A DNA stretch of 64,000 bases from a virus. The stretch covers positions 64,001 to 128,000 of IMG/VR virus record IMGVR_UViG_3300042691_041718. The stretch is one strand, 5' to 3'. Position 1 is the first letter of the stretch. The number at the start of each line of letters is the position of its first letter. Position numbers and translations under genes: made by a program. The notes below the pieces were generated by a model that worked only from the letters and a program-made list of their open reading frames with translations, was not told the origin of the DNA and searched no databases. Of the stretch, positions 1-64,000 are shown one piece after another.

Positions 1-369
1 AAACCTTATATAGGACATTTAACACGTGTGGCTTCTAATGTATTAGGTAATTCTAATATAAGAGAGTTATTAACTACAATCGCACTTTTACATGATTTAG
101 TTGAAGATACCGATTGGACTGAAGAAGACTTACGAAAAGAATTTCCAGATGAAGTTGTTGATGCTGTTATTGCTTTAACAAAAGTTGAAGGTCAAAATTA
201 TGAAACTTATATAAATAATTTAATCTCAAATAAGTTAGCAATTCATGTTAAATTATCCGACTTAAAAGATAATATGGATGTAACACGATTACCTGAATTA
301 GGAGATTACGAATTAAAACGATTAAAGAAATACCACACAATTTATAATAAATTAATAAAACTAGTTTAA
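1..369 (+). CDS. HD-domain hydrolase, RelA/SpoT-HD (small alarmone hydrolase/Mesh1-like); 5'-truncated
   Basis: Frame is open from base 1 (KPYIGHLTRVA...). It has the motifs ALLHDLVEDT, VIALTK and VKLSDLKDN typical of (p)ppGpp-hydrolase-like HD proteins. Confidence 0.8.
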   Translation, partial: KPYIGHLTRVASNVLGNSNIRELLTTIALLHDLVEDTDWTEEDLRKEFPDEVVDAVIALTKVEGQNYETYINNLISNKLAIHVKLSDLKDNMDVTRLPELGDYELKRLKKYHTIYNKLIKLV

Positions 370-875
370 TGAAGAAACTAATATTTTTCCATGGGTATGG
401 TGGTGAACCTATTCCATTTATAACCGAGTTATTTAAGTATCTTGGTTACGAAACCATCCAACAATACATTGATTATGATTATGAATGGGATCTTGATGAA
501 TGTAAATCAATAACAGAAGAGTCTATTGAATTGTCAAAAGATTGTGATGTTATAATTGGTTTAAGTCTTGGTGGCTATACTGCTAACTTAATTGCTAACA
601 AATTAAGAAAAAATTGTATCTTAATCAACCCTGGTATAGATAGAGATAGATCTCAATTAGAGATAAAAGATTTTAACTATCCGCTTGAAAAAAATGATAT
701 AAACTTGGAGGTTTTCTTAGGTGCTAGAGATTTTCAAATACCAAACCATTACACAACTGAATATTTAGAAAGGAATGGTATTAAAGCTCGTATTGAGGTT
801 TTAGAAGATATGTACCATGTTTTCAATGATGAACAGTTTGTTAGAATTGTTAAAATGAGCAATTTTTTCAAATAA
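369..875 (+). CDS. Alpha/beta hydrolase (YqiA/UPF0227-like esterase)
   Basis: FFHGYGG oxyanion region, nucleophile elbow GLSLGG, LINPG, and late Asp/His (D-x-x-I-P ... YHVF). Confidence 0.7.
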   Translation: MKKLIFFHGYGGEPIPFITELFKYLGYETIQQYIDYDYEWDLDECKSITEESIELSKDCDVIIGLSLGGYTANLIANKLRKNCILINPGIDRDRSQLEIKDFNYPLEKNDINLEVFLGARDFQIPNHYTTEYLERNGIKARIEVLEDMYHVFNDEQFVRIVKMSNFFK

Positions 876-906
876 AAAAAGTGAGTAGTTTAACTACTCA
901 CTTTTT
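875..906. terminator. Bidirectional intrinsic terminator
   Basis: Inverted repeat AAAAAAGTGAGTAGTT/AACTACTCACTTTTT between convergent genes. Confidence 0.85.
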
Positions 907-2665
907 AAGGTATTCTTTTTATAACTTCTTCTATTTCATTAAGAGTTTTTATATAAGCTTCTAATGTATCATTATCAATATCATCAGATGAAAGTCCTTT
1001 AGCATAATAAATTATTCTATCTTTTCTGTCATTGAAACTATATCTTGGTTTATTTATTAATTCATTAATAGAGTTTAATCTGTTTAGAGCTATCTCCATA
1101 TCAGTTTCATCATTGATATCTTTTTTAACTTTAGAAAGGACTATTTCACCAACTTCAATTAGTTTAGTTGCTAATTTTTTATTATTTGGTTGTAACTTTG
1201 CTATTCTTCCAAGAGCATCTGTTTTAAGACTGTTTGAGTATTTTAAGATGTTGTGAATGTCATCTACTTGTGTTTTTTTTGATAAAGACCCAACATTTGA
1301 AAAATAATTAACATCAGATAGTGTCATTTTAGCTAGTAATTCTCTATCATCAGCGTGTCCACTAATTAACCCATACTTACTTCTATTCTTTTCAAAAGCA
1401 TCAATTATTCTATTTCTTTCTGTTGTAGATGATGTATTATATAGTGCTTGTAACCTATCAAAGTATTTAATTCCCGGATCCTTTTTGTCTTTGTTATCCC
1501 AAATATTTACAAGTTTTTGTATTTTCTGAATAGTATCTTTCAACTCGAAGAATAAGATATACTTATCGAATAACAATCTACTGAATAAAGAATTAAAACT
1601 TTCGATATTAAATTCTTTCTGAGCAATCTTCATCAATCTATTTTCTAAATTACTCTTTTTAATCTCTTCTGGATCTTTTAATCTTTGAGCTCCCATTCTA
1701 GCCTTGCTTCTATCACTTTTAATATCACTTCTTTTATAGAATTCAGAGTTTTTTAATTTACCAGTATCGAAAACAATTGCGAAGTCAGCTTCTGATTTTT
1801 CAGAGAGAGCATTACCTGTTTTTATATCTTTGTTGTATAAGAAGTAGTCAATTTCATCACTATCTTTTTTATCATCATTTAGTTTTACCTTTAGCTCATC
1901 AAAAAGATCATATCTCGTTCCACTTCCAGCAGTTAATTGCCAATAGTATCTACCAATATGTGAATATTGATTTCTTAATTCTCTTGATGGTGAGGATCCG
2001 TCTTTTGCACGATTATTGTGTATAGCAAAATAAGCATTTTCATACTCATCGAACACTATAACACCAGTTGTTGTTACACGACCCTCTTTGAAAACAATTG
2101 GTGTTCCATTTGGTATTTTAAAATTTACACTGGATAAGTTTTTAATACTAACATATCCCTCTTTATCTAAGTTTCCAAATTGAGCACCTTTTAATTTTGT
2201 GGGTCTACCATCAGTGATTGTTATTTCTTTTAGATCACCATCTTTAGTGATCCAGAATTTAATCAATTCATAATTTTGTGGAATTCCTTCTCCAGAAGAA
2301 ACAGTCATCATTCCAGTTCCTTTACATTTAGTACAATCAACTTTTCTGGTTCCACTTCCCCATTTTCTATTAATTTTACCACCTTTACAAGTCACACCTT
2401 CAATTCCTTTATCATTAAATAATTCAGTTGAAGTAGCATCACACTTTTTAGTTTCTTCTTTAGAACTAATAACTTCTTTAACTGCCTTTTTAAATGGTAG
2501 GTATTGAAAGAAGTCATCACTTATTTTTGAATAAGGGAAATCTATATTATCACAATAACTTTTTACTTTTTTTAAGAAAGTTTTTTTACTATCTTCAGAT
2601 AAAAAATTTAAAGTCTTTGGTAGTATATTGGATTCAAAAGCCTCAAATAATTTTATAAACTTCAT
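905..2665 (-). CDS. Hypothetical protein, paralogue family A (capsid-targeting-like N-terminus, DnaJ-type Cys zinc finger)
   Basis: 586 aa; starts MKFIKLFEAF; C..C..CTKCKGTG; shares blocks with 2662..4305 and 17052..18650. Confidence 0.75.
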   Translation of the reverse strand: MKFIKLFEAFESNILPKTLNFLSEDSKKTFLKKVKSYCDNIDFPYSKISDDFFQYLPFKKAVKEVISSKEETKKCDATSTELFNDKGIEGVTCKGGKINRKWGSGTRKVDCTKCKGTGMMTVSSGEGIPQNYELIKFWITKDGDLKEITITDGRPTKLKGAQFGNLDKEGYVSIKNLSSVNFKIPNGTPIVFKEGRVTTTGVIVFDEYENAYFAIHNNRAKDGSSPSRELRNQYSHIGRYYWQLTAGSGTRYDLFDELKVKLNDDKKDSDEIDYFLYNKDIKTGNALSEKSEADFAIVFDTGKLKNSEFYKRSDIKSDRSKARMGAQRLKDPEEIKKSNLENRLMKIAQKEFNIESFNSLFSRLLFDKYILFFELKDTIQKIQKLVNIWDNKDKKDPGIKYFDRLQALYNTSSTTERNRIIDAFEKNRSKYGLISGHADDRELLAKMTLSDVNYFSNVGSLSKKTQVDDIHNILKYSNSLKTDALGRIAKLQPNNKKLATKLIEVGEIVLSKVKKDINDETDMEIALNRLNSINELINKPRYSFNDRKDRIIYYAKGLSSDDIDNDTLEAYIKTLNEIEEVIKRIP

Positions 2666-4305
2666 ACTTTTTCTATTACATTTTTCATTCTATTACAGAT
2701 TCTACTAATTTCTTCCGGTGTTTTTGTTGTTAAACCAACATAATTTATATGACGGATACTACCTAATCTAAAATTGGACCATTCATATCTTTTATTTCTA
2801 ATTAGATCCTCAATAGTTTTTATTTTAGCGACTAATATTTCAGCATCATCGATAGTTTCTAGTTTACCAAAAGATTTCAATTTATTATAAATAACATTAC
2901 TGATTTCTTCCATGTGACTTATTAAAACTTTGTGTTTATCATCGGCTTCTGCCTTAACAGTTTCAATAGTTTTTAAGTTGTTTGAGTTATTAGTTATTTC
3001 TCTTCTAAAATATGATTTTAGTGAATCAGCTAGATTTTTTATTTCAGCTTCAGGTTCTACATAACCACCTCTCTTTTTCTTAGCCTTTTCAATTGCTTTT
3101 ATCAATTTAACATATTTATTTAAGATGTTGTCTAATATATCTGATAGTTCACCTTGTTCAAGCATCTTGAAAAGAACATTTTTAAATCCTAATATTCTGA
3201 AGAAATAAGTATCGAAGTTGGATACATCTAATTTATCAGATGAGATTTCGCTTAATTTAGAAATGTATCTATCAATGTTTTGTTTTTTGATCTCTTCTGG
3301 TTTTATAAATGATAAAGCTCCTGATTTTTGAGTTTTTCTACCAGAAATAATCTCTGATTTTTTCGGTAAGTCAAGTCCTTTTAATTTATCAACGTCTAAT
3401 ACAATAGCAAATTTAGCATCCGTTAAACTTTCTTTAGTTAAATTTCTTGTTCTGAAGGCTCTATCACCAACATTTTTATAAAACTCGGTTTCACTAGAAA
3501 TAGTCTTTCCTCCTGAATAATCAAATATAGTTACATATGAATCACCACCAATTGACCAAGAATAATTTCCATAATCTCTCCAATTACCATCAGGTGAAGA
3601 TCCACTCTTACCATCGTTATTGTGTATAAAGTATCTACCACCACCTCGCACAAATAAATATCCATTATCAAATCTTCCTCTTTGATAATCATTTCTACTG
3701 AAGTATATCTTACCAGGATAAACTCCATCTTTTAATCTTTGATTGAATAGGTTTCTCATTCCTTTTTCTTCCAACTCTCTAATATCACCATGATATGATA
3801 GATAACTCAATCTTTGTTCTTCACTTTCTTCTTTTGGTGAATCTATCTTAGATTTGGAAATAGTTATTAAATTACCCCCTTCATCTAACCAAAATTTAAA
3901 AACATTTTGTGGAAGTTTTTTATCTTTCCCATCTGGTGTTCCAACTTTACCAGTTCCTTTACAAACAGGACATTCAACATTTCTAGTGCCTTTACCCCAT
4001 TTCTTAGCTAATTTACCAGCTCTACATTCACTATCTTCAACTCCTTTATCACCAAATACTTCAATAGATTTGGCTTTACAATCTACCTGGTCTCCTTTTT
4101 TACCCTTTTCAACTCTATAATTTAAAGCTGATTTATAAGGTAGGTATTCAAAAACCTCATCAGTTATTTTAGATTGTGGTATATCATATTCTCTTGATAT
4201 ATGATCAATCATACCTAAGAAATTGGGTTTCCCGTTTTTTATATAATTTAATGTTTTAGAAATTACATTAGATTCAAATGCTTCGAAAAGTTTTATATAC
4301 TTCAT
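2662..4305 (-). CDS. Hypothetical protein, paralogue family A
   Basis: 547 aa; starts MKYIKLFEAF; CPVCKGTG; IHNN..GSSP...G.YSW block; stop overlaps the next start. Confidence 0.75.
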   Translation of the reverse strand: MKYIKLFEAFESNVISKTLNYIKNGKPNFLGMIDHISREYDIPQSKITDEVFEYLPYKSALNYRVEKGKKGDQVDCKAKSIEVFGDKGVEDSECRAGKLAKKWGKGTRNVECPVCKGTGKVGTPDGKDKKLPQNVFKFWLDEGGNLITISKSKIDSPKEESEEQRLSYLSYHGDIRELEEKGMRNLFNQRLKDGVYPGKIYFSRNDYQRGRFDNGYLFVRGGGRYFIHNNDGKSGSSPDGNWRDYGNYSWSIGGDSYVTIFDYSGGKTISSETEFYKNVGDRAFRTRNLTKESLTDAKFAIVLDVDKLKGLDLPKKSEIISGRKTQKSGALSFIKPEEIKKQNIDRYISKLSEISSDKLDVSNFDTYFFRILGFKNVLFKMLEQGELSDILDNILNKYVKLIKAIEKAKKKRGGYVEPEAEIKNLADSLKSYFRREITNNSNNLKTIETVKAEADDKHKVLISHMEEISNVIYNKLKSFGKLETIDDAEILVAKIKTIEDLIRNKRYEWSNFRLGSIRHINYVGLTTKTPEEISRICNRMKNVIEKV

Positions 4306-4328
4306 AATATAATAATATTTTTACTCTT

Positions 4329-4337
4329 TATATATTA
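4329..4337 (-). promoter_or_regulatory. Putative phage late-promoter motif TAATATATA (representative copy)
   Basis: The same 9-mer recurs upstream of at least 14 genes in the window (see findings). Confidence 0.65.
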
Positions 4338-4356
4338 AAAAGTAAAACTTATTTTG

Positions 4357-4364
4357 TATATTTG
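4357..4364 (+). promoter_or_regulatory. Bacteroidota sigma70-type -7 element TAnnTTTG (representative copy)
   Basis: TATATTTG 14 nt before the ATG at 4379; the same element precedes at least 7 other genes. Confidence 0.65.
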
Positions 4365-4378
4365 TGAAAAATATTATT

Positions 4379-4648
4379 ATGAGAATATTAGATTTTGGTA
4401 GATATAAAGAGATAACATCAGCTAAATTCCGTGTCAAGAGAATAGATGAATCTAGTGATGAGACTTGTTATTATGTCTTACTTTCAATTAATGGTGAAAG
4501 GATAAATGGTGAGATATTCTGTGATTCTAATGGTGAGTTAGAATGTTATCAGTTCTATAATTCAGAAGGTAGATGTATAAGTGAAATATACGGAACTGAA
4601 GTTGTGGAAGATTTAGTGAGAAAGAAATTAAAAAAATTAAGAAAATGA
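4379..4648 (+). CDS. Hypothetical protein
   Basis: The ORF track starts at GTG 4364, inside the promoter element, so ATG 4379 is preferred. Coupled to the next gene by an ATGA overlap. Confidence 0.6.
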   Translation: MRILDFGRYKEITSAKFRVKRIDESSDETCYYVLLSINGERINGEIFCDSNGELECYQFYNSEGRCISEIYGTEVVEDLVRKKLKKLRK

Positions 4649-5232
4649 GTAATATATGGTTTACTTCAGATACGCATTTCGGGCATACAAATATAGCTGG
4701 TCCCAAAATATCTAGATGGAATTCTGGATATAGAAATTTTAATTCAGTTCATGAGATGAACATGGCTCTTATTGATGGTATCAATAAGTATGTCAAAGAA
4801 AATGATATACTATATCACTTAGGTGATTGGAGCTTTGGTGGAATTCACAACATCAAATTATTTAGAGATTCAATTGTTTGTAAAAAAATTCATCTTATTT
4901 TAGGAAACCACGACCAGCATATAGTTGATAAAGAAGTAAAATTCCACGATTCTTCTTTTAACCCAATTGAACTTTTTTCATCAGTTCAAGATGTTTTACA
5001 AGTTTCACATGGAAAACATAAATTTTTCATGAGTCATTATCCACATTTATCTTGGGATGGGAGTCATAAGGGGGTTATTATGCTACATGGTCATGAACAC
5101 TCATATTTTGATCATTTAAATAAAAACACTTTAAGAATGGATGTTGGTGTCGATTCCGCTAAAATAGTATTAGGTGAATATAGACCTTTTAGTATAGAAG
5201 AGGTTATTGATTTTAATAGTAGAAAAAAATAA
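4645..5232 (+). CDS. Calcineurin-like metallophosphoesterase
   Basis: Motifs SDTHFGH, HLGD, GNHD, SHYP, HGHEH and DVGVD. Confidence 0.9.
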   Translation: MSNIWFTSDTHFGHTNIAGPKISRWNSGYRNFNSVHEMNMALIDGINKYVKENDILYHLGDWSFGGIHNIKLFRDSIVCKKIHLILGNHDQHIVDKEVKFHDSSFNPIELFSSVQDVLQVSHGKHKFFMSHYPHLSWDGSHKGVIMLHGHEHSYFDHLNKNTLRMDVGVDSAKIVLGEYRPFSIEEVIDFNSRKK

Positions 5233-5295
5233 TTCAGATAGCACATCATTAGGGAGTTATTCACTTTTAATATATAATTAAAAGAATAAACTCTT

Positions 5296-6174
5296 ATGAG
5301 AAAGTGGAATAATGATGAATTGGATTTTTTGTTATCTAATTATGCTAAAGAGGGAATTAGCTTTTGTTCTAATTTTCTTAATAGAACACAAAGAAGTGTT
5401 CAAAAAAAGGCCTCAAAACTTGGATTGAAAGTTGACATTGAAACGATTAAGTCTCTTAGATCATCAACTGTAAAATGTAGTTGGGAGAAAAGAAATGACT
5501 CACAAAAAAACCTAAATAAGGTATTAAACGTGTCAATTGATGACATTTATACTAATCCTACATTTTTATATATTTTAGGTTATATATGGGGTGATGGTTA
5601 TATTCATAATGGTGGTCTTGGTAAATCAAATTCGGTATCGTTAGAAATTATTAAAGATGATGGTTTGGATATTTATGAAAAGATGATGTCGGTTATAAAT
5701 TGGAATATTTCATATAGAAAAAGAAATAATAGAAAAGAGCAAATTTGTTTTTCTATATATAATAGAATATTAATTGAATATTTAGTATCTTTAGACTATC
5801 ATAAGAAATCTTATAATTATCCTATAATTTTAGATAATTTAAGTTTTGATATGAAAAGGTATTTTTATATGGGATTGTCGGATGCTGATGGTTGTTTTTA
5901 TTATAATTCGAAACATTATAATACACAATATTCAATATCATCCACCATTAATCAGGATTGGAGACACATCTCTGATATTTTTGATTATTTAGGTATAGAA
6001 TATAAAATTAAAAAGAGAGAGACTATAAATAAAAGTGGTAATATTCACACACACTCTTTGGTTTTAATATCCAATAAAAAAGATGTTTTAAAATTTGGAG
6101 ATTATTTATATGGTGATGATTTTATAGGATTGAAAAGAAAATATGAAAAATATCTTTATATAAAAAATTTGTAA
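5296..6174 (+). mobile_element. Free-standing LAGLIDADG homing endonuclease
   Basis: Two LAGLIDADG helices (YILGYIWGDG, FYMGLSDADG) and an N-terminal HTH-like WxxxE repeat; own TAATATATA at 5268..5276. Confidence 0.85.
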
Positions 6175-6206
6175 TTTAATATTACTTTTTTATTTTTATA
6201 AAATTA

Positions 6207-6413
6207 GTGTTGATCATCATGAATAAGAGTCAAATTATAGAAGTTAGTTTACAATTCAGAAAAATTATTATAAACTCCAATTATGGTTTGCCTAATAAGT
6301 TTCTAAATATAGATGATGAATATTATTCAGAAACTTTTAAGTTAAAAATACTTTATAAAAGATTTCATAAAATAGAAAAGATATGGAAAAGTGGGAAGAC
6401 GCACAATCAGTAG
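6207..6413 (+). CDS. Small protein with a PolB motif-B-like segment and an RxxKIxxI tail
   Basis: RKIIINSNYG, then KRFHKIEKIW. ATG at 6219 is the likelier start. Confidence 0.55.
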   Translation: MLIIMNKSQIIEVSLQFRKIIINSNYGLPNKFLNIDDEYYSETFKLKILYKRFHKIEKIWKSGKTHNQ

Positions 6414-6736
6414 TTTGTATAAAACCATACTTAAATTATAGAGTTGGTGGTTCTTATAACATAAAAGGTAGAGGAAACTTGACTTTTAATGCTGACCCAG
6501 AAGTTGGTGGTAGAAAAGGTTGGGGTATTTGTATCGAAGATGATTGGTACGGATCACACGATGATAAAGGTAATCTTATAAAAGATTGGTGGAAAAAACC
6601 ATATTCAGAAAGAATTAAGTGGTATTATTTAGATTTAAATGAGTTAAATACTTATTTCATAACTTATGATGAATATTGGGAAACTAAATTGAAAGCGGAT
6701 AGAAGAGAAGATAAACTTAATCAATTAGGTATATGA
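6383..6736 (+). CDS. Hypothetical protein with C-terminal tail RREDKLNQLGI
   Basis: 117 aa ORF; ATGA-coupled to the next gene. Confidence 0.7.
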   Translation: MEKWEDAQSVVCIKPYLNYRVGGSYNIKGRGNLTFNADPEVGGRKGWGICIEDDWYGSHDDKGNLIKDWWKKPYSERIKWYYLDLNELNTYFITYDEYWETKLKADRREDKLNQLGI

Positions 6737-7113
6737 AGTATAAAGATAATAATTTTGTAAACTATCAAGATAAACAAAGAAATGGTAACTTTGATTACTA
6801 TTCAGATAAAAGTGATAGACAAAAGAGGAGAGAATTAGAACATAAATTGTCTATTTTTTATATGGGAAAACTTTCAAATAGAATTGAAAAGTTATGGTGG
6901 AATAATCTTAAAACATCTGATAAAGAAAAAATTTGTAGAGGTTATAATAACCAGTTAGATTATCTTTTACAAGATGAAGGTTATAGGAAATCACTTTGGT
7001 ATAGTCATAAAGTATTTGAGTCTTGGGAAGAATGGTTCGATTATATCAAAGTTGAGTATAAACCAAATAAGTCTTCTTATAGAAATGATAAATTGAAAAT
7101 GTTGGGTATATGA
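6733..7113 (+). CDS. Hypothetical protein with C-terminal tail RNDKLKMLGI
   Basis: 126 aa ORF; ATGA-coupled. Confidence 0.7.
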   Translation: MKYKDNNFVNYQDKQRNGNFDYYSDKSDRQKRRELEHKLSIFYMGKLSNRIEKLWWNNLKTSDKEKICRGYNNQLDYLLQDEGYRKSLWYSHKVFESWEEWFDYIKVEYKPNKSSYRNDKLKMLGI

Positions 7114-7343
7114 AAGTTCCTACTATTGAGGTGTTGGTAATGTCTTTATATAATGATATTTTAGATGCTAAGAAAAAATTAAAAAAATTAGAAAATGATT
7201 CAAGACTTAATATTTATCCAAGTCAGATAGATGTTTATCAAGAAATGAGTGAGTTAAAAAATTTTATTCAAAAAAATGAAGAATTATTAAGTCGATACAG
7301 GACTACAATAAGAGATGAAAAACTTAAACAATTGGGTATATGA
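7110..7343 (+). CDS. Small coiled-coil protein with C-terminal tail RDEKLKQLGI
   Basis: 77 aa ORF; ATGA-coupled. Confidence 0.7.
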   Translation: MKVPTIEVLVMSLYNDILDAKKKLKKLENDSRLNIYPSQIDVYQEMSELKNFIQKNEELLSRYRTTIRDEKLKQLGI

Positions 7344-7744
7344 CAGAAGATGAAGTTTTTGATATTATAAAGGATGTCTATTTTGAAGAAAACTTTGAAA
7401 TAAATAAAGCAAAGTATGCTTTTTTAGGTAAACCTAACTATACTAGTTTTCGTATAAAGAAGTATAATAATAAATTTAAAGGTTTTTATACTCATGTTAG
7501 AATACAAAATAAAGTATTAGGAAATCAAATACTTAATGATCATTGGGTTGTTATTGGATGTAATATTTCCAATGAGTATGAAATTGATTTCGATAGTGTG
7601 TTATCATTACAAATGTTTAAGGATTGGTTTGATGAATTGTTGGAAGCTGAGAAAAAGGTAGATCATTTAAAAAGTCGGTTCAATAAAATGAAAAGAAATT
7701 TTAAATCTGAACTAAGAGATTATCAATTAAAAAAGTTATTATGA
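7340..7744 (+). CDS. Hypothetical protein with C-terminal tail RDYQLKKLL
   Basis: 134 aa ORF; ATGA-coupled. Confidence 0.7.
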   Translation: MTEDEVFDIIKDVYFEENFEINKAKYAFLGKPNYTSFRIKKYNNKFKGFYTHVRIQNKVLGNQILNDHWVVIGCNISNEYEIDFDSVLSLQMFKDWFDELLEAEKKVDHLKSRFNKMKRNFKSELRDYQLKKLL

Positions 7745-8625
7745 AAGATATAAAGAGTTTTTGTAAGTTATTTGATTTGAATGTTCCAAATTTCAATGAA
7801 TTTGATTATTATATCAATCAATATAAAAAATTGTGGAGGTGGAAAAATATTGATGATTTAATAACATTATATGAATCAGCTGAATTAGAGATTGAAGATA
7901 TTTACCAGTTTAAATTGGATAAATCAAATGAGGCTATTGAGTTTCTTAAAAAATCGAGAGCTTATAATGAATTAAATGATGATAATTTAATTACTGATTT
8001 ACCAACCAATAAAAATGTTACTTTATCAGAAGATAAAAAATATTTATCTATCGATTTGAAGATGGCTAATTGGCAGGTTCTTAAAAAGTATGATCCATTC
8101 TTCCTAAATGAATTAGGAGATACTTATTCTGATTTCTTAAATAAGTTTGATATACATCCAATATTTCACAAGTCTAAACATTTCAGACAATACATCTTTG
8201 GTAATATAAATCCAAAAAGACAAGTTAGAGCTCAAAGAGTTATGATTGAAGATGTTATTAATAAATTGAGTGGTTTTGATGGTTTAACATTGGAATTTAT
8301 TAAGTATGATGAGGTTATATTCTCTTATGATGATATAAAAAAATTACAAAAAGAAGTTCTATTAGATATTATTAAAAATGAGTCTTATAATGTTAAAATA
8401 TTCAAAACTAAAATAACAGAAGATTTTAGAATAAATACTTATTTAGACTTTTTTGAAAATGAACTATATAAGGAGTTAACTGGTTGTGATGGTAGAAAAT
8501 ACTTTATTTACTTAAAAAAATACATATTTAATGAACCTATTGATATAAGAGACCTTTATTTTAGATGTGATGGTGACTTAGCAATCTGGGGAGTTGAAAA
8601 CTTAAAAATTGAACTAAATGACTGA
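7741..8625 (+). CDS. Hypothetical protein (possible polymerase palm-like acidic motifs)
   Basis: 294 aa; YLSIDLKMAN and IKYDEVIF. The function is uncertain. Confidence 0.6.
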   Translation: MKDIKSFCKLFDLNVPNFNEFDYYINQYKKLWRWKNIDDLITLYESAELEIEDIYQFKLDKSNEAIEFLKKSRAYNELNDDNLITDLPTNKNVTLSEDKKYLSIDLKMANWQVLKKYDPFFLNELGDTYSDFLNKFDIHPIFHKSKHFRQYIFGNINPKRQVRAQRVMIEDVINKLSGFDGLTLEFIKYDEVIFSYDDIKKLQKEVLLDIIKNESYNVKIFKTKITEDFRINTYLDFFENELYKELTGCDGRKYFIYLKKYIFNEPIDIRDLYFRCDGDLAIWGVENLKIELND

Positions 8626-8887
8626 TTTATTTGTATATGATTTAAATGATAATTTAATTGGTTGTCATAATATTGATTTTGAAATTCTTTCTGGTGAAAA
8701 TCTAACTCAAGCTAAAAATCGTAGCAGAGATTTTATAAATAAAAAATTTGGTATACAAGCCTTTGATAAGGATACAAAAGTAACTATACATAGAAACTTT
8801 GGTGAAGAAAAATTTTCAATTATATTAAAGATTTCAGACAAACAACTAACTAGAGAAATGATACTAACTAATATTTTAAACAAATGA
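8618..8887 (+). CDS. Hypothetical protein with a degenerate tail REMILTNIL
   Basis: 89 aa ORF within the coupled operon. Confidence 0.6.
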   Translation: MTDLFVYDLNDNLIGCHNIDFEILSGENLTQAKNRSRDFINKKFGIQAFDKDTKVTIHRNFGEEKFSIILKISDKQLTREMILTNILNK

Positions 8888-9504
8888 TAGACGATTTATT
8901 TAATAAAAGACCAATTAGACTTGATAGAATGACTTGTAACTCTGGTGGTGCCGTTGGAACGGATACTGTTTTTGAAAATAAATGTATTGAAAGAGGTATT
9001 AAGGTTAGGGCTTTTTCCTATAAAACTAAATATCATGACTCACCTAATAAAGTTGAGATATCAGATGATGATTATAATGAAGGTGTTAATGAGATAAACC
9101 GTGCTAATAAGGTTTTAGGTAGATTTGGTATTCAAAAATATATGAATCTCTTAGCTAGAAATTGGTCTCAAGTTAAATATTCTAATCAAGTTTTTGCAAT
9201 AGGTAGTATAGTAAATCCTGGTAGTAAAGATAGTAAGGGTTATTATAATAAATCTAAATATGATATCGTTTCGGGTGGTACTGGTTATGCTGTTCAAATG
9301 GCTATCAATAACGAGAAAGAAGTTTACGTTTATGAACAAAATAAGAAGTCTTGGTTTAGATGGTCTTATAATGCTTTAAGATTTGTTCAATTAAAAGATA
9401 CTCCAAAAATAACAGAAGAGAATTTTGCTGGAATTGGTACTCGTGAGATAAATAGTGATGGTGTTCAAGCGATTGAAGATTTATTAAATAAAACTTTTAA
9501 TTAA
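8884..9504 (+). CDS. SLOG-superfamily (DprA/YspA-like Rossmann) protein
   Basis: SGGAVGTD, SGGTGYAVQMA and FAGIGTRE motifs. Confidence 0.65.
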   Translation: MIDDLFNKRPIRLDRMTCNSGGAVGTDTVFENKCIERGIKVRAFSYKTKYHDSPNKVEISDDDYNEGVNEINRANKVLGRFGIQKYMNLLARNWSQVKYSNQVFAIGSIVNPGSKDSKGYYNKSKYDIVSGGTGYAVQMAINNEKEVYVYEQNKKSWFRWSYNALRFVQLKDTPKITEENFAGIGTREINSDGVQAIEDLLNKTFN

Positions 9505-10483
9505 TAAAACGGAAGATATAACTTTTTAACTTTTTTTGTCCATTGATACCATTTTCTTTACAAGATTTTGATATATATTGCTTACCAATTCCGGTGTAAT
9601 CAACAACTTCCCTTAATGAGTTGAATGATTTTATTAAATCATCATTATCTGAAAATATTCCGATTTTATAAGATTTGTTTTTTCTATAATGTTTGTAAGG
9701 TGTATAATCAAATATATCACCATCATATCTAAAGGTTAGATTTTTTGTTTGATAGTATCCTTTATATACACAACATTTTTCTATCAAAAGTCGGTGGCAA
9801 TTATATTTAGTTGATGTTTCATTTACACTTCTACAAATATCCAATAGATTACCATCCAAATCGAATACTTGGATCTTTTTCATTCTACTATCAATTCTGG
9901 GTTTTTCATATTTTATAATTCTATCTTTTTGTTCTTGTATATCATAATTATTTATTCTATCTATGAATGACCATTTGAAGCCAGCTGATGTTTTTTGTTT
10001 ACCGTGACAAACTCTAGATATATGAGCTCTATTACCATTTACTGATAAAGCAGCTTCTCTCAAAGAATGATACTCTTTTATTAGATTACCATCTAAATCA
10101 AATTGAGCTACAGATTTTCTATGTGGGCTGTTTATTTTATTTTTTAGTTTTGATTGATCATTGTGCTTTCTACCAGTCCAGTCGTATCCATCACCACCTT
10201 CAGTACCATTTAATAAATCAAATCCCCATGTTTTAAATAGTGAAATATAAAAAACCTCATAAAAATCAATATCTTCTGAGTTTACTTCATCCAATACTTC
10301 TATTATCGGAATAGATTTGTTTCTTAGTAGTGAGATTATCCAATTGTTCTTCTTTGTGTTTTCGGATAGGCTATTGTTAGATAGATGACCTCTTAGTCTT
10401 CTTTTTATATTATTTGTTTTTCCAATATACCTAACTAATCCAGTATTTGGATCAGAAAGTGTGTAAATAAATTTTGTATTCAT
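9497..10483 (-). mobile_element. GIY-YIG homing endonuclease with NUMOD1-like repeats
   Basis: FIYTL...VRYIGKT...R, followed by repeated VAQFDLDGNLIKEYHSLREAA-type modules; antisense to its neighbours. Confidence 0.9.
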
Positions 10484-10494
10484 AAAAAAGTTAT

Positions 10495-10502
10495 TATATT
10501 TG
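10495..10502 (+). promoter_or_regulatory. TAnnTTTG host-type promoter element for gltX
   Basis: TATATTTG 29 nt upstream of the ATG at 10532. Confidence 0.55.
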
Positions 10503-10531
10503 TATTATATATAAAAAATAACATTACCTAT

Positions 10532-12025
10532 ATGACAAAAATTGTAACAAGGATAGCACCTTCACCCACGGGACCATTCTCGCATCTTGGAAATTTGAGA
10601 ACTTTAATTTATAACTATTTTCTTGCTAAGAAAAATGGTGGGAAGTTCTATGTGCGGTTAGAAGACACTGATAGAGATCGTTACACACCTTCTTTTCTCG
10701 ATTATTTCAAGGATATGTGTGATTGGTTAGGAATAGTTCCAGATGGTTCTTATTGGAACCCAGATCCATCAATTGGTTCTTTTGTACAATCAGAAAGAGA
10801 TTATTCTGATAAAGTTAAATTTTTGTTAAATAACGGATTGGCTTATTACGCTTTTGATACTAAAGATGAATTAGAAGTTCTTAAATCAAAAGGTTTAAAA
10901 TATGATGCGACTACTCGTATGTCTATGAATAACTCATTGACTAATCCATCAACTGATGTAATGTTGCAAAGTGGTGTTCCGTATGTTATCCGTTTCGCAG
11001 TTGAACCTAATGTTGATATTACTTTTGATGATGCTATCTTAGGAAGTATCACAATCAATACCAATACTTTAGATGATAAAGTTTTGATTAAATCAAATGG
11101 TATTGGTTCTTATCATCTTTGTAATGTTTGTGACGACCATGATATGGGTGTTACTCACGTACTTAGAGGTAACGAGTGGGTTAATAGTACACCATTCCAT
11201 GTAATCCTTTATAAGGCATTTGGTTGGGATGTACCTACATTCGCTCATTTGCCACTAATTATGAACCCAGATGGTAAAGGTAAGTTATCTAAAAGAACAG
11301 CAATGAAATATGGTATTCCAATTGCTCCACTTGGTTACACAGATGATTCTGGTAATTATGTTGATGGTTGGAAAGATTTAGGATTTGATCCAAAAGCTTT
11401 TATCAATTCATTGGCGTTAATTGGATGGAACCCAGGAGGTGATGTTGAAATTATGTCTATGGATGATATGATTAATTCATTCTCTTTAGATAGAGTTCAT
11501 AAATCAGGAGCTCGTTTTGATATGGATAAAGCAAAATGGATAAATGCTAATTATTTGAGAATGACTCCAAATAACGATTTGAAACCATTTATCAATATTA
11601 AGGATGATAGATATTCTGATGATAAGTTGAATAAAATCATTGACTTGGCTAAAGAAAGATCTGAATTCAAACATGATTTGAATACAATTGTTGACCTTTT
11701 CTTTAATGATCCGGTTATTACAGATATTAAAAAAATTGATGATAATTTTATCACAGTATTTTCTAATGATGTTGATGGATTTATCAAGAGTTGTACAAGT
11801 GTTAACTTTGATGTTCCAATGGATATCAAAGATTTGATTAACAACATTTGTAATAACAATGGTATCAAAATGGGTAAAGTGATGCCAGGGTTGAGAATGG
11901 CTCTTGTGGGTGGTATCTCTGGACCAGACTTAATGACTACTATGAGTATCTTAGGAATGAGAGAAACTATTAGTAGATTAATTAAATGTGTATCAATTTG
12001 TTATAATGATACTATGACAAAATAG
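10532..12025 (+). CDS. gltX: Glutamyl-tRNA synthetase (class I)
   Basis: TRIAPSPTG..HLGN (HIGH), RLEDTD, YAFDT, DDHDMGVTHVLRGNEW, GKLSKR (KMSKS), ALIGWNP, SGARFD, LRMALVG. Confidence 0.95.
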   Translation: MTKIVTRIAPSPTGPFSHLGNLRTLIYNYFLAKKNGGKFYVRLEDTDRDRYTPSFLDYFKDMCDWLGIVPDGSYWNPDPSIGSFVQSERDYSDKVKFLLNNGLAYYAFDTKDELEVLKSKGLKYDATTRMSMNNSLTNPSTDVMLQSGVPYVIRFAVEPNVDITFDDAILGSITINTNTLDDKVLIKSNGIGSYHLCNVCDDHDMGVTHVLRGNEWVNSTPFHVILYKAFGWDVPTFAHLPLIMNPDGKGKLSKRTAMKYGIPIAPLGYTDDSGNYVDGWKDLGFDPKAFINSLALIGWNPGGDVEIMSMDDMINSFSLDRVHKSGARFDMDKAKWINANYLRMTPNNDLKPFINIKDDRYSDDKLNKIIDLAKERSEFKHDLNTIVDLFFNDPVITDIKKIDDNFITVFSNDVDGFIKSCTSVNFDVPMDIKDLINNICNNNGIKMGKVMPGLRMALVGGISGPDLMTTMSILGMRETISRLIKCVSICYNDTMTK

Positions 12026-12081
12026 GTATTTGAATAGTAATATATATGAAAGGTGGATAAACCACCTTTCATATTACTATT

Positions 12082-12651
12082 ATGTCTAGTAGAGAGGAGT
12101 TAATTAGAGTTGTTAGAAGAACACAGACATTCATATCAATATTACTATTTTTTATAGTTTTTTTTATTTGCTGGAAATTTACTAAATTTGATATAACTCA
12201 AGTTCAGATATCTATTTGGGGTAGAAGTGGATTTTTGGGTAGAGTTTGGAACACAGCTGTTTGTACTTTTGCCATTTCTATTTTCATAAACTCGGTTTTA
12301 TACCTTAGAAATAATTTAAGAGTAAGATATAAAAATATATTTTACTTATTATTTACATTTGTTTCTATTTGTCTATTTATGGTTGGGTTTTATAATATGG
12401 ATTGGGGTGCTATTCATAATTATTCCGCTGGTTTATATTTCTTTTTTTATCCTTTAACAATTTTTTCATTTTCTCACTTAAATAGAAAATATCTTTCTTA
12501 TAAGGATTGGTTACATTATGTCATACTTTCTGTTGGCATGGCTATAATTCCAATGATATTAATATCAATGTTTAAGGGTATGGCTATTGCTGAAATAGCA
12601 CATACTTTCTTAGTTATTCTTTATAATATAAAACTTTCAATGTCTGATTAG
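12082..12651 (+). CDS. Multi-pass membrane protein (DUF998-like)
   Basis: Five to six hydrophobic segments; ISIWG and IHNYSA-like motifs. Confidence 0.6.
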   Translation: MSSREELIRVVRRTQTFISILLFFIVFFICWKFTKFDITQVQISIWGRSGFLGRVWNTAVCTFAISIFINSVLYLRNNLRVRYKNIFYLLFTFVSICLFMVGFYNMDWGAIHNYSAGLYFFFYPLTIFSFSHLNRKYLSYKDWLHYVILSVGMAIIPMILISMFKGMAIAEIAHTFLVILYNIKLSMSD

Positions 12652-12684
12652 GATATAATAAAACAATTCATTACTTTTGTAAAT

Positions 12685-12978
12685 ATGTATTTTGTGAAGT
12701 TTGAAAATATAGGAGTCTTTGTTAAAGAGAGTGGTAAACTTGTTAGTTCACCATGGAATCTTAAACATGAAATTTTTCAATTAGAAGAAGGTGAGAATTT
12801 CAAAAAAATGATAAGAAAGAGTCCTTTTGCTAATTGTAAAAGAATAGATTATTTTGATCCAAATAAAAAAGAGGCAATCCCAAGGTATATAATGGATTAC
12901 ATCTTAGACTTGGAAGAAGTGAAGGCTATTATAATTTTAAAAGAGCGAGATAATAAAATAAACCAAATATTAGAGTAA
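12685..12978 (+). CDS. Hypothetical protein with C-terminal tail RDNKINQILE
   Basis: 97 aa; TACTTTTG at 12672..12679 upstream. Confidence 0.65.
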   Translation: MYFVKFENIGVFVKESGKLVSSPWNLKHEIFQLEEGENFKKMIRKSPFANCKRIDYFDPNKKEAIPRYIMDYILDLEEVKAIIILKERDNKINQILE

Positions 12979-13412
12979 TGAAATTAGGTTTGGATATACA
13001 CGGAGTTATTGATAGTAAGCCTGAAATATTTGCTTTTCTCAGTAAGAGTGTTATTGATGCGGGTGGAGAAGTACACATCATCACTGGTGGTACTTGGAAT
13101 GATGAGCTAAAAAATTTAGTTGAACAGAGTGGTGTTATCTATACACACTCATTTTCTGTTTATGATCATTTGAAAAGTATTGGTGCTAAACAAATGGGTA
13201 GAATTAAATTCCCTGATGGTACAACACAAAGAAAGTTTGATAATGATTTGTGGGATAGTATTAAAGGTGAATATTGTGAGAAGTGGGGAATAGATTTACA
13301 TATTGATGATACAGAGGTTTATTCTAAATATTTTAAAACTCCATTCTTACTTTTTAAATCTAATGACGACTTAGAAAAATTGTCGCATATAGATATAAGA
13401 AATTTGATGTAA
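12978..13412 (+). CDS. HAD-superfamily phosphatase-like protein
   Basis: LGLDIHGVID (motif I), IITGG (II), K (III), LHIDD (IV). Confidence 0.7.
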   Translation: MKLGLDIHGVIDSKPEIFAFLSKSVIDAGGEVHIITGGTWNDELKNLVEQSGVIYTHSFSVYDHLKSIGAKQMGRIKFPDGTTQRKFDNDLWDSIKGEYCEKWGIDLHIDDTEVYSKYFKTPFLLFKSNDDLEKLSHIDIRNLM

Positions 13413-13415
13413 AAT

Positions 13416-13919
13416 ATGAATTATGGAACTGAGGAAAGTCCAATAAAGTTATTTAGTATAGAACAAGGAAGAGAATACTTAAATAATTTAAGATGTGAGA
13501 ATGGTGATTATATAATTTACCATCGTTTAGGATCTACTTATATAAATGATAATATATCTGATATATATGAGATTTACACATCATCACACAAATTGGATAA
13601 AATATACATAACTTATGTTGATGAGTGGTTGACTGATTTAAGACCACCGACAGGGTATTTATTTGAAAGTCCATTTCTTTCTGATTTAACGGAGCTATCA
13701 GGAGAGTATATATTTGATGATACAGATTATAATGATGAAGATGGTTATTTAAAACAGTCATTAACTGAGTCAGGTGGGTATAATATGATGGATGATGATT
13801 TTCCACTTGGTGTATTAGATAAATTAATGAAAGAGTTTGTCATTATTGGAAATAAAAGTAAGATAATTGCTGAAATAATTTCTTTTAGAAGAGATAGAAA
13901 ATTAGATGATATATTATAA
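13416..13919 (+). CDS. Hypothetical protein with C-terminal tail RDRKLDDIL
   Basis: 167 aa ORF. Confidence 0.65.
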   Translation: MNYGTEESPIKLFSIEQGREYLNNLRCENGDYIIYHRLGSTYINDNISDIYEIYTSSHKLDKIYITYVDEWLTDLRPPTGYLFESPFLSDLTELSGEYIFDDTDYNDEDGYLKQSLTESGGYNMMDDDFPLGVLDKLMKEFVIIGNKSKIIAEIISFRRDRKLDDIL

Positions 13920-14326
13920 TGTCTTTGAAAAAATATAAAAGTAAATTTGATATAATCGAGAACGATATTGACAAACTTGATATTCGACCATATAATCACT
14001 GTAATGGTCAGTGGTGGTGGGGATTTTATTATGATTGGGATGATGATTATGATGATTATGAGTATGAGTGGGAGTATATTGAATGGGATTATATAAAAAT
14101 ACCGGAAATTGATTGGGGTTATAAAGTTATCAATAAATCATTTCGTAACTGGCGTATCAGTGATCCAAGTGTACCTGGAACTTATGTTGATATGGAAAGT
14201 GTTTATGGTAAATCCGAAATGAGAAATCGTAAGATAGATATGATTTTAGGTTTAAGAGAACCTAATTACCAAACAACTGTAACTCTTGGAGATTTTTTTG
14301 ATAGAATTGATAAACATTCAAATTAA
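13919..14326 (+). CDS. Acidic, Trp/Tyr-rich hypothetical protein with a sub-terminal RNRKIDMIL
   Basis: 135 aa ORF. Confidence 0.6.
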   Translation: MSLKKYKSKFDIIENDIDKLDIRPYNHCNGQWWWGFYYDWDDDYDDYEYEWEYIEWDYIKIPEIDWGYKVINKSFRNWRISDPSVPGTYVDMESVYGKSEMRNRKIDMILGLREPNYQTTVTLGDFFDRIDKHSN

Positions 14327-14359
14327 TTCCTTATATTTGTAAAACAAAAGAGATAAGTT

Positions 14360-14542
14360 ATGAATGGTTCAGTAGATAGTATAGTTTATGATATGATTGA
14401 AAATACAACTTTGGATATCAATCAATATAATGATTTTTTAAGATTGATGGAAGATCATAAAAATAAATTGTATATGGAACAACTAAATCCGAATAGTGTT
14501 CAAACTATTTCTGATGAAGATTTCAATGATTTACCTTTTTAA
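14360..14542 (+). CDS. Small hypothetical protein
   Basis: 60 aa; TATATTTG at 14332..14339 upstream. Confidence 0.5.
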   Translation: MNGSVDSIVYDMIENTTLDINQYNDFLRLMEDHKNKLYMEQLNPNSVQTISDEDFNDLPF

Positions 14543-14543
14543 T

Positions 14544-14616
14544 GGTTGAGTGTATCGAGTGGTTAGAGATTGCCCCGCAAAGGCAAGCACGTTGGTTCGA
14601 ATCCAATCCTCAACCT
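14544..14616 (+). tRNA. tRNA-Cys (GCA), atypical
   Basis: Acceptor GGTTGAG/CTCAACC; anticodon stem TTGCC/GGCAA with loop CCGCAAA; T-loop TTCGAAT; U73 discriminator. Irregular features: C33, one extra base at the T/acceptor junction, no encoded CCA. Confidence 0.8.
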
Positions 14617-14621
14617 CAAAT

Positions 14622-14655
14622 AATCCACACTAATTTTTTTGGTGTGGATTTTTTT
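14622..14655 (+). terminator. Intrinsic terminator after the tRNA
   Basis: AATCCACACTA...TGGTGTGGATT followed by a T-run. Confidence 0.7.
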
Positions 14656-14680
14656 ATTATATTTGTAAAAAATAATCATT

Positions 14681-15319
14681 ATGAAATACGCAACATTTAG
14701 ATACTTATACCCGCCTCGTCCAGAGAACGCAATTCCTAGTTCTGAACTTTATTATCATGATAATGGTTCGATGGTTGCTCAACCAAAATTAAATGGTTCA
14801 AACTGTCTTATCTTCACAAATGGTGAAGTTGTTTATAAGATGAATAGACATAATGATAGACTTACTAGATTTGAAATTAAAGATGAAGAAGTACTCAATT
14901 TATATAAAGGTACTGGTGGATGGACTGTATTAAATGGTGAATACTTAAACAAGAATAAACAAGATGAAAACAGAAAATCATTTAATCATAAATTGATTTT
15001 GTTTGATATTTTGGTTAATGATGGTGATTATTTAATTGGTAAAACATTTGAACAGCGAATTAAATTGTTAGATGAAATGTTTGGTCAAAACGAATCAGAA
15101 AAAGAATATCTTTATTCAATTTCAGATAATGTTTATCGTGTTAAATCATATGAAAATAATTTTAGTGTGTTGTTTGATAAACTAACATACAATAACGAAC
15201 TTTTAGAGGGTCTTGTGTTGAAAAGAAAGAATTCTAGATTAGAAATAGGAAACACTCCAAAAAACAATTCACGTAGTCAAATTAAATGTAGAGTGACTAC
15301 TAAAAACTATAAATTTTAA
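14681..15319 (+). CDS. ATP-dependent ligase-type nucleotidyltransferase, adenylation domain only
   Basis: Motif I QPKLNGSN, III LNGEY, IIIa LFDIL, IV EGLVLK, V QIKCR; no OB domain. Confidence 0.75.
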   Translation: MKYATFRYLYPPRPENAIPSSELYYHDNGSMVAQPKLNGSNCLIFTNGEVVYKMNRHNDRLTRFEIKDEEVLNLYKGTGGWTVLNGEYLNKNKQDENRKSFNHKLILFDILVNDGDYLIGKTFEQRIKLLDEMFGQNESEKEYLYSISDNVYRVKSYENNFSVLFDKLTYNNELLEGLVLKRKNSRLEIGNTPKNNSRSQIKCRVTTKNYKF

Positions 15320-16071
15320 TTATTACTTTTTTTATAGTTATCAATTGCCCATAATGGTTGTAGATTTGATAAAGAATTGACTATTGATGGTGGTGTTTCT
15401 TTATCAAATTTACTAACTGGTATTATATGATCAATATGCCATTCACCCCAATTATCCCAAGACATGCCTTCTAAAAATTTACTTTCAATATTATCTCTAA
15501 ATTCTTTCGATGAGTATCCTAATATATCAATAGTACTCTCTGATTTTTTAATATTAAAATAGTATAGTACCCTACGTAGTGAGTTTCTCCAAGCTACTAT
15601 ATGTGGATTTTTACTTGACCAATTATAAATATACTTTCTGTGTTTTTCTTTATGTTCTGGTAGATCTTTAATGGATTCATAGTATTTCTTTTTCCAATTT
15701 CTAATATAATCTTTATTCTCTTCATAGTATCTCCGTTTAGATATTTTTACCTTTTCTGAATTATTCTTTCTATATTTTCTACCAGCATTTGAAATTTTAT
15801 CTCTAAGTTCTTGATCTGTATTATATCTATTCCTTCGTCTTTCATTAATTTCTTCTTTATTTGACTCGTACTTTTCTTTATACTTTTCAAGTAAATCATA
15901 TTTATTTTCTTTATAATAATTATTGAGATATTTTTTCATTTTATCTCTATTTTTAATTCTATATTCTCTTTCACAATCTTTACATTGAGTTCTTAATCCA
16001 TCATTTGATATCTTTAATTTATTAAAGTTTATCAGATCTTTATATTCTCCACATTTTTTACATTTTTTCAT
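15316..16071 (-). mobile_element. HNH homing endonuclease
   Basis: N-terminal CKKC...CKDC, a charged helical repeat, and C-terminal WHIDHIIP...NLQPLWAIDNYKKSN. Confidence 0.9.
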
Positions 16072-16168
16072 ATATTATATATTTAATTTTGACTACTTCG
16101 TTATTAAATGAAATTATAGTAAACCAATACTCATTTTTTAATATATAAGAAAATAGTATATAATTAAA

Positions 16169-16735
16169 ATGGAGAAATTTTCGAGATTAAAACCAAAGAC
16201 TAATTCCGAACCAAAAGATGATGTAGTTTTTGATGGTGATAAATTTAAAATAATTAAGTATGAAGATTGGAGTATTGTAAAAGGTGGTGATGCTATCATC
16301 TGTATTCCAATTTTAATTGAAACAAATCAAATTATTCTGAGATATGAATATGTACCAACATATAAATATGTTGAAGGTACTGAATATCACTTAACTTTAG
16401 TTGCTGGTGGTATTGAAAAAGGAGAAGATCCACTTACAGCTCTTTTTAGAGAATTGGAAGAAGAAGCTGGTATTGTAGTTAGAGAAGATTATTCACCAGA
16501 GGAATTGAGACCACTTTTCGCGAGTAAAGGTCAAACAGCTAAATTTTATCCATTTATTTTACCACTTAATGAAAGAGATTATCATGAAGTGATTGCTAAA
16601 GGTGATGGTTCTAAAGCAGAGGCTATGAGTAAGGCAGTCAAAGTTGATATTAAATATTTAGATTCTCTTAACGCATCTGATATTTTTACAGATTATATGT
16701 TATTAAAAGTTAAAGAATATTTAAACTTAAAATAA
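16169..16735 (+). CDS. Nudix hydrolase (ADP-ribose pyrophosphatase-like)
   Basis: Nudix box GGIEKGEDPLTALFRELEEEAG. Confidence 0.9.
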   Translation: MEKFSRLKPKTNSEPKDDVVFDGDKFKIIKYEDWSIVKGGDAIICIPILIETNQIILRYEYVPTYKYVEGTEYHLTLVAGGIEKGEDPLTALFRELEEEAGIVVREDYSPEELRPLFASKGQTAKFYPFILPLNERDYHEVIAKGDGSKAEAMSKAVKVDIKYLDSLNASDIFTDYMLLKVKEYLNLK

Positions 16736-16764
16736 ATATTTTATATAAAAAATAAAAGATTATT

Positions 16765-16986
16765 ATGTTTGAAAGTAGATTGAGAAATAATGGATTATAT
16801 TCAGTTTCAGAATATAAAGGTAAAACTTTGGAAGAAGCTACTAAATATGCTGAAGAAGGAGGGTATATAGTAAGAGTTACTGAAACCGATGGTAATTCTA
16901 TTATGGTTGACGCTTTAGATAACAAAACAAATAGATTAAATTTTCGAGTTAGAGGAGGTTTAGTTATTGATGTTTATGGAGGTTAA
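16765..16986 (+). CDS. Small protein, peptidase-inhibitor I78-like
   Basis: YKGKTLEEA...VRV...D...NRLNFRVRGGLVIDVYGG resembles the I78/potato-inhibitor-like consensus. Confidence 0.45.
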   Translation: MFESRLRNNGLYSVSEYKGKTLEEATKYAEEGGYIVRVTETDGNSIMVDALDNKTNRLNFRVRGGLVIDVYGG

Positions 16987-16987
16987 T

Positions 16988-17020
16988 AAAAAAACTCACT
17001 CATTAGAGTGAGTTTTTTTT
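16988..17020 (+). terminator. Intrinsic terminator
   Basis: AAAAAAACTCACTC-ATTA-GAGTGAGTTTTTTT. Confidence 0.85.
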
Positions 17021-17051
17021 ATTTTTATAAAAATAATTTAATATATAAGAT

Positions 17052-18650
17052 ATGAAGTATATTAAATTATATGAAGCTTTTTCATCAGACATCTTAAACA
17101 AGATGATTAAGTATTTAAAGTCTGAGAATATAAGTAATTCGAGTTTATCCAAATTTAAATCAGACCTATTAAAAGTTTTTTCAAATTTAGATATTCCTAT
17201 TAGTGATATACCAGATCAAAATGTTGAATATGGTTCTAAAATTAAAATTTGGAAAATTTCCCCAAAGGGAGATAGTAATATTTCAGGATTAAAATTCTGG
17301 TTTAATCGTGATGGAAGTTATGTTGGTTATTCGGGTGTCGGAAACAAACTTATTTCATTATCAGAGGGTAATGAAATTCCGGATGAATTATTAGAACGTG
17401 TTAGAAATGGTTATTTTTCAAATATTCCAAAAACTGGTAACTTAACTTCTGTTGAAAAAACGGTTGATAATTATAATCAATTGAATAGAGGTGATAAAGT
17501 AATTGCATTTTTATATGATATGCCGTTTAGTGAAGATAGAGACTTAGTTCATAATGATGAAGCAACAGATTGGACAGGTCCGATGACATTTGGTACTATT
17601 TGGAAAAGAGAAAGAGATAGAAAAATCTTTATTATACATGATAATGAGGAGGCTGATGGATCAACAGATGATGATAGTAGGGAGTGGAATCAATATGGTA
17701 GTTATAGCTGGGGTATAGGTAATCCAACTACGTGTTTTGGTGACCATTATTATTTAAGTTTATATACACCTTCTGATAAACCACTCTCATATGGAAAGGA
17801 GGGTGTTGAAGTTGATAAATCAAATCCTGATAATTTTAATCTAAAAGTAAGTGGTGATTATTTATCATCTTCTGGTAGTATGAAAGATATTATAAATGAT
17901 GCTGACTTTGGAATCTATATAGAATTAGTTGATTTAAAAACAAAATCAATAAAAGATATTAAAGATAAAAGAACAGAATTGAAATCTGGTATTATTGGAG
18001 GACCACATGGTTTATCCAATGAGGAATTAAAAGAAATTAATATCAAAAGATATACAGACTTAGCATTTAAAAGATCTGGTATATCAATAGAAGGTGTTGA
18101 TTTTAGTAAATTAAATGATTTCTTCAGTAATTTATTATCTGATTATTTTATATTAAATATAATTCTCCAGGATAGAACTTATTACGACTTTTTGAGTTTG
18201 ATATCATCAATAAGAAACCTGGTCATTTATATAAAAGAAAATAGAGATGAGAATTATATAAAAAGTGGATTTAAAAATATTGAATCATATTTGAATAGTT
18301 ATAAGTCATTAAAAAGTAAGTTTAACACTGAAATTGATTCTAAAATAAAATTAGTTTCAGAATTGGATAGTAGATTTGGTGATTTGATAAAACAAATCAT
18401 TGAAGTTGGTTCAGTTTTTAAAAATAAAATTAAATCAAGTGAATTTATGAGTCTTTACTCACTTAAAATATTAAATAGAAATCTTGATAATATTAAAAGA
18501 ACAATTGAAACTGATATTAGTTATAATGATTTAAACTATATTAGAACATTTGCGGGAGTAAATAGAGATGAATTACACACATTTAATTTTGATGGTGTGA
18601 ATTATGAAGATTCAATGGAATTCTTCAAAGCATTAAAAACAATGATATAA
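17052..18650 (+). CDS. Hypothetical protein, paralogue family A (no zinc finger)
   Basis: 532 aa; starts MKYIKLYEAF; LKFWFNRDG, IIHDN...GS...YGSYSW, ADFGIYIE and EELKEINIKRY blocks. Confidence 0.75.
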   Translation: MKYIKLYEAFSSDILNKMIKYLKSENISNSSLSKFKSDLLKVFSNLDIPISDIPDQNVEYGSKIKIWKISPKGDSNISGLKFWFNRDGSYVGYSGVGNKLISLSEGNEIPDELLERVRNGYFSNIPKTGNLTSVEKTVDNYNQLNRGDKVIAFLYDMPFSEDRDLVHNDEATDWTGPMTFGTIWKRERDRKIFIIHDNEEADGSTDDDSREWNQYGSYSWGIGNPTTCFGDHYYLSLYTPSDKPLSYGKEGVEVDKSNPDNFNLKVSGDYLSSSGSMKDIINDADFGIYIELVDLKTKSIKDIKDKRTELKSGIIGGPHGLSNEELKEINIKRYTDLAFKRSGISIEGVDFSKLNDFFSNLLSDYFILNIILQDRTYYDFLSLISSIRNLVIYIKENRDENYIKSGFKNIESYLNSYKSLKSKFNTEIDSKIKLVSELDSRFGDLIKQIIEVGSVFKNKIKSSEFMSLYSLKILNRNLDNIKRTIETDISYNDLNYIRTFAGVNRDELHTFNFDGVNYEDSMEFFKALKTMI

Positions 18651-18677
18651 AAAAGAGACTGAAAGGTCTCTTTTTTT
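18649..18677. terminator. Bidirectional intrinsic terminator
   Basis: AAAAAAGAGACT-GAAA-GGTCTCTTTTTT between convergent genes. Confidence 0.85.
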
Positions 18678-19008
18678 ATTTAAATAGATTTTTCAATCTC
18701 CAATCTCTGACTTCAATTTTAAAGTCCTCAAATGAATTGGTTCTTGATAGAATGTCAACTTTCTCATTTAATTCTTCTATTAGTGATTTTAGTTCTTCAC
18801 TTCTTTCTCTAATACGACCATCATAAACGCAATCAATTCTAGAATCACCTTGTTGGATTGGTACAAACCAAATAGTTACATTTTGATAATTAAACGATTT
18901 TGCTATTTCTGATAATGTCTCCTCTGCTCTTTGTCGAGACATGCCACCAATATTAACATAATAGGTGAATATTGGGTTATCTAAATTTAATTCATTCTGT
19001 TCTAACAT
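18676..19008 (-). CDS. Mini portal-clip-like protein with tail RDWRLKNLF
   Basis: [22 protein letters not shown]...IWFVP resembles a T4 gp20-type portal segment. Confidence 0.6.
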   Translation of the reverse strand: [110 protein letters not shown]

Positions 19009-19967
19009 ATCTTTGATAATAATTCTTTTTTCTTTTCCGAAAACTCTTCATCGGTTAAAACACCGGCTTTGTGTAAATCATCTAATTTCTTAATTAAATC
19101 TAAGATACCATCAATCTCTTTTATTTTATCCCATTCTTTTTTCAACTCAGTTTCATTTACTTTATTTTTCAATGGTTCTTTTTTTATATCAGATGTTGAT
19201 ACTGGTTTAACACTCTCAGGTAATAATTGTAAAATAGTTGATGAAATATGATATGTATCAAAGTCCATATCAATCTCAGAGAACTTTTGTGAAGATGATG
19301 ATCCCTTTTCAACTCTACCGGTTTCAAATGAAGTGTTAATCTTATGACCAGAAGATAAAGAACCAATACAATTTGATAAATCCACACCAGTTGTATATGT
19401 TGCATTGGTAGAATTATATGAAGTAGTTGTTGTACTACCACTTGTGTTTGTACCAATAATATTATTTGTGTAATAACCACCAGTTGTATTCCCACTTAAT
19501 GTTCCACTTCCGTAAGTTATCCAAGTGTTTGGGTATGTTGGATATGTAGGATAGTATCTTTCAATTATAACTGTATTAAATCTATCTCTCCAATTTTTAA
19601 TAGAAACAACAGATTCTTTATAAAAGAAAACTTCTAATTTACCGTTATTTTGAGTAGCGTTTATCGATTCTAATGAAGCGTCAACTTCATAAGTTGAAAA
19701 AATAAATTTCTTTTTATCATCAATAAAACAATCAAGATAAAATCTTTGACCTGGTTTTAAAACCAATCCAGTTTTTGAAATTGAATTACCATTTAACTTA
19801 ATATCAGCTAAGACACAGTCTGTAAGTGGATTATATAATTCGATTTGGAATTCTTCGGAATCTTTTAGATAAACTTTTCCGTTTTTAATAGATTTTCTAC
19901 CTCTATCAGTAGAATTTACGACCCAAGCACTTGGCTTAGAAACGTGGTTGTTTGCAATTTTTGCCAT
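19002..19967 (-). CDS. Hypothetical protein with a C-terminal SHOCT domain
   Basis: C-terminus LIKKLDDLHKAGVLTDEEFSEKKKELLSKI; Thr/Ser-rich linker. Confidence 0.7.
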   Translation of the reverse strand: MAKIANNHVSKPSAWVVNSTDRGRKSIKNGKVYLKDSEEFQIELYNPLTDCVLADIKLNGNSISKTGLVLKPGQRFYLDCFIDDKKKFIFSTYEVDASLESINATQNNGKLEVFFYKESVVSIKNWRDRFNTVIIERYYPTYPTYPNTWITYGSGTLSGNTTGGYYTNNIIGTNTSGSTTTTSYNSTNATYTTGVDLSNCIGSLSSGHKINTSFETGRVEKGSSSSQKFSEIDMDFDTYHISSTILQLLPESVKPVSTSDIKKEPLKNKVNETELKKEWDKIKEIDGILDLIKKLDDLHKAGVLTDEEFSEKKKELLSKIC

Positions 19968-20086
19968 TTTTATTCTTTATTTTTTTAACTTATATCTCAA
20001 TTCATTTCTAAATTTCAGAGGTAACCCGGAATTACCTGACATAAGTTTAAGAACTTTGTTTATATATAATTAAATATCTTCTTTGT

Positions 20087-20563
20087 TTACAATTTTGTAC
20101 CACAACTTGGACAGAATTTATAATCATTATTCTCTGATCCACAATTTGGACAATACTTTTTAACTTTTATATTTTTCTTTTTAGTTAAAAAAACTTGAGT
20201 TATATCTAAAACTGTATTGTAATGATCTCGACCCATTGGTGGTAAATGTGGATTTTCAACCACAACCATATCAAATTGGTCTAACCATCTTTTGTATATT
20301 TCTAATATTCTTCTTCTATAATAAATATCTCCAGTATTTATAGTTAAAATAAATTTATTAAATTTGCTTCTATATAAAATAGTTTTAATGGTATTATATG
20401 TAGAAAATGTCTCTTCATTATATTTATGTGATGATACTATTGATATTTCAACAAATCTATATTCACCACCATCTTTCAAAACAATTCTATATTCACCACC
20501 TAAGTCGGTAGTAAATGTAAAAACATCATCATTTTGAAAATCACCTGTTACGTTGTAAACCAT
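20087..20563 (-). CDS. Hypothetical protein with a C-terminal double zinc ribbon
   Basis: YCPNCG...FCPSCG. Confidence 0.7.
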   Translation of the reverse strand: MVYNVTGDFQNDDVFTFTTDLGGEYRIVLKDGGEYRFVEISIVSSHKYNEETFSTYNTIKTILYRSKFNKFILTINTGDIYYRRRILEIYKRWLDQFDMVVVENPHLPPMGRDHYNTVLDITQVFLTKKKNIKVKKYCPNCGSENNDYKFCPSCGTKL

Positions 20564-20641
20564 AATGTATATATTAATTTTTATGTTTTTATTTTGAATT
20601 ATTCTAAATTGTTTGTATATTTGTAAAACAAATTAAGAAAG

Positions 20642-21856
20642 ATGAGCAAGTCAAAAGAAAACTTTATTTTAAATACCTTCTTAAATCTTACTTCGAGAAC
20701 ATATCCTTATGGACTAGAAGATACTTTAGTTGCTGATATGAAGAAGATTGGTCTTTTTCCAAAAGACTTACAAAAAGATGTTCATGGTAACTATTACTAT
20801 CAGATAGGTGAATCAAGAACTATTTTTGCTTCTCACTTAGATACGGCTACAAAAACAGCAAGTAAAGTAAATCACGTTTTTGATGGTGATATTATCAAAA
20901 CCGATGGTTCTACTGTATTAGGTGCTGATGATAAAGCGGGTACAACTGTTATGTTGTATATGATGAAACACAATATCCCAGGTCTTTACTATTTCTTTAT
21001 TGGTGAAGAAGTTGGTTGTATTGGTTCTGGTTTGGCTGCTAAATCAATTAGTGAGTTTCAAGGTAAATATGATCGTATAATTTCTTTTGATAGACGTGAT
21101 GTTTTCTCTGTTATCACTCACCAATCTTGGTCAAGATGTTGTTCAGATGATTTTGCTGACCAATTAGCATCAGAATTGAATGCTAGTGGATTTGACTTGA
21201 ATTATCGTAAGGATGATGGTGGTGTTTATACTGACTCTGCTGAGTTTATTGATATTATTCCAGAATGTACAAATATTTCAGTTGGTTATTACAAAGAACA
21301 CACTGTAACCGAAAGTCAAGATATAAATCACTTAGAAAGACTGGCTAAAGCTTGTTTAAAAATTGATTGGGAGAACTTACCAACAAAAAGAGATCCAAAA
21401 GTTTCTGACTATAAGACATATGGTTCAAGTAAATCATCTTATAGTACACATGACTCTTATCACGGAGTTGATTATGGATATTCTAGAAGAAATAAAAAGA
21501 AAAAGAATAAAAATAAAAGAAAAGATTATGGTTACCATGATGATTGGTATGATAATCACCACGATGATTATGGGGATGATAATTTAGTTTTCGATGAAGA
21601 TGGATTTTGTCCTAATTGGGTTGGATCAACAACATTACAAAAAAATAATGGAAAAGAGTACTTTGATAACGGAAGTGGTCTAGTTGATATTACTAAACCA
21701 AAATCTCACTACGGTTGGATTTTAGGCAAATTTACTGGTAAGTTAACTGTTGAGGAATTGGCTATTATCAAAGGTCAATATTTAGATATGGATAATGAAA
21801 ATGATAAACAATTCTATCATTATCTTGTAGAATATATTAACGATGATAGTCTATAA
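20642..21856 (+). CDS. M20/M28-clan zinc metallopeptidase with a low-complexity C-terminal tail
   Basis: FASHLDT, LGADDKAG, GEEVGCIG, SFDRR, YTDSAEF, NISVGYYKEHT; TATATTTG at 20616..20623. Confidence 0.85.
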   Translation: MSKSKENFILNTFLNLTSRTYPYGLEDTLVADMKKIGLFPKDLQKDVHGNYYYQIGESRTIFASHLDTATKTASKVNHVFDGDIIKTDGSTVLGADDKAGTTVMLYMMKHNIPGLYYFFIGEEVGCIGSGLAAKSISEFQGKYDRIISFDRRDVFSVITHQSWSRCCSDDFADQLASELNASGFDLNYRKDDGGVYTDSAEFIDIIPECTNISVGYYKEHTVTESQDINHLERLAKACLKIDWENLPTKRDPKVSDYKTYGSSKSSYSTHDSYHGVDYGYSRRNKKKKNKNKRKDYGYHDDWYDNHHDDYGDDNLVFDEDGFCPNWVGSTTLQKNNGKEYFDNGSGLVDITKPKSHYGWILGKFTGKLTVEELAIIKGQYLDMDNENDKQFYHYLVEYINDDSL

Positions 21857-22094
21857 TATCGGTTGATTTTATAACCTCATCCGGAGCGTTTTTAATTTTG
21901 GAATTAGGAATATTATGTGTAACTTTAAAAGAAACTTTAGATAACTTTTCAGTGATTTTGACTGGTGTTAGTGGTAATTCTTTATTTAAATATTGTGAGC
22001 AATCATCTTCATTTAAGTACCAGTATTCCACTAATACTATGTCACCTACTTCATAAGTAGGCTTCCACTTTTTGTATTCGAGTATAAATTTCAT
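21837..22094 (-). CDS. Small KOW/SH3-like hypothetical protein
   Basis: YEVGDIVLVEYW; late motif 4 nt upstream. Confidence 0.55.
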   Translation of the reverse strand: MKFILEYKKWKPTYEVGDIVLVEYWYLNEDDCSQYLNKELPLTPVKITEKLSKVSFKVTHNIPNSKIKNAPDEVIKSTDIIDYHR

Positions 22095-22108
22095 AAACTA
22101 TATATTAA

Positions 22109-23374
22109 ATGTTAAGACTTACAAATTTGATTTTAGAAGATAGATTGTTAGATTTTTTACGATTTGCTAACAATAGATTTATAATATCACAGATTATGTC
22201 GAGTGGTGCTATTGGTACTCACTTAAAAGATGAGGGTAATTATATCTCAACCGTAGAAGGTGAGTATGATACTATTTCATATTTACCAAAATCTAAAATG
22301 GATAAAGATGAAAATCCATTTGAGAGTAGAAGTAGAGTTAAAATAAAGATTGGTAGATTTATTAAAAAATTCTATACTGAGTTTTCATTGAGTGAATTTA
22401 AAATTAATGATGCTGAGATTGAAAAATTTGTAAATGCTTATAAATCATATTTTTCAGAAGATGGTAAAAATCTTAAAGTGGTTGAGGGTAAAGATATTCA
22501 AAAGTATTACTTAGAAGATAACTATTACAGAGATAATGGTTATATAAATGGTACTCTTTGGAACTCTTGTATGAGACAAAGTGAAAGAAATTCATTTATG
22601 GAACTCTATACAGTAAATCCAAATATCAAGATGTTGGTTCTTTTTGATGATGAAGAAAAGGTTAAAGCACGTGCTATACTTTGGGAGAGTGAAGTTTTTG
22701 ATGAAAATGGAACAGAATGGAAAGTAATGGATAGAGTTTATTCATTCTTTGATCATCAAGTTGATATCCTTAAAAAATGGGCTGATGAAAATGGTTACAT
22801 TTATAAATGGAGACAGGATGCTAAATCTGAGTTATACTTCCTTGTTGATGGTAAAAAGAAGAGATTAAATCTTTCTATTAAATTGGAAAAATCAAATTTT
22901 GAAACTTATCCTTATTTAGATACATTTAAGTTTTATAATGTTAAAGAAGGAAGATTCTCAAATAATGATTTAAAATACTTTGACTATATTCTAACGTCGA
23001 GTAGAGGTTTCTTACCAGAAGATGAGGATATTAGTGATGATGATATGACATTCACATTTGATAATGATGCTTTTAATTGGAGTGAAATTCCAATTGAAGA
23101 TGAAAATCCAAGACTAGTTCGTGAAGAACCTCGTGAGATTCCAAGACCTCTTCGTGTTACTGAGAGGATTCGTAGAGGAAGAGGTATTTCTTTAGAAGAT
23201 GTAGGTCCATCAGGTGTCAATGGTGTCTCCGGTACATCCGGTACATCCGGTGTCAATGGTGTTGATGGTCTGGTGATAATGGAACTTTTCGATGAAATTG
23301 AATCTTCAAATAGAGAGAATAGAGAGAATGGTAGAATTGAGTTAGATCCTTTAGATCCATTTGATGGTCTATAA
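22109..23374 (+). CDS. Conserved phage hypothetical protein (NSCMR motif) with an acidic/SGT tail
   Basis: 421 aa; GTLWNSCMR, KARAILW, VMDRVY, YPYLDTF; SGTSGTSG insert. Confidence 0.7.
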   Translation: MLRLTNLILEDRLLDFLRFANNRFIISQIMSSGAIGTHLKDEGNYISTVEGEYDTISYLPKSKMDKDENPFESRSRVKIKIGRFIKKFYTEFSLSEFKINDAEIEKFVNAYKSYFSEDGKNLKVVEGKDIQKYYLEDNYYRDNGYINGTLWNSCMRQSERNSFMELYTVNPNIKMLVLFDDEEKVKARAILWESEVFDENGTEWKVMDRVYSFFDHQVDILKKWADENGYIYKWRQDAKSELYFLVDGKKKRLNLSIKLEKSNFETYPYLDTFKFYNVKEGRFSNNDLKYFDYILTSSRGFLPEDEDISDDDMTFTFDNDAFNWSEIPIEDENPRLVREEPREIPRPLRVTERIRRGRGISLEDVGPSGVNGVSGTSGTSGVNGVDGLVIMELFDEIESSNRENRENGRIELDPLDPFDGL

Positions 23375-23375
23375 T

Positions 23376-23405
23376 AAAAAAACCAGTCAAATGACTGGTT
23401 TTTTT
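23376..23405. terminator. Bidirectional intrinsic terminator
   Basis: AAAAAAACCAGTCA-AA-TGACTGGTTTTTTT. Confidence 0.85.
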
Positions 23406-23407
23406 AT

Positions 23408-25273
23408 TTAATCTCTTTTATTATTTTTATATTTCTCTTCTTCTTCAAAACGATATTTATCATATCTGTTTGCTATTTCAACTAGGAATTTATTTCTAAC
23501 AATATCTTGATTTTCAAATTCAAACATAAAAAGATCATCCATTCCATTAACCATTTTAATAAAATCTACATAACCAGAATCTCTTCTTCTCACATCATAT
23601 TGTGATGTATCTCCCATCATAACAGCTTTTGAATCATTACCCAAACGAGTAACCCATAACATAAGTTGTTTAATATTTGCATTTTGACAATTATGAACTA
23701 ATATATTTTCAACAAAATAATTATGGTTACCATCAACCTCTATATTATATACAATTTCAGGTTCTGAATTTTGTATATCTACAATATCGACTACTGATAA
23801 ATTTTCATTATATGTTATATTGTATAAATTTCTATCAAAATTACTTTCTAAACTATTATTTAGTTTATATAACATTGAGGGATGTATATATTTAGAAGTC
23901 AAATTAAACATTTTCAATGAGTTTATTTTATTTAGTACTAAAATATTACCTTTAGATGTCTTATAAACACTACCTTCTAATCCAAATTTATTTTTAATTA
24001 TATTTGATAATATTTGGACCTCTGTGAAACTCATTGAATTGGTAGAAAATGTAACACAACCATTTGATTTTGAAACCGATCCATCATCCATATACCATAT
24101 GGATAATGTTCTTAATGTAAACCATCTCTCAATATCATTACTAATTGTTTTTTTCGAGTCTTTATATAGTGAATTATAAAAATTTTCAGATATATTAATT
24201 GATTTAGTTTGAAACCCACATTGTGGTTCACCTGTATATCCAGACTTCAATGAATTTCTATATGATGATATATTTTCAAATATACTTTTTTTAAATTCCA
24301 TATATTCAATTTGTTTTATAGAATGGTTTGTCGAAATTCTATATGATTTTTTTAATTGTTTATTTGGTAATAATGATGAGTCACCCAAGCACATACCTAA
24401 TATTATATCATAAGAGTCATTAGTTAATATAGTTGAATCATTCGTTCCGGTATTCTTATATCTACATATTCTATCACCAATGGTTAAGTTTTTAACCTCT
24501 TCCCATTTAATTTCACCATCTCTGAATACGGAAAATGGATGATTTATTGTTGTTTTTAATGGTTTAACTCTATCTTTAACCGATATTTTAACAATATCTT
24601 TAATTCCATTTTCAAAAACTCCCGTTACTTTTTTATTTTCAACTATTTTTTTATTTTCATCCCAACTGGATACATAAATTTCTTTACCCATTTTGAAATA
24701 ATTAACAATTTCTTTCATTCTAAGGTAATTAAAAGATCCTCTTTTTTTATGGTTTGTAACTACTCTTGAGTCACCAGTAAAACATTCGTCAAGTAACATT
24801 ATACAATTATCATAAGTAGAACCTCTCATGTAAGCAAGTGGCTCAAATTTTATCTCTTCAGTTGAAAAAAGAAAATCCGTATTTTGTTTCCCAATTATTT
24901 TACAAAACGTTGTATAATAAGATTGTTTATAAGGATCAATTTTTTCAGCTATAGTTCCAGGTAAAGAACCTAAATTCTCACCGGATTCTTGAACTGGTTT
25001 AGTAATAATAATTTTTTCAACTTTCTTATCAGCTAATAAAGCTAAAGCTGTATAACAAGTTGTGAATGTTTTACTGGTACCAGCTGGTCCATGAACTACA
25101 CTTAGAATATTATTTCTAATACCCTTATAGAGATCATGTTGTTTAGGAGTTAACTGAACATTTGATTTATTAAATTCATCTTTAGATAATGAATTTTTCT
25201 TTCTTGATGTTTTTCTGTGTTCATAATCTTGAATCCCTTCGTCGATTTCTGATTTTAAATCTCGTTTAGCCAT
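23408..25273 (-). CDS. phoH: PhoH-family ATPase interrupted by an intein
   Basis: GPAGTSKT, TKPVQE, LGSLPG, EPLAYMRGSTYDN, LLDE|CQN, TRLG, GDTSQYD. The spliced product is about 256 aa. Confidence 0.92.
   Translation of the reverse strand: MAKRDLKSEIDEGIQDYEHRKTSRKKNSLSKDEFNKSNVQLTPKQHDLYKGIRNNILSVVHGPAGTSKTFTTCYTALALLADKKVEKIIITKPVQESGENLGSLPGTIAEKIDPYKQSYYTTFCKIIGKQNTDFLFSTEEIKFEPLAYMRGSTYDNCIMLLDECFTGDSRVVTNHKKRGSFNYLRMKEIVNYFKMGKEIYVSSWDENKKIVENKKVTGVFENGIKDIVKISVKDRVKPLKTTINHPFSVFRDGEIKWEEVKNLTIGDRICRYKNTGTNDSTILTNDSYDIILGMCLGDSSLLPNKQLKKSYRISTNHSIKQIEYMEFKKSIFENISSYRNSLKSGYTGEPQCGFQTKSINISENFYNSLYKDSKKTISNDIERWFTLRTLSIWYMDDGSVSKSNGCVTFSTNSMSFTEVQILSNIIKNKFGLEGSVYKTSKGNILVLNKINSLKMFNLTSKYIHPSMLYKLNNSLESNFDRNLYNITYNENLSVVDIVDIQNSEPEIVYNIEVDGNHNYFVENILVHNCQNANIKQLMLWVTRLGNDSKAVMMGDTSQYDVRRRDSGYVDFIKMVNGMDDLFMFEFENQDIVRNKFLVEIANRYDKYRFEEEEKYKNNKRD
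23690..24784 (-). mobile_element. Contiguous intein (365 aa) with a LAGLIDADG endonuclease in PhoH
   Basis: Starts CFTGDSRV; block B TTINHPF; LGMCLGDS and WYMDDG; ends YNIEV...NYFVENILVHN; +1 residue Cys. Confidence 0.92.
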
Positions 25274-25374
25274 TTGTAAAATAGTTTTTTGTATATATTA
25301 TTACTCCCTATTTACCCATTATAAATTTAGAGGACTTAAAAGTTTTTAATATATAATAAAAATATTTTTTTGAT

Positions 25375-25590
25375 ATGAAAACAAAAGATGATTTAATTTA
25401 TGATTTGATTTTTTCAGATGAAACAATCTATATAATAAATTTATCTGAATATGTAAGTGATATTTATAGTTATGAAGATTTTGTTGATGATGTTAAATTG
25501 GTTATGAAAAAATCGAAAGTAACTATCATAAAAAGTATAATAAAGGTAGATAGTAAGACTGCTACTTGGGAATTAAAAGTAAAAAAGTAA
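25375..25590 (+). CDS. Small hypothetical protein
   Basis: 71 aa; TAATATATA at 25347..25355 upstream; leads the structural operon. Confidence 0.6.
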   Translation: MKTKDDLIYDLIFSDETIYIINLSEYVSDIYSYEDFVDDVKLVMKKSKVTIIKSIIKVDSKTATWELKVKK

Positions 25591-25591
25591 T

Positions 25592-28500
25592 ATGTGGAAA
25601 TACAATAGTGATTATGGTAAATGGTTTACAAAAACAGATTCTTTATTAAAAGAAGATTTTGATTTTTATAAACAAGAGTTGGTTGCTACTAGGTTTTATT
25701 CAAAAGCCCTAAGTGGTTCAGCTTATGTTGCGATTGATGATGTGAATAATTTATATGATGTTATTAATGCTTGGAAACCAAGAAACTGGTTTGTTAGTAC
25801 ATTAAGTTCTAATTTTGCTTATACACCACAACCGACAAAATTTCCAACTCCAATTGATACAAACTCTCAATATGATTTTTACACAAAAAACTTAAAAGAA
25901 TATAGTCTTACTTTAAAAAATCTTTTTACACCGGAAAGGTTGATGAAAGATATTTTAGCTAATTATATTCAAGTTGATGTAGCTACTACACAACAAATTG
26001 ATTTAACATTAGAGTTGGATAACTATTATATAGATGATATTAAGTTAAAAGATGGCCACAAAGTTTTAGTTAAAGACCAAGTAACATTTGAGATATTAGA
26101 TATATCTGTTAATCCAGATGAATATTTTAAAGGACCTTACACAATAGTTAATGAGGAAGGTTTAGATATAGAATATCAATATTATAGTAATGAGAACGGC
26201 TTATATGAATTTAGGAATAGAAAATTAGTTAAGTTAAATGACTTGGATGACTATGAAAAATGTTCTAGATTAAGCGTTTATGTTAAAATGGGTACAACAA
26301 ATCAAAATAAACAGTTTAGTGTTAGAAGATTATTAAACGGGTTTTATCCAACATCATTCAGAAATGAGCCAATGGAATTCGTTGAAAAACATAATTGGTT
26401 ATTAAGAAACAGAGTAGATTATAATAACTTATTTGAAACTAACTATTATGATATTTTTAGACATGGCACTCAATCTATTTATATAAGTGGTGTAACTTAC
26501 AGTATACCGGAAAGAACAATTGCAGTTGGTGAATTTGGTACAATAGTTAATACTCAAGATGGTTATTCAAATATAATACCTTGTAAATATAAAGATAATT
26601 TAAGAAGTATAACAAGTACTGAAAACTATTACTGGATTTGTGGTGATAATACAACTTTATTAAGAATAGGTAAACATGATTTCGAAATAAAAAATATAAA
26701 ATTAGATACCTATACAAATTTAAGATCAATATCATTTGTTAATAATTTGAGAGGTGTTATCGTAGGTGATTACAATACTATTTATATAACTAATGATGGT
26801 GGTGAAAAATGGCAGTTATTAGATTTTACAAGTTTTAGAGAATACAATTATAATAAGGTTATTTTTGTGACTGATACTAAATTTTATATTGGTGGTAAGA
26901 GTGGTGTATTTTTAGAAATCTCAGAAGATATAAATGGTTGGAGTGCTAGGAAGAGAAGAGTATCTAGACAAATAGATGATGAAGATGAGTATGTTTTAGT
27001 AGATCACATAAATGATTTATGGAAAACATCAATAAGTGGTTGGGGATTAAGTTACTCATACTATACACAATCAATTTCATCACCAAAGGATTTAGTTTTT
27101 ATGGCTGTTGATGGTGGTAAAATAATTGCATATAATGAGAATAATTTTATAGATAGTGACTTTATATATTTTGATTTTGATAAAAATTATGGTGATATAA
27201 AAAATATTACACAACAAAAAGGTACTAATAATTTCTTTTTTAGTAATGATGATGGTATCTATAAATTTGATATTAGTGATTTTAAATACTATGGTGTTGG
27301 TAATACATATTCAAATACAATAATATCAGCAACAGCACCTTCGAAAATATCAAGTTTATACGCAAATAGTTTATATGATTATAGAGGTGAATATTTGTTA
27401 ATAAGTGGAAATTATACTCTTGTTAAATCATCTACACATTCATCATCATATGATTTTGTTGATTTAGACTCGACTTTTTTCTCAAAATTAAAATCAAAGC
27501 TATTATTTATAGATTATGATATGGGTAGTAAATTAAATTTCTTTACTGATGAAGGAAATTATAGATTACCAAATTCAACAATTATAAAACAAAATGTTTT
27601 TTCGGAAAGTACAGAATTAACATTTAATAATTTAGTTTATGGAGCTACTGCCCCAAGTTTCATGACGCAGTCGGAAGTAACTTGGTATGACTATTGGTGT
27701 GATAGAGAAAAGACATTTGAGTATTACTCTGTTAATCCTCTTTCTAACTCATCAAAAGTTTTAATATCAAAAACATTTTCAGGAACTACTCAATTTACGG
27801 TGGCTACTGTCAGTTTTGTGAATACAAACACAGTTGATTTGTTAAAATTAGCACCATCATTTAATTATACTGGTACACAAAGTTCTAGATATAAACACAT
27901 CGGTGCTTCTATATCATCAGTAGGTGGATCTAATTTCACACTATATTTAAAAGATTACTTGATGGTTTTAGGTGTTACAAATAGTACATCAGCAGTTAGT
28001 AATAATAAATCTTTTGATGTTGATTTAGGTGATGTTTTAAGAATTGAATCTGGTGTTGTTGAAGGAAATTTCATAGTTAATAGAATTGAAAATTTCACCA
28101 ATAGTAATAAGTATATTTACATGTTTTCGGATTTTAGTGGAGATATAATAAAAAATCTAAAAACATCAACATCATCTATTGTATTAAAGAATTTAAATAA
28201 ATTTTATAACTCAGATGACTTAATCACTAATTTTAATTCACATCCGCTTGGAATAGGATATAAAATGAGTGATTATGGAGATGGTTACTTAAAAATTGAT
28301 CCTAAATTTAATAACTACACATCTTATTATAATTTAGCAACAGAAATTCATGTAAATTCTGATAATGATTATTTAGAATTTAACTCATCAGACTTTTTAT
28401 ATTATGGTATTCCAGATGGAACAAGCTCTGTCCCACAAACACTTAATTGTAATTCAAATGTTTATCCAACTGAGATTAGAGTTAATTTCAACTTATATCA

Positions 28501-31500
28501 TTTAAGACCATCTGATTTGAAAATAAACCTAATTGGTCCAAGTGGTGAAATATTAAATGTTATGAATGGAGCATCACAATCAATTAGTGGTTTCACATTT
28601 AGTAACACAACATTTACAACTAAATCAACAGCTGGTACATTAGGAACTTTTTCATCTCCTTATACGGATGTAATTAAAATGAATATGGGTTTAAGTGCTG
28701 GTTCTTATTCTTATGTTAGTACAACAGTTGATTTTAATGATTTGTTAATAGAAGGTAATGCAAAGGGTGATTGGAAATTAGTAATAGAGGATAGTGTATC
28801 AAGTTATATTGGTTATTTGAAAAATTGGTCTATTTTATTCAAAGGAGAGATAAAAGAACCGTTAATTTATACGGATGGTTTCTTAAAATTTGGATACACA
28901 CCAAGATATAATCTACTTGATTATATGACTAGTATAAATAAAACAAATTATGTTAACCCAACATTCTACGCAACAAAAGAGTATTTAACAATGCCTATCT
29001 ATAATGATTTAGAGTTTGGTAGTTTAACAGCATCTAATGTTTATTTGGATTCAGCTGGATTGACAGCATCTGAGGGTAATTATAGTTATAAAGATAATAA
29101 GATATATTTTGGTGATAATTTGAAGTTAGAGTGGGAAAGTATTTTTATTAATACATTTATTGACTTAACAATCTATCAACCATTAGCAAATTTATCAACA
29201 GGTGGAACTTTCTCTTCTGAAAGATTATTAGTTACAAATAAGTATTATGATTCAATCAAATCTGGATACGTTATAGAGTTTCATAGAAATGTTAATTTCG
29301 AATTAAATACTGCTATAGGTGGATCAAAATTAAACATTACATCTAGAAGAACTTTAGAGCAAATAAGTGATGATTTACAAGAATTGAATAATATTCAAAG
29401 AAGACTTAGTAAACAAACTGAAATACATAGTGGCCAAACATATGATAATTATGAAAGAGAACTTAATTTTAAGATATCAACAGATTCATATGCAAAAATA
29501 TTACTTTCTGATGTTGATACATATCAAAACTTAACTGGTTTAATTTACACGGATTATAAGAATGAGTTGGCTATGAATTTAACTAGAATGGAAAAAGATT
29601 ATAAAATCTCCATTAATAATACAGCTAATGTGAATGGTAAACTTTATGTTCGTTGTAACGAAAAACATGAATTGGGAAATGGTGATGGTGTTATTTTAGA
29701 GTTTATTGGTGGTACATATTCATCTGAATATTTAAATCAACAATATTTTGGTTATCATATAGTTACACAAGTTTATAATGAATATGATTTCTTAACAGAA
29801 GTTGATTACGGACAAAATGTTTACTTAGGTAATGATATAGGTTATGTTAAATATGTCAAAAAAGATCCTTTCTTTAATTATGAGCCTGTTGATTTAATTG
29901 ATGTTTCTTTAAATAAAAGAGCTAAACAATCTATTCAATTAGATACCGATAATACAAAAATTGAAGGATCTACTTATAGCTTAGTTAATGTTGATTACAA
30001 TAGATATAGATTTAGATTAGTTGATAATCTAACATTTGATGATCTACATACTAAATATCCTTGGGTATTAGAGGCTGAAATCTCAGATGCTTTAATTGGT
30101 GAAGATGAGAATGGTATAGTTTGGTACAAAGGTATTTGGGAGTTTGGTAGATGGTTTGGTGGTACTTGGTATTCTGGTCAATGGAGATATGGAGATTGGT
30201 ATGAAGGTAACTGGTATTCAAGAAATGTAAGAGACTTAAAACTTTCTGTTAAAGTTGATGAAGTTGATGATTTCACAAAATCTGTTTGGTTTACAGGTAG
30301 ATGGTATGATGGAACTTGGAATGATGGTACTTGGAGAGCAGGTAGATGGTATGATGGAACTTGGAATAAAGGTTCTTGGTATAATGGTATCTGGAATGAT
30401 GGAACTTGGAATAATGGTAGTTTCATTGGTGGTATATGGGTTGAAGGTACTTGGAATTCAGGTAATTTTAATACTGATAATGAACCAGCTTATTGGATCG
30501 ATGGCGATTGGTATGGTGGTGACTTTGAAAATGGTATCTGGTATAATGGTATATTTGAGCAAAGAAATGGATTATCTAGATTTGGTACAAATGCTTATAA
30601 CAGTAGAACAGCTACTTGGAATGGTGGTACTTTTAAAGGTGGTAGTTTCTATTCAAACTTAAAATTATTATCAAATGCTTCGGAAACAAACAAGTATTCA
30701 ATATGGAAAACTGGTAAGTTTTTAAATGGTGATTGGTATGGTGGAATTGCATATAATATGGAGTTTACATCAGGTGTTTGGCATGGTGGTATACTAGAAG
30801 ATATTGAAATTATAGGACTAAATGAAACTAATAACTCATTTATATTAAATGGTATATTTAGATTTAATATAGGAGATGTTATCTACGTTACAGATAAATT
30901 TAACAACTCTGGTTTAAGTACATATGGAAGTCTTAGTGAACCAAAAAAATATACAATTTTAAGATGTGTATTAGATGAGGTTAATAAAATTACGGAGATT
31001 TATATTGATTATAATATATCATTAAGTGATTATATTGGTATTTTCAAATCTGATGTTAAAGATGGTACAATGGTTAATAGCATCTATGGTAATTCAAGTA
31101 TATCTACTGGTTACTCTGGTTCTATTGTAGAATATTTCTACACGGATGAAATTGAGGATAAAATAAATAATGTTAGAGTTAAAATAAATTTAGAAACTAA
31201 TCCAGGTTTAACACAGTCTTTATCATATCTAATGATAAATCTTAAAGCTCCTAATGGTAATGTTATAAATGTTAAAAAGTTGGGTGTTGGTGATACCGAT
31301 ATTTATTTGAAAAATACTGTATTTACTGGTACTCAATCAACTGAATTTTCTTTAGGATCACCTCTTTATGATGGAGTTTATGAATTTTCAGGGGCTACTG
31401 GAGCTACCGGAGTTGGAGATTATTTGGTAACAACCAATAACGTTGAAGATTTATTTAAAAATACAACAAAGGGTTATTGGGAAGTCTTTATAAAATCATT

Positions 31501-31735
31501 TGATGGTTTAGATGTTAAAGTTAATGATCTAAGATTAGAATTCTGTTACTCTGATAAAATTGGTGCTCAATTAAACAATCCGATAACAAACGGATTTGAT
31601 ACTGGTTTAAGAATTGTTAGTAAGTTTACAAATGCTAATTGGAAATCCGGAATTTGGACAAATGGTATTTATGAAAGCGGTTTATATGAGACTGGTATTT
31701 GGTATGATGGTATATTTAAAGGAACTTGGGGATAA
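25592..31735 (+). CDS. Giant putative virion (tail/baseplate) protein
   Basis: 2047 aa; BNR/Ycf48-like propeller blades (GVIVGDYNTIYITNDGGEKW), two proprotein-convertase P-domain-like modules, and a long G-x-W-x-x pentapeptide tract. Confidence 0.7.
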   Translation: MWKYNSDYGKWFTKTDSLLKEDFDFYKQELVATRFYSKALSGSAYVAIDDVNNLYDVINAWKPRNWFVSTLSSNFAYTPQPTKFPTPIDTNSQYDFYTKNLKEYSLTLKNLFTPERLMKDILANYIQVDVATTQQIDLTLELDNYYIDDIKLKDGHKVLVKDQVTFEILDISVNPDEYFKGPYTIVNEEGLDIEYQYYSNENGLYEFRNRKLVKLNDLDDYEKCSRLSVYVKMGTTNQNKQFSVRRLLNGFYPTSFRNEPMEFVEKHNWLLRNRVDYNNLFETNYYDIFRHGTQSIYISGVTYSIPERTIAVGEFGTIVNTQDGYSNIIPCKYKDNLRSITSTENYYWICGDNTTLLRIGKHDFEIKNIKLDTYTNLRSISFVNNLRGVIVGDYNTIYITNDGGEKWQLLDFTSFREYNYNKVIFVTDTKFYIGGKSGVFLEISEDINGWSARKRRVSRQIDDEDEYVLVDHINDLWKTSISGWGLSYSYYTQSISSPKDLVFMAVDGGKIIAYNENNFIDSDFIYFDFDKNYGDIKNITQQKGTNNFFFSNDDGIYKFDISDFKYYGVGNTYSNTIISATAPSKISSLYANSLYDYRGEYLLISGNYTLVKSSTHSSSYDFVDLDSTFFSKLKSKLLFIDYDMGSKLNFFTDEGNYRLPNSTIIKQNVFSESTELTFNNLVYGATAPSFMTQSEVTWYDYWCDREKTFEYYSVNPLSNSSKVLISKTFSGTTQFTVATVSFVNTNTVDLLKLAPSFNYTGTQSSRYKHIGASISSVGGSNFTLYLKDYLMVLGVTNSTSAVSNNKSFDVDLGDVLRIESGVVEGNFIVNRIENFTNSNKYIYMFSDFSGDIIKNLKTSTSSIVLKNLNKFYNSDDLITNFNSHPLGIGYKMSDYGDGYLKIDPKFNNYTSYYNLATEIHVNSDNDYLEFNSSDFLYYGIPDGTSSVPQTLNCNSNVYPTEIRVNFNLYHLRPSDLKINLIGPSGEILNVMNGASQSISGFTFSNTTFTTKSTAGTLGTFSSPYTDVIKMNMGLSAGSYSYVSTTVDFNDLLIEGNAKGDWKLVIEDSVSSYIGYLKNWSILFKGEIKEPLIYTDGFLKFGYTPRYNLLDYMTSINKTNYVNPTFYATKEYLTMPIYNDLEFGSLTASNVYLDSAGLTASEGNYSYKDNKIYFGDNLKLEWESIFINTFIDLTIYQPLANLSTGGTFSSERLLVTNKYYDSIKSGYVIEFHRNVNFELNTAIGGSKLNITSRRTLEQISDDLQELNNIQRRLSKQTEIHSGQTYDNYERELNFKISTDSYAKILLSDVDTYQNLTGLIYTDYKNELAMNLTRMEKDYKISINNTANVNGKLYVRCNEKHELGNGDGVILEFIGGTYSSEYLNQQYFGYHIVTQVYNEYDFLTEVDYGQNVYLGNDIGYVKYVKKDPFFNYEPVDLIDVSLNKRAKQSIQLDTDNTKIEGSTYSLVNVDYNRYRFRLVDNLTFDDLHTKYPWVLEAEISDALIGEDENGIVWYKGIWEFGRWFGGTWYSGQWRYGDWYEGNWYSRNVRDLKLSVKVDEVDDFTKSVWFTGRWYDGTWNDGTWRAGRWYDGTWNKGSWYNGIWNDGTWNNGSFIGGIWVEGTWNSGNFNTDNEPAYWIDGDWYGGDFENGIWYNGIFEQRNGLSRFGTNAYNSRTATWNGGTFKGGSFYSNLKLLSNASETNKYSIWKTGKFLNGDWYGGIAYNMEFTSGVWHGGILEDIEIIGLNETNNSFILNGIFRFNIGDVIYVTDKFNNSGLSTYGSLSEPKKYTILRCVLDEVNKITEIYIDYNISLSDYIGIFKSDVKDGTMVNSIYGNSSISTGYSGSIVEYFYTDEIEDKINNVRVKINLETNPGLTQSLSYLMINLKAPNGNVINVKKLGVGDTDIYLKNTVFTGTQSTEFSLGSPLYDGVYEFSGATGATGVGDYLVTTNNVEDLFKNTTKGYWEVFIKSFDGLDVKVNDLRLEFCYSDKIGAQLNNPITNGFDTGLRIVSKFTNANWKSGIWTNGIYESGLYETGIWYDGIFKGTWG

Positions 31736-31763
31736 ATCATTTTTTAAAAATAATATATAATTT

Positions 31764-32183
31764 ATGATTAAGAGATATAAACAATTTATTACAGAAGCGA
31801 ATGAGTCTAACACTGAAATTTCTCAGGAGATTAAAGACAATTTAAAGGAAATGATTGAAAAAACTATTGAGAAAAGTGGTGGTGATTTCAATTCATTTGT
31901 TGAAAAATTTATCAAAGAACCAGAAAATACTAAAATTGAAGGTTTGATAAACGATAGTGATATATTTGATTTTTATCTTAAATGGCGAAACGATGTAGAT
32001 CCAATTCTAAATGATATTAAATTCTATGATCAATCTCCTACTAAAATTGGTAAGTTAGGTTTATATGAGTATGTCGTAGCTGGAACTCAAAGAGCGATAG
32101 AAGAAGTTGTTAAAGGATTAACTGGTAGTGAAGGTAATCAAGCTCAAGAGGTAAATTCTCAAGCTCAGTCACCAGAAGCTTAA
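31764..32183 (+). CDS. Putative head-internal protein (capsid-targeting-like N-terminus)
   Basis: Starts MIKRYKQFITEA; late motif 4 nt upstream. Confidence 0.55.
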   Translation: MIKRYKQFITEANESNTEISQEIKDNLKEMIEKTIEKSGGDFNSFVEKFIKEPENTKIEGLINDSDIFDFYLKWRNDVDPILNDIKFYDQSPTKIGKLGLYEYVVAGTQRAIEEVVKGLTGSEGNQAQEVNSQAQSPEA

Positions 32184-32614
32184 ATATTTATAAAATCAAC
32201 ACCAGGAATATTTTCAATTTTCTTTTGTATGTTATCCAACATCCTTAATGTATTCATAGTTGCTATTATTTTTATTTTGAAATCTTTTTCAACTTCTAAT
32301 AAATATTTTATTTTCTCAATATACGTTTTTTTATCGGTTATTTTATTTAACGAATCTACTACTACAAAGTCTAAGTCATTATTTAATAAACCACCTCTTT
32401 CCAAAACTCTATATTTAATATCCATTAAAAGACATTTATTCATTAATGTGTATTCTATTTTATTCTCTTTTAAAGATTTAATAACAGAATTATCCTTATC
32501 TAATGTCAGATATAATGATCTCTTGTTATTTTTTACTAAGTCAATTGCTAATCTTGACTTACCACTTAACATCTCACCTTGAATAATAATCATAGCTTTT
32601 AATTTGAGATACAA
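32180..32614 (-). CDS. Small P-loop NTPase-like protein (RecA/DnaB-like core)
   Basis: IIIQGEMLSGKS (Walker A) and VVVDS (Walker B). ATG 32593 is the likelier start because TATATTTG lies at 32612..32619. Confidence 0.6.
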   Translation of the reverse strand: MYLKLKAMIIIQGEMLSGKSRLAIDLVKNNKRSLYLTLDKDNSVIKSLKENKIEYTLMNKCLLMDIKYRVLERGGLLNNDLDFVVVDSLNKITDKKTYIEKIKYLLEVEKDFKIKIIATMNTLRMLDNIQKKIENIPGVDFINI

Positions 32615-32678
32615 ATATAAAAATAAAAACGGAAATATGAAATGTTTATATATAGAATATAAAATAAAATTTAAATAA

Positions 32679-35390
32679 ATGGCAAGTACACCACTTTATA
32701 AAGGATTAAAATCAAACGGAACTTCTTTTTACGCTTTTCCAGGAGCAGCAGAAGATATATCAGCTGCTTATCAAAATAGTAATTATAAAATGTATTTTTC
32801 TAAATATGTTTTATTAAACTTACCTAAAAGAAATTTAAGTGCTGGTACACAATCAAGTCAAATATATTTTGATTTTGATAGTGCTTTTAAAAAATCTCAA
32901 AATTATTCGGCTCCATCATCATTTAGTGATCAAATTGTAGAGTCTTTGAGAAATTATGTTGCTAACCAAGAAGTAGTTATAAGAGAGAGTAGATTAAATA
33001 ATACAGATTATTATTATAATACAAACTCACTCGAAACAACAACTGAAAAGTTATTTTTTAAATGGTGTAAAAAATTAAATTTAATTGATTTTGAACCTGC
33101 TATTCCTGATGATGAATACTTTAGTAATCTACCAGTATTTGAGAGAAGAAATTTAAATGATGATGAATACTTTCCTGAATATTTATGGAAAGAAAGAGAG
33201 GTTGTTGATTGGGACACTATTTCATTTTATGAAACTGGTGAGTCTGGATTTCTTAATAAATTAGAAATAGAATTTAATGGTGAAACTAACTTCAAAGTTG
33301 GTGATACTATAAGAATTTATAATGTTTCTAATTCGAGTATTTATAATAATGATTTATATAATAACGATTTATTAGATTCCGCAACAGAAGACGGTAAATA
33401 TACAAAAGTACTTAGTGTTATACCATCTAATGCTACAAGAGGTCAAAGAATCGTAGTTGATATACTGTTTTCGAACACTCAATTAGGAACTCAATCTGAG
33501 TCTTCTGGTCAAGCGGCATTGGTTTATCATAGACTTGTTCAATATATTGGTGAGATTAATGGTGTTTCAAATGTTCAAGAAGCAAATAGGTCATATACTG
33601 AAGTTTATGCTCATATTCCAGATCATACTGGAATGACACCTGATATTCTTTTCAGAACTATGTATGATACAAATTATAAACCAAATTTAACTTTCCCAAT
33701 TGTACCTAGTCAATACCAAGCTGAAATTATGGGAGCTGAGAATTTTACATCACCAATAGTAAGCTCGCCTTTAAACTATCCAGGATCTTATTTTGGACAA
33801 TTTGATACATTAGATTTCACGTATGAAACATCTACTGGTGATAGTTTAAGAAGAAGTGGTGATTATTTTGGTGTTAGTGGTGATATAAACAACCCAGTTG
33901 TAGATACATCTGGTATGGATGGTATCACATTAGATTTTAACACAAGTCACTATGTAAAAATGAATTTAGCTAATAGAGTAATTACTAACTTTGAACAGTT
34001 TAATGCTCTTGAAGTTAATAACACACCACCGGATAGTTTTGAATTTAATGCTATTTTGTGGTATTATACTGTTGAGGATGATAAAGGAAATACATTCACT
34101 AACTTATATGGAATATCATTCTTAGATAATCCAGCTAATAACTTATTACAAAGTGAAATTGGTATAAAATTCCCTACGTATAAAAAGTTAGTTTCAACTA
34201 GTGATCAAGATGGAACATCATTTGCTTTTAGTTTAAATTTAAATTTTAATATAATTAATGATAATGTTCAGGAAACATATAACCCAGAGGCAATAAATTC
34301 AATGTTTAGTATGAATTTATTTAACAAAGCTATGCAAAGACTTTCTTCTGTTAATGATTCATTTCTAAATATTTTAGTTGAACAAAATCAATTAAGAGCA
34401 GACTTACAAGATTTAAAATCTTTAATATATTCACAGTCTGATATTAATATCATTAATTCCAGAATTAATAGTTTAAATGATTTGTTAAGATTATATGCAA
34501 CTAATCAAATCGTTTCATCTGATTCAATTGATGTGACTACACTACCTGGGTCACCACCAAGTATATCATTAAATAGTATAGATCCACTTTATAATAAAAT
34601 AGATTATATAAAAACTACTGATTTATATAGCGCTACTGGTATAATACCACTAAGTTTAGATGTTCCTACAAATAAAAGTTGGTTAGTTTATATTTCTAAT
34701 AACGATGAAGTACCATTTACACTACCAAATAATGATAAATTAACTGTTTATTTGAGTAGAGATTTGGATTTCAAACAATCTGTTGAGTTTTATATTAATC
34801 CAACAATAACATCATCTCAAAATAAAAAAATGGATATTTATATAAATTCTGATATAACTGGAACAACGACTGCTCTTACACAGGTATTACTTCTTGGTAA
34901 TATAGATCTACCAGTTAGTTATAACTTAGTTAATGGATCTCAAAACTCATCTTATCTATGGAAAGATTTTAATTTTGATATTAACTTTAATGAAACTATG
35001 ACTTTAAAATCAGGTCCAGTGATTGATGTACCAATTGATGGTAGTAGTAACTTAATATACAATTCAATAAAGGCTGGTGATACACTAACTTTAAATAACT
35101 TTTTTGTTGGAACATCTTCGGTTTATGATTTTTCAGGACAATATACAGTAACAACGGTTGGTTTGACTAGCTCATATATCACATTAGATGTTAGTAATAA
35201 TTTGAGTTTAAAAAGTTTTGGTACAACAGCTTCACTACCAATGATTTTGAATAGTTCAACTGCTTCTATGTTATCTAATAAGCCATACTTTAGTTTAAAT
35301 AAAGGTAAAAAGATTATTGTTACTAGGATTTCTGAAAATTCCACAGTATTATCTGAAAGATATAGAGTAGAAATTATAGATTTAAAATAA
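32679..35390 (+). CDS. Putative virion structural protein
   Basis: 903 aa; coiled-coil segment; beta-rich Ser/Thr/Asn composition; late-type motif upstream; in the structural cluster. Confidence 0.55.
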   Translation: MASTPLYKGLKSNGTSFYAFPGAAEDISAAYQNSNYKMYFSKYVLLNLPKRNLSAGTQSSQIYFDFDSAFKKSQNYSAPSSFSDQIVESLRNYVANQEVVIRESRLNNTDYYYNTNSLETTTEKLFFKWCKKLNLIDFEPAIPDDEYFSNLPVFERRNLNDDEYFPEYLWKEREVVDWDTISFYETGESGFLNKLEIEFNGETNFKVGDTIRIYNVSNSSIYNNDLYNNDLLDSATEDGKYTKVLSVIPSNATRGQRIVVDILFSNTQLGTQSESSGQAALVYHRLVQYIGEINGVSNVQEANRSYTEVYAHIPDHTGMTPDILFRTMYDTNYKPNLTFPIVPSQYQAEIMGAENFTSPIVSSPLNYPGSYFGQFDTLDFTYETSTGDSLRRSGDYFGVSGDINNPVVDTSGMDGITLDFNTSHYVKMNLANRVITNFEQFNALEVNNTPPDSFEFNAILWYYTVEDDKGNTFTNLYGISFLDNPANNLLQSEIGIKFPTYKKLVSTSDQDGTSFAFSLNLNFNIINDNVQETYNPEAINSMFSMNLFNKAMQRLSSVNDSFLNILVEQNQLRADLQDLKSLIYSQSDINIINSRINSLNDLLRLYATNQIVSSDSIDVTTLPGSPPSISLNSIDPLYNKIDYIKTTDLYSATGIIPLSLDVPTNKSWLVYISNNDEVPFTLPNNDKLTVYLSRDLDFKQSVEFYINPTITSSQNKKMDIYINSDITGTTTALTQVLLLGNIDLPVSYNLVNGSQNSSYLWKDFNFDINFNETMTLKSGPVIDVPIDGSSNLIYNSIKAGDTLTLNNFFVGTSSVYDFSGQYTVTTVGLTSSYITLDVSNNLSLKSFGTTASLPMILNSSTASMLSNKPYFSLNKGKKIIVTRISENSTVLSERYRVEIIDLK

Positions 35391-35437
35391 ATGTCGGTTT
35401 TATATTTTAATATATACATTAAAATATAAAACTAAAT

Positions 35438-36580
35438 ATGAGTGTAGTATGTGGCGGTTCTTTATTTGGACCAAGTAGTCAATATATTAAGACAAATGGT
35501 GGTGACTTTATTGCAACTGAAGGTTCTAATATTAGAGAAAGATTGATGCTTTCTGATTTAAGAATACCTTATAAACAAATTTTAAAAAGTAGAATTATTC
35601 TTAAAAAAGGTCAAACTAATTATCTATTAAATCATTTAGGATTAGGAGATAATGCTACTTTTCTTTCTATAAAGGCTGTTTATGATGTAAAATCAAAAGT
35701 TGAAGCTGATAATTATGTTCAGTATAGTTATTATAACTACCCAGTTCAGATTTTTAGTTTTGCTCAATTATTGGTTTTAACCGGTAATTCATCAAATAGA
35801 GTTCCTCAATTATATTTGAATAACCCAAATGTTAATTATCCGGTTTATTTAGATGTCATGGTTGCTGTTATTGATGATAATTATTCGGTATTTAATGATT
35901 ATATAAATCAATCAGGAACATCATTTACTGGTTTGGAATTCACTGATATTAAATCTTATGTTGTCGGTGAATCTATTGTTATTTATGATAAAAATACAAC
36001 ACCAAGAGCACTTATTTACTTAGAATTAGTTTATATAAATTCAATAACATTAGATAGTAACTTTATTATTATAGATGATGAAAGTCAGGGTATGATATTT
36101 TTACAATTTTTAACAGAGTTTGATGCTAATCAAGCACATTCACTTCTAAATTATATTTTAGAAAATCCTACTGTTAATATTAATGATATAGATCCACTTG
36201 TGGATTCAGTACAACCGGTTATTTATTTCAATTCAAAATCTGGATCAATGGGTAGTTATATAGAATTTAATAGTGCAACTTATGGTGTTCCATATGATAC
36301 ATCATATGGTTTTACATTTTCTACTTCTATAAGTCTATCCACTTATGGAACTTCAAGTGTTATACAAAAAGATAGATTGATTGAATTGTTAATTGATCAT
36401 GTTAGTGATAATAGAGATGGTATTATAAATCTTATGGATTCAAATTTAATAATTTCAGGAGTATCAGGAATTGTTCACTCAATTACAAACATAGGTACGT
36501 ATTCTGTTACATTTAACTTCATGGATTTGGCTAAAAATAAGTTAGATCATGTATTTGTTAACTTAGATATAGTAAATTAA
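35438..36580 (+). CDS. Putative virion structural protein
   Basis: 380 aa; C-terminal Ig-like segment (GTYSVTFNFMD); TAATATATA at 35408..35416. Confidence 0.5.
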   Translation: MSVVCGGSLFGPSSQYIKTNGGDFIATEGSNIRERLMLSDLRIPYKQILKSRIILKKGQTNYLLNHLGLGDNATFLSIKAVYDVKSKVEADNYVQYSYYNYPVQIFSFAQLLVLTGNSSNRVPQLYLNNPNVNYPVYLDVMVAVIDDNYSVFNDYINQSGTSFTGLEFTDIKSYVVGESIVIYDKNTTPRALIYLELVYINSITLDSNFIIIDDESQGMIFLQFLTEFDANQAHSLLNYILENPTVNINDIDPLVDSVQPVIYFNSKSGSMGSYIEFNSATYGVPYDTSYGFTFSTSISLSTYGTSSVIQKDRLIELLIDHVSDNRDGIINLMDSNLIISGVSGIVHSITNIGTYSVTFNFMDLAKNKLDHVFVNLDIVN

Positions 36581-36597
36581 AAATAATTAATAAAAAA

Positions 36598-37593
36598 ATG
36601 AGATATAGTTGGGATAAATTTTTAAGACCTTTTTCAATGAATGATGTAAATGTTCAGGTTATGAATGATGATGGAGTTGTTACTCACACCATTAACCCAA
36701 GTACAATATTAAATGTCATGGTTAATAACAACCTAGTTAAGGTTAGTTTGAAAAGTGGTAGAGTTGTTATTATACCATTTTCAACATTAAATGAGGCTAA
36801 AATGGCTCTTCCAAGAATTAAACAATTAATAAGTGATCTAAATAAGAGAACTGGTAGAAAATACCTAAATAAGTTATCCAAATCATTTTATTATCAAAGT
36901 AATATTCCGGATGGGACATATACGGATTTTATAGAACCTGGTTCATTTTGGTATGATACCGAATTTGGATTTCTATATATTTATATACTTGATAATATAT
37001 CTGGTTATAACTGGGTAACAGCGGTTGGTGAAATTGGTCCACAAGGAGATCCAGGTTTAAGTGCTTATGAGGTTTGGTTAAACGAGGGAAATATTGGATC
37101 ATTAGATACATTTTTCTCATCAATAAGTGGTACATCCGGGACTGATGGTACATCCGGAACAAGTGGTACATCCGGTGTTTCAGGAACAAGTGGTACATCC
37201 GGGACTGATGGTACATCCGGAACAAGCTATACACCAACATCCGGATCTTGGATATTATCTCCTGGTTCAAACACAGTTAGTTTTACAGTTCCAGTTGGAA
37301 ATTCATATGTTATGTGGGTTAATGGTAATATACCAAATGGTATTATTAATTGGAATGCGACGGTTACTATTTCAAATATAAATGTTCCAGTTATTGGAAA
37401 TCAATATGGTTGGTATTATTTAGCAGGAAATCAATTGGTTTTAGATTCAATACCAAGTCATATAATTGGAACATCTGGTTCTATAATCACGACCGATCCA
37501 AATCCAGTAAATAGTAATACTTTTACATTTGGAATAACTAATAATACGAGTGAAAACCAAATGGTTTATTATGGATATATAAAAGTATCTTAA
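36598..37593 (+). CDS. Tail-fibre-like protein with collagen-like and SGT triplet repeats
   Basis: GEIGPQGDPGLSAYEVW and SGTSGTDGTSGTSGTSGVSG. Confidence 0.6.
   Translation: MRYSWDKFLRPFSMNDVNVQVMNDDGVVTHTINPSTILNVMVNNNLVKVSLKSGRVVIIPFSTLNEAKMALPRIKQLISDLNKRTGRKYLNKLSKSFYYQSNIPDGTYTDFIEPGSFWYDTEFGFLYIYILDNISGYNWVTAVGEIGPQGDPGLSAYEVWLNEGNIGSLDTFFSSISGTSGTDGTSGTSGTSGVSGTSGTSGTDGTSGTSYTPTSGSWILSPGSNTVSFTVPVGNSYVMWVNGNIPNGIINWNATVTISNINVPVIGNQYGWYYLAGNQLVLDSIPSHIIGTSGSIITTDPNPVNSNTFTFGITNNTSENQMVYYGYIKVS
37125..37226 (+). repeat. Two exact 39-bp direct repeats (63-bp period) encoding SGT triplets
   Basis: AAGTGGTACATCCGGGACTGATGGTACATCCGGAACAAG at 37125..37163 and 37188..37226. Confidence 0.9.
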
Positions 37594-37616
37594 ATAAAAA
37601 AAAATAATAATACAAA

Positions 37617-38156
37617 ATGTTAATAAGTTGGCCATTAAATAAAAACATAGGTGATATTTATACTAGTCCAAATGGATCTAAATGGAGATGGTCTGGTAAA
37701 GCATGGGTTTCTCTAAGAGAAAATCCAATTCTTGCATTGGGTCCGGCAGGAACATATGAATTCTCACACTGCCCAATGGATCCAGTTGATGATATGAGAT
37801 ATTATATTGGTAATATTCCGGATCTACCAGCTCAATCAAACGGTTCAATAAAATCAAGAAGGATTAAATCATTAATAGGAGGTTCAATTAAACATATTAG
37901 TATAATGACTCAAATTTTAGGAGAAGTTGGTAGTAATGATCCTCAAATTTTTATAATAAATAATTATACTTCTGGACAATCATCGATAGTAACTTCTAAT
38001 TATATAAATTATTCGAATAGTCAATTAGATAACTACGAATTACAAAATAAATTAGATGTTTCTATTAATGATGAATTAGAAATAATATGGGAAGTTCCTG
38101 TTTTTAGTTCAAGTCCTACTAGTGTTAGACATAATTTTATAATATCAATTGAATAA
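37617..38156 (+). CDS. Putative tail-fibre-associated protein
   Basis: N-terminal WP.N...GD.Y...NG.KWRWSGKAW motif typical of phage fibre modules. Confidence 0.5.
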   Translation: MLISWPLNKNIGDIYTSPNGSKWRWSGKAWVSLRENPILALGPAGTYEFSHCPMDPVDDMRYYIGNIPDLPAQSNGSIKSRRIKSLIGGSIKHISIMTQILGEVGSNDPQIFIINNYTSGQSSIVTSNYINYSNSQLDNYELQNKLDVSINDELEIIWEVPVFSSSPTSVRHNFIISIE

Positions 38157-38157
38157 T

Positions 38158-38189
38158 AAAAAAAACCACTCATTTGAGTGGTTTTTTTT
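38158..38189. terminator. Bidirectional intrinsic terminator
   Basis: AAAAAAACCACTCA-TT-TGAGTGGTTTTTTT. Confidence 0.85.
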
Positions 38190-38634
38190 ATACTTTATAA
38201 ATACCTGACTTTTTTGAAGAATCTAAAAAACGACCTACTTTTATCATTATTGGATAAGCTGGTAAATCATGAGTTGATTTATAATCAACACTATCCATTT
38301 CCCCAATACTCCAAACTAATCTAATACAATCTTTTACATTATCACTTGTAAGCCTTTCAAATATTTCACAATATCTATTATAAACTTCATTAGCAACTTC
38401 TTCAATTATTTCCGGTTCGGTAACACATCCTGGATCAACTCCTTTATCCATAGGAATTACAATACCTTCTTTAGAGTTTATATCAGAAACTAATAAATCC
38501 AATTCATCAGATAGATCTTTTGGTATAACTCTACTTATATGTAAATAATTTAACCATTCAAGTCTGTGTCCTTTTGGGAAAACAGTTTTTAGATAAAATA
38601 CACCGTACTCTTTAGTTTGATTTAACATAGTCAA
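38188..38634 (-). CDS. Hypothetical protein
   Basis: 148 aa ORF in the leftward operon. Confidence 0.6.
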   Translation of the reverse strand: MTMLNQTKEYGVFYLKTVFPKGHRLEWLNYLHISRVIPKDLSDELDLLVSDINSKEGIVIPMDKGVDPGCVTEPEIIEEVANEVYNRYCEIFERLTSDNVKDCIRLVWSIGEMDSVDYKSTHDLPAYPIMIKVGRFLDSSKKSGIYKV

Positions 38635-39169
38635 TTAATTTAAGTAGGTTTTCTGTATTATGAGTATATTTATCTAATAAACTTTCTAAAAATTTCAATC
38701 TACCCATTTTATAATCTTCTTTAGGGTAAACCGAAAACTCTTCACTAATTCCGTTCTCCCACTCCAACAATTGATCAAAATCTCTTTCAACAATATTCAT
38801 ATCATAATGATTAAAAGACTCTGATAAATTAGTAGTAGAATTATGAGTTTTAGTATCTAAAATAATTTGCTTAACATCTAAAATATCTTTGTTAGTTTTA
38901 TCAACAGCGCAACTCATTAAGAAATCAGCAGAATCTTCTTCATTTGTTTTACTAATAGGATCATAAACGATATCATGAAAAAGAGCAGCTAACATAAGTT
39001 TTTCATATTCTTTTTCAGAAAACTTAGATTTATTTTCGTTGATTTGAGAAATCAAATCATTAAGATGATTTAAGTTGTGGTAGTGTCTATGTGATTCATT
39101 CCACATAGAAAGAATTGTGTTTATATCACACTTAATTCCCCACTTTTCTAATAATTGTTGTAAGTCCAT
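38612..39169 (-). CDS. Predicted metal-dependent HD-superfamily phosphohydrolase
   Basis: RHYHNLNHL, AALFHDIVYDP, NEEDSA. Confidence 0.8.
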   Translation of the reverse strand: MDLQQLLEKWGIKCDINTILSMWNESHRHYHNLNHLNDLISQINENKSKFSEKEYEKLMLAALFHDIVYDPISKTNEEDSADFLMSCAVDKTNKDILDVKQIILDTKTHNSTTNLSESFNHYDMNIVERDFDQLLEWENGISEEFSVYPKEDYKMGRLKFLESLLDKYTHNTENLLKLIDYVKSN

Positions 39170-39179
39170 TCAGTTACTA

Positions 39180-39530
39180 TTATTTTTGATAGAAATCAAC
39201 GCCATATTTTTCAGCGATTTCTTTAGCTTTATTTAAATTTTTCTCTTCAACGAAAAATACCCATCTTGGATTTTTAACACTATATCTAAGTCTATCTTCT
39301 AATACATTCCCAGTATCAATGTCAATAAATTTAGGTGGTGTTAAAAAACCTTGATTGTGCATTAAATCCATCATATCTCGTCTAATAGAACTTGTTACTT
39401 CACTAGTAACAGAACTAACATTTACAATAACAGATGGATAGACAATCTTTTCAATACCTTTACTATTATTAAACTTTATTGGATTTATAGTAAAGTTACT
39501 AAAAGTTTCGTTAAATCGTTTAATTTTCAT
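39180..39530 (-). CDS. Hypothetical protein with a capsid-targeting-like N-terminus
   Basis: Starts MKIKRFNETF; late motif 4 nt upstream. Confidence 0.55.
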   Translation of the reverse strand: MKIKRFNETFSNFTINPIKFNNSKGIEKIVYPSVIVNVSSVTSEVTSSIRRDMMDLMHNQGFLTPPKFIDIDTGNVLEDRLRYSVKNPRWVFFVEEKNLNKAKEIAEKYGVDFYQK

Positions 39531-39533
39531 ATA

Positions 39534-39674
39534 CTATATATTAAAAATCTTTCTTAACTTTCTCTTTCTTATACTAACCTTTTCAAAGTTTAATATTTTC
39601 ATTTGATACTCAAAAAACGCACTAGTCATATAGCTTCTACCAACTTGTCTTGATTTTCCCAATATTACATTCAT
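39534..39674 (-). CDS. 46-aa ORF (not in the supplied track): terminase Walker-A-like segment plus RxxKLxxI tail
   Basis: Hand translation MNVILGKSRQVGRSYMTSAFFEYQMKILNFEKVSIRKRKLRKIFNI; ATGA-coupled to the upstream gene. Confidence 0.55.
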   Translation of the reverse strand: MNVILGKSRQVGRSYMTSAFFEYQMKILNFEKVSIRKRKLRKIFNI

Positions 39675-39979
39675 AAACCCAACTCAATTAATTTTATCTC
39701 TCTGATTAAAGCCGTTTTTGTATAATGATTATAATCTAAATTATATTCAGATTTTAAGTAATCTTTAACACATTCGGTATATTTACTATAAACAAAGTCT
39801 TGATAGTTATCATCACACCCCATTACTTCTTTGTAAAACATTCTTTCGAGAATTCTTTCTCTATCTCTGAGTATGGCACCTTCTTCATATCTTTGAGATT
39901 TAATAGCTTTCATCTTTTCATCTCTTAAATCTAAAATATCAATAAGTAGTTGTAACAATTTTACTTTTTCCATATCCAT
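39671..39979 (-). CDS. UVR-domain protein with tail REIKLIELGL
   Basis: KMKAIKSQRYEEGAILRDRERIL fits the UvrB/UvrC/ClpC UVR coiled-coil motif. Confidence 0.6.
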   Translation of the reverse strand: MDMEKVKLLQLLIDILDLRDEKMKAIKSQRYEEGAILRDRERILERMFYKEVMGCDDNYQDFVYSKYTECVKDYLKSEYNLDYNHYTKTALIREIKLIELGL

Positions 39980-40131
39980 TCAATAATCTTTTTTCTTCTC
40001 TGAGAAATTCTCACTAAATACATCTTTTTAAGCATTACCTCAGTCTCCTCAACCAGTTTTTTCATTTTTTCATTATGAAAATCTTTTCTTCTTTCTGATA
40101 AATAAGTATCCACATCCTTAACCTTAAACAT
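39961..40131 (-). CDS. 56-aa ORF (not in the supplied track) with tail RRKKIIEWI
   Basis: Hand translation MFKVKDVDTYLSERRKDFHNEKMKKLVEETEVMLKKMYLVRISQRRKKIIEWIWKK; fills the gap and overlaps the cobB stop. Confidence 0.45.
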   Translation of the reverse strand: MFKVKDVDTYLSERRKDFHNEKMKKLVEETEVMLKKMYLVRISQRRKKIIEWIWKK

Positions 40132-40843
40132 TTTTTAAAATATCAACAATTTTTTTCATACCAACTGTTGCTGGTTCTTTAATATGTGTATAATTAATCT
40201 TACTCAAACCATAAGAATCTGACCAAACAATCATTTCATCAGCAGGATCAACATAATATATCTTACAAGTATCCTTCACCAATGTTGGTAGTAAATTAGC
40301 AGGAGCTACTTGCATTGATGTTCCAACAATAATACAAATATCACACTTTTGAGCAGCTTCTTCTGCCTTTGATAATAAATTATAGTTCAAACTTTCACCA
40401 AACCAAACAACAGCTGGTCTTAATTGAGAACCTTTTGAACACTTATCACCAATATTAATATCACCTTCCCAATCAAACGTTTCATCTGATCCAGGGAAAG
40501 AAGATTTAGCTTTTGATAATTCACCGTGTAAATGAATTACATTAGTAGAACCTGCTCTTTCGTGTAGATTATCAACATTTTGAGTAACTAAAGTTACATT
40601 ATAATCTTTTTCTAACTCAGCAATTATTTTATGAGCATCATTTGGATAGACATCTTTCATTTGAGCGCGACGTTGGTTATAAAAATCCAAAACACGATTT
40701 TTATCTTTTCTCCAACCAGTTAAGGTTGCTACATCTTCAATTTTGAAGTTATACCAAAGACCATCAGAATCACGAAAGGTTTCAACTCCCGACTCTTTAG
40801 AAACTCCAGCACCAGTAAATATTAATATTTTTTTCATAGACAT
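40124..40843 (-). CDS. cobB: Sir2/CobB NAD-dependent deacylase
   Basis: FTGAGVSKESG, FRDSDGLW, VTQNVDNLHERAG, HLHG, LRPAVVWFGE, VGTS; TATCTTTG at 40854..40861. Confidence 0.93.
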   Translation of the reverse strand: MSMKKILIFTGAGVSKESGVETFRDSDGLWYNFKIEDVATLTGWRKDKNRVLDFYNQRRAQMKDVYPNDAHKIIAELEKDYNVTLVTQNVDNLHERAGSTNVIHLHGELSKAKSSFPGSDETFDWEGDINIGDKCSKGSQLRPAVVWFGESLNYNLLSKAEEAAQKCDICIIVGTSMQVAPANLLPTLVKDTCKIYYVDPADEMIVWSDSYGLSKINYTHIKEPATVGMKKIVDILKNV

Positions 40844-40924
40844 AAATAATATACAAAGATAATAAAAATAAGTTTATTAGAAAGTATTTAAATTTTAATA
40901 TATAATAAAAAATATATTAGTTGA

Positions 40925-43900
40925 ATGCCATTACCTTCACAAAACATCATTAGAAATAAACCATATTTAGTTTCAGCTGTGGATTATCAGTTAGGTACTT
41001 TTGTTGATCCATTGCAATATAATTTAGCTTATTTTGATAATTTTCAAATATTAGAGGAAAGAACGAATGGTTACGCAAGTCCTCGTTTGGTAAACTGGGT
41101 AGAACCATATACTGTCAATGATATAAATAAAACATTATTTTATACAGAGGTTAATTCAAATATACAAGTTGGTGATAGAGTATTTATAATAAATGGATAT
41201 TATGATAGTGATTTATTGATTAAGGATGATAAGTATAAATCTGGTAGAGATGGTTATATAGTTCTTTATGTTGATAAATGTAAGATAGTTCTTGATATAG
41301 ATTACACTGGTGTTTTACCATTCAATGATACTGAAAAAAAGGATGACTTTGTAAAAGTTTGGAAAATTTCAACAAGAGAACAATTCTTACATGTTAATAA
41401 ACAAATATCATCAAGAGGAGGTCAACTTAACTATAAGTTTGATAAGTATCAAAATAATATGATATATGCTGATTCTAATGACGTTTTTTATCAACCAGTT
41501 TATAACGAAGAGTATACCGCAGGTACAATATCTAATATAGCTGGATATGGTGTTAGTTTAGGTTTAACAGGTGCTCCAGGATTTTTTGTTAGAAATGGTA
41601 GTGGTTATTGGATTAATATATCAAAAGAGTTATACTTTTATGGTTCTTTTTCAGCAGCTCTTGGAACTTATTCAAATAATAGACTAATGGTTATGAGTGG
41701 TGATTTCACTCATAAAGGAACCGATTTCAAAGAAGGAAATATTTATGAATGGGTTACTGGACCTACAAATTCATATTGGGGAGTTGATAAACTTTTCTCA
41801 AAACCAATAATTAGTAAGTCTAACTTTAGAAGTGGTGATTTTTTTGGAACTTTTAATAATGGTATTTATGGAATACAGGAAAAGAGAATACAGTGGAAAG
41901 GTATAAAATCTAAGTGGAATGGTGGTACTTTATTAAATACAATTTGGGAAAATGGTGATTTAAATTCAAAAATAACAATTGCTGGTCAAAACTATACAAC
42001 AACACTAGATAGTTCTGGTGATCCAATTCAAAAAAGTAATACTAATAATAATGGTGGTAAAGGGTTTAACTTTATTATAGATTCTAGTATATTAAAAGCT
42101 AATATTGAAAATGGTACAATAATAAATGCTAAATTAGGTGGTACAAATACTAAGAAAGTTTTAAAAAATCACTTAAATTCTGCTACACAAAGTTTTGATA
42201 TATCTATTCAAAAAGGATACTTTGAAGATGGACAATTTAATTCATTATTAATTGACAATTCAACTTTAATTAACTCTAAGTTAGTTGATAGTAAAATAAC
42301 AAATAGTAGAATTGTAAATTCCCAAGTTATTGATAGTGTAGTCAAAGACTCTACTTATATTTCGGAAGATTCTATTAAGATAAAAGCTTACGATGAGTGG
42401 AATGTTTCAGAATATAGATACACTAATCTAGCAAATAACCCAACCGGATCAAGTACTTATAGTATAATAAAACTATCTAGTCCATTTAGCTTACAAAATT
42501 CAAGAACAACACACAAATTATTCAAATTTTATATTGATGAAAAAGACTACAAAAAACTTAAATTAGATGATTATTTCTATTTAAAGGGTATAAACATAAA
42601 TAATAATTCAAAAATTCCAATAAATTTCTTTGATAAAAAATTTAAAATTGGAACTTGGGTTGATTTTAACGATGAATATACAGAGTCTTTTATAAACGAT
42701 GATTATACATATGAAAGAGATAATACAGTGGCTAATTTCTATAAAAGAGGATTTGAGTATAATGCTTATTTATCAACACCTGAAGAAAATAGTTATGTTT
42801 TAAACAGTTTAACCGCATCTGTTGATTTACAAATGATGATAAGTGCTACTTTATCATCAACTGCTAGTATAGTTGCTCAATCAACTGGAATAATCAAAAC
42901 AAATACAAACTCAAATTACTATTCAGTTGATATTTTAGTATCTATACAAGATGTTATAAATAGAGATGTGGATTCAACAGAATTTAATTTTAACTATAAT
43001 TCTAATCCTGGTACACAATCAACATATATAGGTAACTTAATTGATATATCAAAAGCATTTATAATAAATTCAAACTTTGATAGTGGTATTTTAGAAACAT
43101 CTGATTGGAATAGTGGTTATTATATAAACTATAACAACGATGTTAATATATCATCATTAACAGGAAGTGGTACTTATAGAATATCTTTAAATACCGTTAA
43201 TAGTACTTTAATTGTTACTAATACACAATATGTATCTGAAAAAAATAAAGAATTTAGTTTTAAAATTGGTGATGTTGTTTATTTAAACTCAGTTGATTAT
43301 ATAAATGGTGGTGTAGTTAAAAGAATACCTGATTCATACGAAGTATTATCAATTGATGTTAACAAATTAACACTTAAAGAAATTGGTACTAATATATTAT
43401 CCGGATTAACAGCTGGTGGATATTTTGAAACAAATAATTCAAGAAACAGATATAATTATCTAAGCAAAGTTAAATTCTATAAGAGTAAAATAAAATCTGG
43501 GCTATTTAAAAGAGGATATATGAATAGTTCATTGATAAAAAATGATAATTATGATTCATCCGATAAAGATTTTTTCAATCTTGAGAAGATTAGAAGTTTG
43601 ATTATAAGTGATACAATTTTTAGTAATAATAATAATATATTATCATCAGCAACTTATTTAAATTCATTTTTTATCGGAGGTAATGATGTTTGGCAAGATG
43701 GTATAATACAAAACTCATTTTTAAATAACTTTGGTTTCAATAAAGGTGTTATTAAAGAATCTCAATGGTATGATGGTGTATTTACTAATGGAACTTTTTA
43801 CAACTCAAGATCATTTGATGGTAATGGTACTATTGATAAGAAATATTATTATGATAATAGAATAAAATCATATCACATAGATGGTGTTGTAACAGCAACT

Positions 43901-46378
43901 GTTTCAAACTTTAGATACTCTTGGGTCAAAGGAGAATTTAAAGATGGAATATTCTTTAAGAGTGATTGGGAGGATGGTGTATTTAAGAATGGTATATTTA
44001 ATTATTCTAAGTTCTACAAAGGTACGTTTAGTAACGGACAAATTGGTGAGCCAAAATCAGCGGCTGAATCAACAGTTATTTATAATGGAGATATTCTTTA
44101 TGCAACTGTTAATAATGCCACACTATATGCTAAAAGTCCAAATTATTTAGGAGCAACTGAAAGTGGTGATATTTATAATATAAACTGGTATGATGGTATA
44201 TTTAATAATGGTGTTTTTGGTTCTTATTACGAAAGATTATATATTTATGTTGGTGGATCAACATACTCTAATCATGTTGTCCCATTAAACGCAACTGCAA
44301 ATCCAAATGGTAGTAATGGTATGTCTATAAACCAAACTAATTTTAGTAATATTTGGAATGATCAAAGAACACAGGGATTTTTAGTATCAACTCAAAGTTT
44401 ATCAAGTACAGTATATGATGTTATTGTAAATCCTGAACTTCCTTTTGATATAGAATTAAAAGTTAAAATCAATCATACTTATATAGGTGATATATTGATA
44501 AATTTAAAATCCCCAAATGGTAAAATTATAAATGTTAAAGACTATAATATAGGAAGTGATAATGACTTTAAATCCAATGACTCGATTGTTTTTACTACAA
44601 ATGATTCAAATCCAATATTAACATCAGTCTTACCACAATACTACAATAATGATAACCCACCTTATTTGAAATTTAGAATGAGTAAATCACTTGGTATTGG
44701 TACTTTTGGAACATATAGCTTCCTATCCAATACAATTAACTCAACTGAATTATTAAATTTTGATAATACATTTAATGGAAATTGGGAATTGATAATCATT
44801 GATAATTCACTATATGATATTGGATACTTATTTGAGTGGGAATTAACATTTAAATACAATACTCTTGATTATACAATAGATAGAAATAACTATGCAACTT
44901 GGTATAATGGTACATTTAATGGAGGACAATTTACAAATTATGCTAAGTGGAAAAATGGTACATTTAATGGTGGTAGATTTATATCTACTTATGGATGTAG
45001 CCAAAGTGGTTTATTTTATAATAACTCAGAAGACAAGTTAACTTACTCTTGGGAGAATGGTACATTTAACGATGGTGAATTTGGTAACTCATCAACTGGA
45101 GATAACTCAACATGGTATTACGGTATATTTAATGGTGGTGACTTCAAAGGTAAAATTTGGAATAATGGATTATTCACTGGTGGTAACTTCAAAGGTAGCT
45201 CAACCTTCTCAGCAATTGGTAATCTAGATATAAATAATTATCAGAATTCAAATGCTTCTAAATTCGTAGATTCATATACGCAAAGTTTTTATGGATTGTG
45301 GGTAGATGGAATTGCTACAAATAATAAATGGAGATATTTATCAGAAAAAGCTTTTTATGTTAGAAATAAAATTCCAAAAGTTTATAACTCAATAAATTTT
45401 GATAAAGTTTTGTGGTTATCTGGTACATTTAGTAGTGATAACGGTACGTTTAAAAATAGTGTTTGGTTAACCGGGACATTTAATAAAGGTACATTTCAAT
45501 ATAGTTCTTTTAATCCATATGTAATTAGATCTAATAATGATGAATATCCGCTAAAGTTAAATACTACGAATAGTGATTATTCATTTACTCCTAACTTTAA
45601 TAGTACTAATGCTACTAATAATTCAATACCAGATAAATCAAATTGGGTAACTGGTGATTTTATAGATAGTGATTTTTATATGTCGAGATGGTTAAATGGT
45701 AATTTCATTAGTGGTACTGCATGGGGTATGATTTTTTATAATGGTGTTTCTAATTTTATGAATGCTTATAATGTTATTTGGGAAGGAGGTACTTGGAAAA
45801 ATGGTAACTGGTATGGATCAAATTTTGACTATGTTGGTTATGTAAACAATGAATTTACTTATAATATATTAAAACGTGGATTGAGAGATAATGGTAATTC
45901 TGTTGCCACACAACCATATGACTACGTAAATGGAACATATTCTTTGGTTCCACCACCAGACGGTCAATCTTATGGTCGAAATGAAGTACATATTTGGAAT
46001 TTATTTAAAAATTCATCAAAGGTAATTAATCAAATAAGTGATGGTGGATCTAGTGATATTAGTTTTGATATAACAGTTGAAAATACATCATCTTATAATT
46101 TTGGAACATATTATGATCCAAACGAAGGAACATCATATACATTCAGACCACCAAGACCAGAAACAAATATAACACCTTGGGTAATTACCGACGAAAGTTC
46201 TGGCGATGGTTCATTCAATCCAGAAACATGGAATGAAAATTGGAGTACAGATTTTAGTGTATTTGGAGTTAATAATAACAATAATACGGCTATTCCAAAT
46301 GCTAACTGGGAATTCACAAGTTTTTCGGAACCATCTTCAGACCCATTTTCAAATTGGACAAATATTAGTTATGATTAA
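40925..46378 (+). CDS. Giant putative virion protein
   Basis: 1817 aa; pentapeptide tracts (I-x-N-S-x and G-x-F/W-x-x), one P-domain-like module; ends WTNISYD. Confidence 0.65.
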   Translation: MPLPSQNIIRNKPYLVSAVDYQLGTFVDPLQYNLAYFDNFQILEERTNGYASPRLVNWVEPYTVNDINKTLFYTEVNSNIQVGDRVFIINGYYDSDLLIKDDKYKSGRDGYIVLYVDKCKIVLDIDYTGVLPFNDTEKKDDFVKVWKISTREQFLHVNKQISSRGGQLNYKFDKYQNNMIYADSNDVFYQPVYNEEYTAGTISNIAGYGVSLGLTGAPGFFVRNGSGYWINISKELYFYGSFSAALGTYSNNRLMVMSGDFTHKGTDFKEGNIYEWVTGPTNSYWGVDKLFSKPIISKSNFRSGDFFGTFNNGIYGIQEKRIQWKGIKSKWNGGTLLNTIWENGDLNSKITIAGQNYTTTLDSSGDPIQKSNTNNNGGKGFNFIIDSSILKANIENGTIINAKLGGTNTKKVLKNHLNSATQSFDISIQKGYFEDGQFNSLLIDNSTLINSKLVDSKITNSRIVNSQVIDSVVKDSTYISEDSIKIKAYDEWNVSEYRYTNLANNPTGSSTYSIIKLSSPFSLQNSRTTHKLFKFYIDEKDYKKLKLDDYFYLKGININNNSKIPINFFDKKFKIGTWVDFNDEYTESFINDDYTYERDNTVANFYKRGFEYNAYLSTPEENSYVLNSLTASVDLQMMISATLSSTASIVAQSTGIIKTNTNSNYYSVDILVSIQDVINRDVDSTEFNFNYNSNPGTQSTYIGNLIDISKAFIINSNFDSGILETSDWNSGYYINYNNDVNISSLTGSGTYRISLNTVNSTLIVTNTQYVSEKNKEFSFKIGDVVYLNSVDYINGGVVKRIPDSYEVLSIDVNKLTLKEIGTNILSGLTAGGYFETNNSRNRYNYLSKVKFYKSKIKSGLFKRGYMNSSLIKNDNYDSSDKDFFNLEKIRSLIISDTIFSNNNNILSSATYLNSFFIGGNDVWQDGIIQNSFLNNFGFNKGVIKESQWYDGVFTNGTFYNSRSFDGNGTIDKKYYYDNRIKSYHIDGVVTATVSNFRYSWVKGEFKDGIFFKSDWEDGVFKNGIFNYSKFYKGTFSNGQIGEPKSAAESTVIYNGDILYATVNNATLYAKSPNYLGATESGDIYNINWYDGIFNNGVFGSYYERLYIYVGGSTYSNHVVPLNATANPNGSNGMSINQTNFSNIWNDQRTQGFLVSTQSLSSTVYDVIVNPELPFDIELKVKINHTYIGDILINLKSPNGKIINVKDYNIGSDNDFKSNDSIVFTTNDSNPILTSVLPQYYNNDNPPYLKFRMSKSLGIGTFGTYSFLSNTINSTELLNFDNTFNGNWELIIIDNSLYDIGYLFEWELTFKYNTLDYTIDRNNYATWYNGTFNGGQFTNYAKWKNGTFNGGRFISTYGCSQSGLFYNNSEDKLTYSWENGTFNDGEFGNSSTGDNSTWYYGIFNGGDFKGKIWNNGLFTGGNFKGSSTFSAIGNLDINNYQNSNASKFVDSYTQSFYGLWVDGIATNNKWRYLSEKAFYVRNKIPKVYNSINFDKVLWLSGTFSSDNGTFKNSVWLTGTFNKGTFQYSSFNPYVIRSNNDEYPLKLNTTNSDYSFTPNFNSTNATNNSIPDKSNWVTGDFIDSDFYMSRWLNGNFISGTAWGMIFYNGVSNFMNAYNVIWEGGTWKNGNWYGSNFDYVGYVNNEFTYNILKRGLRDNGNSVATQPYDYVNGTYSLVPPPDGQSYGRNEVHIWNLFKNSSKVINQISDGGSSDISFDITVENTSSYNFGTYYDPNEGTSYTFRPPRPETNITPWVITDESSGDGSFNPETWNENWSTDFSVFGVNNNNNTAIPNANWEFTSFSEPSSDPFSNWTNISYD

Positions 46379-46415
46379 TTTTTGATAATAGTAATATAAT
46401 TTTAATATATAGAAT

Positions 46416-49400
46416 ATGGGTTGGTCACAAAATATAAATAGAGATACATACATAGGTGGTTCTTTACCATCTGGTATAACAACAGTAATAGCAGATACTC
46501 AAAAAAACTTCGGTTGGACTTATTCTTTGATGAAATATAAAGATAGTCCAAATGAGGCATCTTTCATGGCATTGAGAGTAAATCCATTGATTTACACACA
46601 ATCAAATAGTGATATAACATTCTGGTATAATAGACCGGGTATTTCCACTTTACCTCCTATTTCTGAAAACTATACACAAGCACATATGCTACAAAAAGCT
46701 ATTGGCTTTTATAATACGACTCCAAAAAGTTTCAAAAAGGATAAAGTTTATCAATTTAATACTGTTATGATGAACTACTTACAAATTGGTGAAAATACAA
46801 CTTATGCAAGACAGTGGAGATCACCAGCTTTGTATTTAGTTACTCCAATTGGAGATAAAGCTGAGTTATTAGCTGATAAAACATTTTATAAAGATTATAG
46901 ACAAAATATAAATGGATCAGATTTAACCGATTATGATTTTAAAAAATCTGATACATTTATAATACCTTGGGCTTACTTTGAAAGTAAAGCTAGTTTAGAT
47001 ACACTAAATTCTGTTGATGGTTCTGGTAGAATTTTCACATTTCACTATTACTCGACTCCGAAAGAAGATGTTAGTTCTTTTTTATCAGAAAGACCATCAA
47101 CTTTTTATTCAAATATTTTATTCGGAAATAGTCACGCAAATACAACCTATAACAATCTTATAACTATATCTAATCATAGATATACGGAATTTAAGGGAAA
47201 TGGTAATCAAACATCTGGAAATCATCTTAATACAGGTGAAGGTATTGTATCATACTCCGTAAATGAAACGGATTGGTTAATACAAGGATTTTCATATGTT
47301 AGTTTATTTAAAACTGAGGTTATTACCACACCTTTCACTCCACCTACTACAAGATCAACTTTTTCAGCTAAACCATGGACTGAAGGAGGTAATTTATTTG
47401 GTAACGGTTGGTATGTTGCTCAAAATAGATATATTTGGTATGATAGACCAAAATCAACAACAACAAATTGGCAAAGTATAGTATTTCCAAGTGGAGCTGC
47501 TTTATATAAAGGATTAGCAAATGAACCTTATTTTAATATGCCTGTTGGTGGACCATGGTCAAATGGTCCAACAGTTGATATACCAAACTGGTATGATAGA
47601 TTTGGATTTCATCCAGATGATGAATCAGATGTAATTGGTCTTGTTACACCAAATAGGTCAACAGAGACAGTTAACTCTGGTAGTGGTTTGAATGGGTATT
47701 CAAAAAGTCCACATGAAGGATTTAGAAAAAATAATTATATTGCTAAGTTTATAAATTATGATAAATTCAATTTATCATTTAAGTATAAGAATACAAGAAA
47801 TGATAATATTGGTATAAAATTTTATTTATCTAGTAGACTTCCTTCACAAAGACCAATTGCTACTTATATAGCATCATCGTCACCAAATTTAACAATAGCA
47901 GATTGGGGAACAACAACTGATACAATTAGTGTACCATTAGATTCAAATAATTACTTAACTAGTGCTACTACATTAAAAGAGATTAAGGTAACAGTTAATA
48001 TAGATCATACTTGGGATGGTGATTTAATTTTAAATCTAAAAGGTCCAGCAGCTAATGATGTTCAAGGTATTGGTAAAGTTATAAATTTATTTAATAGAGA
48101 AAAAGGAAATAGTGATAATTTAAAATCAACCGTTTTCACATCAGATGATACTAAAAATAGTATATCTAAAGGATCAGCTCCTTTTACTGATACATTTAGA
48201 ATGAAAAAAGATGTTGGTGTTGGATATGGTGCTTATAGATCAAATACACAGGATATTAGAAAACTATTAAATTCATCAGATAGTATAGTAGGTAACTGGA
48301 CACTTTACATAAAAGATGACGCTGGGTTAGATGTTGGTAAATTAAATACATGGACAATAGAATTTTTATTTGATGATAATTCAAGTCAAAATTATTTAGG
48401 ATCTTTAACTTATAGTGTTACAGATAAAGATTATACATTCTATGGTTTACAAGGAAATCAATATCTAATATTCGTTGGGGATACAGTGCCTCAAACAACT
48501 GGAGCAACATACATTGTCGCATCATTAACAGATTTAAAAATCGAAGAAACCTATCATATCCAAAATAATACATTATTATCCGTTGGTACAAATAGTTTTC
48601 CTACTGGTTATCTAAACTATGGATTTGGACTATTCGACTCATATGATTATATAGAAACTCCAAAGTTTTATTATAATATAGGAGTTGGTAATACTTTAAA
48701 TGCTGTAAGATCAATAACTTATTCTACCATAAAGACAAAAGTTGGAACCGGTAAATTTAAATCTGGTATATGGGAGGATGGTAATTGGATAAATGGTTAT
48801 AGAGAAGATAGAAGTGTTAGAAACTTTTTTGATGTGAGTCAATTCTACTCATATAATAGAGATAAAAAATGGAGATTAACAATCTCTGGACCATCATATA
48901 ATGTTAATAATTTTAATGTTGGAGATAAAATATCTATTTCTAATATAGTTGCTATAGATATAAACAATGAAAGAAAACTTATTAGAAATTATTATACTGT
49001 GATAAGTAAAACTAATAATACATTATTAGTTGAGTTTGAATATGATTTTCCATTAAGAAGAGTTGAAAAAGATTCACCTTATCATTTTATTTACGTAACT
49101 AAAAATATTTGGTTAAGTGGTAATTTCTTCAATGGATATTTTAATGGTGGTGTTTGGACAAACGGTAGCTTCTATGGATTACCACATACTACTAAAATGG
49201 TTGATACTCAATGGATAGATGGTGAGTTATCTGGTGGTCACTTTAAATCAAATATTATTTCATTCACATATTCATCAGGTAATATTGGACTAACAAATTC
49301 ATCAACTGGATTAAGAGGTAGATTTATTAATATAACTTTAAGTGCAACACATTCTTTAAATGTTGGTGATGAGATATATGTTAGTGAATTTGAAGATGAT

Positions 49401-50951
49401 AGTGTAGATTCAATTATGTTTGGTAAAACAAAGGTGAATACTGTAATAGATGGTAGAACTATTGAAACAAATATCTTTTCCTCAAACTCAATTGTTTATT
49501 TCCTCACAAATAGAAATTTTGTTGGTAAAGTAAGATCTTATAAAAACACCGGACTTATACAAAATATGCAATTTGATTCATTAAATGTTTCAAAAGCGAC
49601 TACTATTAATAATACAGATGATAGAAGTATTTTTGCATATAACTCTTGGATTGATGTTGTATATGATCAAAGTTCAGCTACTAATATATTTAAACCTTTA
49701 ACTGATTATGATGCTCTAACAGATAATAACATATCAAATAATAATTTATATGGTTATATAACCTATGATGTTTTATCAAGTGTTTCTAAATTTAGAGATA
49801 GTTTTTCAACATCTATTAGAAATTATAAATTAGGAACAAAATATAAAGTTTTTAATGATTACATAGGGGATTCTGGTAAATTCTCTGAATACTTTAGACC
49901 AAACTCACAAAAGTTTAAAGATCTTGGTTGGAAATGGAGTACATCATCATCATCCGGATCATATATTACCTTCTCCAGAAATGAAGCTAAAGATCTAATT
50001 GGTGGATTCTTTACAACAATTCTTCCGATAAAGGGGAAAGAGTTGAAAGTTTCAGCCAGATATGATGGAGGTGTTCTAAATTTACAGAATCCACTTGAAG
50101 ATGTTGGTAATAGAGATACTGATAAATTAGAACAAAATAGATACACTATGATTGAGTTTGATCTAGTTAATAAAGATGTAGTTGAAAATAATTATGTTGG
50201 TAGATCATCTGAGTATAATCCAAGACCTATGGAATTACCAATTTTACACTTTGGTAACTTAAACGTTATATCTAAAAAGATTATTTATCCAACATTAAAT
50301 ACCTTCATAACAAATACAGTAGAAGCATCTTATTTACCTGTTTATAAAAATGTTAATCATATTTTAACACCAAATAAGAAGAAAGTAGAATACTTCTTTA
50401 ATAAAAGAGACTTAATGATGTCATTTAGAGGATCTGGTGATAGTGGTAAGAATATTTCGGAATTTGTTATAGATAATTTAAATTTCTTTGAGGTTGATAT
50501 GATACCATTCTTTAAATATTTTACAAATGAAAATATTAATAATTCTGTACAAGCACCACTTGTTAGTAAAAGAACTTATAGAAGAGAAAATCAATATGCT
50601 TATAGATTCATCGAATTAACTCCTAAATTTGATAGAATAGAAAGAAATCAATATTTAGAAGAAACTTATCAAAATGTTGGTTTACCTGGGTTATCAAGTG
50701 AATTATGGGTTGATTCAACTGATATTACACCGTTTGATGTGCCATTTGATCCACCTGTTAATATTGTTATACCAGAACCAACATATGGTGGTAATACTGA
50801 CTATTGGAGTGTAGTTTACAATTCATGGCCAACATATACATCAGAAGATTCACCATTTATAGGAGTGGAATGGGTGCCTGGTTATGGAGCAGATGAGTAT
50901 GGGCCTGAATCAAGACCACCATCGAGTTGGACAAACATAGCGTATGACTAA
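46416..50951 (+). CDS. Giant putative virion protein
   Basis: 1511 aa; P-domain-like module (VNIDHTWDGDLILNLKGP...GNWTLYIKDDAGLDVGKLNTWTIEF); G-x-W tracts; ends WTNIAYD. Confidence 0.65.
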   Translation: MGWSQNINRDTYIGGSLPSGITTVIADTQKNFGWTYSLMKYKDSPNEASFMALRVNPLIYTQSNSDITFWYNRPGISTLPPISENYTQAHMLQKAIGFYNTTPKSFKKDKVYQFNTVMMNYLQIGENTTYARQWRSPALYLVTPIGDKAELLADKTFYKDYRQNINGSDLTDYDFKKSDTFIIPWAYFESKASLDTLNSVDGSGRIFTFHYYSTPKEDVSSFLSERPSTFYSNILFGNSHANTTYNNLITISNHRYTEFKGNGNQTSGNHLNTGEGIVSYSVNETDWLIQGFSYVSLFKTEVITTPFTPPTTRSTFSAKPWTEGGNLFGNGWYVAQNRYIWYDRPKSTTTNWQSIVFPSGAALYKGLANEPYFNMPVGGPWSNGPTVDIPNWYDRFGFHPDDESDVIGLVTPNRSTETVNSGSGLNGYSKSPHEGFRKNNYIAKFINYDKFNLSFKYKNTRNDNIGIKFYLSSRLPSQRPIATYIASSSPNLTIADWGTTTDTISVPLDSNNYLTSATTLKEIKVTVNIDHTWDGDLILNLKGPAANDVQGIGKVINLFNREKGNSDNLKSTVFTSDDTKNSISKGSAPFTDTFRMKKDVGVGYGAYRSNTQDIRKLLNSSDSIVGNWTLYIKDDAGLDVGKLNTWTIEFLFDDNSSQNYLGSLTYSVTDKDYTFYGLQGNQYLIFVGDTVPQTTGATYIVASLTDLKIEETYHIQNNTLLSVGTNSFPTGYLNYGFGLFDSYDYIETPKFYYNIGVGNTLNAVRSITYSTIKTKVGTGKFKSGIWEDGNWINGYREDRSVRNFFDVSQFYSYNRDKKWRLTISGPSYNVNNFNVGDKISISNIVAIDINNERKLIRNYYTVISKTNNTLLVEFEYDFPLRRVEKDSPYHFIYVTKNIWLSGNFFNGYFNGGVWTNGSFYGLPHTTKMVDTQWIDGELSGGHFKSNIISFTYSSGNIGLTNSSTGLRGRFINITLSATHSLNVGDEIYVSEFEDDSVDSIMFGKTKVNTVIDGRTIETNIFSSNSIVYFLTNRNFVGKVRSYKNTGLIQNMQFDSLNVSKATTINNTDDRSIFAYNSWIDVVYDQSSATNIFKPLTDYDALTDNNISNNNLYGYITYDVLSSVSKFRDSFSTSIRNYKLGTKYKVFNDYIGDSGKFSEYFRPNSQKFKDLGWKWSTSSSSGSYITFSRNEAKDLIGGFFTTILPIKGKELKVSARYDGGVLNLQNPLEDVGNRDTDKLEQNRYTMIEFDLVNKDVVENNYVGRSSEYNPRPMELPILHFGNLNVISKKIIYPTLNTFITNTVEASYLPVYKNVNHILTPNKKKVEYFFNKRDLMMSFRGSGDSGKNISEFVIDNLNFFEVDMIPFFKYFTNENINNSVQAPLVSKRTYRRENQYAYRFIELTPKFDRIERNQYLEETYQNVGLPGLSSELWVDSTDITPFDVPFDPPVNIVIPEPTYGGNTDYWSVVYNSWPTYTSEDSPFIGVEWVPGYGADEYGPESRPPSSWTNIAYD

Positions 50952-50954
50952 AAT

Positions 50955-50985
50955 AAAAAAGAGTTACTGTTGTAACTCTTTTTTT
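50955..50985. terminator. Bidirectional intrinsic terminator
   Basis: AAAAAAGAGTTAC-TGTT-GTAACTCTTTTTT. Confidence 0.85.
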
Positions 50986-51677
50986 ATTAAATATAAGTGA
51001 CCAACATTACCGTTTTTAGCATGATGACCCATCGAATCTATTCTTGTTTTATCACCTTTTAGTTTTAAACCAGTTAGTTTTTGTTTACCTAAAATTCTTT
51101 TTTCACCGTTACAAGTACTACAATGATTTAATCCAACTTGACCCTTTCCATTACAAAAAGAACATTCTTGGTCCATATATTTACCAGTACCTTCACAAAA
51201 GTCACAACCATCATCAGCATCAAAAACTTTTAAAATATTACCATCGTTATCACGAATAATAATTTTTGATGAGAAGTCTTTACCAGTACCATCACAAGAT
51301 TTACACTTTACCCATCTTTCAAATTCGACTGTTCCATCAAAATCATCATCAACTTGTATTATAATATCATTTACTTCATTTTTTTTAAATTTTTCTCTAG
51401 TTGATTTAACATCATCATATTCTAAATCAATATTTATATTAAATAACTCATAGTATTCATTATAGTTATTTCCATATTTAGATTTTAAATCATAGTCACT
51501 TCGATTCTCACCACATAAAACATCATAAGCCTCGGTCATTTCGGAGAAAATATCAGCATCTCCATTCTTATCAGGATGGTGTTTAAAACTCAACTTATAA
51601 TAAGATTTTTTTATTGTTTTTTCATCTGCATTTTTAGGAACACCTAAAATAGCATAATAATTTTTTGATAAATTCAT
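50964..51677 (-). CDS. dnaJ: DnaJ-family co-chaperone (J domain plus CxxCxGxG zinc finger, shortened)
   Basis: NYYAILGV, HHPDK, then CKSCDGTG, CDFCEGTG, CSFCNGKG and CSTCNGE. Confidence 0.88.
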   Translation of the reverse strand: MNLSKNYYAILGVPKNADEKTIKKSYYKLSFKHHPDKNGDADIFSEMTEAYDVLCGENRSDYDLKSKYGNNYNEYYELFNINIDLEYDDVKSTREKFKKNEVNDIIIQVDDDFDGTVEFERWVKCKSCDGTGKDFSSKIIIRDNDGNILKVFDADDGCDFCEGTGKYMDQECSFCNGKGQVGLNHCSTCNGEKRILGKQKLTGLKLKGDKTRIDSMGHHAKNGNVGHLYLIKKELQQ

Positions 51678-51865
51678 TAGTCTTGACTTCTATATTTTTT
51701 CTCAATATAAGCTGCTCTACTTTTAGCTGCTCTTTTTTTATCAGTGTTTTTAATAAATTCTTTTCGAGATCTTAACTCTTTAATCATTTTGTTTTTATCC
51801 CACTTCTTTTTAAGTTTTTTAAGTGCTCTTTCAATACCACTTTTATCTACTTCAACTATTAACAT
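51677..51865 (-). CDS. rpsU: Ribosomal protein bS21
   Basis: 62 aa basic protein: IVEV...IERALKKLKKK...ELRSRKEFIK...KKR. Confidence 0.85.
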   Translation of the reverse strand: MLIVEVDKSGIERALKKLKKKWDKNKMIKELRSRKEFIKNTDKKRAAKSRAAYIEKKYRSQD

Positions 51866-51866
51866 A

Positions 51867-52151
51867 TTATTCTTTATTTTTTAATAAATTATCTAATCTG
51901 TGATTTCTCATAAATGCTGTTCTTTCAGTTTCAGTCATATTATTAAAATCTTCAAAAGATAAATCTATACCCATTAGTTTCAAACCGAACTCTATATATT
52001 CCTGAATTGAAGTTGTCTTATCAACCCAAGAATAACCTGTAATAGTGTTGCTATTACCAATTACGATATTATTATACCCACCTACAACACTATTAGTTCC
52101 AATACCATAACTAGATGTACTTGTACTACAACTTCCCAAAATATTTGCCAT
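51867..52151 (-). CDS. Hypothetical protein with tail RNHRLDNLL
   Basis: 94 aa; the Gly/Asn-rich N-half (NSVVGGYNNIVIGNSN) resembles beta-roll fibre repeats. Confidence 0.6.
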   Translation of the reverse strand: MANILGSCSTSTSSYGIGTNSVVGGYNNIVIGNSNTITGYSWVDKTTSIQEYIEFGLKLMGIDLSFEDFNNMTETERTAFMRNHRLDNLLKNKE

Positions 52152-52166
52152 AACTATTATTATTTT

Positions 52167-54125
52167 TTAGTCTAAGAAGTTTACCTCCTCAATTGTTGAG
52201 AAAACATCTTTGTTTATTTTTAAAATTCTATCGAACATTTCTTGATTTAAGATAGCATGGTGTACAACAAATATATTTATGTTATACTCGTTTGCGAACG
52301 ATTTTAAGAGTGTTAAAATAGAATCTATACCTTCGATATCAATTGAAGAGAAAACCTCGTCTAAGAACAAAATATTGATATGTCGTTTAGTTCGGATTAA
52401 CTTTAAGTAAGCAATTAAAATAGCAATGTTTACTTTTTTATTCTCACCAGTAGATAATGAATCACTTTCAATTGGTGAACCAAATTGTCTGATTTCCGCT
52501 GTAAATGTTTCATCCAACTTAACATCAAAAGCAATACCCATCTTAGTTATATTCTCATGTATAAAGTGGTTAAGTGGTTTAATAATACCAGCAATAATTG
52601 ACTTTTTAACACCATCTTCACCAAATATTCTAGATAGTTCTTTATAGTATAATTCTTTATCTTTACAAACTGTAACATTATCTTTACTAAAAGACATTTT
52701 TTCTTCTAACTCTTCAATTGATTTTTTAAACTCGTCAACATTTGGTAAGTTATCAACTTGTTCAAGTTCTTTCTTTTTAGTTAGTTGATCAATTTGAGTT
52801 TTACAGTTCTTTAAAAAGAAACTCATTTCGCTGAATGTTTCATTTGTTTTAGTTGAAATTTCTTTCAGTTTAAGTTGCTTCTCTTTTATATTTTTGATAT
52901 TCTCGTCTATTTCAGTCTTAATTTTTTCAAAACCCTCTTTTTTCTCAACAAGTGATTGTCTTAAAGAAGAGTAGTAATCAGAATTAAAATCTGTTCTACA
53001 AGTGGGACATTTACCAGAGTCATAAAGATCGATCTCTTTCTGTGTATTACGAATATCATTTTGGATATTAATGTATTGTTTTTTTTCATTTTCAATTTCA
53101 TTTGATAAAATTTCCTCTTTTTCTTTAATCTTTTCTACTTTTTCTTTAAGAGCTTTATAATCTTCCTTTTTAGAATTCATTTCTTCCATAAGACGATCAA
53201 TATCAGCTTGTAGATTTAATTTTTCTTTTTCAATTGAAAGTTTAATAGTTTTATCAATTGATCTTTGAATTGATTCAATAGACTCTTCTAAAGTATTTAT
53301 TTCAGAGTTTAAAGAAGCCATTCTTGTTTTATTTGACTTGTTTATATCTTTTAAAATACTATTTAAGATATTGATTACTTCTAAGTTAAAAAGTTTATCT
53401 AAAAGTAGTTGTTTTTCTTCATTTGAAAGAGATATAAAGTTTTTGAAGTCATTTATAGACATAGATATAAAAGATTTGAATGTTTCAATATCCATACCTA
53501 CATACTTTTCAATCTTTTCATCTATATTTGATTTACCAGCTCTTTCATTGTGAACTCCGTTTTCCCAAAGTTCCAACTTATTTGGTGAAATACCTCTTTT
53601 GATTTCAACATCAACACCGTTAGAATTGAATGAAATTCTATTTAATAATTCACCATTAATTCTATTTGGGAGAGTTGATAAAGTAGACCATTTTTTTTGA
53701 CGGCCACCTCTTACTTTACCATAAAGTGTATATTCAAAGGAAGATAGAAATGATGAATTATGACTTAATATTCCATTAGAATAGTATTCATGACCATCTA
53801 CTTCAATATCCCATAAATCTTCTCTTTTATCATCTTTTAATATTGATAAAATAGTCTGTACACCATTTTTAGTATTTATAAAATCACCTATTTTTAGATT
53901 TTTTAAGAAAATCCAATTTTCTAAATATTTAACTCTGTGATTTGGAGAACCAATCAATTCAAAATCCTTTGTTTTTATTATTATTTTTTCGGAATTAGGT
54001 GATGTTATACCAATTTCTTTTATATTTTTCCAACCATTTGGAGTATTTACTTTAACACCTTTATTGATGATAGACAGTTTATTATTTAGAATATTCAGCC
54101 TTTTTAGATCTATTTTAAATTCCAT
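52167..54125 (-). CDS. C-terminal half of an SbcC/Rad50 (T4 gp46-like) ATPase, preceded by a C-intein
   Basis: After ...ILSHN comes SSFLSSFEYTLYG, coiled coils, CPTC hook, LSTGE signature, LFLDE Walker B, SSID D-loop and VVHH. Confidence 0.92.
   Translation of the reverse strand: MEFKIDLKRLNILNNKLSIINKGVKVNTPNGWKNIKEIGITSPNSEKIIIKTKDFELIGSPNHRVKYLENWIFLKNLKIGDFINTKNGVQTILSILKDDKREDLWDIEVDGHEYYSNGILSHNSSFLSSFEYTLYGKVRGGRQKKWSTLSTLPNRINGELLNRISFNSNGVDVEIKRGISPNKLELWENGVHNERAGKSNIDEKIEKYVGMDIETFKSFISMSINDFKNFISLSNEEKQLLLDKLFNLEVINILNSILKDINKSNKTRMASLNSEINTLEESIESIQRSIDKTIKLSIEKEKLNLQADIDRLMEEMNSKKEDYKALKEKVEKIKEKEEILSNEIENEKKQYINIQNDIRNTQKEIDLYDSGKCPTCRTDFNSDYYSSLRQSLVEKKEGFEKIKTEIDENIKNIKEKQLKLKEISTKTNETFSEMSFFLKNCKTQIDQLTKKKELEQVDNLPNVDEFKKSIEELEEKMSFSKDNVTVCKDKELYYKELSRIFGEDGVKKSIIAGIIKPLNHFIHENITKMGIAFDVKLDETFTAEIRQFGSPIESDSLSTGENKKVNIAILIAYLKLIRTKRHINILFLDEVFSSIDIEGIDSILTLLKSFANEYNINIFVVHHAILNQEMFDRILKINKDVFSTIEEVNFLD
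53757..54125 (-). mobile_element. C-intein fragment (123 aa) of a split intein
   Basis: VNTPNGWKNI, block B LIGSPNHRV, LKIGDFI, block F/G LWDIEVDGHEYYSNGILSHN; +1 residue Ser. Confidence 0.88.
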
Positions 54126-55653
54126 ATATACTTTTTATTTTATTTTCTATTTCTTCTATATTGTTTGAAAAAAAATGTTTAATATTATTATCAATACAAA
54201 ATGATTTTTTTTCATTATATTTATCATTGTGTTTTTTGATTTTATACATACCTGTATATTCTATATAAATATCATGATCAATTAAATAAAAATCACATCT
54301 TTTTTTAGAATTTGGATATAATTTTTCGTACTTATATGAAATTTCATTATATTTTAAAAATTTAGCAATCATATACTCACCGGAACTTCTACAAAGATGA
54401 TTATTATAATATCTCATGTAACCATATTTGCATTTTATACTTGGATTAACAGACATTAGATATTCAAACATTTTTTCATAAGTAGTTTTATAAAAATATG
54501 ATACTATAACTTTTTTTATTTTTAAAACAATATCAGTTATACTAAAGTTTTCCATTAAATAATCTACTAATTTAAAATAATTATCAAAAGATAATAAAAA
54601 AACAATATCTTCTTTATCTTTAAAATTATTAGATTTTATAAACTCATCTACCCATTTATCACCATACATTTTTTCATAATATGATGGAGTTCCATAAGTT
54701 TTTTCATAATTTTCCAAAAGAAATGAATACATATCTTCTTTATTCGTATTGTATATTTCATATAATACTGAATAATTAAGTCTATAACTTATTTTAGCTA
54801 AAGTTAAATTATCATTTATAAGAGTTATTATCATATCTTTATAATTCTCAAATGATAATAGATATCTAATATCTTCTTTATCTTTAAATGATGTAGTTTC
54901 TATATACTTTTCCAACCAAATATCACCATACTTATTTTTAAAATGTTCTATGGATCTAGAATCTTTATCATCGATTCCATTGTAATCGGATTCCATCAAA
55001 GATTTTCGCCATTTATTTTGGCGTTCTGACCAAATTCTTTTACCTTCATCGGATCCATATTTAGAAATACACTTTTCTAATGAAAATGTTGATTGTCTAT
55101 TAGATAATTTAATTTTAGATTCTTCTAAATTAAAACCTTTGTTTATCCAGTAATTTATATTATTACTTCTTTTTGATGATATAATTTCTCTAAACTCCAC
55201 ATCATTTTCCAATTTTGATATAAAACAACTATTACTATTTTTCTGAAACTCATTTGACTTTATTATAGAATTTTCCAATGTATATCCTCTCTCCATCCAA
55301 TATTCCTTGTTCATTTTTCGTTGAGATTTTATTTTATATTCAGAATCTTCTAAACTAAATCCCCTTTTTAACCAAAAATTTATATTCATAGGAGATGTTT
55401 CAACATTTTTAATTGTTGGTACTCTTTTTATTTTAGCGGTTTCTTCATCCCAGCCTCTACTTAACCAATATATTAGAGTTTTTTTACCAAACTTTGGCAT
55501 TCCTATTAAAGACTTCATTTTTGATATAAATGAGGTCTTCCCACATTCAAAATTAAAATCTTTAAATAGATTTAAGATCTCATTTTTTTTATCTGGGTGA
55601 AAATCAATTAGATAATTATCTAATTGATTTTTGTTTTTTAATATATTGCTCAT
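54115..55653 (-). mobile_element. Free-standing PD-(D/E)xK/Vsr-like endonuclease between the split-intein halves
   Basis: Repeats of YW.xRG(W/F/Y)x.E; C-terminal RSSGEYMIAKFL...YKYE...RCDFYL...IYIEYTG. Confidence 0.75.
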
Positions 55654-55915
55654 ATAAAGAATAATTATTTTCTTTTATATATTCAATATATTCCTTTCCC
55701 CCATCCATTATTTCCAAAAAAGTACAAAAATCATCTATATTCAAATTATCTATTGAAAATTTTATCTCAATCTCAGTTTTATCAACAACAGATTTTCCAT
55801 TTCCGTTGTTTCCAACTAGTAAGATAAGTTCTCCTTTTTCTGTATTTAATTTTACGACTTGTTCATTATTTCCGAATGATTTAAAACCTCTAATTCCAAT
55901 TTCGCTAATCAGCAT
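55616..55915 (-). CDS. N-terminal 41 aa of the SbcC/gp46 ATPase plus a 58-aa N-intein
   Basis: IGIRGFKSFGN and LLVGNNGNGK (Walker A), then SVVDKTEIEIK, which fits intein block A (S/C-x4-T-x-I); the N-intein starts at 55792. Confidence 0.85.
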   Translation of the reverse strand: MLISEIGIRGFKSFGNNEQVVKLNTEKGELILLVGNNGNGKSVVDKTEIEIKFSIDNLNIDDFCTFLEIMDGGKEYIEYIKENNYSLYEQYIKKQKSIR

Positions 55916-55947
55916 AATATAAAAATAATTTTTAAATTATACTAATT

Positions 55948-56322
55948 TTATTGAAATAAGTTTGAGTTAGTTGCTGTTATTATTTCCTCCGGTTTTACTT
56001 CATCTAAAACAATTTTACCTAAGTCTTCTTCGTAATATGAAACATATTTTTCAAAGTCAACTTCATCCAATCTTTTAGATATTTCTTCATATGGAATTAA
56101 TTTTTTTAAAATACTTTCTAATAAGTCTTTATATCCATCCCATAATTCTATATTCATGCCAATTACATCTTCAACTGTTTCATCAGTCGTTAAGACAATA
56201 TTTTTATCTGAATAAAAAATGGTACCTTCGTAAAATTTATTATCTATATTTAGACTAATTAATACCAAGACACCATTTTCATATTTACCCATATAATCTA
56301 CTATATCGGCTTTAATCTCCAT
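55948..56322 (-). CDS. Hypothetical protein
   Basis: 124 aa acidic ORF. Confidence 0.6.
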   Translation of the reverse strand: MEIKADIVDYMGKYENGVLVLISLNIDNKFYEGTIFYSDKNIVLTTDETVEDVIGMNIELWDGYKDLLESILKKLIPYEEISKRLDEVDFEKYVSYYEEDLGKIVLDEVKPEEIITATNSNLFQ

Positions 56323-56548
56323 TTAAAATATCATTTATTTTTTCATCTCTTTTAATCTGATCATTATTTAATAAATAACCAGAATTAATTAAAGTCCACT
56401 TAATGGACTCAGCCATTTCATTTCTACCATCACCATAAGCATATAACATATCTTTATAGTAGGTGTGAATTGCCTGTCTTTCTTCTTTATCTTCTAATTT
56501 GTGTATTTTATTTAAATCTAAAAAATATTTTCCAATTTTATCATTCAT
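56312..56548 (-). CDS. Hypothetical protein with tail RDEKINDIL
   Basis: 78 aa ORF. Confidence 0.65.
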   Translation of the reverse strand: MNDKIGKYFLDLNKIHKLEDKEERQAIHTYYKDMLYAYGDGRNEMAESIKWTLINSGYLLNNDQIKRDEKINDILNGD

Positions 56549-56556
56549 TATAATTA

Positions 56557-56829
56557 TTACAATTTTTCATCAATAATAAATTCAATCTTTTTAAATCTAT
56601 TATCTAAGTCTGTGAAGATAATTGATATTTTATCAACATCTTTAAACTCTCTCGCTTCACCAGTAAATTCGTTTACCATTACATCTTTTTTGTAAACTAC
56701 ATCAATACCTGGCTCTTCACCTAAAAATCTTCTCATATCTTCCTTGATTTGAGATAATTTCCAATCATCTACTTTAAAATTTATTTTAGAAATATAATCT
56801 CTAATTGCGATTTCTTTCATTGAGTTCAT
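56557..56829 (-). CDS. Hypothetical protein
   Basis: 90 aa ORF. Confidence 0.6.
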   Translation of the reverse strand: MNSMKEIAIRDYISKINFKVDDWKLSQIKEDMRRFLGEEPGIDVVYKKDVMVNEFTGEAREFKDVDKISIIFTDLDNRFKKIEFIIDEKL

Positions 56830-56845
56830 ACAAATTATTTATTTT

Positions 56846-57181
56846 TTAAAATCTACCACCTCTATCTATGAAGTAAGTATTATTTTTTTCGATAATCTCT
56901 AAATTATTATGTACTATTTGACAATAAGTTTCAAAATTATCAATATCTTCTTTTTCTAAATCAAACCACTCCCCACTTACTTTACAAGCTTTAAACTTCT
57001 TATGAAGATGTGCTTCTATTTTAGTCCCCCACTTTGAATGAAATGACTTTTCTATTTTTAGGTCAGAAGCATTACCAGTTTTGAATTCTTTCATTCTTTC
57101 ATTTATACTTCTTTTTGTGTAACCTATTTTATAAAGTTTTTTACCTCCAAATTCTGATGAGATTAAATATACATTTATCAT
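56846..57181 (-). CDS. T5orf172/MUG113-type GIY-YIG-like protein
   Basis: VYLI...YKIGYT...ERMKEFKTGN...IEAHLHKKF...GEWF. Confidence 0.8.
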   Translation of the reverse strand: MINVYLISSEFGGKKLYKIGYTKRSINERMKEFKTGNASDLKIEKSFHSKWGTKIEAHLHKKFKACKVSGEWFDLEKEDIDNFETYCQIVHNNLEIIEKNNTYFIDRGGRF

Positions 57182-57214
57182 AATGTATATATAATCACCT
57201 CATGTCTCTATTTT

Positions 57215-57478
57215 TTATTTTTTAAATATATCTTCTTTATAAGAAGAGATTAGTTTACTTATCTCTTTTTGAGCCTTATTTTTATCTAACTCACCTATTG
57301 GAATATAAAAAGTCTTACGATATGGAATCGGATATGTCGGTGATTTCTTACCATACAATTTAGCAATTTTATTTCTTCTTTCGAATGTTTGTAACATACC
57401 AGTTATATCCTCCCATACATTTTTCTTCTTTTTCTTAACAAAGAGACTTTTTACAAACTCCACTATTTTATTTATCAT
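57215..57478 (-). CDS. Mini protein with a portal-like segment and an internal RRNKIAKL
   Basis: RKTFYIPIGELDKNKAQKEISKLISSYKED. Confidence 0.6.
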   Translation of the reverse strand: MINKIVEFVKSLFVKKKKKNVWEDITGMLQTFERRNKIAKLYGKKSPTYPIPYRKTFYIPIGELDKNKAQKEISKLISSYKEDIFKK

Positions 57479-57713
57479 AAATTTTTTTAATTTTTACTCT
57501 TCTTTTATCATGTCTTGGGTTGTATGGAAACCAATAGTTATTGAAAGATATAAAATGACCTGATAAGTCAACCTCTCCAGTTTTTTCATCAATCTTTATA
57601 GAAAATTTTTTATAATTACTTTTTCTTCTTACCAAGTGTTTTAACACTTCTTTTAACTTCTTCATCATCAGTATCGTCTCCGTATTTAAAATCCAAGTGA
57701 AATAGAGTACCAA
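57468..57713 (-). CDS. Mini protein with a portal-like segment and tail RRVKIKKI
   Basis: IKIDEKTGEVDLSGHFISFNNYWFP. The start is uncertain (GTG 57713 or ATG near 57668). Confidence 0.5.
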   Translation of the reverse strand: MVLYFTWILNTETILMMKKLKEVLKHLVRRKSNYKKFSIKIDEKTGEVDLSGHFISFNNYWFPYNPRHDKRRVKIKKIYDK

Positions 57714-58008
57714 CCGGTCCTTTATAATCAGGGTGTTCAGTAATATCCATTTCTTTATATTCCTTATCTTCGATTAAAGATTCTATTATTCTATCACGAT
57801 TTTCAGCTTTAACTTCATTTTTAATTCTTTCCATTTCTTCTTCTGAAGTTCCACCTGGTGATGTTGTATTTTCTTCAATTTTTGTATTTGAATGTAGTTC
57901 AGCATATTCAGCCATCCAATCGGCTTTTGATCCAGTGACACCAATATTATTTAAAATAGGTGCCCATTTTTTCATTAATTCTTCTTTATTTGGTTTTTCC
58001 ATAAACAA
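57616..58008 (-). CDS. Mini protein with major-capsid-like segments and an internal RDRIIESL
   Basis: KEELMKKWAPIL and GPVGTLFHLDFKYG. Confidence 0.6.
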   Translation of the reverse strand: MFMEKPNKEELMKKWAPILNNIGVTGSKADWMAEYAELHSNTKIEENTTSPGGTSEEEMERIKNEVKAENRDRIIESLIEDKEYKEMDITEHPDYKGPVGTLFHLDFKYGDDTDDEEVKRSVKTLGKKKK

Positions 58009-58047
58009 AAAAACTTTTCTTTTTATAGAAAAGTTTTAGTTAAATGT

Positions 58048-58329
58048 TTATAAGTTATATTCATGTGTTAGTATATCAATAACTTTATCTTCATCTTTAA
58101 TATCTCTTTGAAATTCCTCCTCAAACCAAACAATCATATCAATCAAGTCTGATTTATCATTTACCTCTCCTTTTGGATATTTTTCCTTAATTTTAGTAAT
58201 AATGAAATCAATATCATCTTCTACGTTTCTATAAGCAGGAATACCAGTTTCTTCTCTTTCTTCTTTTGACATATCTTCCCAATCTTTATTATAGTCAAAA
58301 CCTTCTTTAAATTTTTTTAAATATTTCAT
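58048..58329 (-). CDS. Hypothetical protein with a capsid-targeting-like N-terminus
   Basis: Starts MKYLKKFKEGF. Confidence 0.55.
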   Translation of the reverse strand: MKYLKKFKEGFDYNKDWEDMSKEEREETGIPAYRNVEDDIDFIITKIKEKYPKGEVNDKSDLIDMIVWFEEEFQRDIKDEDKVIDILTHEYNL

Positions 58330-58333
58330 AATT

Positions 58334-59332
58334 TTATTTTAATTTTAAGTTGAAATAAACCCAAGAATTGTTTGGTTTAACATTATATTGTACTTTATCA
58401 GACCATTTTTTATTTATAATCCAGTTATTAAAGTTTTGTTTTATATTTTCATATTCTCCTAAGTCTAATTGACCATTATCCCAAGTACCAATGTTATAAT
58501 AACCAATAGATATTACTCTATCACTTACACACACTTTTGATTTCTTATCAAAGAAACCTGGATTGAAACTAGTTAAATCTTTTTTAATTTTACTAATTAA
58601 CATCAATTCATTAAAATTAAAGTTTACTAAGCTCTTTTTAAGATTATAAGCTGATTTAAGATCTAAACCAAGAATCCATTTTATAACACTTGTTGATAAT
58701 TTAAATTGTCCTATTGGTTGATTAACAATACCATATTCAAACAAACCATTATCTTTAATACCATAATAAAGTTCAATCTCATTTCTATCATATGGTACAT
58801 CATTTACATATCTTTTAAGTGATGAAAATCTATTAAATATAGATTTAACATCATCTGAATTTAATTCGAATAAAAAATAAAAAAGATAGTCATCTGGTAA
58901 TTTTTCATTATTTGGTAAGACATCTTTTTGACCAAGTGCTGTTAAACACTTTAAAAATGATGTGAAAATGTTTTTACCAGCCATAGTAATTTCTGATTCA
59001 GTTAGGGGTTCTAAATCAGTTGAAAATTCTACATTAGTTTCTTTCTCCTGTATACCATTATCAATAAAATCTTTTATTAATGATTCTATTTCATTTTTAG
59101 TATTATCATCTAATATGTTAATCGCATTTGATAATCTAATATCAGAAGGTATATCACTCAAATCATCTTCTCTACTAATATTAAATTCTCTATTTACTAT
59201 ATTTTTGATATATTCTAAATCATCACCTTCTAAAGTTGAATATAAATACTCAACCCATTCACCTAATGAGTTAAAATCTTCTCTATTTTTACTAAAAGAC
59301 TCATTAATGAATTCTAAATATTTCTTAATCAT
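58334..59332 (-). CDS. Hypothetical protein with a capsid-targeting-like N-terminus
   Basis: Starts MIKKYLEFINESF; late motif 4 nt upstream. Confidence 0.6.
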   Translation of the reverse strand: MIKKYLEFINESFSKNREDFNSLGEWVEYLYSTLEGDDLEYIKNIVNREFNISREDDLSDIPSDIRLSNAINILDDNTKNEIESLIKDFIDNGIQEKETNVEFSTDLEPLTESEITMAGKNIFTSFLKCLTALGQKDVLPNNEKLPDDYLFYFLFELNSDDVKSIFNRFSSLKRYVNDVPYDRNEIELYYGIKDNGLFEYGIVNQPIGQFKLSTSVIKWILGLDLKSAYNLKKSLVNFNFNELMLISKIKKDLTSFNPGFFDKKSKVCVSDRVISIGYYNIGTWDNGQLDLGEYENIKQNFNNWIINKKWSDKVQYNVKPNNSWVYFNLKLK

Positions 59333-59383
59333 ATATTATATATTAAAATTAAAAATTCACTTTATAAAATATATATATAGAAT

Positions 59384-59941
59384 ATGAGTGATAAGTTATT
59401 TGAATTAGAAATAAGAAAAATTATACAAGAGTATAAATTATTGGAGATTGAAGAAGAATGGAAAAATGAGCTAATAAATTCAAATAAGGAAACATTTCTA
59501 AAAGAAATTTATCACAAAAGGGGATTTGATAATGAGGTATCAAATCCAAAAGAGACATCAGTTGATAAAGGTGTTGTTGTGGATAAAAGAAGGGATCACA
59601 TTTCCGATAATATTAAGAAGTTATTTCGTGAGATAGTTAAATTAACACACCCCGATAAAACTTTTAATAAGAAAAATCGTCTTGAATTAAATGATCTTTA
59701 TATAAAGGCTAAAATAGCATCAGAAGAATCAAATATTTATGATTTATTAGTTATCTGTGATAAGTTATCTATAAAATGGTCAATTGATTTATATGAGAAA
59801 AAAATATTAGAAGATAATTTAGAGGTTAAGAGAAATAAAATAAAATCTATAGAGAGTTCTTATATCTGGTTATGGATTAATGCTGAAACTATAGAAGAAA
59901 AATATAAAATAGTAAATCTATTTATTGAAAAAAATAGCTAA
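59384..59941 (+). CDS. J-domain-like protein
   Basis: IKKLFREIVKLTHPDK...LYIKAKIA. Confidence 0.7.
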   Translation: MSDKLFELEIRKIIQEYKLLEIEEEWKNELINSNKETFLKEIYHKRGFDNEVSNPKETSVDKGVVVDKRRDHISDNIKKLFREIVKLTHPDKTFNKKNRLELNDLYIKAKIASEESNIYDLLVICDKLSIKWSIDLYEKKILEDNLEVKRNKIKSIESSYIWLWINAETIEEKYKIVNLFIEKNS

Positions 59942-59946
59942 ATATT

Positions 59947-61227
59947 ATGGAGAGATTAAAAATTGGAATTACAATTGGATTGAGAGAAAATACAGAATCC
60001 ATTTGGAGTAATGGTATGAAACAAAATGTATTAGTTTTATATAGACTTTTAAAAAATTCTAAAAAAAACTATGATATATACTTATTGAATACTGTTAATA
60101 TTAATGATTGGACTGAAGAAAATTCAACAGATTTTGCCAAGGGTTCTTGTTTAAGAGTTGATAATGGTAATGGGGAAATTCTAATTCCCAAATATTTACA
60201 AGATATAAAGTTTCATAACTTTATTGATAAATATTTAGATATGGATATGTTGATTGTTATGGGTGCTCAAATATCAAATGCTGAAATAAAAAAATTTAAA
60301 CAGAATCCAAATAAAAAAGTTATTTCATATAAATGTGGTAACAACTATGTTATTACTATGGAAAATATTCTATTTAAAGAAGATGATCCCGGTAAATTAC
60401 ACCAATATGAAGATTCATATGATGAAGTTTGGTATATACCACAACAAGATGAAGTGAATCGAGGATACTATCATACATTGTATAGAACAAATTCATTAAT
60501 TGTTCCATTTGTTTGGCATAATCAATATCTATTAGAAGCTCTAACTGACATTGAAAGAGGATTTCAAAGAGGTCAATTCAAAAAAGATTATCGTTATCAA
60601 ATTGGTAAGGAAAAAAAGAGAATTGGTGTAATGGAACCAAATATAAATATTGTAAAATTTGCACTTATACCAACAATGATTACTGAAGAATCTTATAGAG
60701 GTGATATTGGTAGAAAACATATTGAAAAATTAATGTTGACAAACTCAGAGAAAATCAGCAAAAACAAAGAGTTTATGGGTATGATTTCAACTTTCGATTT
60801 ATATAAGGATGATAAAATCACAGCTGAGAGTAGATATCAAACAGCATTTATACTTTCACAATATATGGATATATTAGTTTGTCACCAAATACTAAATCCT
60901 CTGAATTATATTTACTTAGATGCAGCTTATATGGGTTATCCTGTTTTACATAATGCTCCTATGTGTAAGGATTTAGGTTATTATTATGAGGGATCCGATA
61001 CCGTTGAGGGTGCTAGACAATTAGATTATATCTTAACCGAACACGATAAAAATATTGATTCTTATAATGAAAGAAATGATAAGGTTTTAATGAGATATTA
61101 TGCTGATAATCCAAGACTTGTTAAAACATATGACATGCTTATCGAAAATTTATTCAATGGTGGTAATTATGGTTTAGAATATAACCCAAAAACAAATCTA
61201 TATAAAAATAAAAAAGCCACTAAATAG
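59947..61227 (+). CDS. DUF2827-like (GT-B glycosyltransferase-like) protein
   Basis: KIGITI...SIWSNG.KQN, CGNNYV, YIPQ, VPFVW, VMEPNINIVK, HQILNPLNYIYLD...GYPVLHN. Confidence 0.7.
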   Translation: MERLKIGITIGLRENTESIWSNGMKQNVLVLYRLLKNSKKNYDIYLLNTVNINDWTEENSTDFAKGSCLRVDNGNGEILIPKYLQDIKFHNFIDKYLDMDMLIVMGAQISNAEIKKFKQNPNKKVISYKCGNNYVITMENILFKEDDPGKLHQYEDSYDEVWYIPQQDEVNRGYYHTLYRTNSLIVPFVWHNQYLLEALTDIERGFQRGQFKKDYRYQIGKEKKRIGVMEPNINIVKFALIPTMITEESYRGDIGRKHIEKLMLTNSEKISKNKEFMGMISTFDLYKDDKITAESRYQTAFILSQYMDILVCHQILNPLNYIYLDAAYMGYPVLHNAPMCKDLGYYYEGSDTVEGARQLDYILTEHDKNIDSYNERNDKVLMRYYADNPRLVKTYDMLIENLFNGGNYGLEYNPKTNLYKNKKATK

Positions 61228-61237
61228 TGGCTTTTTT
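61210..61237. terminator. Bidirectional intrinsic terminator
   Basis: AAAAAAGCCACTA-AA-TAGTGGCTTTTTT. Confidence 0.85.
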
Positions 61238-61250
61238 ATTTTAAGTTTAA

Positions 61251-61481
61251 TTAAAGTTGTAATATAGATTGAAAAAGAGAATCTGCAAATTCTCGTTCAA
61301 AAAATACATCACAAGCCTCTCTTCCATCATGCATGATTAAAGCTATTTGATATTGTTCTTCGTCTTTCATTTTAACTAGAGTAAGTACATCACCTTCATT
61401 TGATTCTGCAACTCTTAATAAATCAACGTCTTCTTCTGAGTCATATCCTGAAAAGACTTCTATAAATTTTAAGTTTTCCAT
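61251..61481 (-). CDS. Small acidic hypothetical protein
   Basis: 76 aa ORF. Confidence 0.55.
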   Translation of the reverse strand: MENLKFIEVFSGYDSEEDVDLLRVAESNEGDVLTLVKMKDEEQYQIALIMHDGREACDVFFEREFADSLFQSILQL

Positions 61482-61496
61482 ATTTTAATTTGTGTT

Positions 61497-61525
61497 TAAA
61501 AGACTCGCCTTTTTGACGAGTCTTT
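61497..61525 (-). terminator. Intrinsic terminator after the fibre-like gene
   Basis: On the minus strand, AAAGACTCGTC-AAAAA-GGCGAGTCTTTT. Confidence 0.65.
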
Positions 61526-61534
61526 ATTTATATA

Positions 61535-64000
61535 TTAAAGTCCAAATCTTCCTCTTGAACTATTGAAGTTTTGTAGAACTTCAGTTGCTGATAAAGATCG
61601 ATTATAAACTTTACCTGAGTAAATATTACCTTTCCATAATTCAGGAAAAACACTTGATCCACTACCAATTCTCGCTTCAAAATTAGACCAGTTATTCATA
61701 TTATAAGAAGTTATATTTGATGTAGTTGATCCATCTAATACACCATTTCTATATAAGTAAATTTTATATACACCTGATTCTTTTTTGAATACTGCCGTAT
61801 AATTAACGATTGTGTTAAGAATATCAGCACCTGTTAATTGAGAAGAAACCCAGGTTTGCGTAAATCCAACAACATTAATATTTGCAAAAACTTTTCCAGA
61901 ATTTGAACCGCTTCTAAACTTCCAAAGAGAAATAGAATTTGTTTGGTTAGAAGATCCAAGAGTTATTATTTCATGATAAACATCCGAATTGTCCGTTACT
62001 TTAACCCAGAAGTCATATGTTATGTCTGTATCGTTAAACCTAAAGTTCGAACCCAAATTAACATAATCATTAACACCGTCGAATAATATAGAACCTCCAT
62101 TAGTAGAATCATAAGTTGGTCCATTAACTAAAGTACCATTATTACCGGCAGCTAAATCGAACCAAGTTGTTCCTGTTCCTGGATATGAGTTTGCATTACC
62201 TGCATCTAAATTAAGTACTAAACCGTTAGTGTTATAAACTGGAGTTCCAACTTGTCTTCCTAAAGCAGTTTGGAATTTTTGTACAATAGTTCTCATAGTA
62301 AGCGCATCTGTATCATTAAAGTTTTCTTGGAAATATACAATTGATAAATTTCTACTACTTAGATCTGATACCGCACCATTTTCACTTCTACCTCCTATAA
62401 GACATATTAAATTCACTGGATAATAAGCAAGTGATCTTGAATAAGATGTAGTATCTTTTAAAGTTTTAACCGTATTTGAATCTGTTCTATACGATTGGTA
62501 AAAACCTCTGGTGTCTGTATCTGCGAAACTAACAAAATCATCAGAGTTAACTCCACCAAATGTTGTAGTACTATTATGTGCAATTTGGAATGCTCTTACA
62601 GGGAAGTAACTAAGTGCACCAACATCAGTTGAAGAAATACTACTATTAGTAGTTGAATAAACACCTAATCCAGAAGCAATTGCAAAATTTACTGGGTTTA
62701 AAAACGTATTGGCATAACCTGTTGTACCATTTGGTTGAGCACCGCTAGATGTGTGAGTCCATCCGCCGTTAAACACCAATCTATATGCAGCATCCAAATC
62801 TCTAGGATCTTTTAAGTTCCATTTATGAGAAGTAGCGCTTCCGCCTACGAATGGATAAAGAGCTTTCATTTTAGTCCAGATACCAGCAGCTTTCAAATCA
62901 GTTACTAAAGTATTAACCGCAGAAGCTTGTTGAAAGCTAGTGATATTAGCCGCATTCAAGAAAGCTTGAGCATTTGTATCCGAAACTAATGGAACACTTA
63001 CTTGTCTACCTAAAGTAGTTTGGAATGTTTGTACTGCTGTGTAGAATGCTGCTGATTCTGCATCTGTTAGACCATCTCCGATTGAATAAAAAGCAGTTTC
63101 TTTATTGTCAAATCCAGAAGCCACTAATTCATTATTCCTTGCACCTATGTAGTAGTTTATTGTTGGTCTTTCGGTCACACCATTAGATGAATCAATAAGT
63201 ACTTTTACACCATCTTTCCATGCATTAACAGTAGTAGTTGAAATTCTATTACCCATCATTAAACCCCTGGTGTTATTAATAGGGCTGGTGAAAGGTGATA
63301 ATGAGGTATTGAAAATAATATTACCTAATGTTGTTCCATTAGGATTTGACATTAATAAATATCTTTGTGGGGAATTATTATCATTACATCCACCCATGAT
63401 AGCACTCACACTCCATGTAGTTCTACTATATGTAGAATGATGGAAACTACCTAGTGTTAATATAGATGATGGTACCAATTTAGTATCAGCATATGCTGTT
63501 GTACCATTAGGTAAAGCACCAGTTGAGCTATGGGTCCATCCACCATTGAATACTAACCTATAAGCTGCGTCTAAATCTCTCGGATCTTTTAAATTGAATT
63601 TATGAGATGTAGCCGTACCACCAACAAATGGATAAATAGCTTTCATTTTAGTCCATATACCGACTGCTTTCAAATCAATAACTAATGTATTGATAGCCAC
63701 CGCTTGATTTCCATCGGTAATTCCTGCCACAGTCAAGAAACTAACAGCATCTGCGTCACTAACATAAGGAGTTCCGACATGACGACCTAATGTTGTTTGA
63801 AATTTTTGAATTGATGTATATAGATTAGTAGTATCAGTATCACTCATACCGTCAGCTATAACTGAAAATGCAGTCTCTCTATTTGAATAATAATTAGCCC
63901 CACTTGGACTTCCCATCGCACCAATTGCTATATTTACCGAACCGGCAATCGTAGAATCTGCAGAACTTGTCAACACATTTCCATTTTTACCAAGTTTAGC
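61535..64000 (-). CDS. Tail-fibre/receptor-binding-like protein with tandem ~259-aa repeats and a C-terminal LamG/ConA-like domain; 5'-truncated
   Basis: The frame is open to base 64000. The unit IWTKMKA.YPFVGG.ATSHK.NLKDPRDLDAAYRLVFNGGWTH is repeated; the last domain starts GLVLNLDAGNANSYPGTGTTWFDL. Confidence 0.75.
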   Translation of the reverse strand, partial: AKLGKNGNVLTSSADSTIAGSVNIAIGAMGSPSGANYYSNRETAFSVIADGMSDTDTTNLYTSIQKFQTTLGRHVGTPYVSDADAVSFLTVAGITDGNQAVAINTLVIDLKAVGIWTKMKAIYPFVGGTATSHKFNLKDPRDLDAAYRLVFNGGWTHSSTGALPNGTTAYADTKLVPSSILTLGSFHHSTYSRTTWSVSAIMGGCNDNNSPQRYLLMSNPNGTTLGNIIFNTSLSPFTSPINNTRGLMMGNRISTTTVNAWKDGVKVLIDSSNGVTERPTINYYIGARNNELVASGFDNKETAFYSIGDGLTDAESAAFYTAVQTFQTTLGRQVSVPLVSDTNAQAFLNAANITSFQQASAVNTLVTDLKAAGIWTKMKALYPFVGGSATSHKWNLKDPRDLDAAYRLVFNGGWTHTSSGAQPNGTTGYANTFLNPVNFAIASGLGVYSTTNSSISSTDVGALSYFPVRAFQIAHNSTTTFGGVNSDDFVSFADTDTRGFYQSYRTDSNTVKTLKDTTSYSRSLAYYPVNLICLIGGRSENGAVSDLSSRNLSIVYFQENFNDTDALTMRTIVQKFQTALGRQVGTPVYNTNGLVLNLDAGNANSYPGTGTTWFDLAAGNNGTLVNGPTYDSTNGGSILFDGVNDYVNLGSNFRFNDTDITYDFWVKVTDNSDVYHEIITLGSSNQTNSISLWKFRSGSNSGKVFANINVVGFTQTWVSSQLTGADILNTIVNYTAVFKKESGVYKIYLYRNGVLDGSTTSNITSYNMNNWSNFEARIGSGSSVFPELWKGNIYSGKVYNRSLSATEVLQNFNSSRGRFGL
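62230..63763 (-). repeat. Two diverged ~777-bp tandem coding repeats
   Basis: VSDADAVSFL (~63763) and VSDTNAQAFL (~62986) begin homologous units, each ending Q(T)xLGRxV. Boundaries are approximate. Confidence 0.8.

Follow-up and report, generated by a model that had tools for sequence, protein, structure and literature searches.

A truncated paralogue of the gp23-like major capsid protein, encoded by a separate conserved gene on huge-phage contigs

We found that a small open reading frame of an uncultured virus encodes a short protein derived from the gp23-like major capsid protein (MCP). Its ancestry and architecture were established by sequence and profile comparisons, by which the protein, here called mini-MCP, is a truncated paralogue of the MCP. 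The window, meaning the whole stretch of 64,000 nucleotides that was analysed, comprises bases 64001-128000 of a 186-kb IMG/VR virus record with 27% G+C and a CheckV completeness of 69%. The nearest database genomes are those of the uncultured phages LR745206 and LR756502 (634-642 kb), together with metagenomic contigs of 221-629 kb. Neither an MCP gene of the gp23 family nor a portal gene of the T4 type was found in the 186-kb record.

The first-pass annotation, made from the letters of the window, had claimed a small capsid-derived ORF here, and both parts of that claim held: the frame 57616..58008 on the minus strand is open and has homologues, and the product is derived from an MCP. The ORF listing places the start at a TTG at 58008. 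The start codon is, however, probably the ATG at 58002, because all close homologues begin MEKPN, and this gives a gene at 57616..58002 that encodes 128 aa plus a stop (pI 5.0). With the window ORF as query, neither Pfam nor PHROG returned a match. The gene and its parts are as follows.

57616..58002, minus strand: coding sequence of mini-MCP, 128 aa, with 167 homologues and 604 representative clusters.
57883..58002, minus strand: N-terminal 40 residues, a predicted helix-turn-helix homologous to the propeptide and scaffold-contact region of the MCP (61% identity, E=2e-15; hhalign E=7e-29; AlphaFold2 helices at residues 8-22 and 27-40).
57859..57868, minus strand: junction of an in-frame deletion of 102 bp (34 codons) at a CATCA microhomology (DNA alignment against contigs L018 and L019).
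57715..57861, minus strand: helical module SPGG...EHPDYKGP, with no MCP counterpart (joint alignment; hhalign E=0.17; AlphaFold2 helix at residues 56-80).
57775..57804, minus strand: ENRDRIIESL, the window form of a shared motif (family consensus ENRDRKIDSIL) that terminates many other small ORFs of the genome.
57679..57714, minus strand: VGTLFHLDFKYG, homologous to MCP residues ~117-130, the T4 gp23 QVFALRAVYG region (hhalign E=3.7e-6; mafft alignment).
57619..57678, minus strand: charged C-terminal tail, whose DNA also holds the beginning of the next ORF (ATG 57668) in another frame.

Two motifs in this protein had been likened to gp23, and both resemblances reflect, on the profile evidence, true homology and not chance. 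Over the first 41 residues, which contain motif 1 (KEELMKKWAPIL...), identity with the N-terminal end of an MCP of the gp23 family from a huge phage is 61%, with a pairwise E=2e-15. A profile comparison with gp23-family capsids, the check proposed in the first-pass annotation, returned homology. When the family profile was aligned to the huge-phage MCP profile with hhalign, the probability was 99.8% and E=7e-29, with family columns 5-83 matching MCP 7-115; against T4 gp23 the probability was 90% and E=1.6e-6, with family 1-86 matching gp23 1-122. T4 gp23 was also the best PDB sequence match. For motif 2 (GPVGTLFHLDFKYG), the profile of the family's C-terminal 42 columns aligned with MCP 116-140 at E=3.7e-6, in exact collinear continuation of the first alignment. 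The MCP N-terminus is almost invariant among 20 related MCPs, and it is this N-terminus that the mini-MCP ORF matches; the residues KW.P.L, GVTG and W..EY are invariant in the MCP and the mini family alike.

The further view that the protein joins two distant gp23 motifs did not survive. In T4 gp23 the two motifs lie at residues 6-17 and ~116-132, about 100 residues apart, and mini-MCP keeps their order and roughly their spacing. The protein copies the first ~140 MCP residues in collinear order, with a helix inserted, and the linker with RDRIIESL that had been described between the motifs was found at 57775..57804. Homology to the N-terminal propeptide and N-arm of the Gp23 family (PF07068) is present in mini-MCP at the profile values given above. 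The Pfam gathering threshold for that family was not reached: the window ORF had no match, and the full-length homologue P0002 scored 20.2 bits against a cut-off of 24.4. The body of the HK97 fold, that is, the P domain with its spine helix and the A domain, is absent from mini-MCP, which stops at MCP residue ~140. Because this body is absent, the mini-MCP family is, judged by its sequence, not a capsid protein.

A joint alignment showed that the family corresponds to MCP residues 1 to ~140 with two changes. The Gly-rich linker of the MCP (~residues 45-85) is cut to a few residues, and a helical module of 45-50 aa, which includes ...IK.EVKAENRDRKIDSILEDKEF.EM.I.EHPDY..., interrupts the turn that joins MCP residues 115 and 116. 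Within the module N-R, I and E-H-x-D are invariant in the family. The module had no match in the MCP when compared with hhalign (E=0.17), and a derivation from the MCP spine helix was rejected on the same value. A reading of EHPDY as part of a J-domain was likewise rejected, since it has no Pfam DnaJ match and its Pro varies.

AlphaFold2 was run for a full-length homologue and for the window allele. The full-length homologue, modelled with a 61-sequence alignment, gave no compact fold (mean pLDDT 60, pTM 0.28). Only the N-terminal helix-turn-helix (pLDDT 70-79) and the long helix of the module (82-86) were confident, and both strand segments fell below 50. The window allele showed the same three helices (8-22, 27-40 and 56-80) at lower confidence, and the pTM over both models was 0.28-0.30. 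The models thus predict no autonomous fold, a pattern that fits a partner-dependent protein. Four I/L-x-E motifs occur in the window protein, at residues 42-44, 72-74, 76-78 and 87-89. Of 61 family members, 54 retain the I/L-x-E at family position 112. The first of the four window motifs coincides with the invariant I-N-E-N site of the MCP, and that propeptide-equivalent I/L-x-E is kept in only 26 of the 61.

The family is large. Sequence matches to the window protein comprised 167 proteins of 128-167 aa, and a profile search of 1.8 billion representatives returned 604 clusters at E<=1e-3, including 245 at E<=1e-10. It thus consists of small proteins of 85-190 aa, in at least 600 clusters, on huge-phage metagenomic contigs of 220-640 kb. 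It is absent from the cultured phages of a 50,697-record collection and has no Pfam or PHROG entry, and no description of such a gene was found in the searchable literature. Many members (85-108 aa) begin just before the first strand, without the MCP-like N-terminus, and one member (P0255) is without most of the helix. Because natural members lack different modules, the family architecture appears from sequence to be modular and to tolerate module loss.

In LR745206 and LR756502 a complete MCP gene (ORFs of 560 and 571 aa; open frames of 567-572 aa) and a complete portal gene (571-583 aa) lie ~90 kb from the mini gene, as does a protease-scaffold fusion of 699-707 aa. Because these relatives hold the full-length MCP and portal so far off, mini-MCP is, by gene content and order, an extra paralogue encoded by a separate conserved gene in fixed synteny, and not a split capsid gene. 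A split or interrupted MCP gene was rejected on two grounds, namely that an intact MCP ORF of 560-571 aa lies elsewhere in the relatives and that the family end point is identical in more than 100 contigs. An artefact of an alternative genetic code was also rejected, since table 11 gives open frames for the MCP, portal and mini genes alike. The relatives encode prohead protease and scaffold as a single 699-707-aa protein (L022 4273-6369; L023 7047-9167), with ~12 repeats of 14 residues, YSEYIAENLDKNI, each of which carries an I/L-x-E-N site.

The conserved gene string begins with a 320-337-aa gene, a 92-94-aa gene, mini-MCP, one or two small ORFs and a T5orf172 gene, and continues with three small genes, a gp46-like nuclease gene, bS21 and a DnaJ-domain gene. 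This order is conserved in contigs of 221-629 kb. In the window the gp46/SbcC-like gene is fragmented (52167-55915) into two pieces, one of 99 aa with the Walker A motif and one of 652 aa that gives a weak Hint-domain match. A 512-aa HNH-type endonuclease gene lies between the two pieces, and the relatives have a single 570-580-aa gene. Elsewhere in the window, a 102-aa ORF (39671-39979) has a 30-aa stretch in common with a 728-aa protein of the same genome (G000:C1:35402-37588; 57% identity, E=6e-6), and this stretch resembles a UVR-type motif. The immediate neighbours of mini-MCP are as follows.

58334..59332, minus strand: 332-aa gene, first of the co-oriented gene string, with leader MIKKYLEFINE, preceded by AATATATA.
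58048..58329, minus strand: 93-aa gene directly upstream, a conserved neighbour, with leader MKYLKKFKE like the T4 capsid-targeting-sequence type.
58010..58037, minus strand: hairpin of 11 bp, then a U-run (dG -11.2 kcal/mol, z -3.2).
57468..57668, minus strand: 66-aa ORF ending RRVKIKKIYDK (shared motif), whose portal similarity is not significant.
57215..57478, minus strand: 87-aa ORF with the shared motif RRNKIAKLY, then a weak portal-like segment (Pfam Portal_T4 E=0.0025; BLAST E=5e-5).

The N-terminal leaders of the two genes directly upstream of mini-MCP are conserved. The strict leader pattern MK.[IL][KR].[FY]..E marks 16 of the record's 262 ORF starts, and not one of the 974 internal Met positions has it; the leader of the 332-aa gene is a looser variant outside the strict pattern. 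Examples start at window positions 58329, 4305, 2665 and 17052, and the leader is conserved in the family of the 93-aa gene. By analogy, it resembles the capsid-targeting principle of T4 (PMC9026906). Mini-MCP itself begins MEKPNKEEL and is without the strict leader pattern. The hairpin between the 93-aa gene and the mini-MCP start codon has a loop that reads CUAUAAAAAG. A hairpin occurs at the same place in five relatives (z -2.7 to -6.4), with its structure conserved and its sequence different.

Of the 90 copies of the DNA motif AATATATA, 59% have an ORF start no more than 45 nt downstream, and the usual distance to the ATG is 4 or ~21 nt. In LR756502 and LR745206 the motif stands before the portal, protease-scaffold and MCP genes, and here before the 332-aa gene; instances lie upstream of window positions 59332 and 55653. 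Because ~55 genes of many kinds follow it, the motif does not define late genes. A second motif, TATAAATA, was rejected as a late promoter, since the window shows no enrichment (33 copies against 26.6 expected) and only 16% of the copies are upstream of ORFs.

The helical module links mini-MCP to other small ORFs. The 186-kb genome has 11 instances of the motif R-x-x-K-[IV]-x-x-[IL]-[LIYF], where shuffled sequences gave 1.4 +/- 1.2. Most of the instances form the very end of small ORFs, at the C-terminus; four such ORFs follow closely downstream of mini-MCP. The motif is conserved in homologues of these ORFs. These homologues are on contigs of 221-629 kb. The ORFs that bear the motif are as follows.

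Window coordinates: 56312-56548, 56557-56829, 57215-57478, 57468-57668, 12685-12975 and 13919-14323.
Record coordinates (G000:C1): 7173-7343, 19676-19915, 26730-26942, 47505-47753 and 168378-168956.

The family consensus ENRDRKIDSIL fits this motif, and the window allele RDRIIESL has Ile for Lys; in mini-MCP the motif is internal and not C-terminal. Mini-MCP thus carries the helix motif in the form R-x-x-K/I-I-x-x-L, and it adjoins other small ORFs that bear the motif. The motif may be a common docking or targeting helix.

Two portal fragments had been placed directly downstream of mini-MCP, and one of them was weakly supported. The 87-aa ORF matched Pfam Portal_T4 (E=0.0025) and residues 278-305 of a relative's portal (E=5e-5), a weak but repeatable similarity, and a homologue search with it gave two close matches only. 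A similar ORF adjoins mini-MCP in LR745206. For the 66/81-aa ORF the portal match was not significant (E=0.83). The 66-aa ORF starts 53 nt within the 3' end of mini-MCP (window 57616-57668) in another frame; in more distant relatives the overlap is 4 nt only and the mini-MCP tail is different.

When all small ORFs were compared by BLAST with a relative's head proteins and corrected for multiple testing, only mini-MCP, one scaffold-repeat ORF and the 87-aa ORF survived. A PolB mimic (6207..6413) and a terminase mimic (39534..39674) were unsupported and had no Pfam match. Gp32-like and RegA-like mimics were also unsupported, with weak matches (E=0.027 and 0.007), and the gp32-like ORF had no BLAST match to the genome's own gp32. 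Over 56 aa, the 57-aa ORF at G000:C1:7173-7343 shows 32% identity (E=0.004) to the motif conserved at the N-terminus of gp21-type prohead proteases, and it ends with the tag NRQSKIRKIYSK; the protease match was not significant after multiple testing. Another small ORF (G000:C1:26730-26942) has a weak Gp23 Pfam match to profile positions 164-196, the spine-helix region, followed by the tag, and the same spine-helix-like ORF is present in both 630-640-kb relatives (L014 1462-1674; L015 1453-1656).

A distant 1.1-kb ENA contig, L021, brings several of these pieces together, with C-terminal tags (NREKIIDELL) close to ENRDRIIESL. Its 79-aa ORF (151-390) consists of scaffold-type YSEYIAE repeats (E=5e-16 to a relative's scaffold) plus the tag. 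The adjoining 243-aa ORF (383-1114) fuses in one frame a piece like the MCP C-terminus (E=0.026), a portal-like piece (E=9e-5), which is similar to the 87-aa ORF, and the mini-MCP core. Because of this fusion and the scaffold-repeat ORF beside it, we considered whether mini-MCP belongs to a new gene class of short copies of head-morphogenesis proteins (MCP N-terminus, MCP helix, portal, scaffold repeats and protease) that bear a common helical tag, and that would jointly blind capsid-motif sensors or govern the assembly of very large capsids by competitive docking. We regard so broad a grouping as rather improbable.

What, then, might mini-MCP do? By analogy with T4, we tentatively propose that it is a prohead-core or head-assembly accessory protein, or a modulator of the MCP-scaffold interaction, acting through the scaffold-contact region of the MCP; this is a real possibility, though somewhat short of probable. 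Before the T4 head expands, the N-terminal part of gp23 as far as L106 lies inside it and probably touches the scaffold (the gp22 core), and the substitutions A66D, A94V and G97S are head-length mutants (PMC9546572). Entry of proteins into the T4 core is directed by N-terminal propeptides, and gp21 cleaves after L/I-x-E (PMC9026906). Mini-MCP would dock on the protease-scaffold core or on MCP N-termini by the helix-turn-helix that the MCP uses, and the docked protein would serve as a prohead-core accessory or change the MCP-scaffold stoichiometry. Docking at this place is proposed because mini-MCP is just that region of the MCP, predicted to be unable to fold alone, and because the same region in T4 is internal in the prohead, probably contacts the scaffold and alters head length when mutated. 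The gp21-type prohead protease may cut mini-MCP at its I/L-x-E sites, and the inserted helix would bind a partner common to the other motif-bearing small proteins.

Such a role in head assembly agrees with the MCP homology and collinearity, the separate conserved gene, the synteny, the shared invariant residues, the lack of a predicted autonomous fold, the I/L-x-E motifs, the upstream leaders and the AATATATA that heads the gene string. Against it are the position of the gene, beside recombination and translation genes (gp46-like, bS21, DnaJ-like) and far from the head module in relatives, the retention of the propeptide-site I/L-x-E in only 26 of 61 members, the lack of homology to gp67 and gp68, and the unspecific distribution of AATATATA. 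Moreover, scaffold docking by the N-terminal part cannot be the whole function, because many members lack that part.

A natural deletion bears on several of the alternatives. Compared with the otherwise near-identical contigs L018 and L019, exactly 102 bp (34 codons) are missing in frame from the window, with the break between 57863 and 57864 at a CATCA microhomology. The deleted segment aligns with T4 gp23 residues ~89-117 and is the source of the Pfam Gp23 match in the full-length form; full-length members keep a segment aligned with T4 gp23 ~89-123 that the window allele is without. The Gol peptide of T4 gp23 comprises residues ~93-122, and the deleted stretch includes most of it. It also covers the sites of the head-length mutants A94V and G97S (sites per PMC9546572). 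Contig L020, from another sample, has the same deletion with several different N-terminal codons (94% amino acid identity). Because the same deletion sits on this different N-terminal haplotype, the sequences indicate that the deletion allele persists in nature and has recombined.

The Gol peptide raises the question of whether mini-MCP is a decoy or antagonist of defences that read short MCP motifs (Lit-type or CapRel-type), binding the sensor or a co-factor without triggering it, with the neighbouring mini-ORFs doing likewise for other head proteins. Within gp23, Gol occupies 29 residues of the first quarter and is the most conserved part of the protein, and it binds EF-Tu (PMC3014915). Lit and CapRel sense short motifs, and Avs sensors wrap whole folds (bioRxiv 10.64898/2026.01.04.697583). 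Full-length members keep the segment aligned with this region, and its presence or absence between near-identical phage genomes is as expected under arms-race selection. The mini gene also lies outside the head module, and small neighbouring ORFs weakly resemble portal and scaffold pieces. However, a copy of a trigger motif should activate such a sensor and not silence it, and deletion from the paralogue gives no escape when the essential MCP retains the motif. No sensor is known in the host group, and most of the other claimed mimics were not statistically significant. We therefore consider a decoy unlikely. If it were true, it would be a new kind of counter-defence.

Alternatively, the window allele could be neutral or in decay, a deletion variant that does little or nothing, with the family as a whole still functional. 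The loss of 102 bp at a 5-bp microhomology is typical of replication slippage, and it removed one of the two conserved strand segments, including (nearly) invariant family columns. Yet the reading frame is kept, the same deletion persists and recombines on the second haplotype in L020, and the loss of the N-terminus or of most of the helix in other members argues that the architecture tolerates missing modules. Decay of this allele thus seems quite unlikely.

It is very unlikely that mini-MCP tunes capsid protein production as a modulator of MCP translation or folding, by binding EF-Tu or a chaperone. Gol binds EF-Tu domains II-III and may matter for gp23 translation or folding (PMC3014915), and bS21 and a J-domain gene belong to the conserved string, but the case is one of analogy, the window allele is without the Gol-equivalent segment, and EHPDY is no J-domain. 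A dominant-negative 'poison' subunit that would act, in co-infection, on head assembly by competing relatives of the phage is highly improbable. A fragment with the inter-subunit and scaffold contacts of the MCP would be the classical design for it, and the family's faster evolution than the MCP N-terminus might speak for it; but the protein is closest to its own clade's MCP, whose N-terminus is nearly invariant, so that its own assembly would be poisoned too, and there is no evidence of co-infection.

The capsids of huge phages are far larger than that of T4. The family copies exactly the MCP region that in T4 probably contacts the scaffold and carries the length mutants, which makes it a candidate factor for head assembly or size control. 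Natural alleles that have or lack the Gol-equivalent segment provide ready material for comparing the readings.

Several known systems can be set beside mini-MCP. The N-terminal region of T4 gp23 and of huge-phage gp23-family MCPs (propeptide, N-arm and Gol) is collinear with it over MCP 1-140, with conserved residues kept, whereas mini-MCP is without the P, A and I domains, has a shortened Gly-rich linker and an added helix of 45-50 aa, and is encoded by a free-standing gene ~90 kb from the MCP gene. The vertex protein gp24 of T4, a full-length MCP paralogue, is likewise a capsid-gene duplication, but gp24 keeps the full fold and builds pentons, whereas mini-MCP keeps the first quarter only and is predicted to have no fold alone. 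In the Gol/Lit system the Gol peptide of gp23 is the trigger of the Lit protease; the aligned segment is kept in full-length family members and deleted in the window allele, and no Lit-like partner is known for mini-MCP. The HK97 delta domain and other scaffold-contacting MCP N-termini show that the N-terminal MCP region can be the scaffold interface (PMC9546572). In those systems the region belongs to the MCP, whereas in mini-MCP it is copied out as a separate protein. The internal proteins of T4 with a capsid-targeting sequence follow the same principle, in that a protein enters the prohead through the affinity of its short N-terminal peptide for the core (PMC9026906), but the putative targeting part of mini-MCP is the MCP's own N-terminus, and the leaders that resemble capsid-targeting sequences are on the two upstream genes. 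The prohead core proteins gp67 and gp68 of T4 are, like mini-MCP, small and acidic with I/L-x-E sites, and share with it a proposed role in the scaffold core and head-size control; the mini-MCP gene, however, does not lie between the portal and protease genes, and homology to gp67 and gp68 was rejected (hhalign E=0.09 and 0.3). On the favoured reading, the family would belong to the small proteins of head assembly or of the core, with the N-terminus of the MCP itself as its building material, and the gene is new to the searchable literature.
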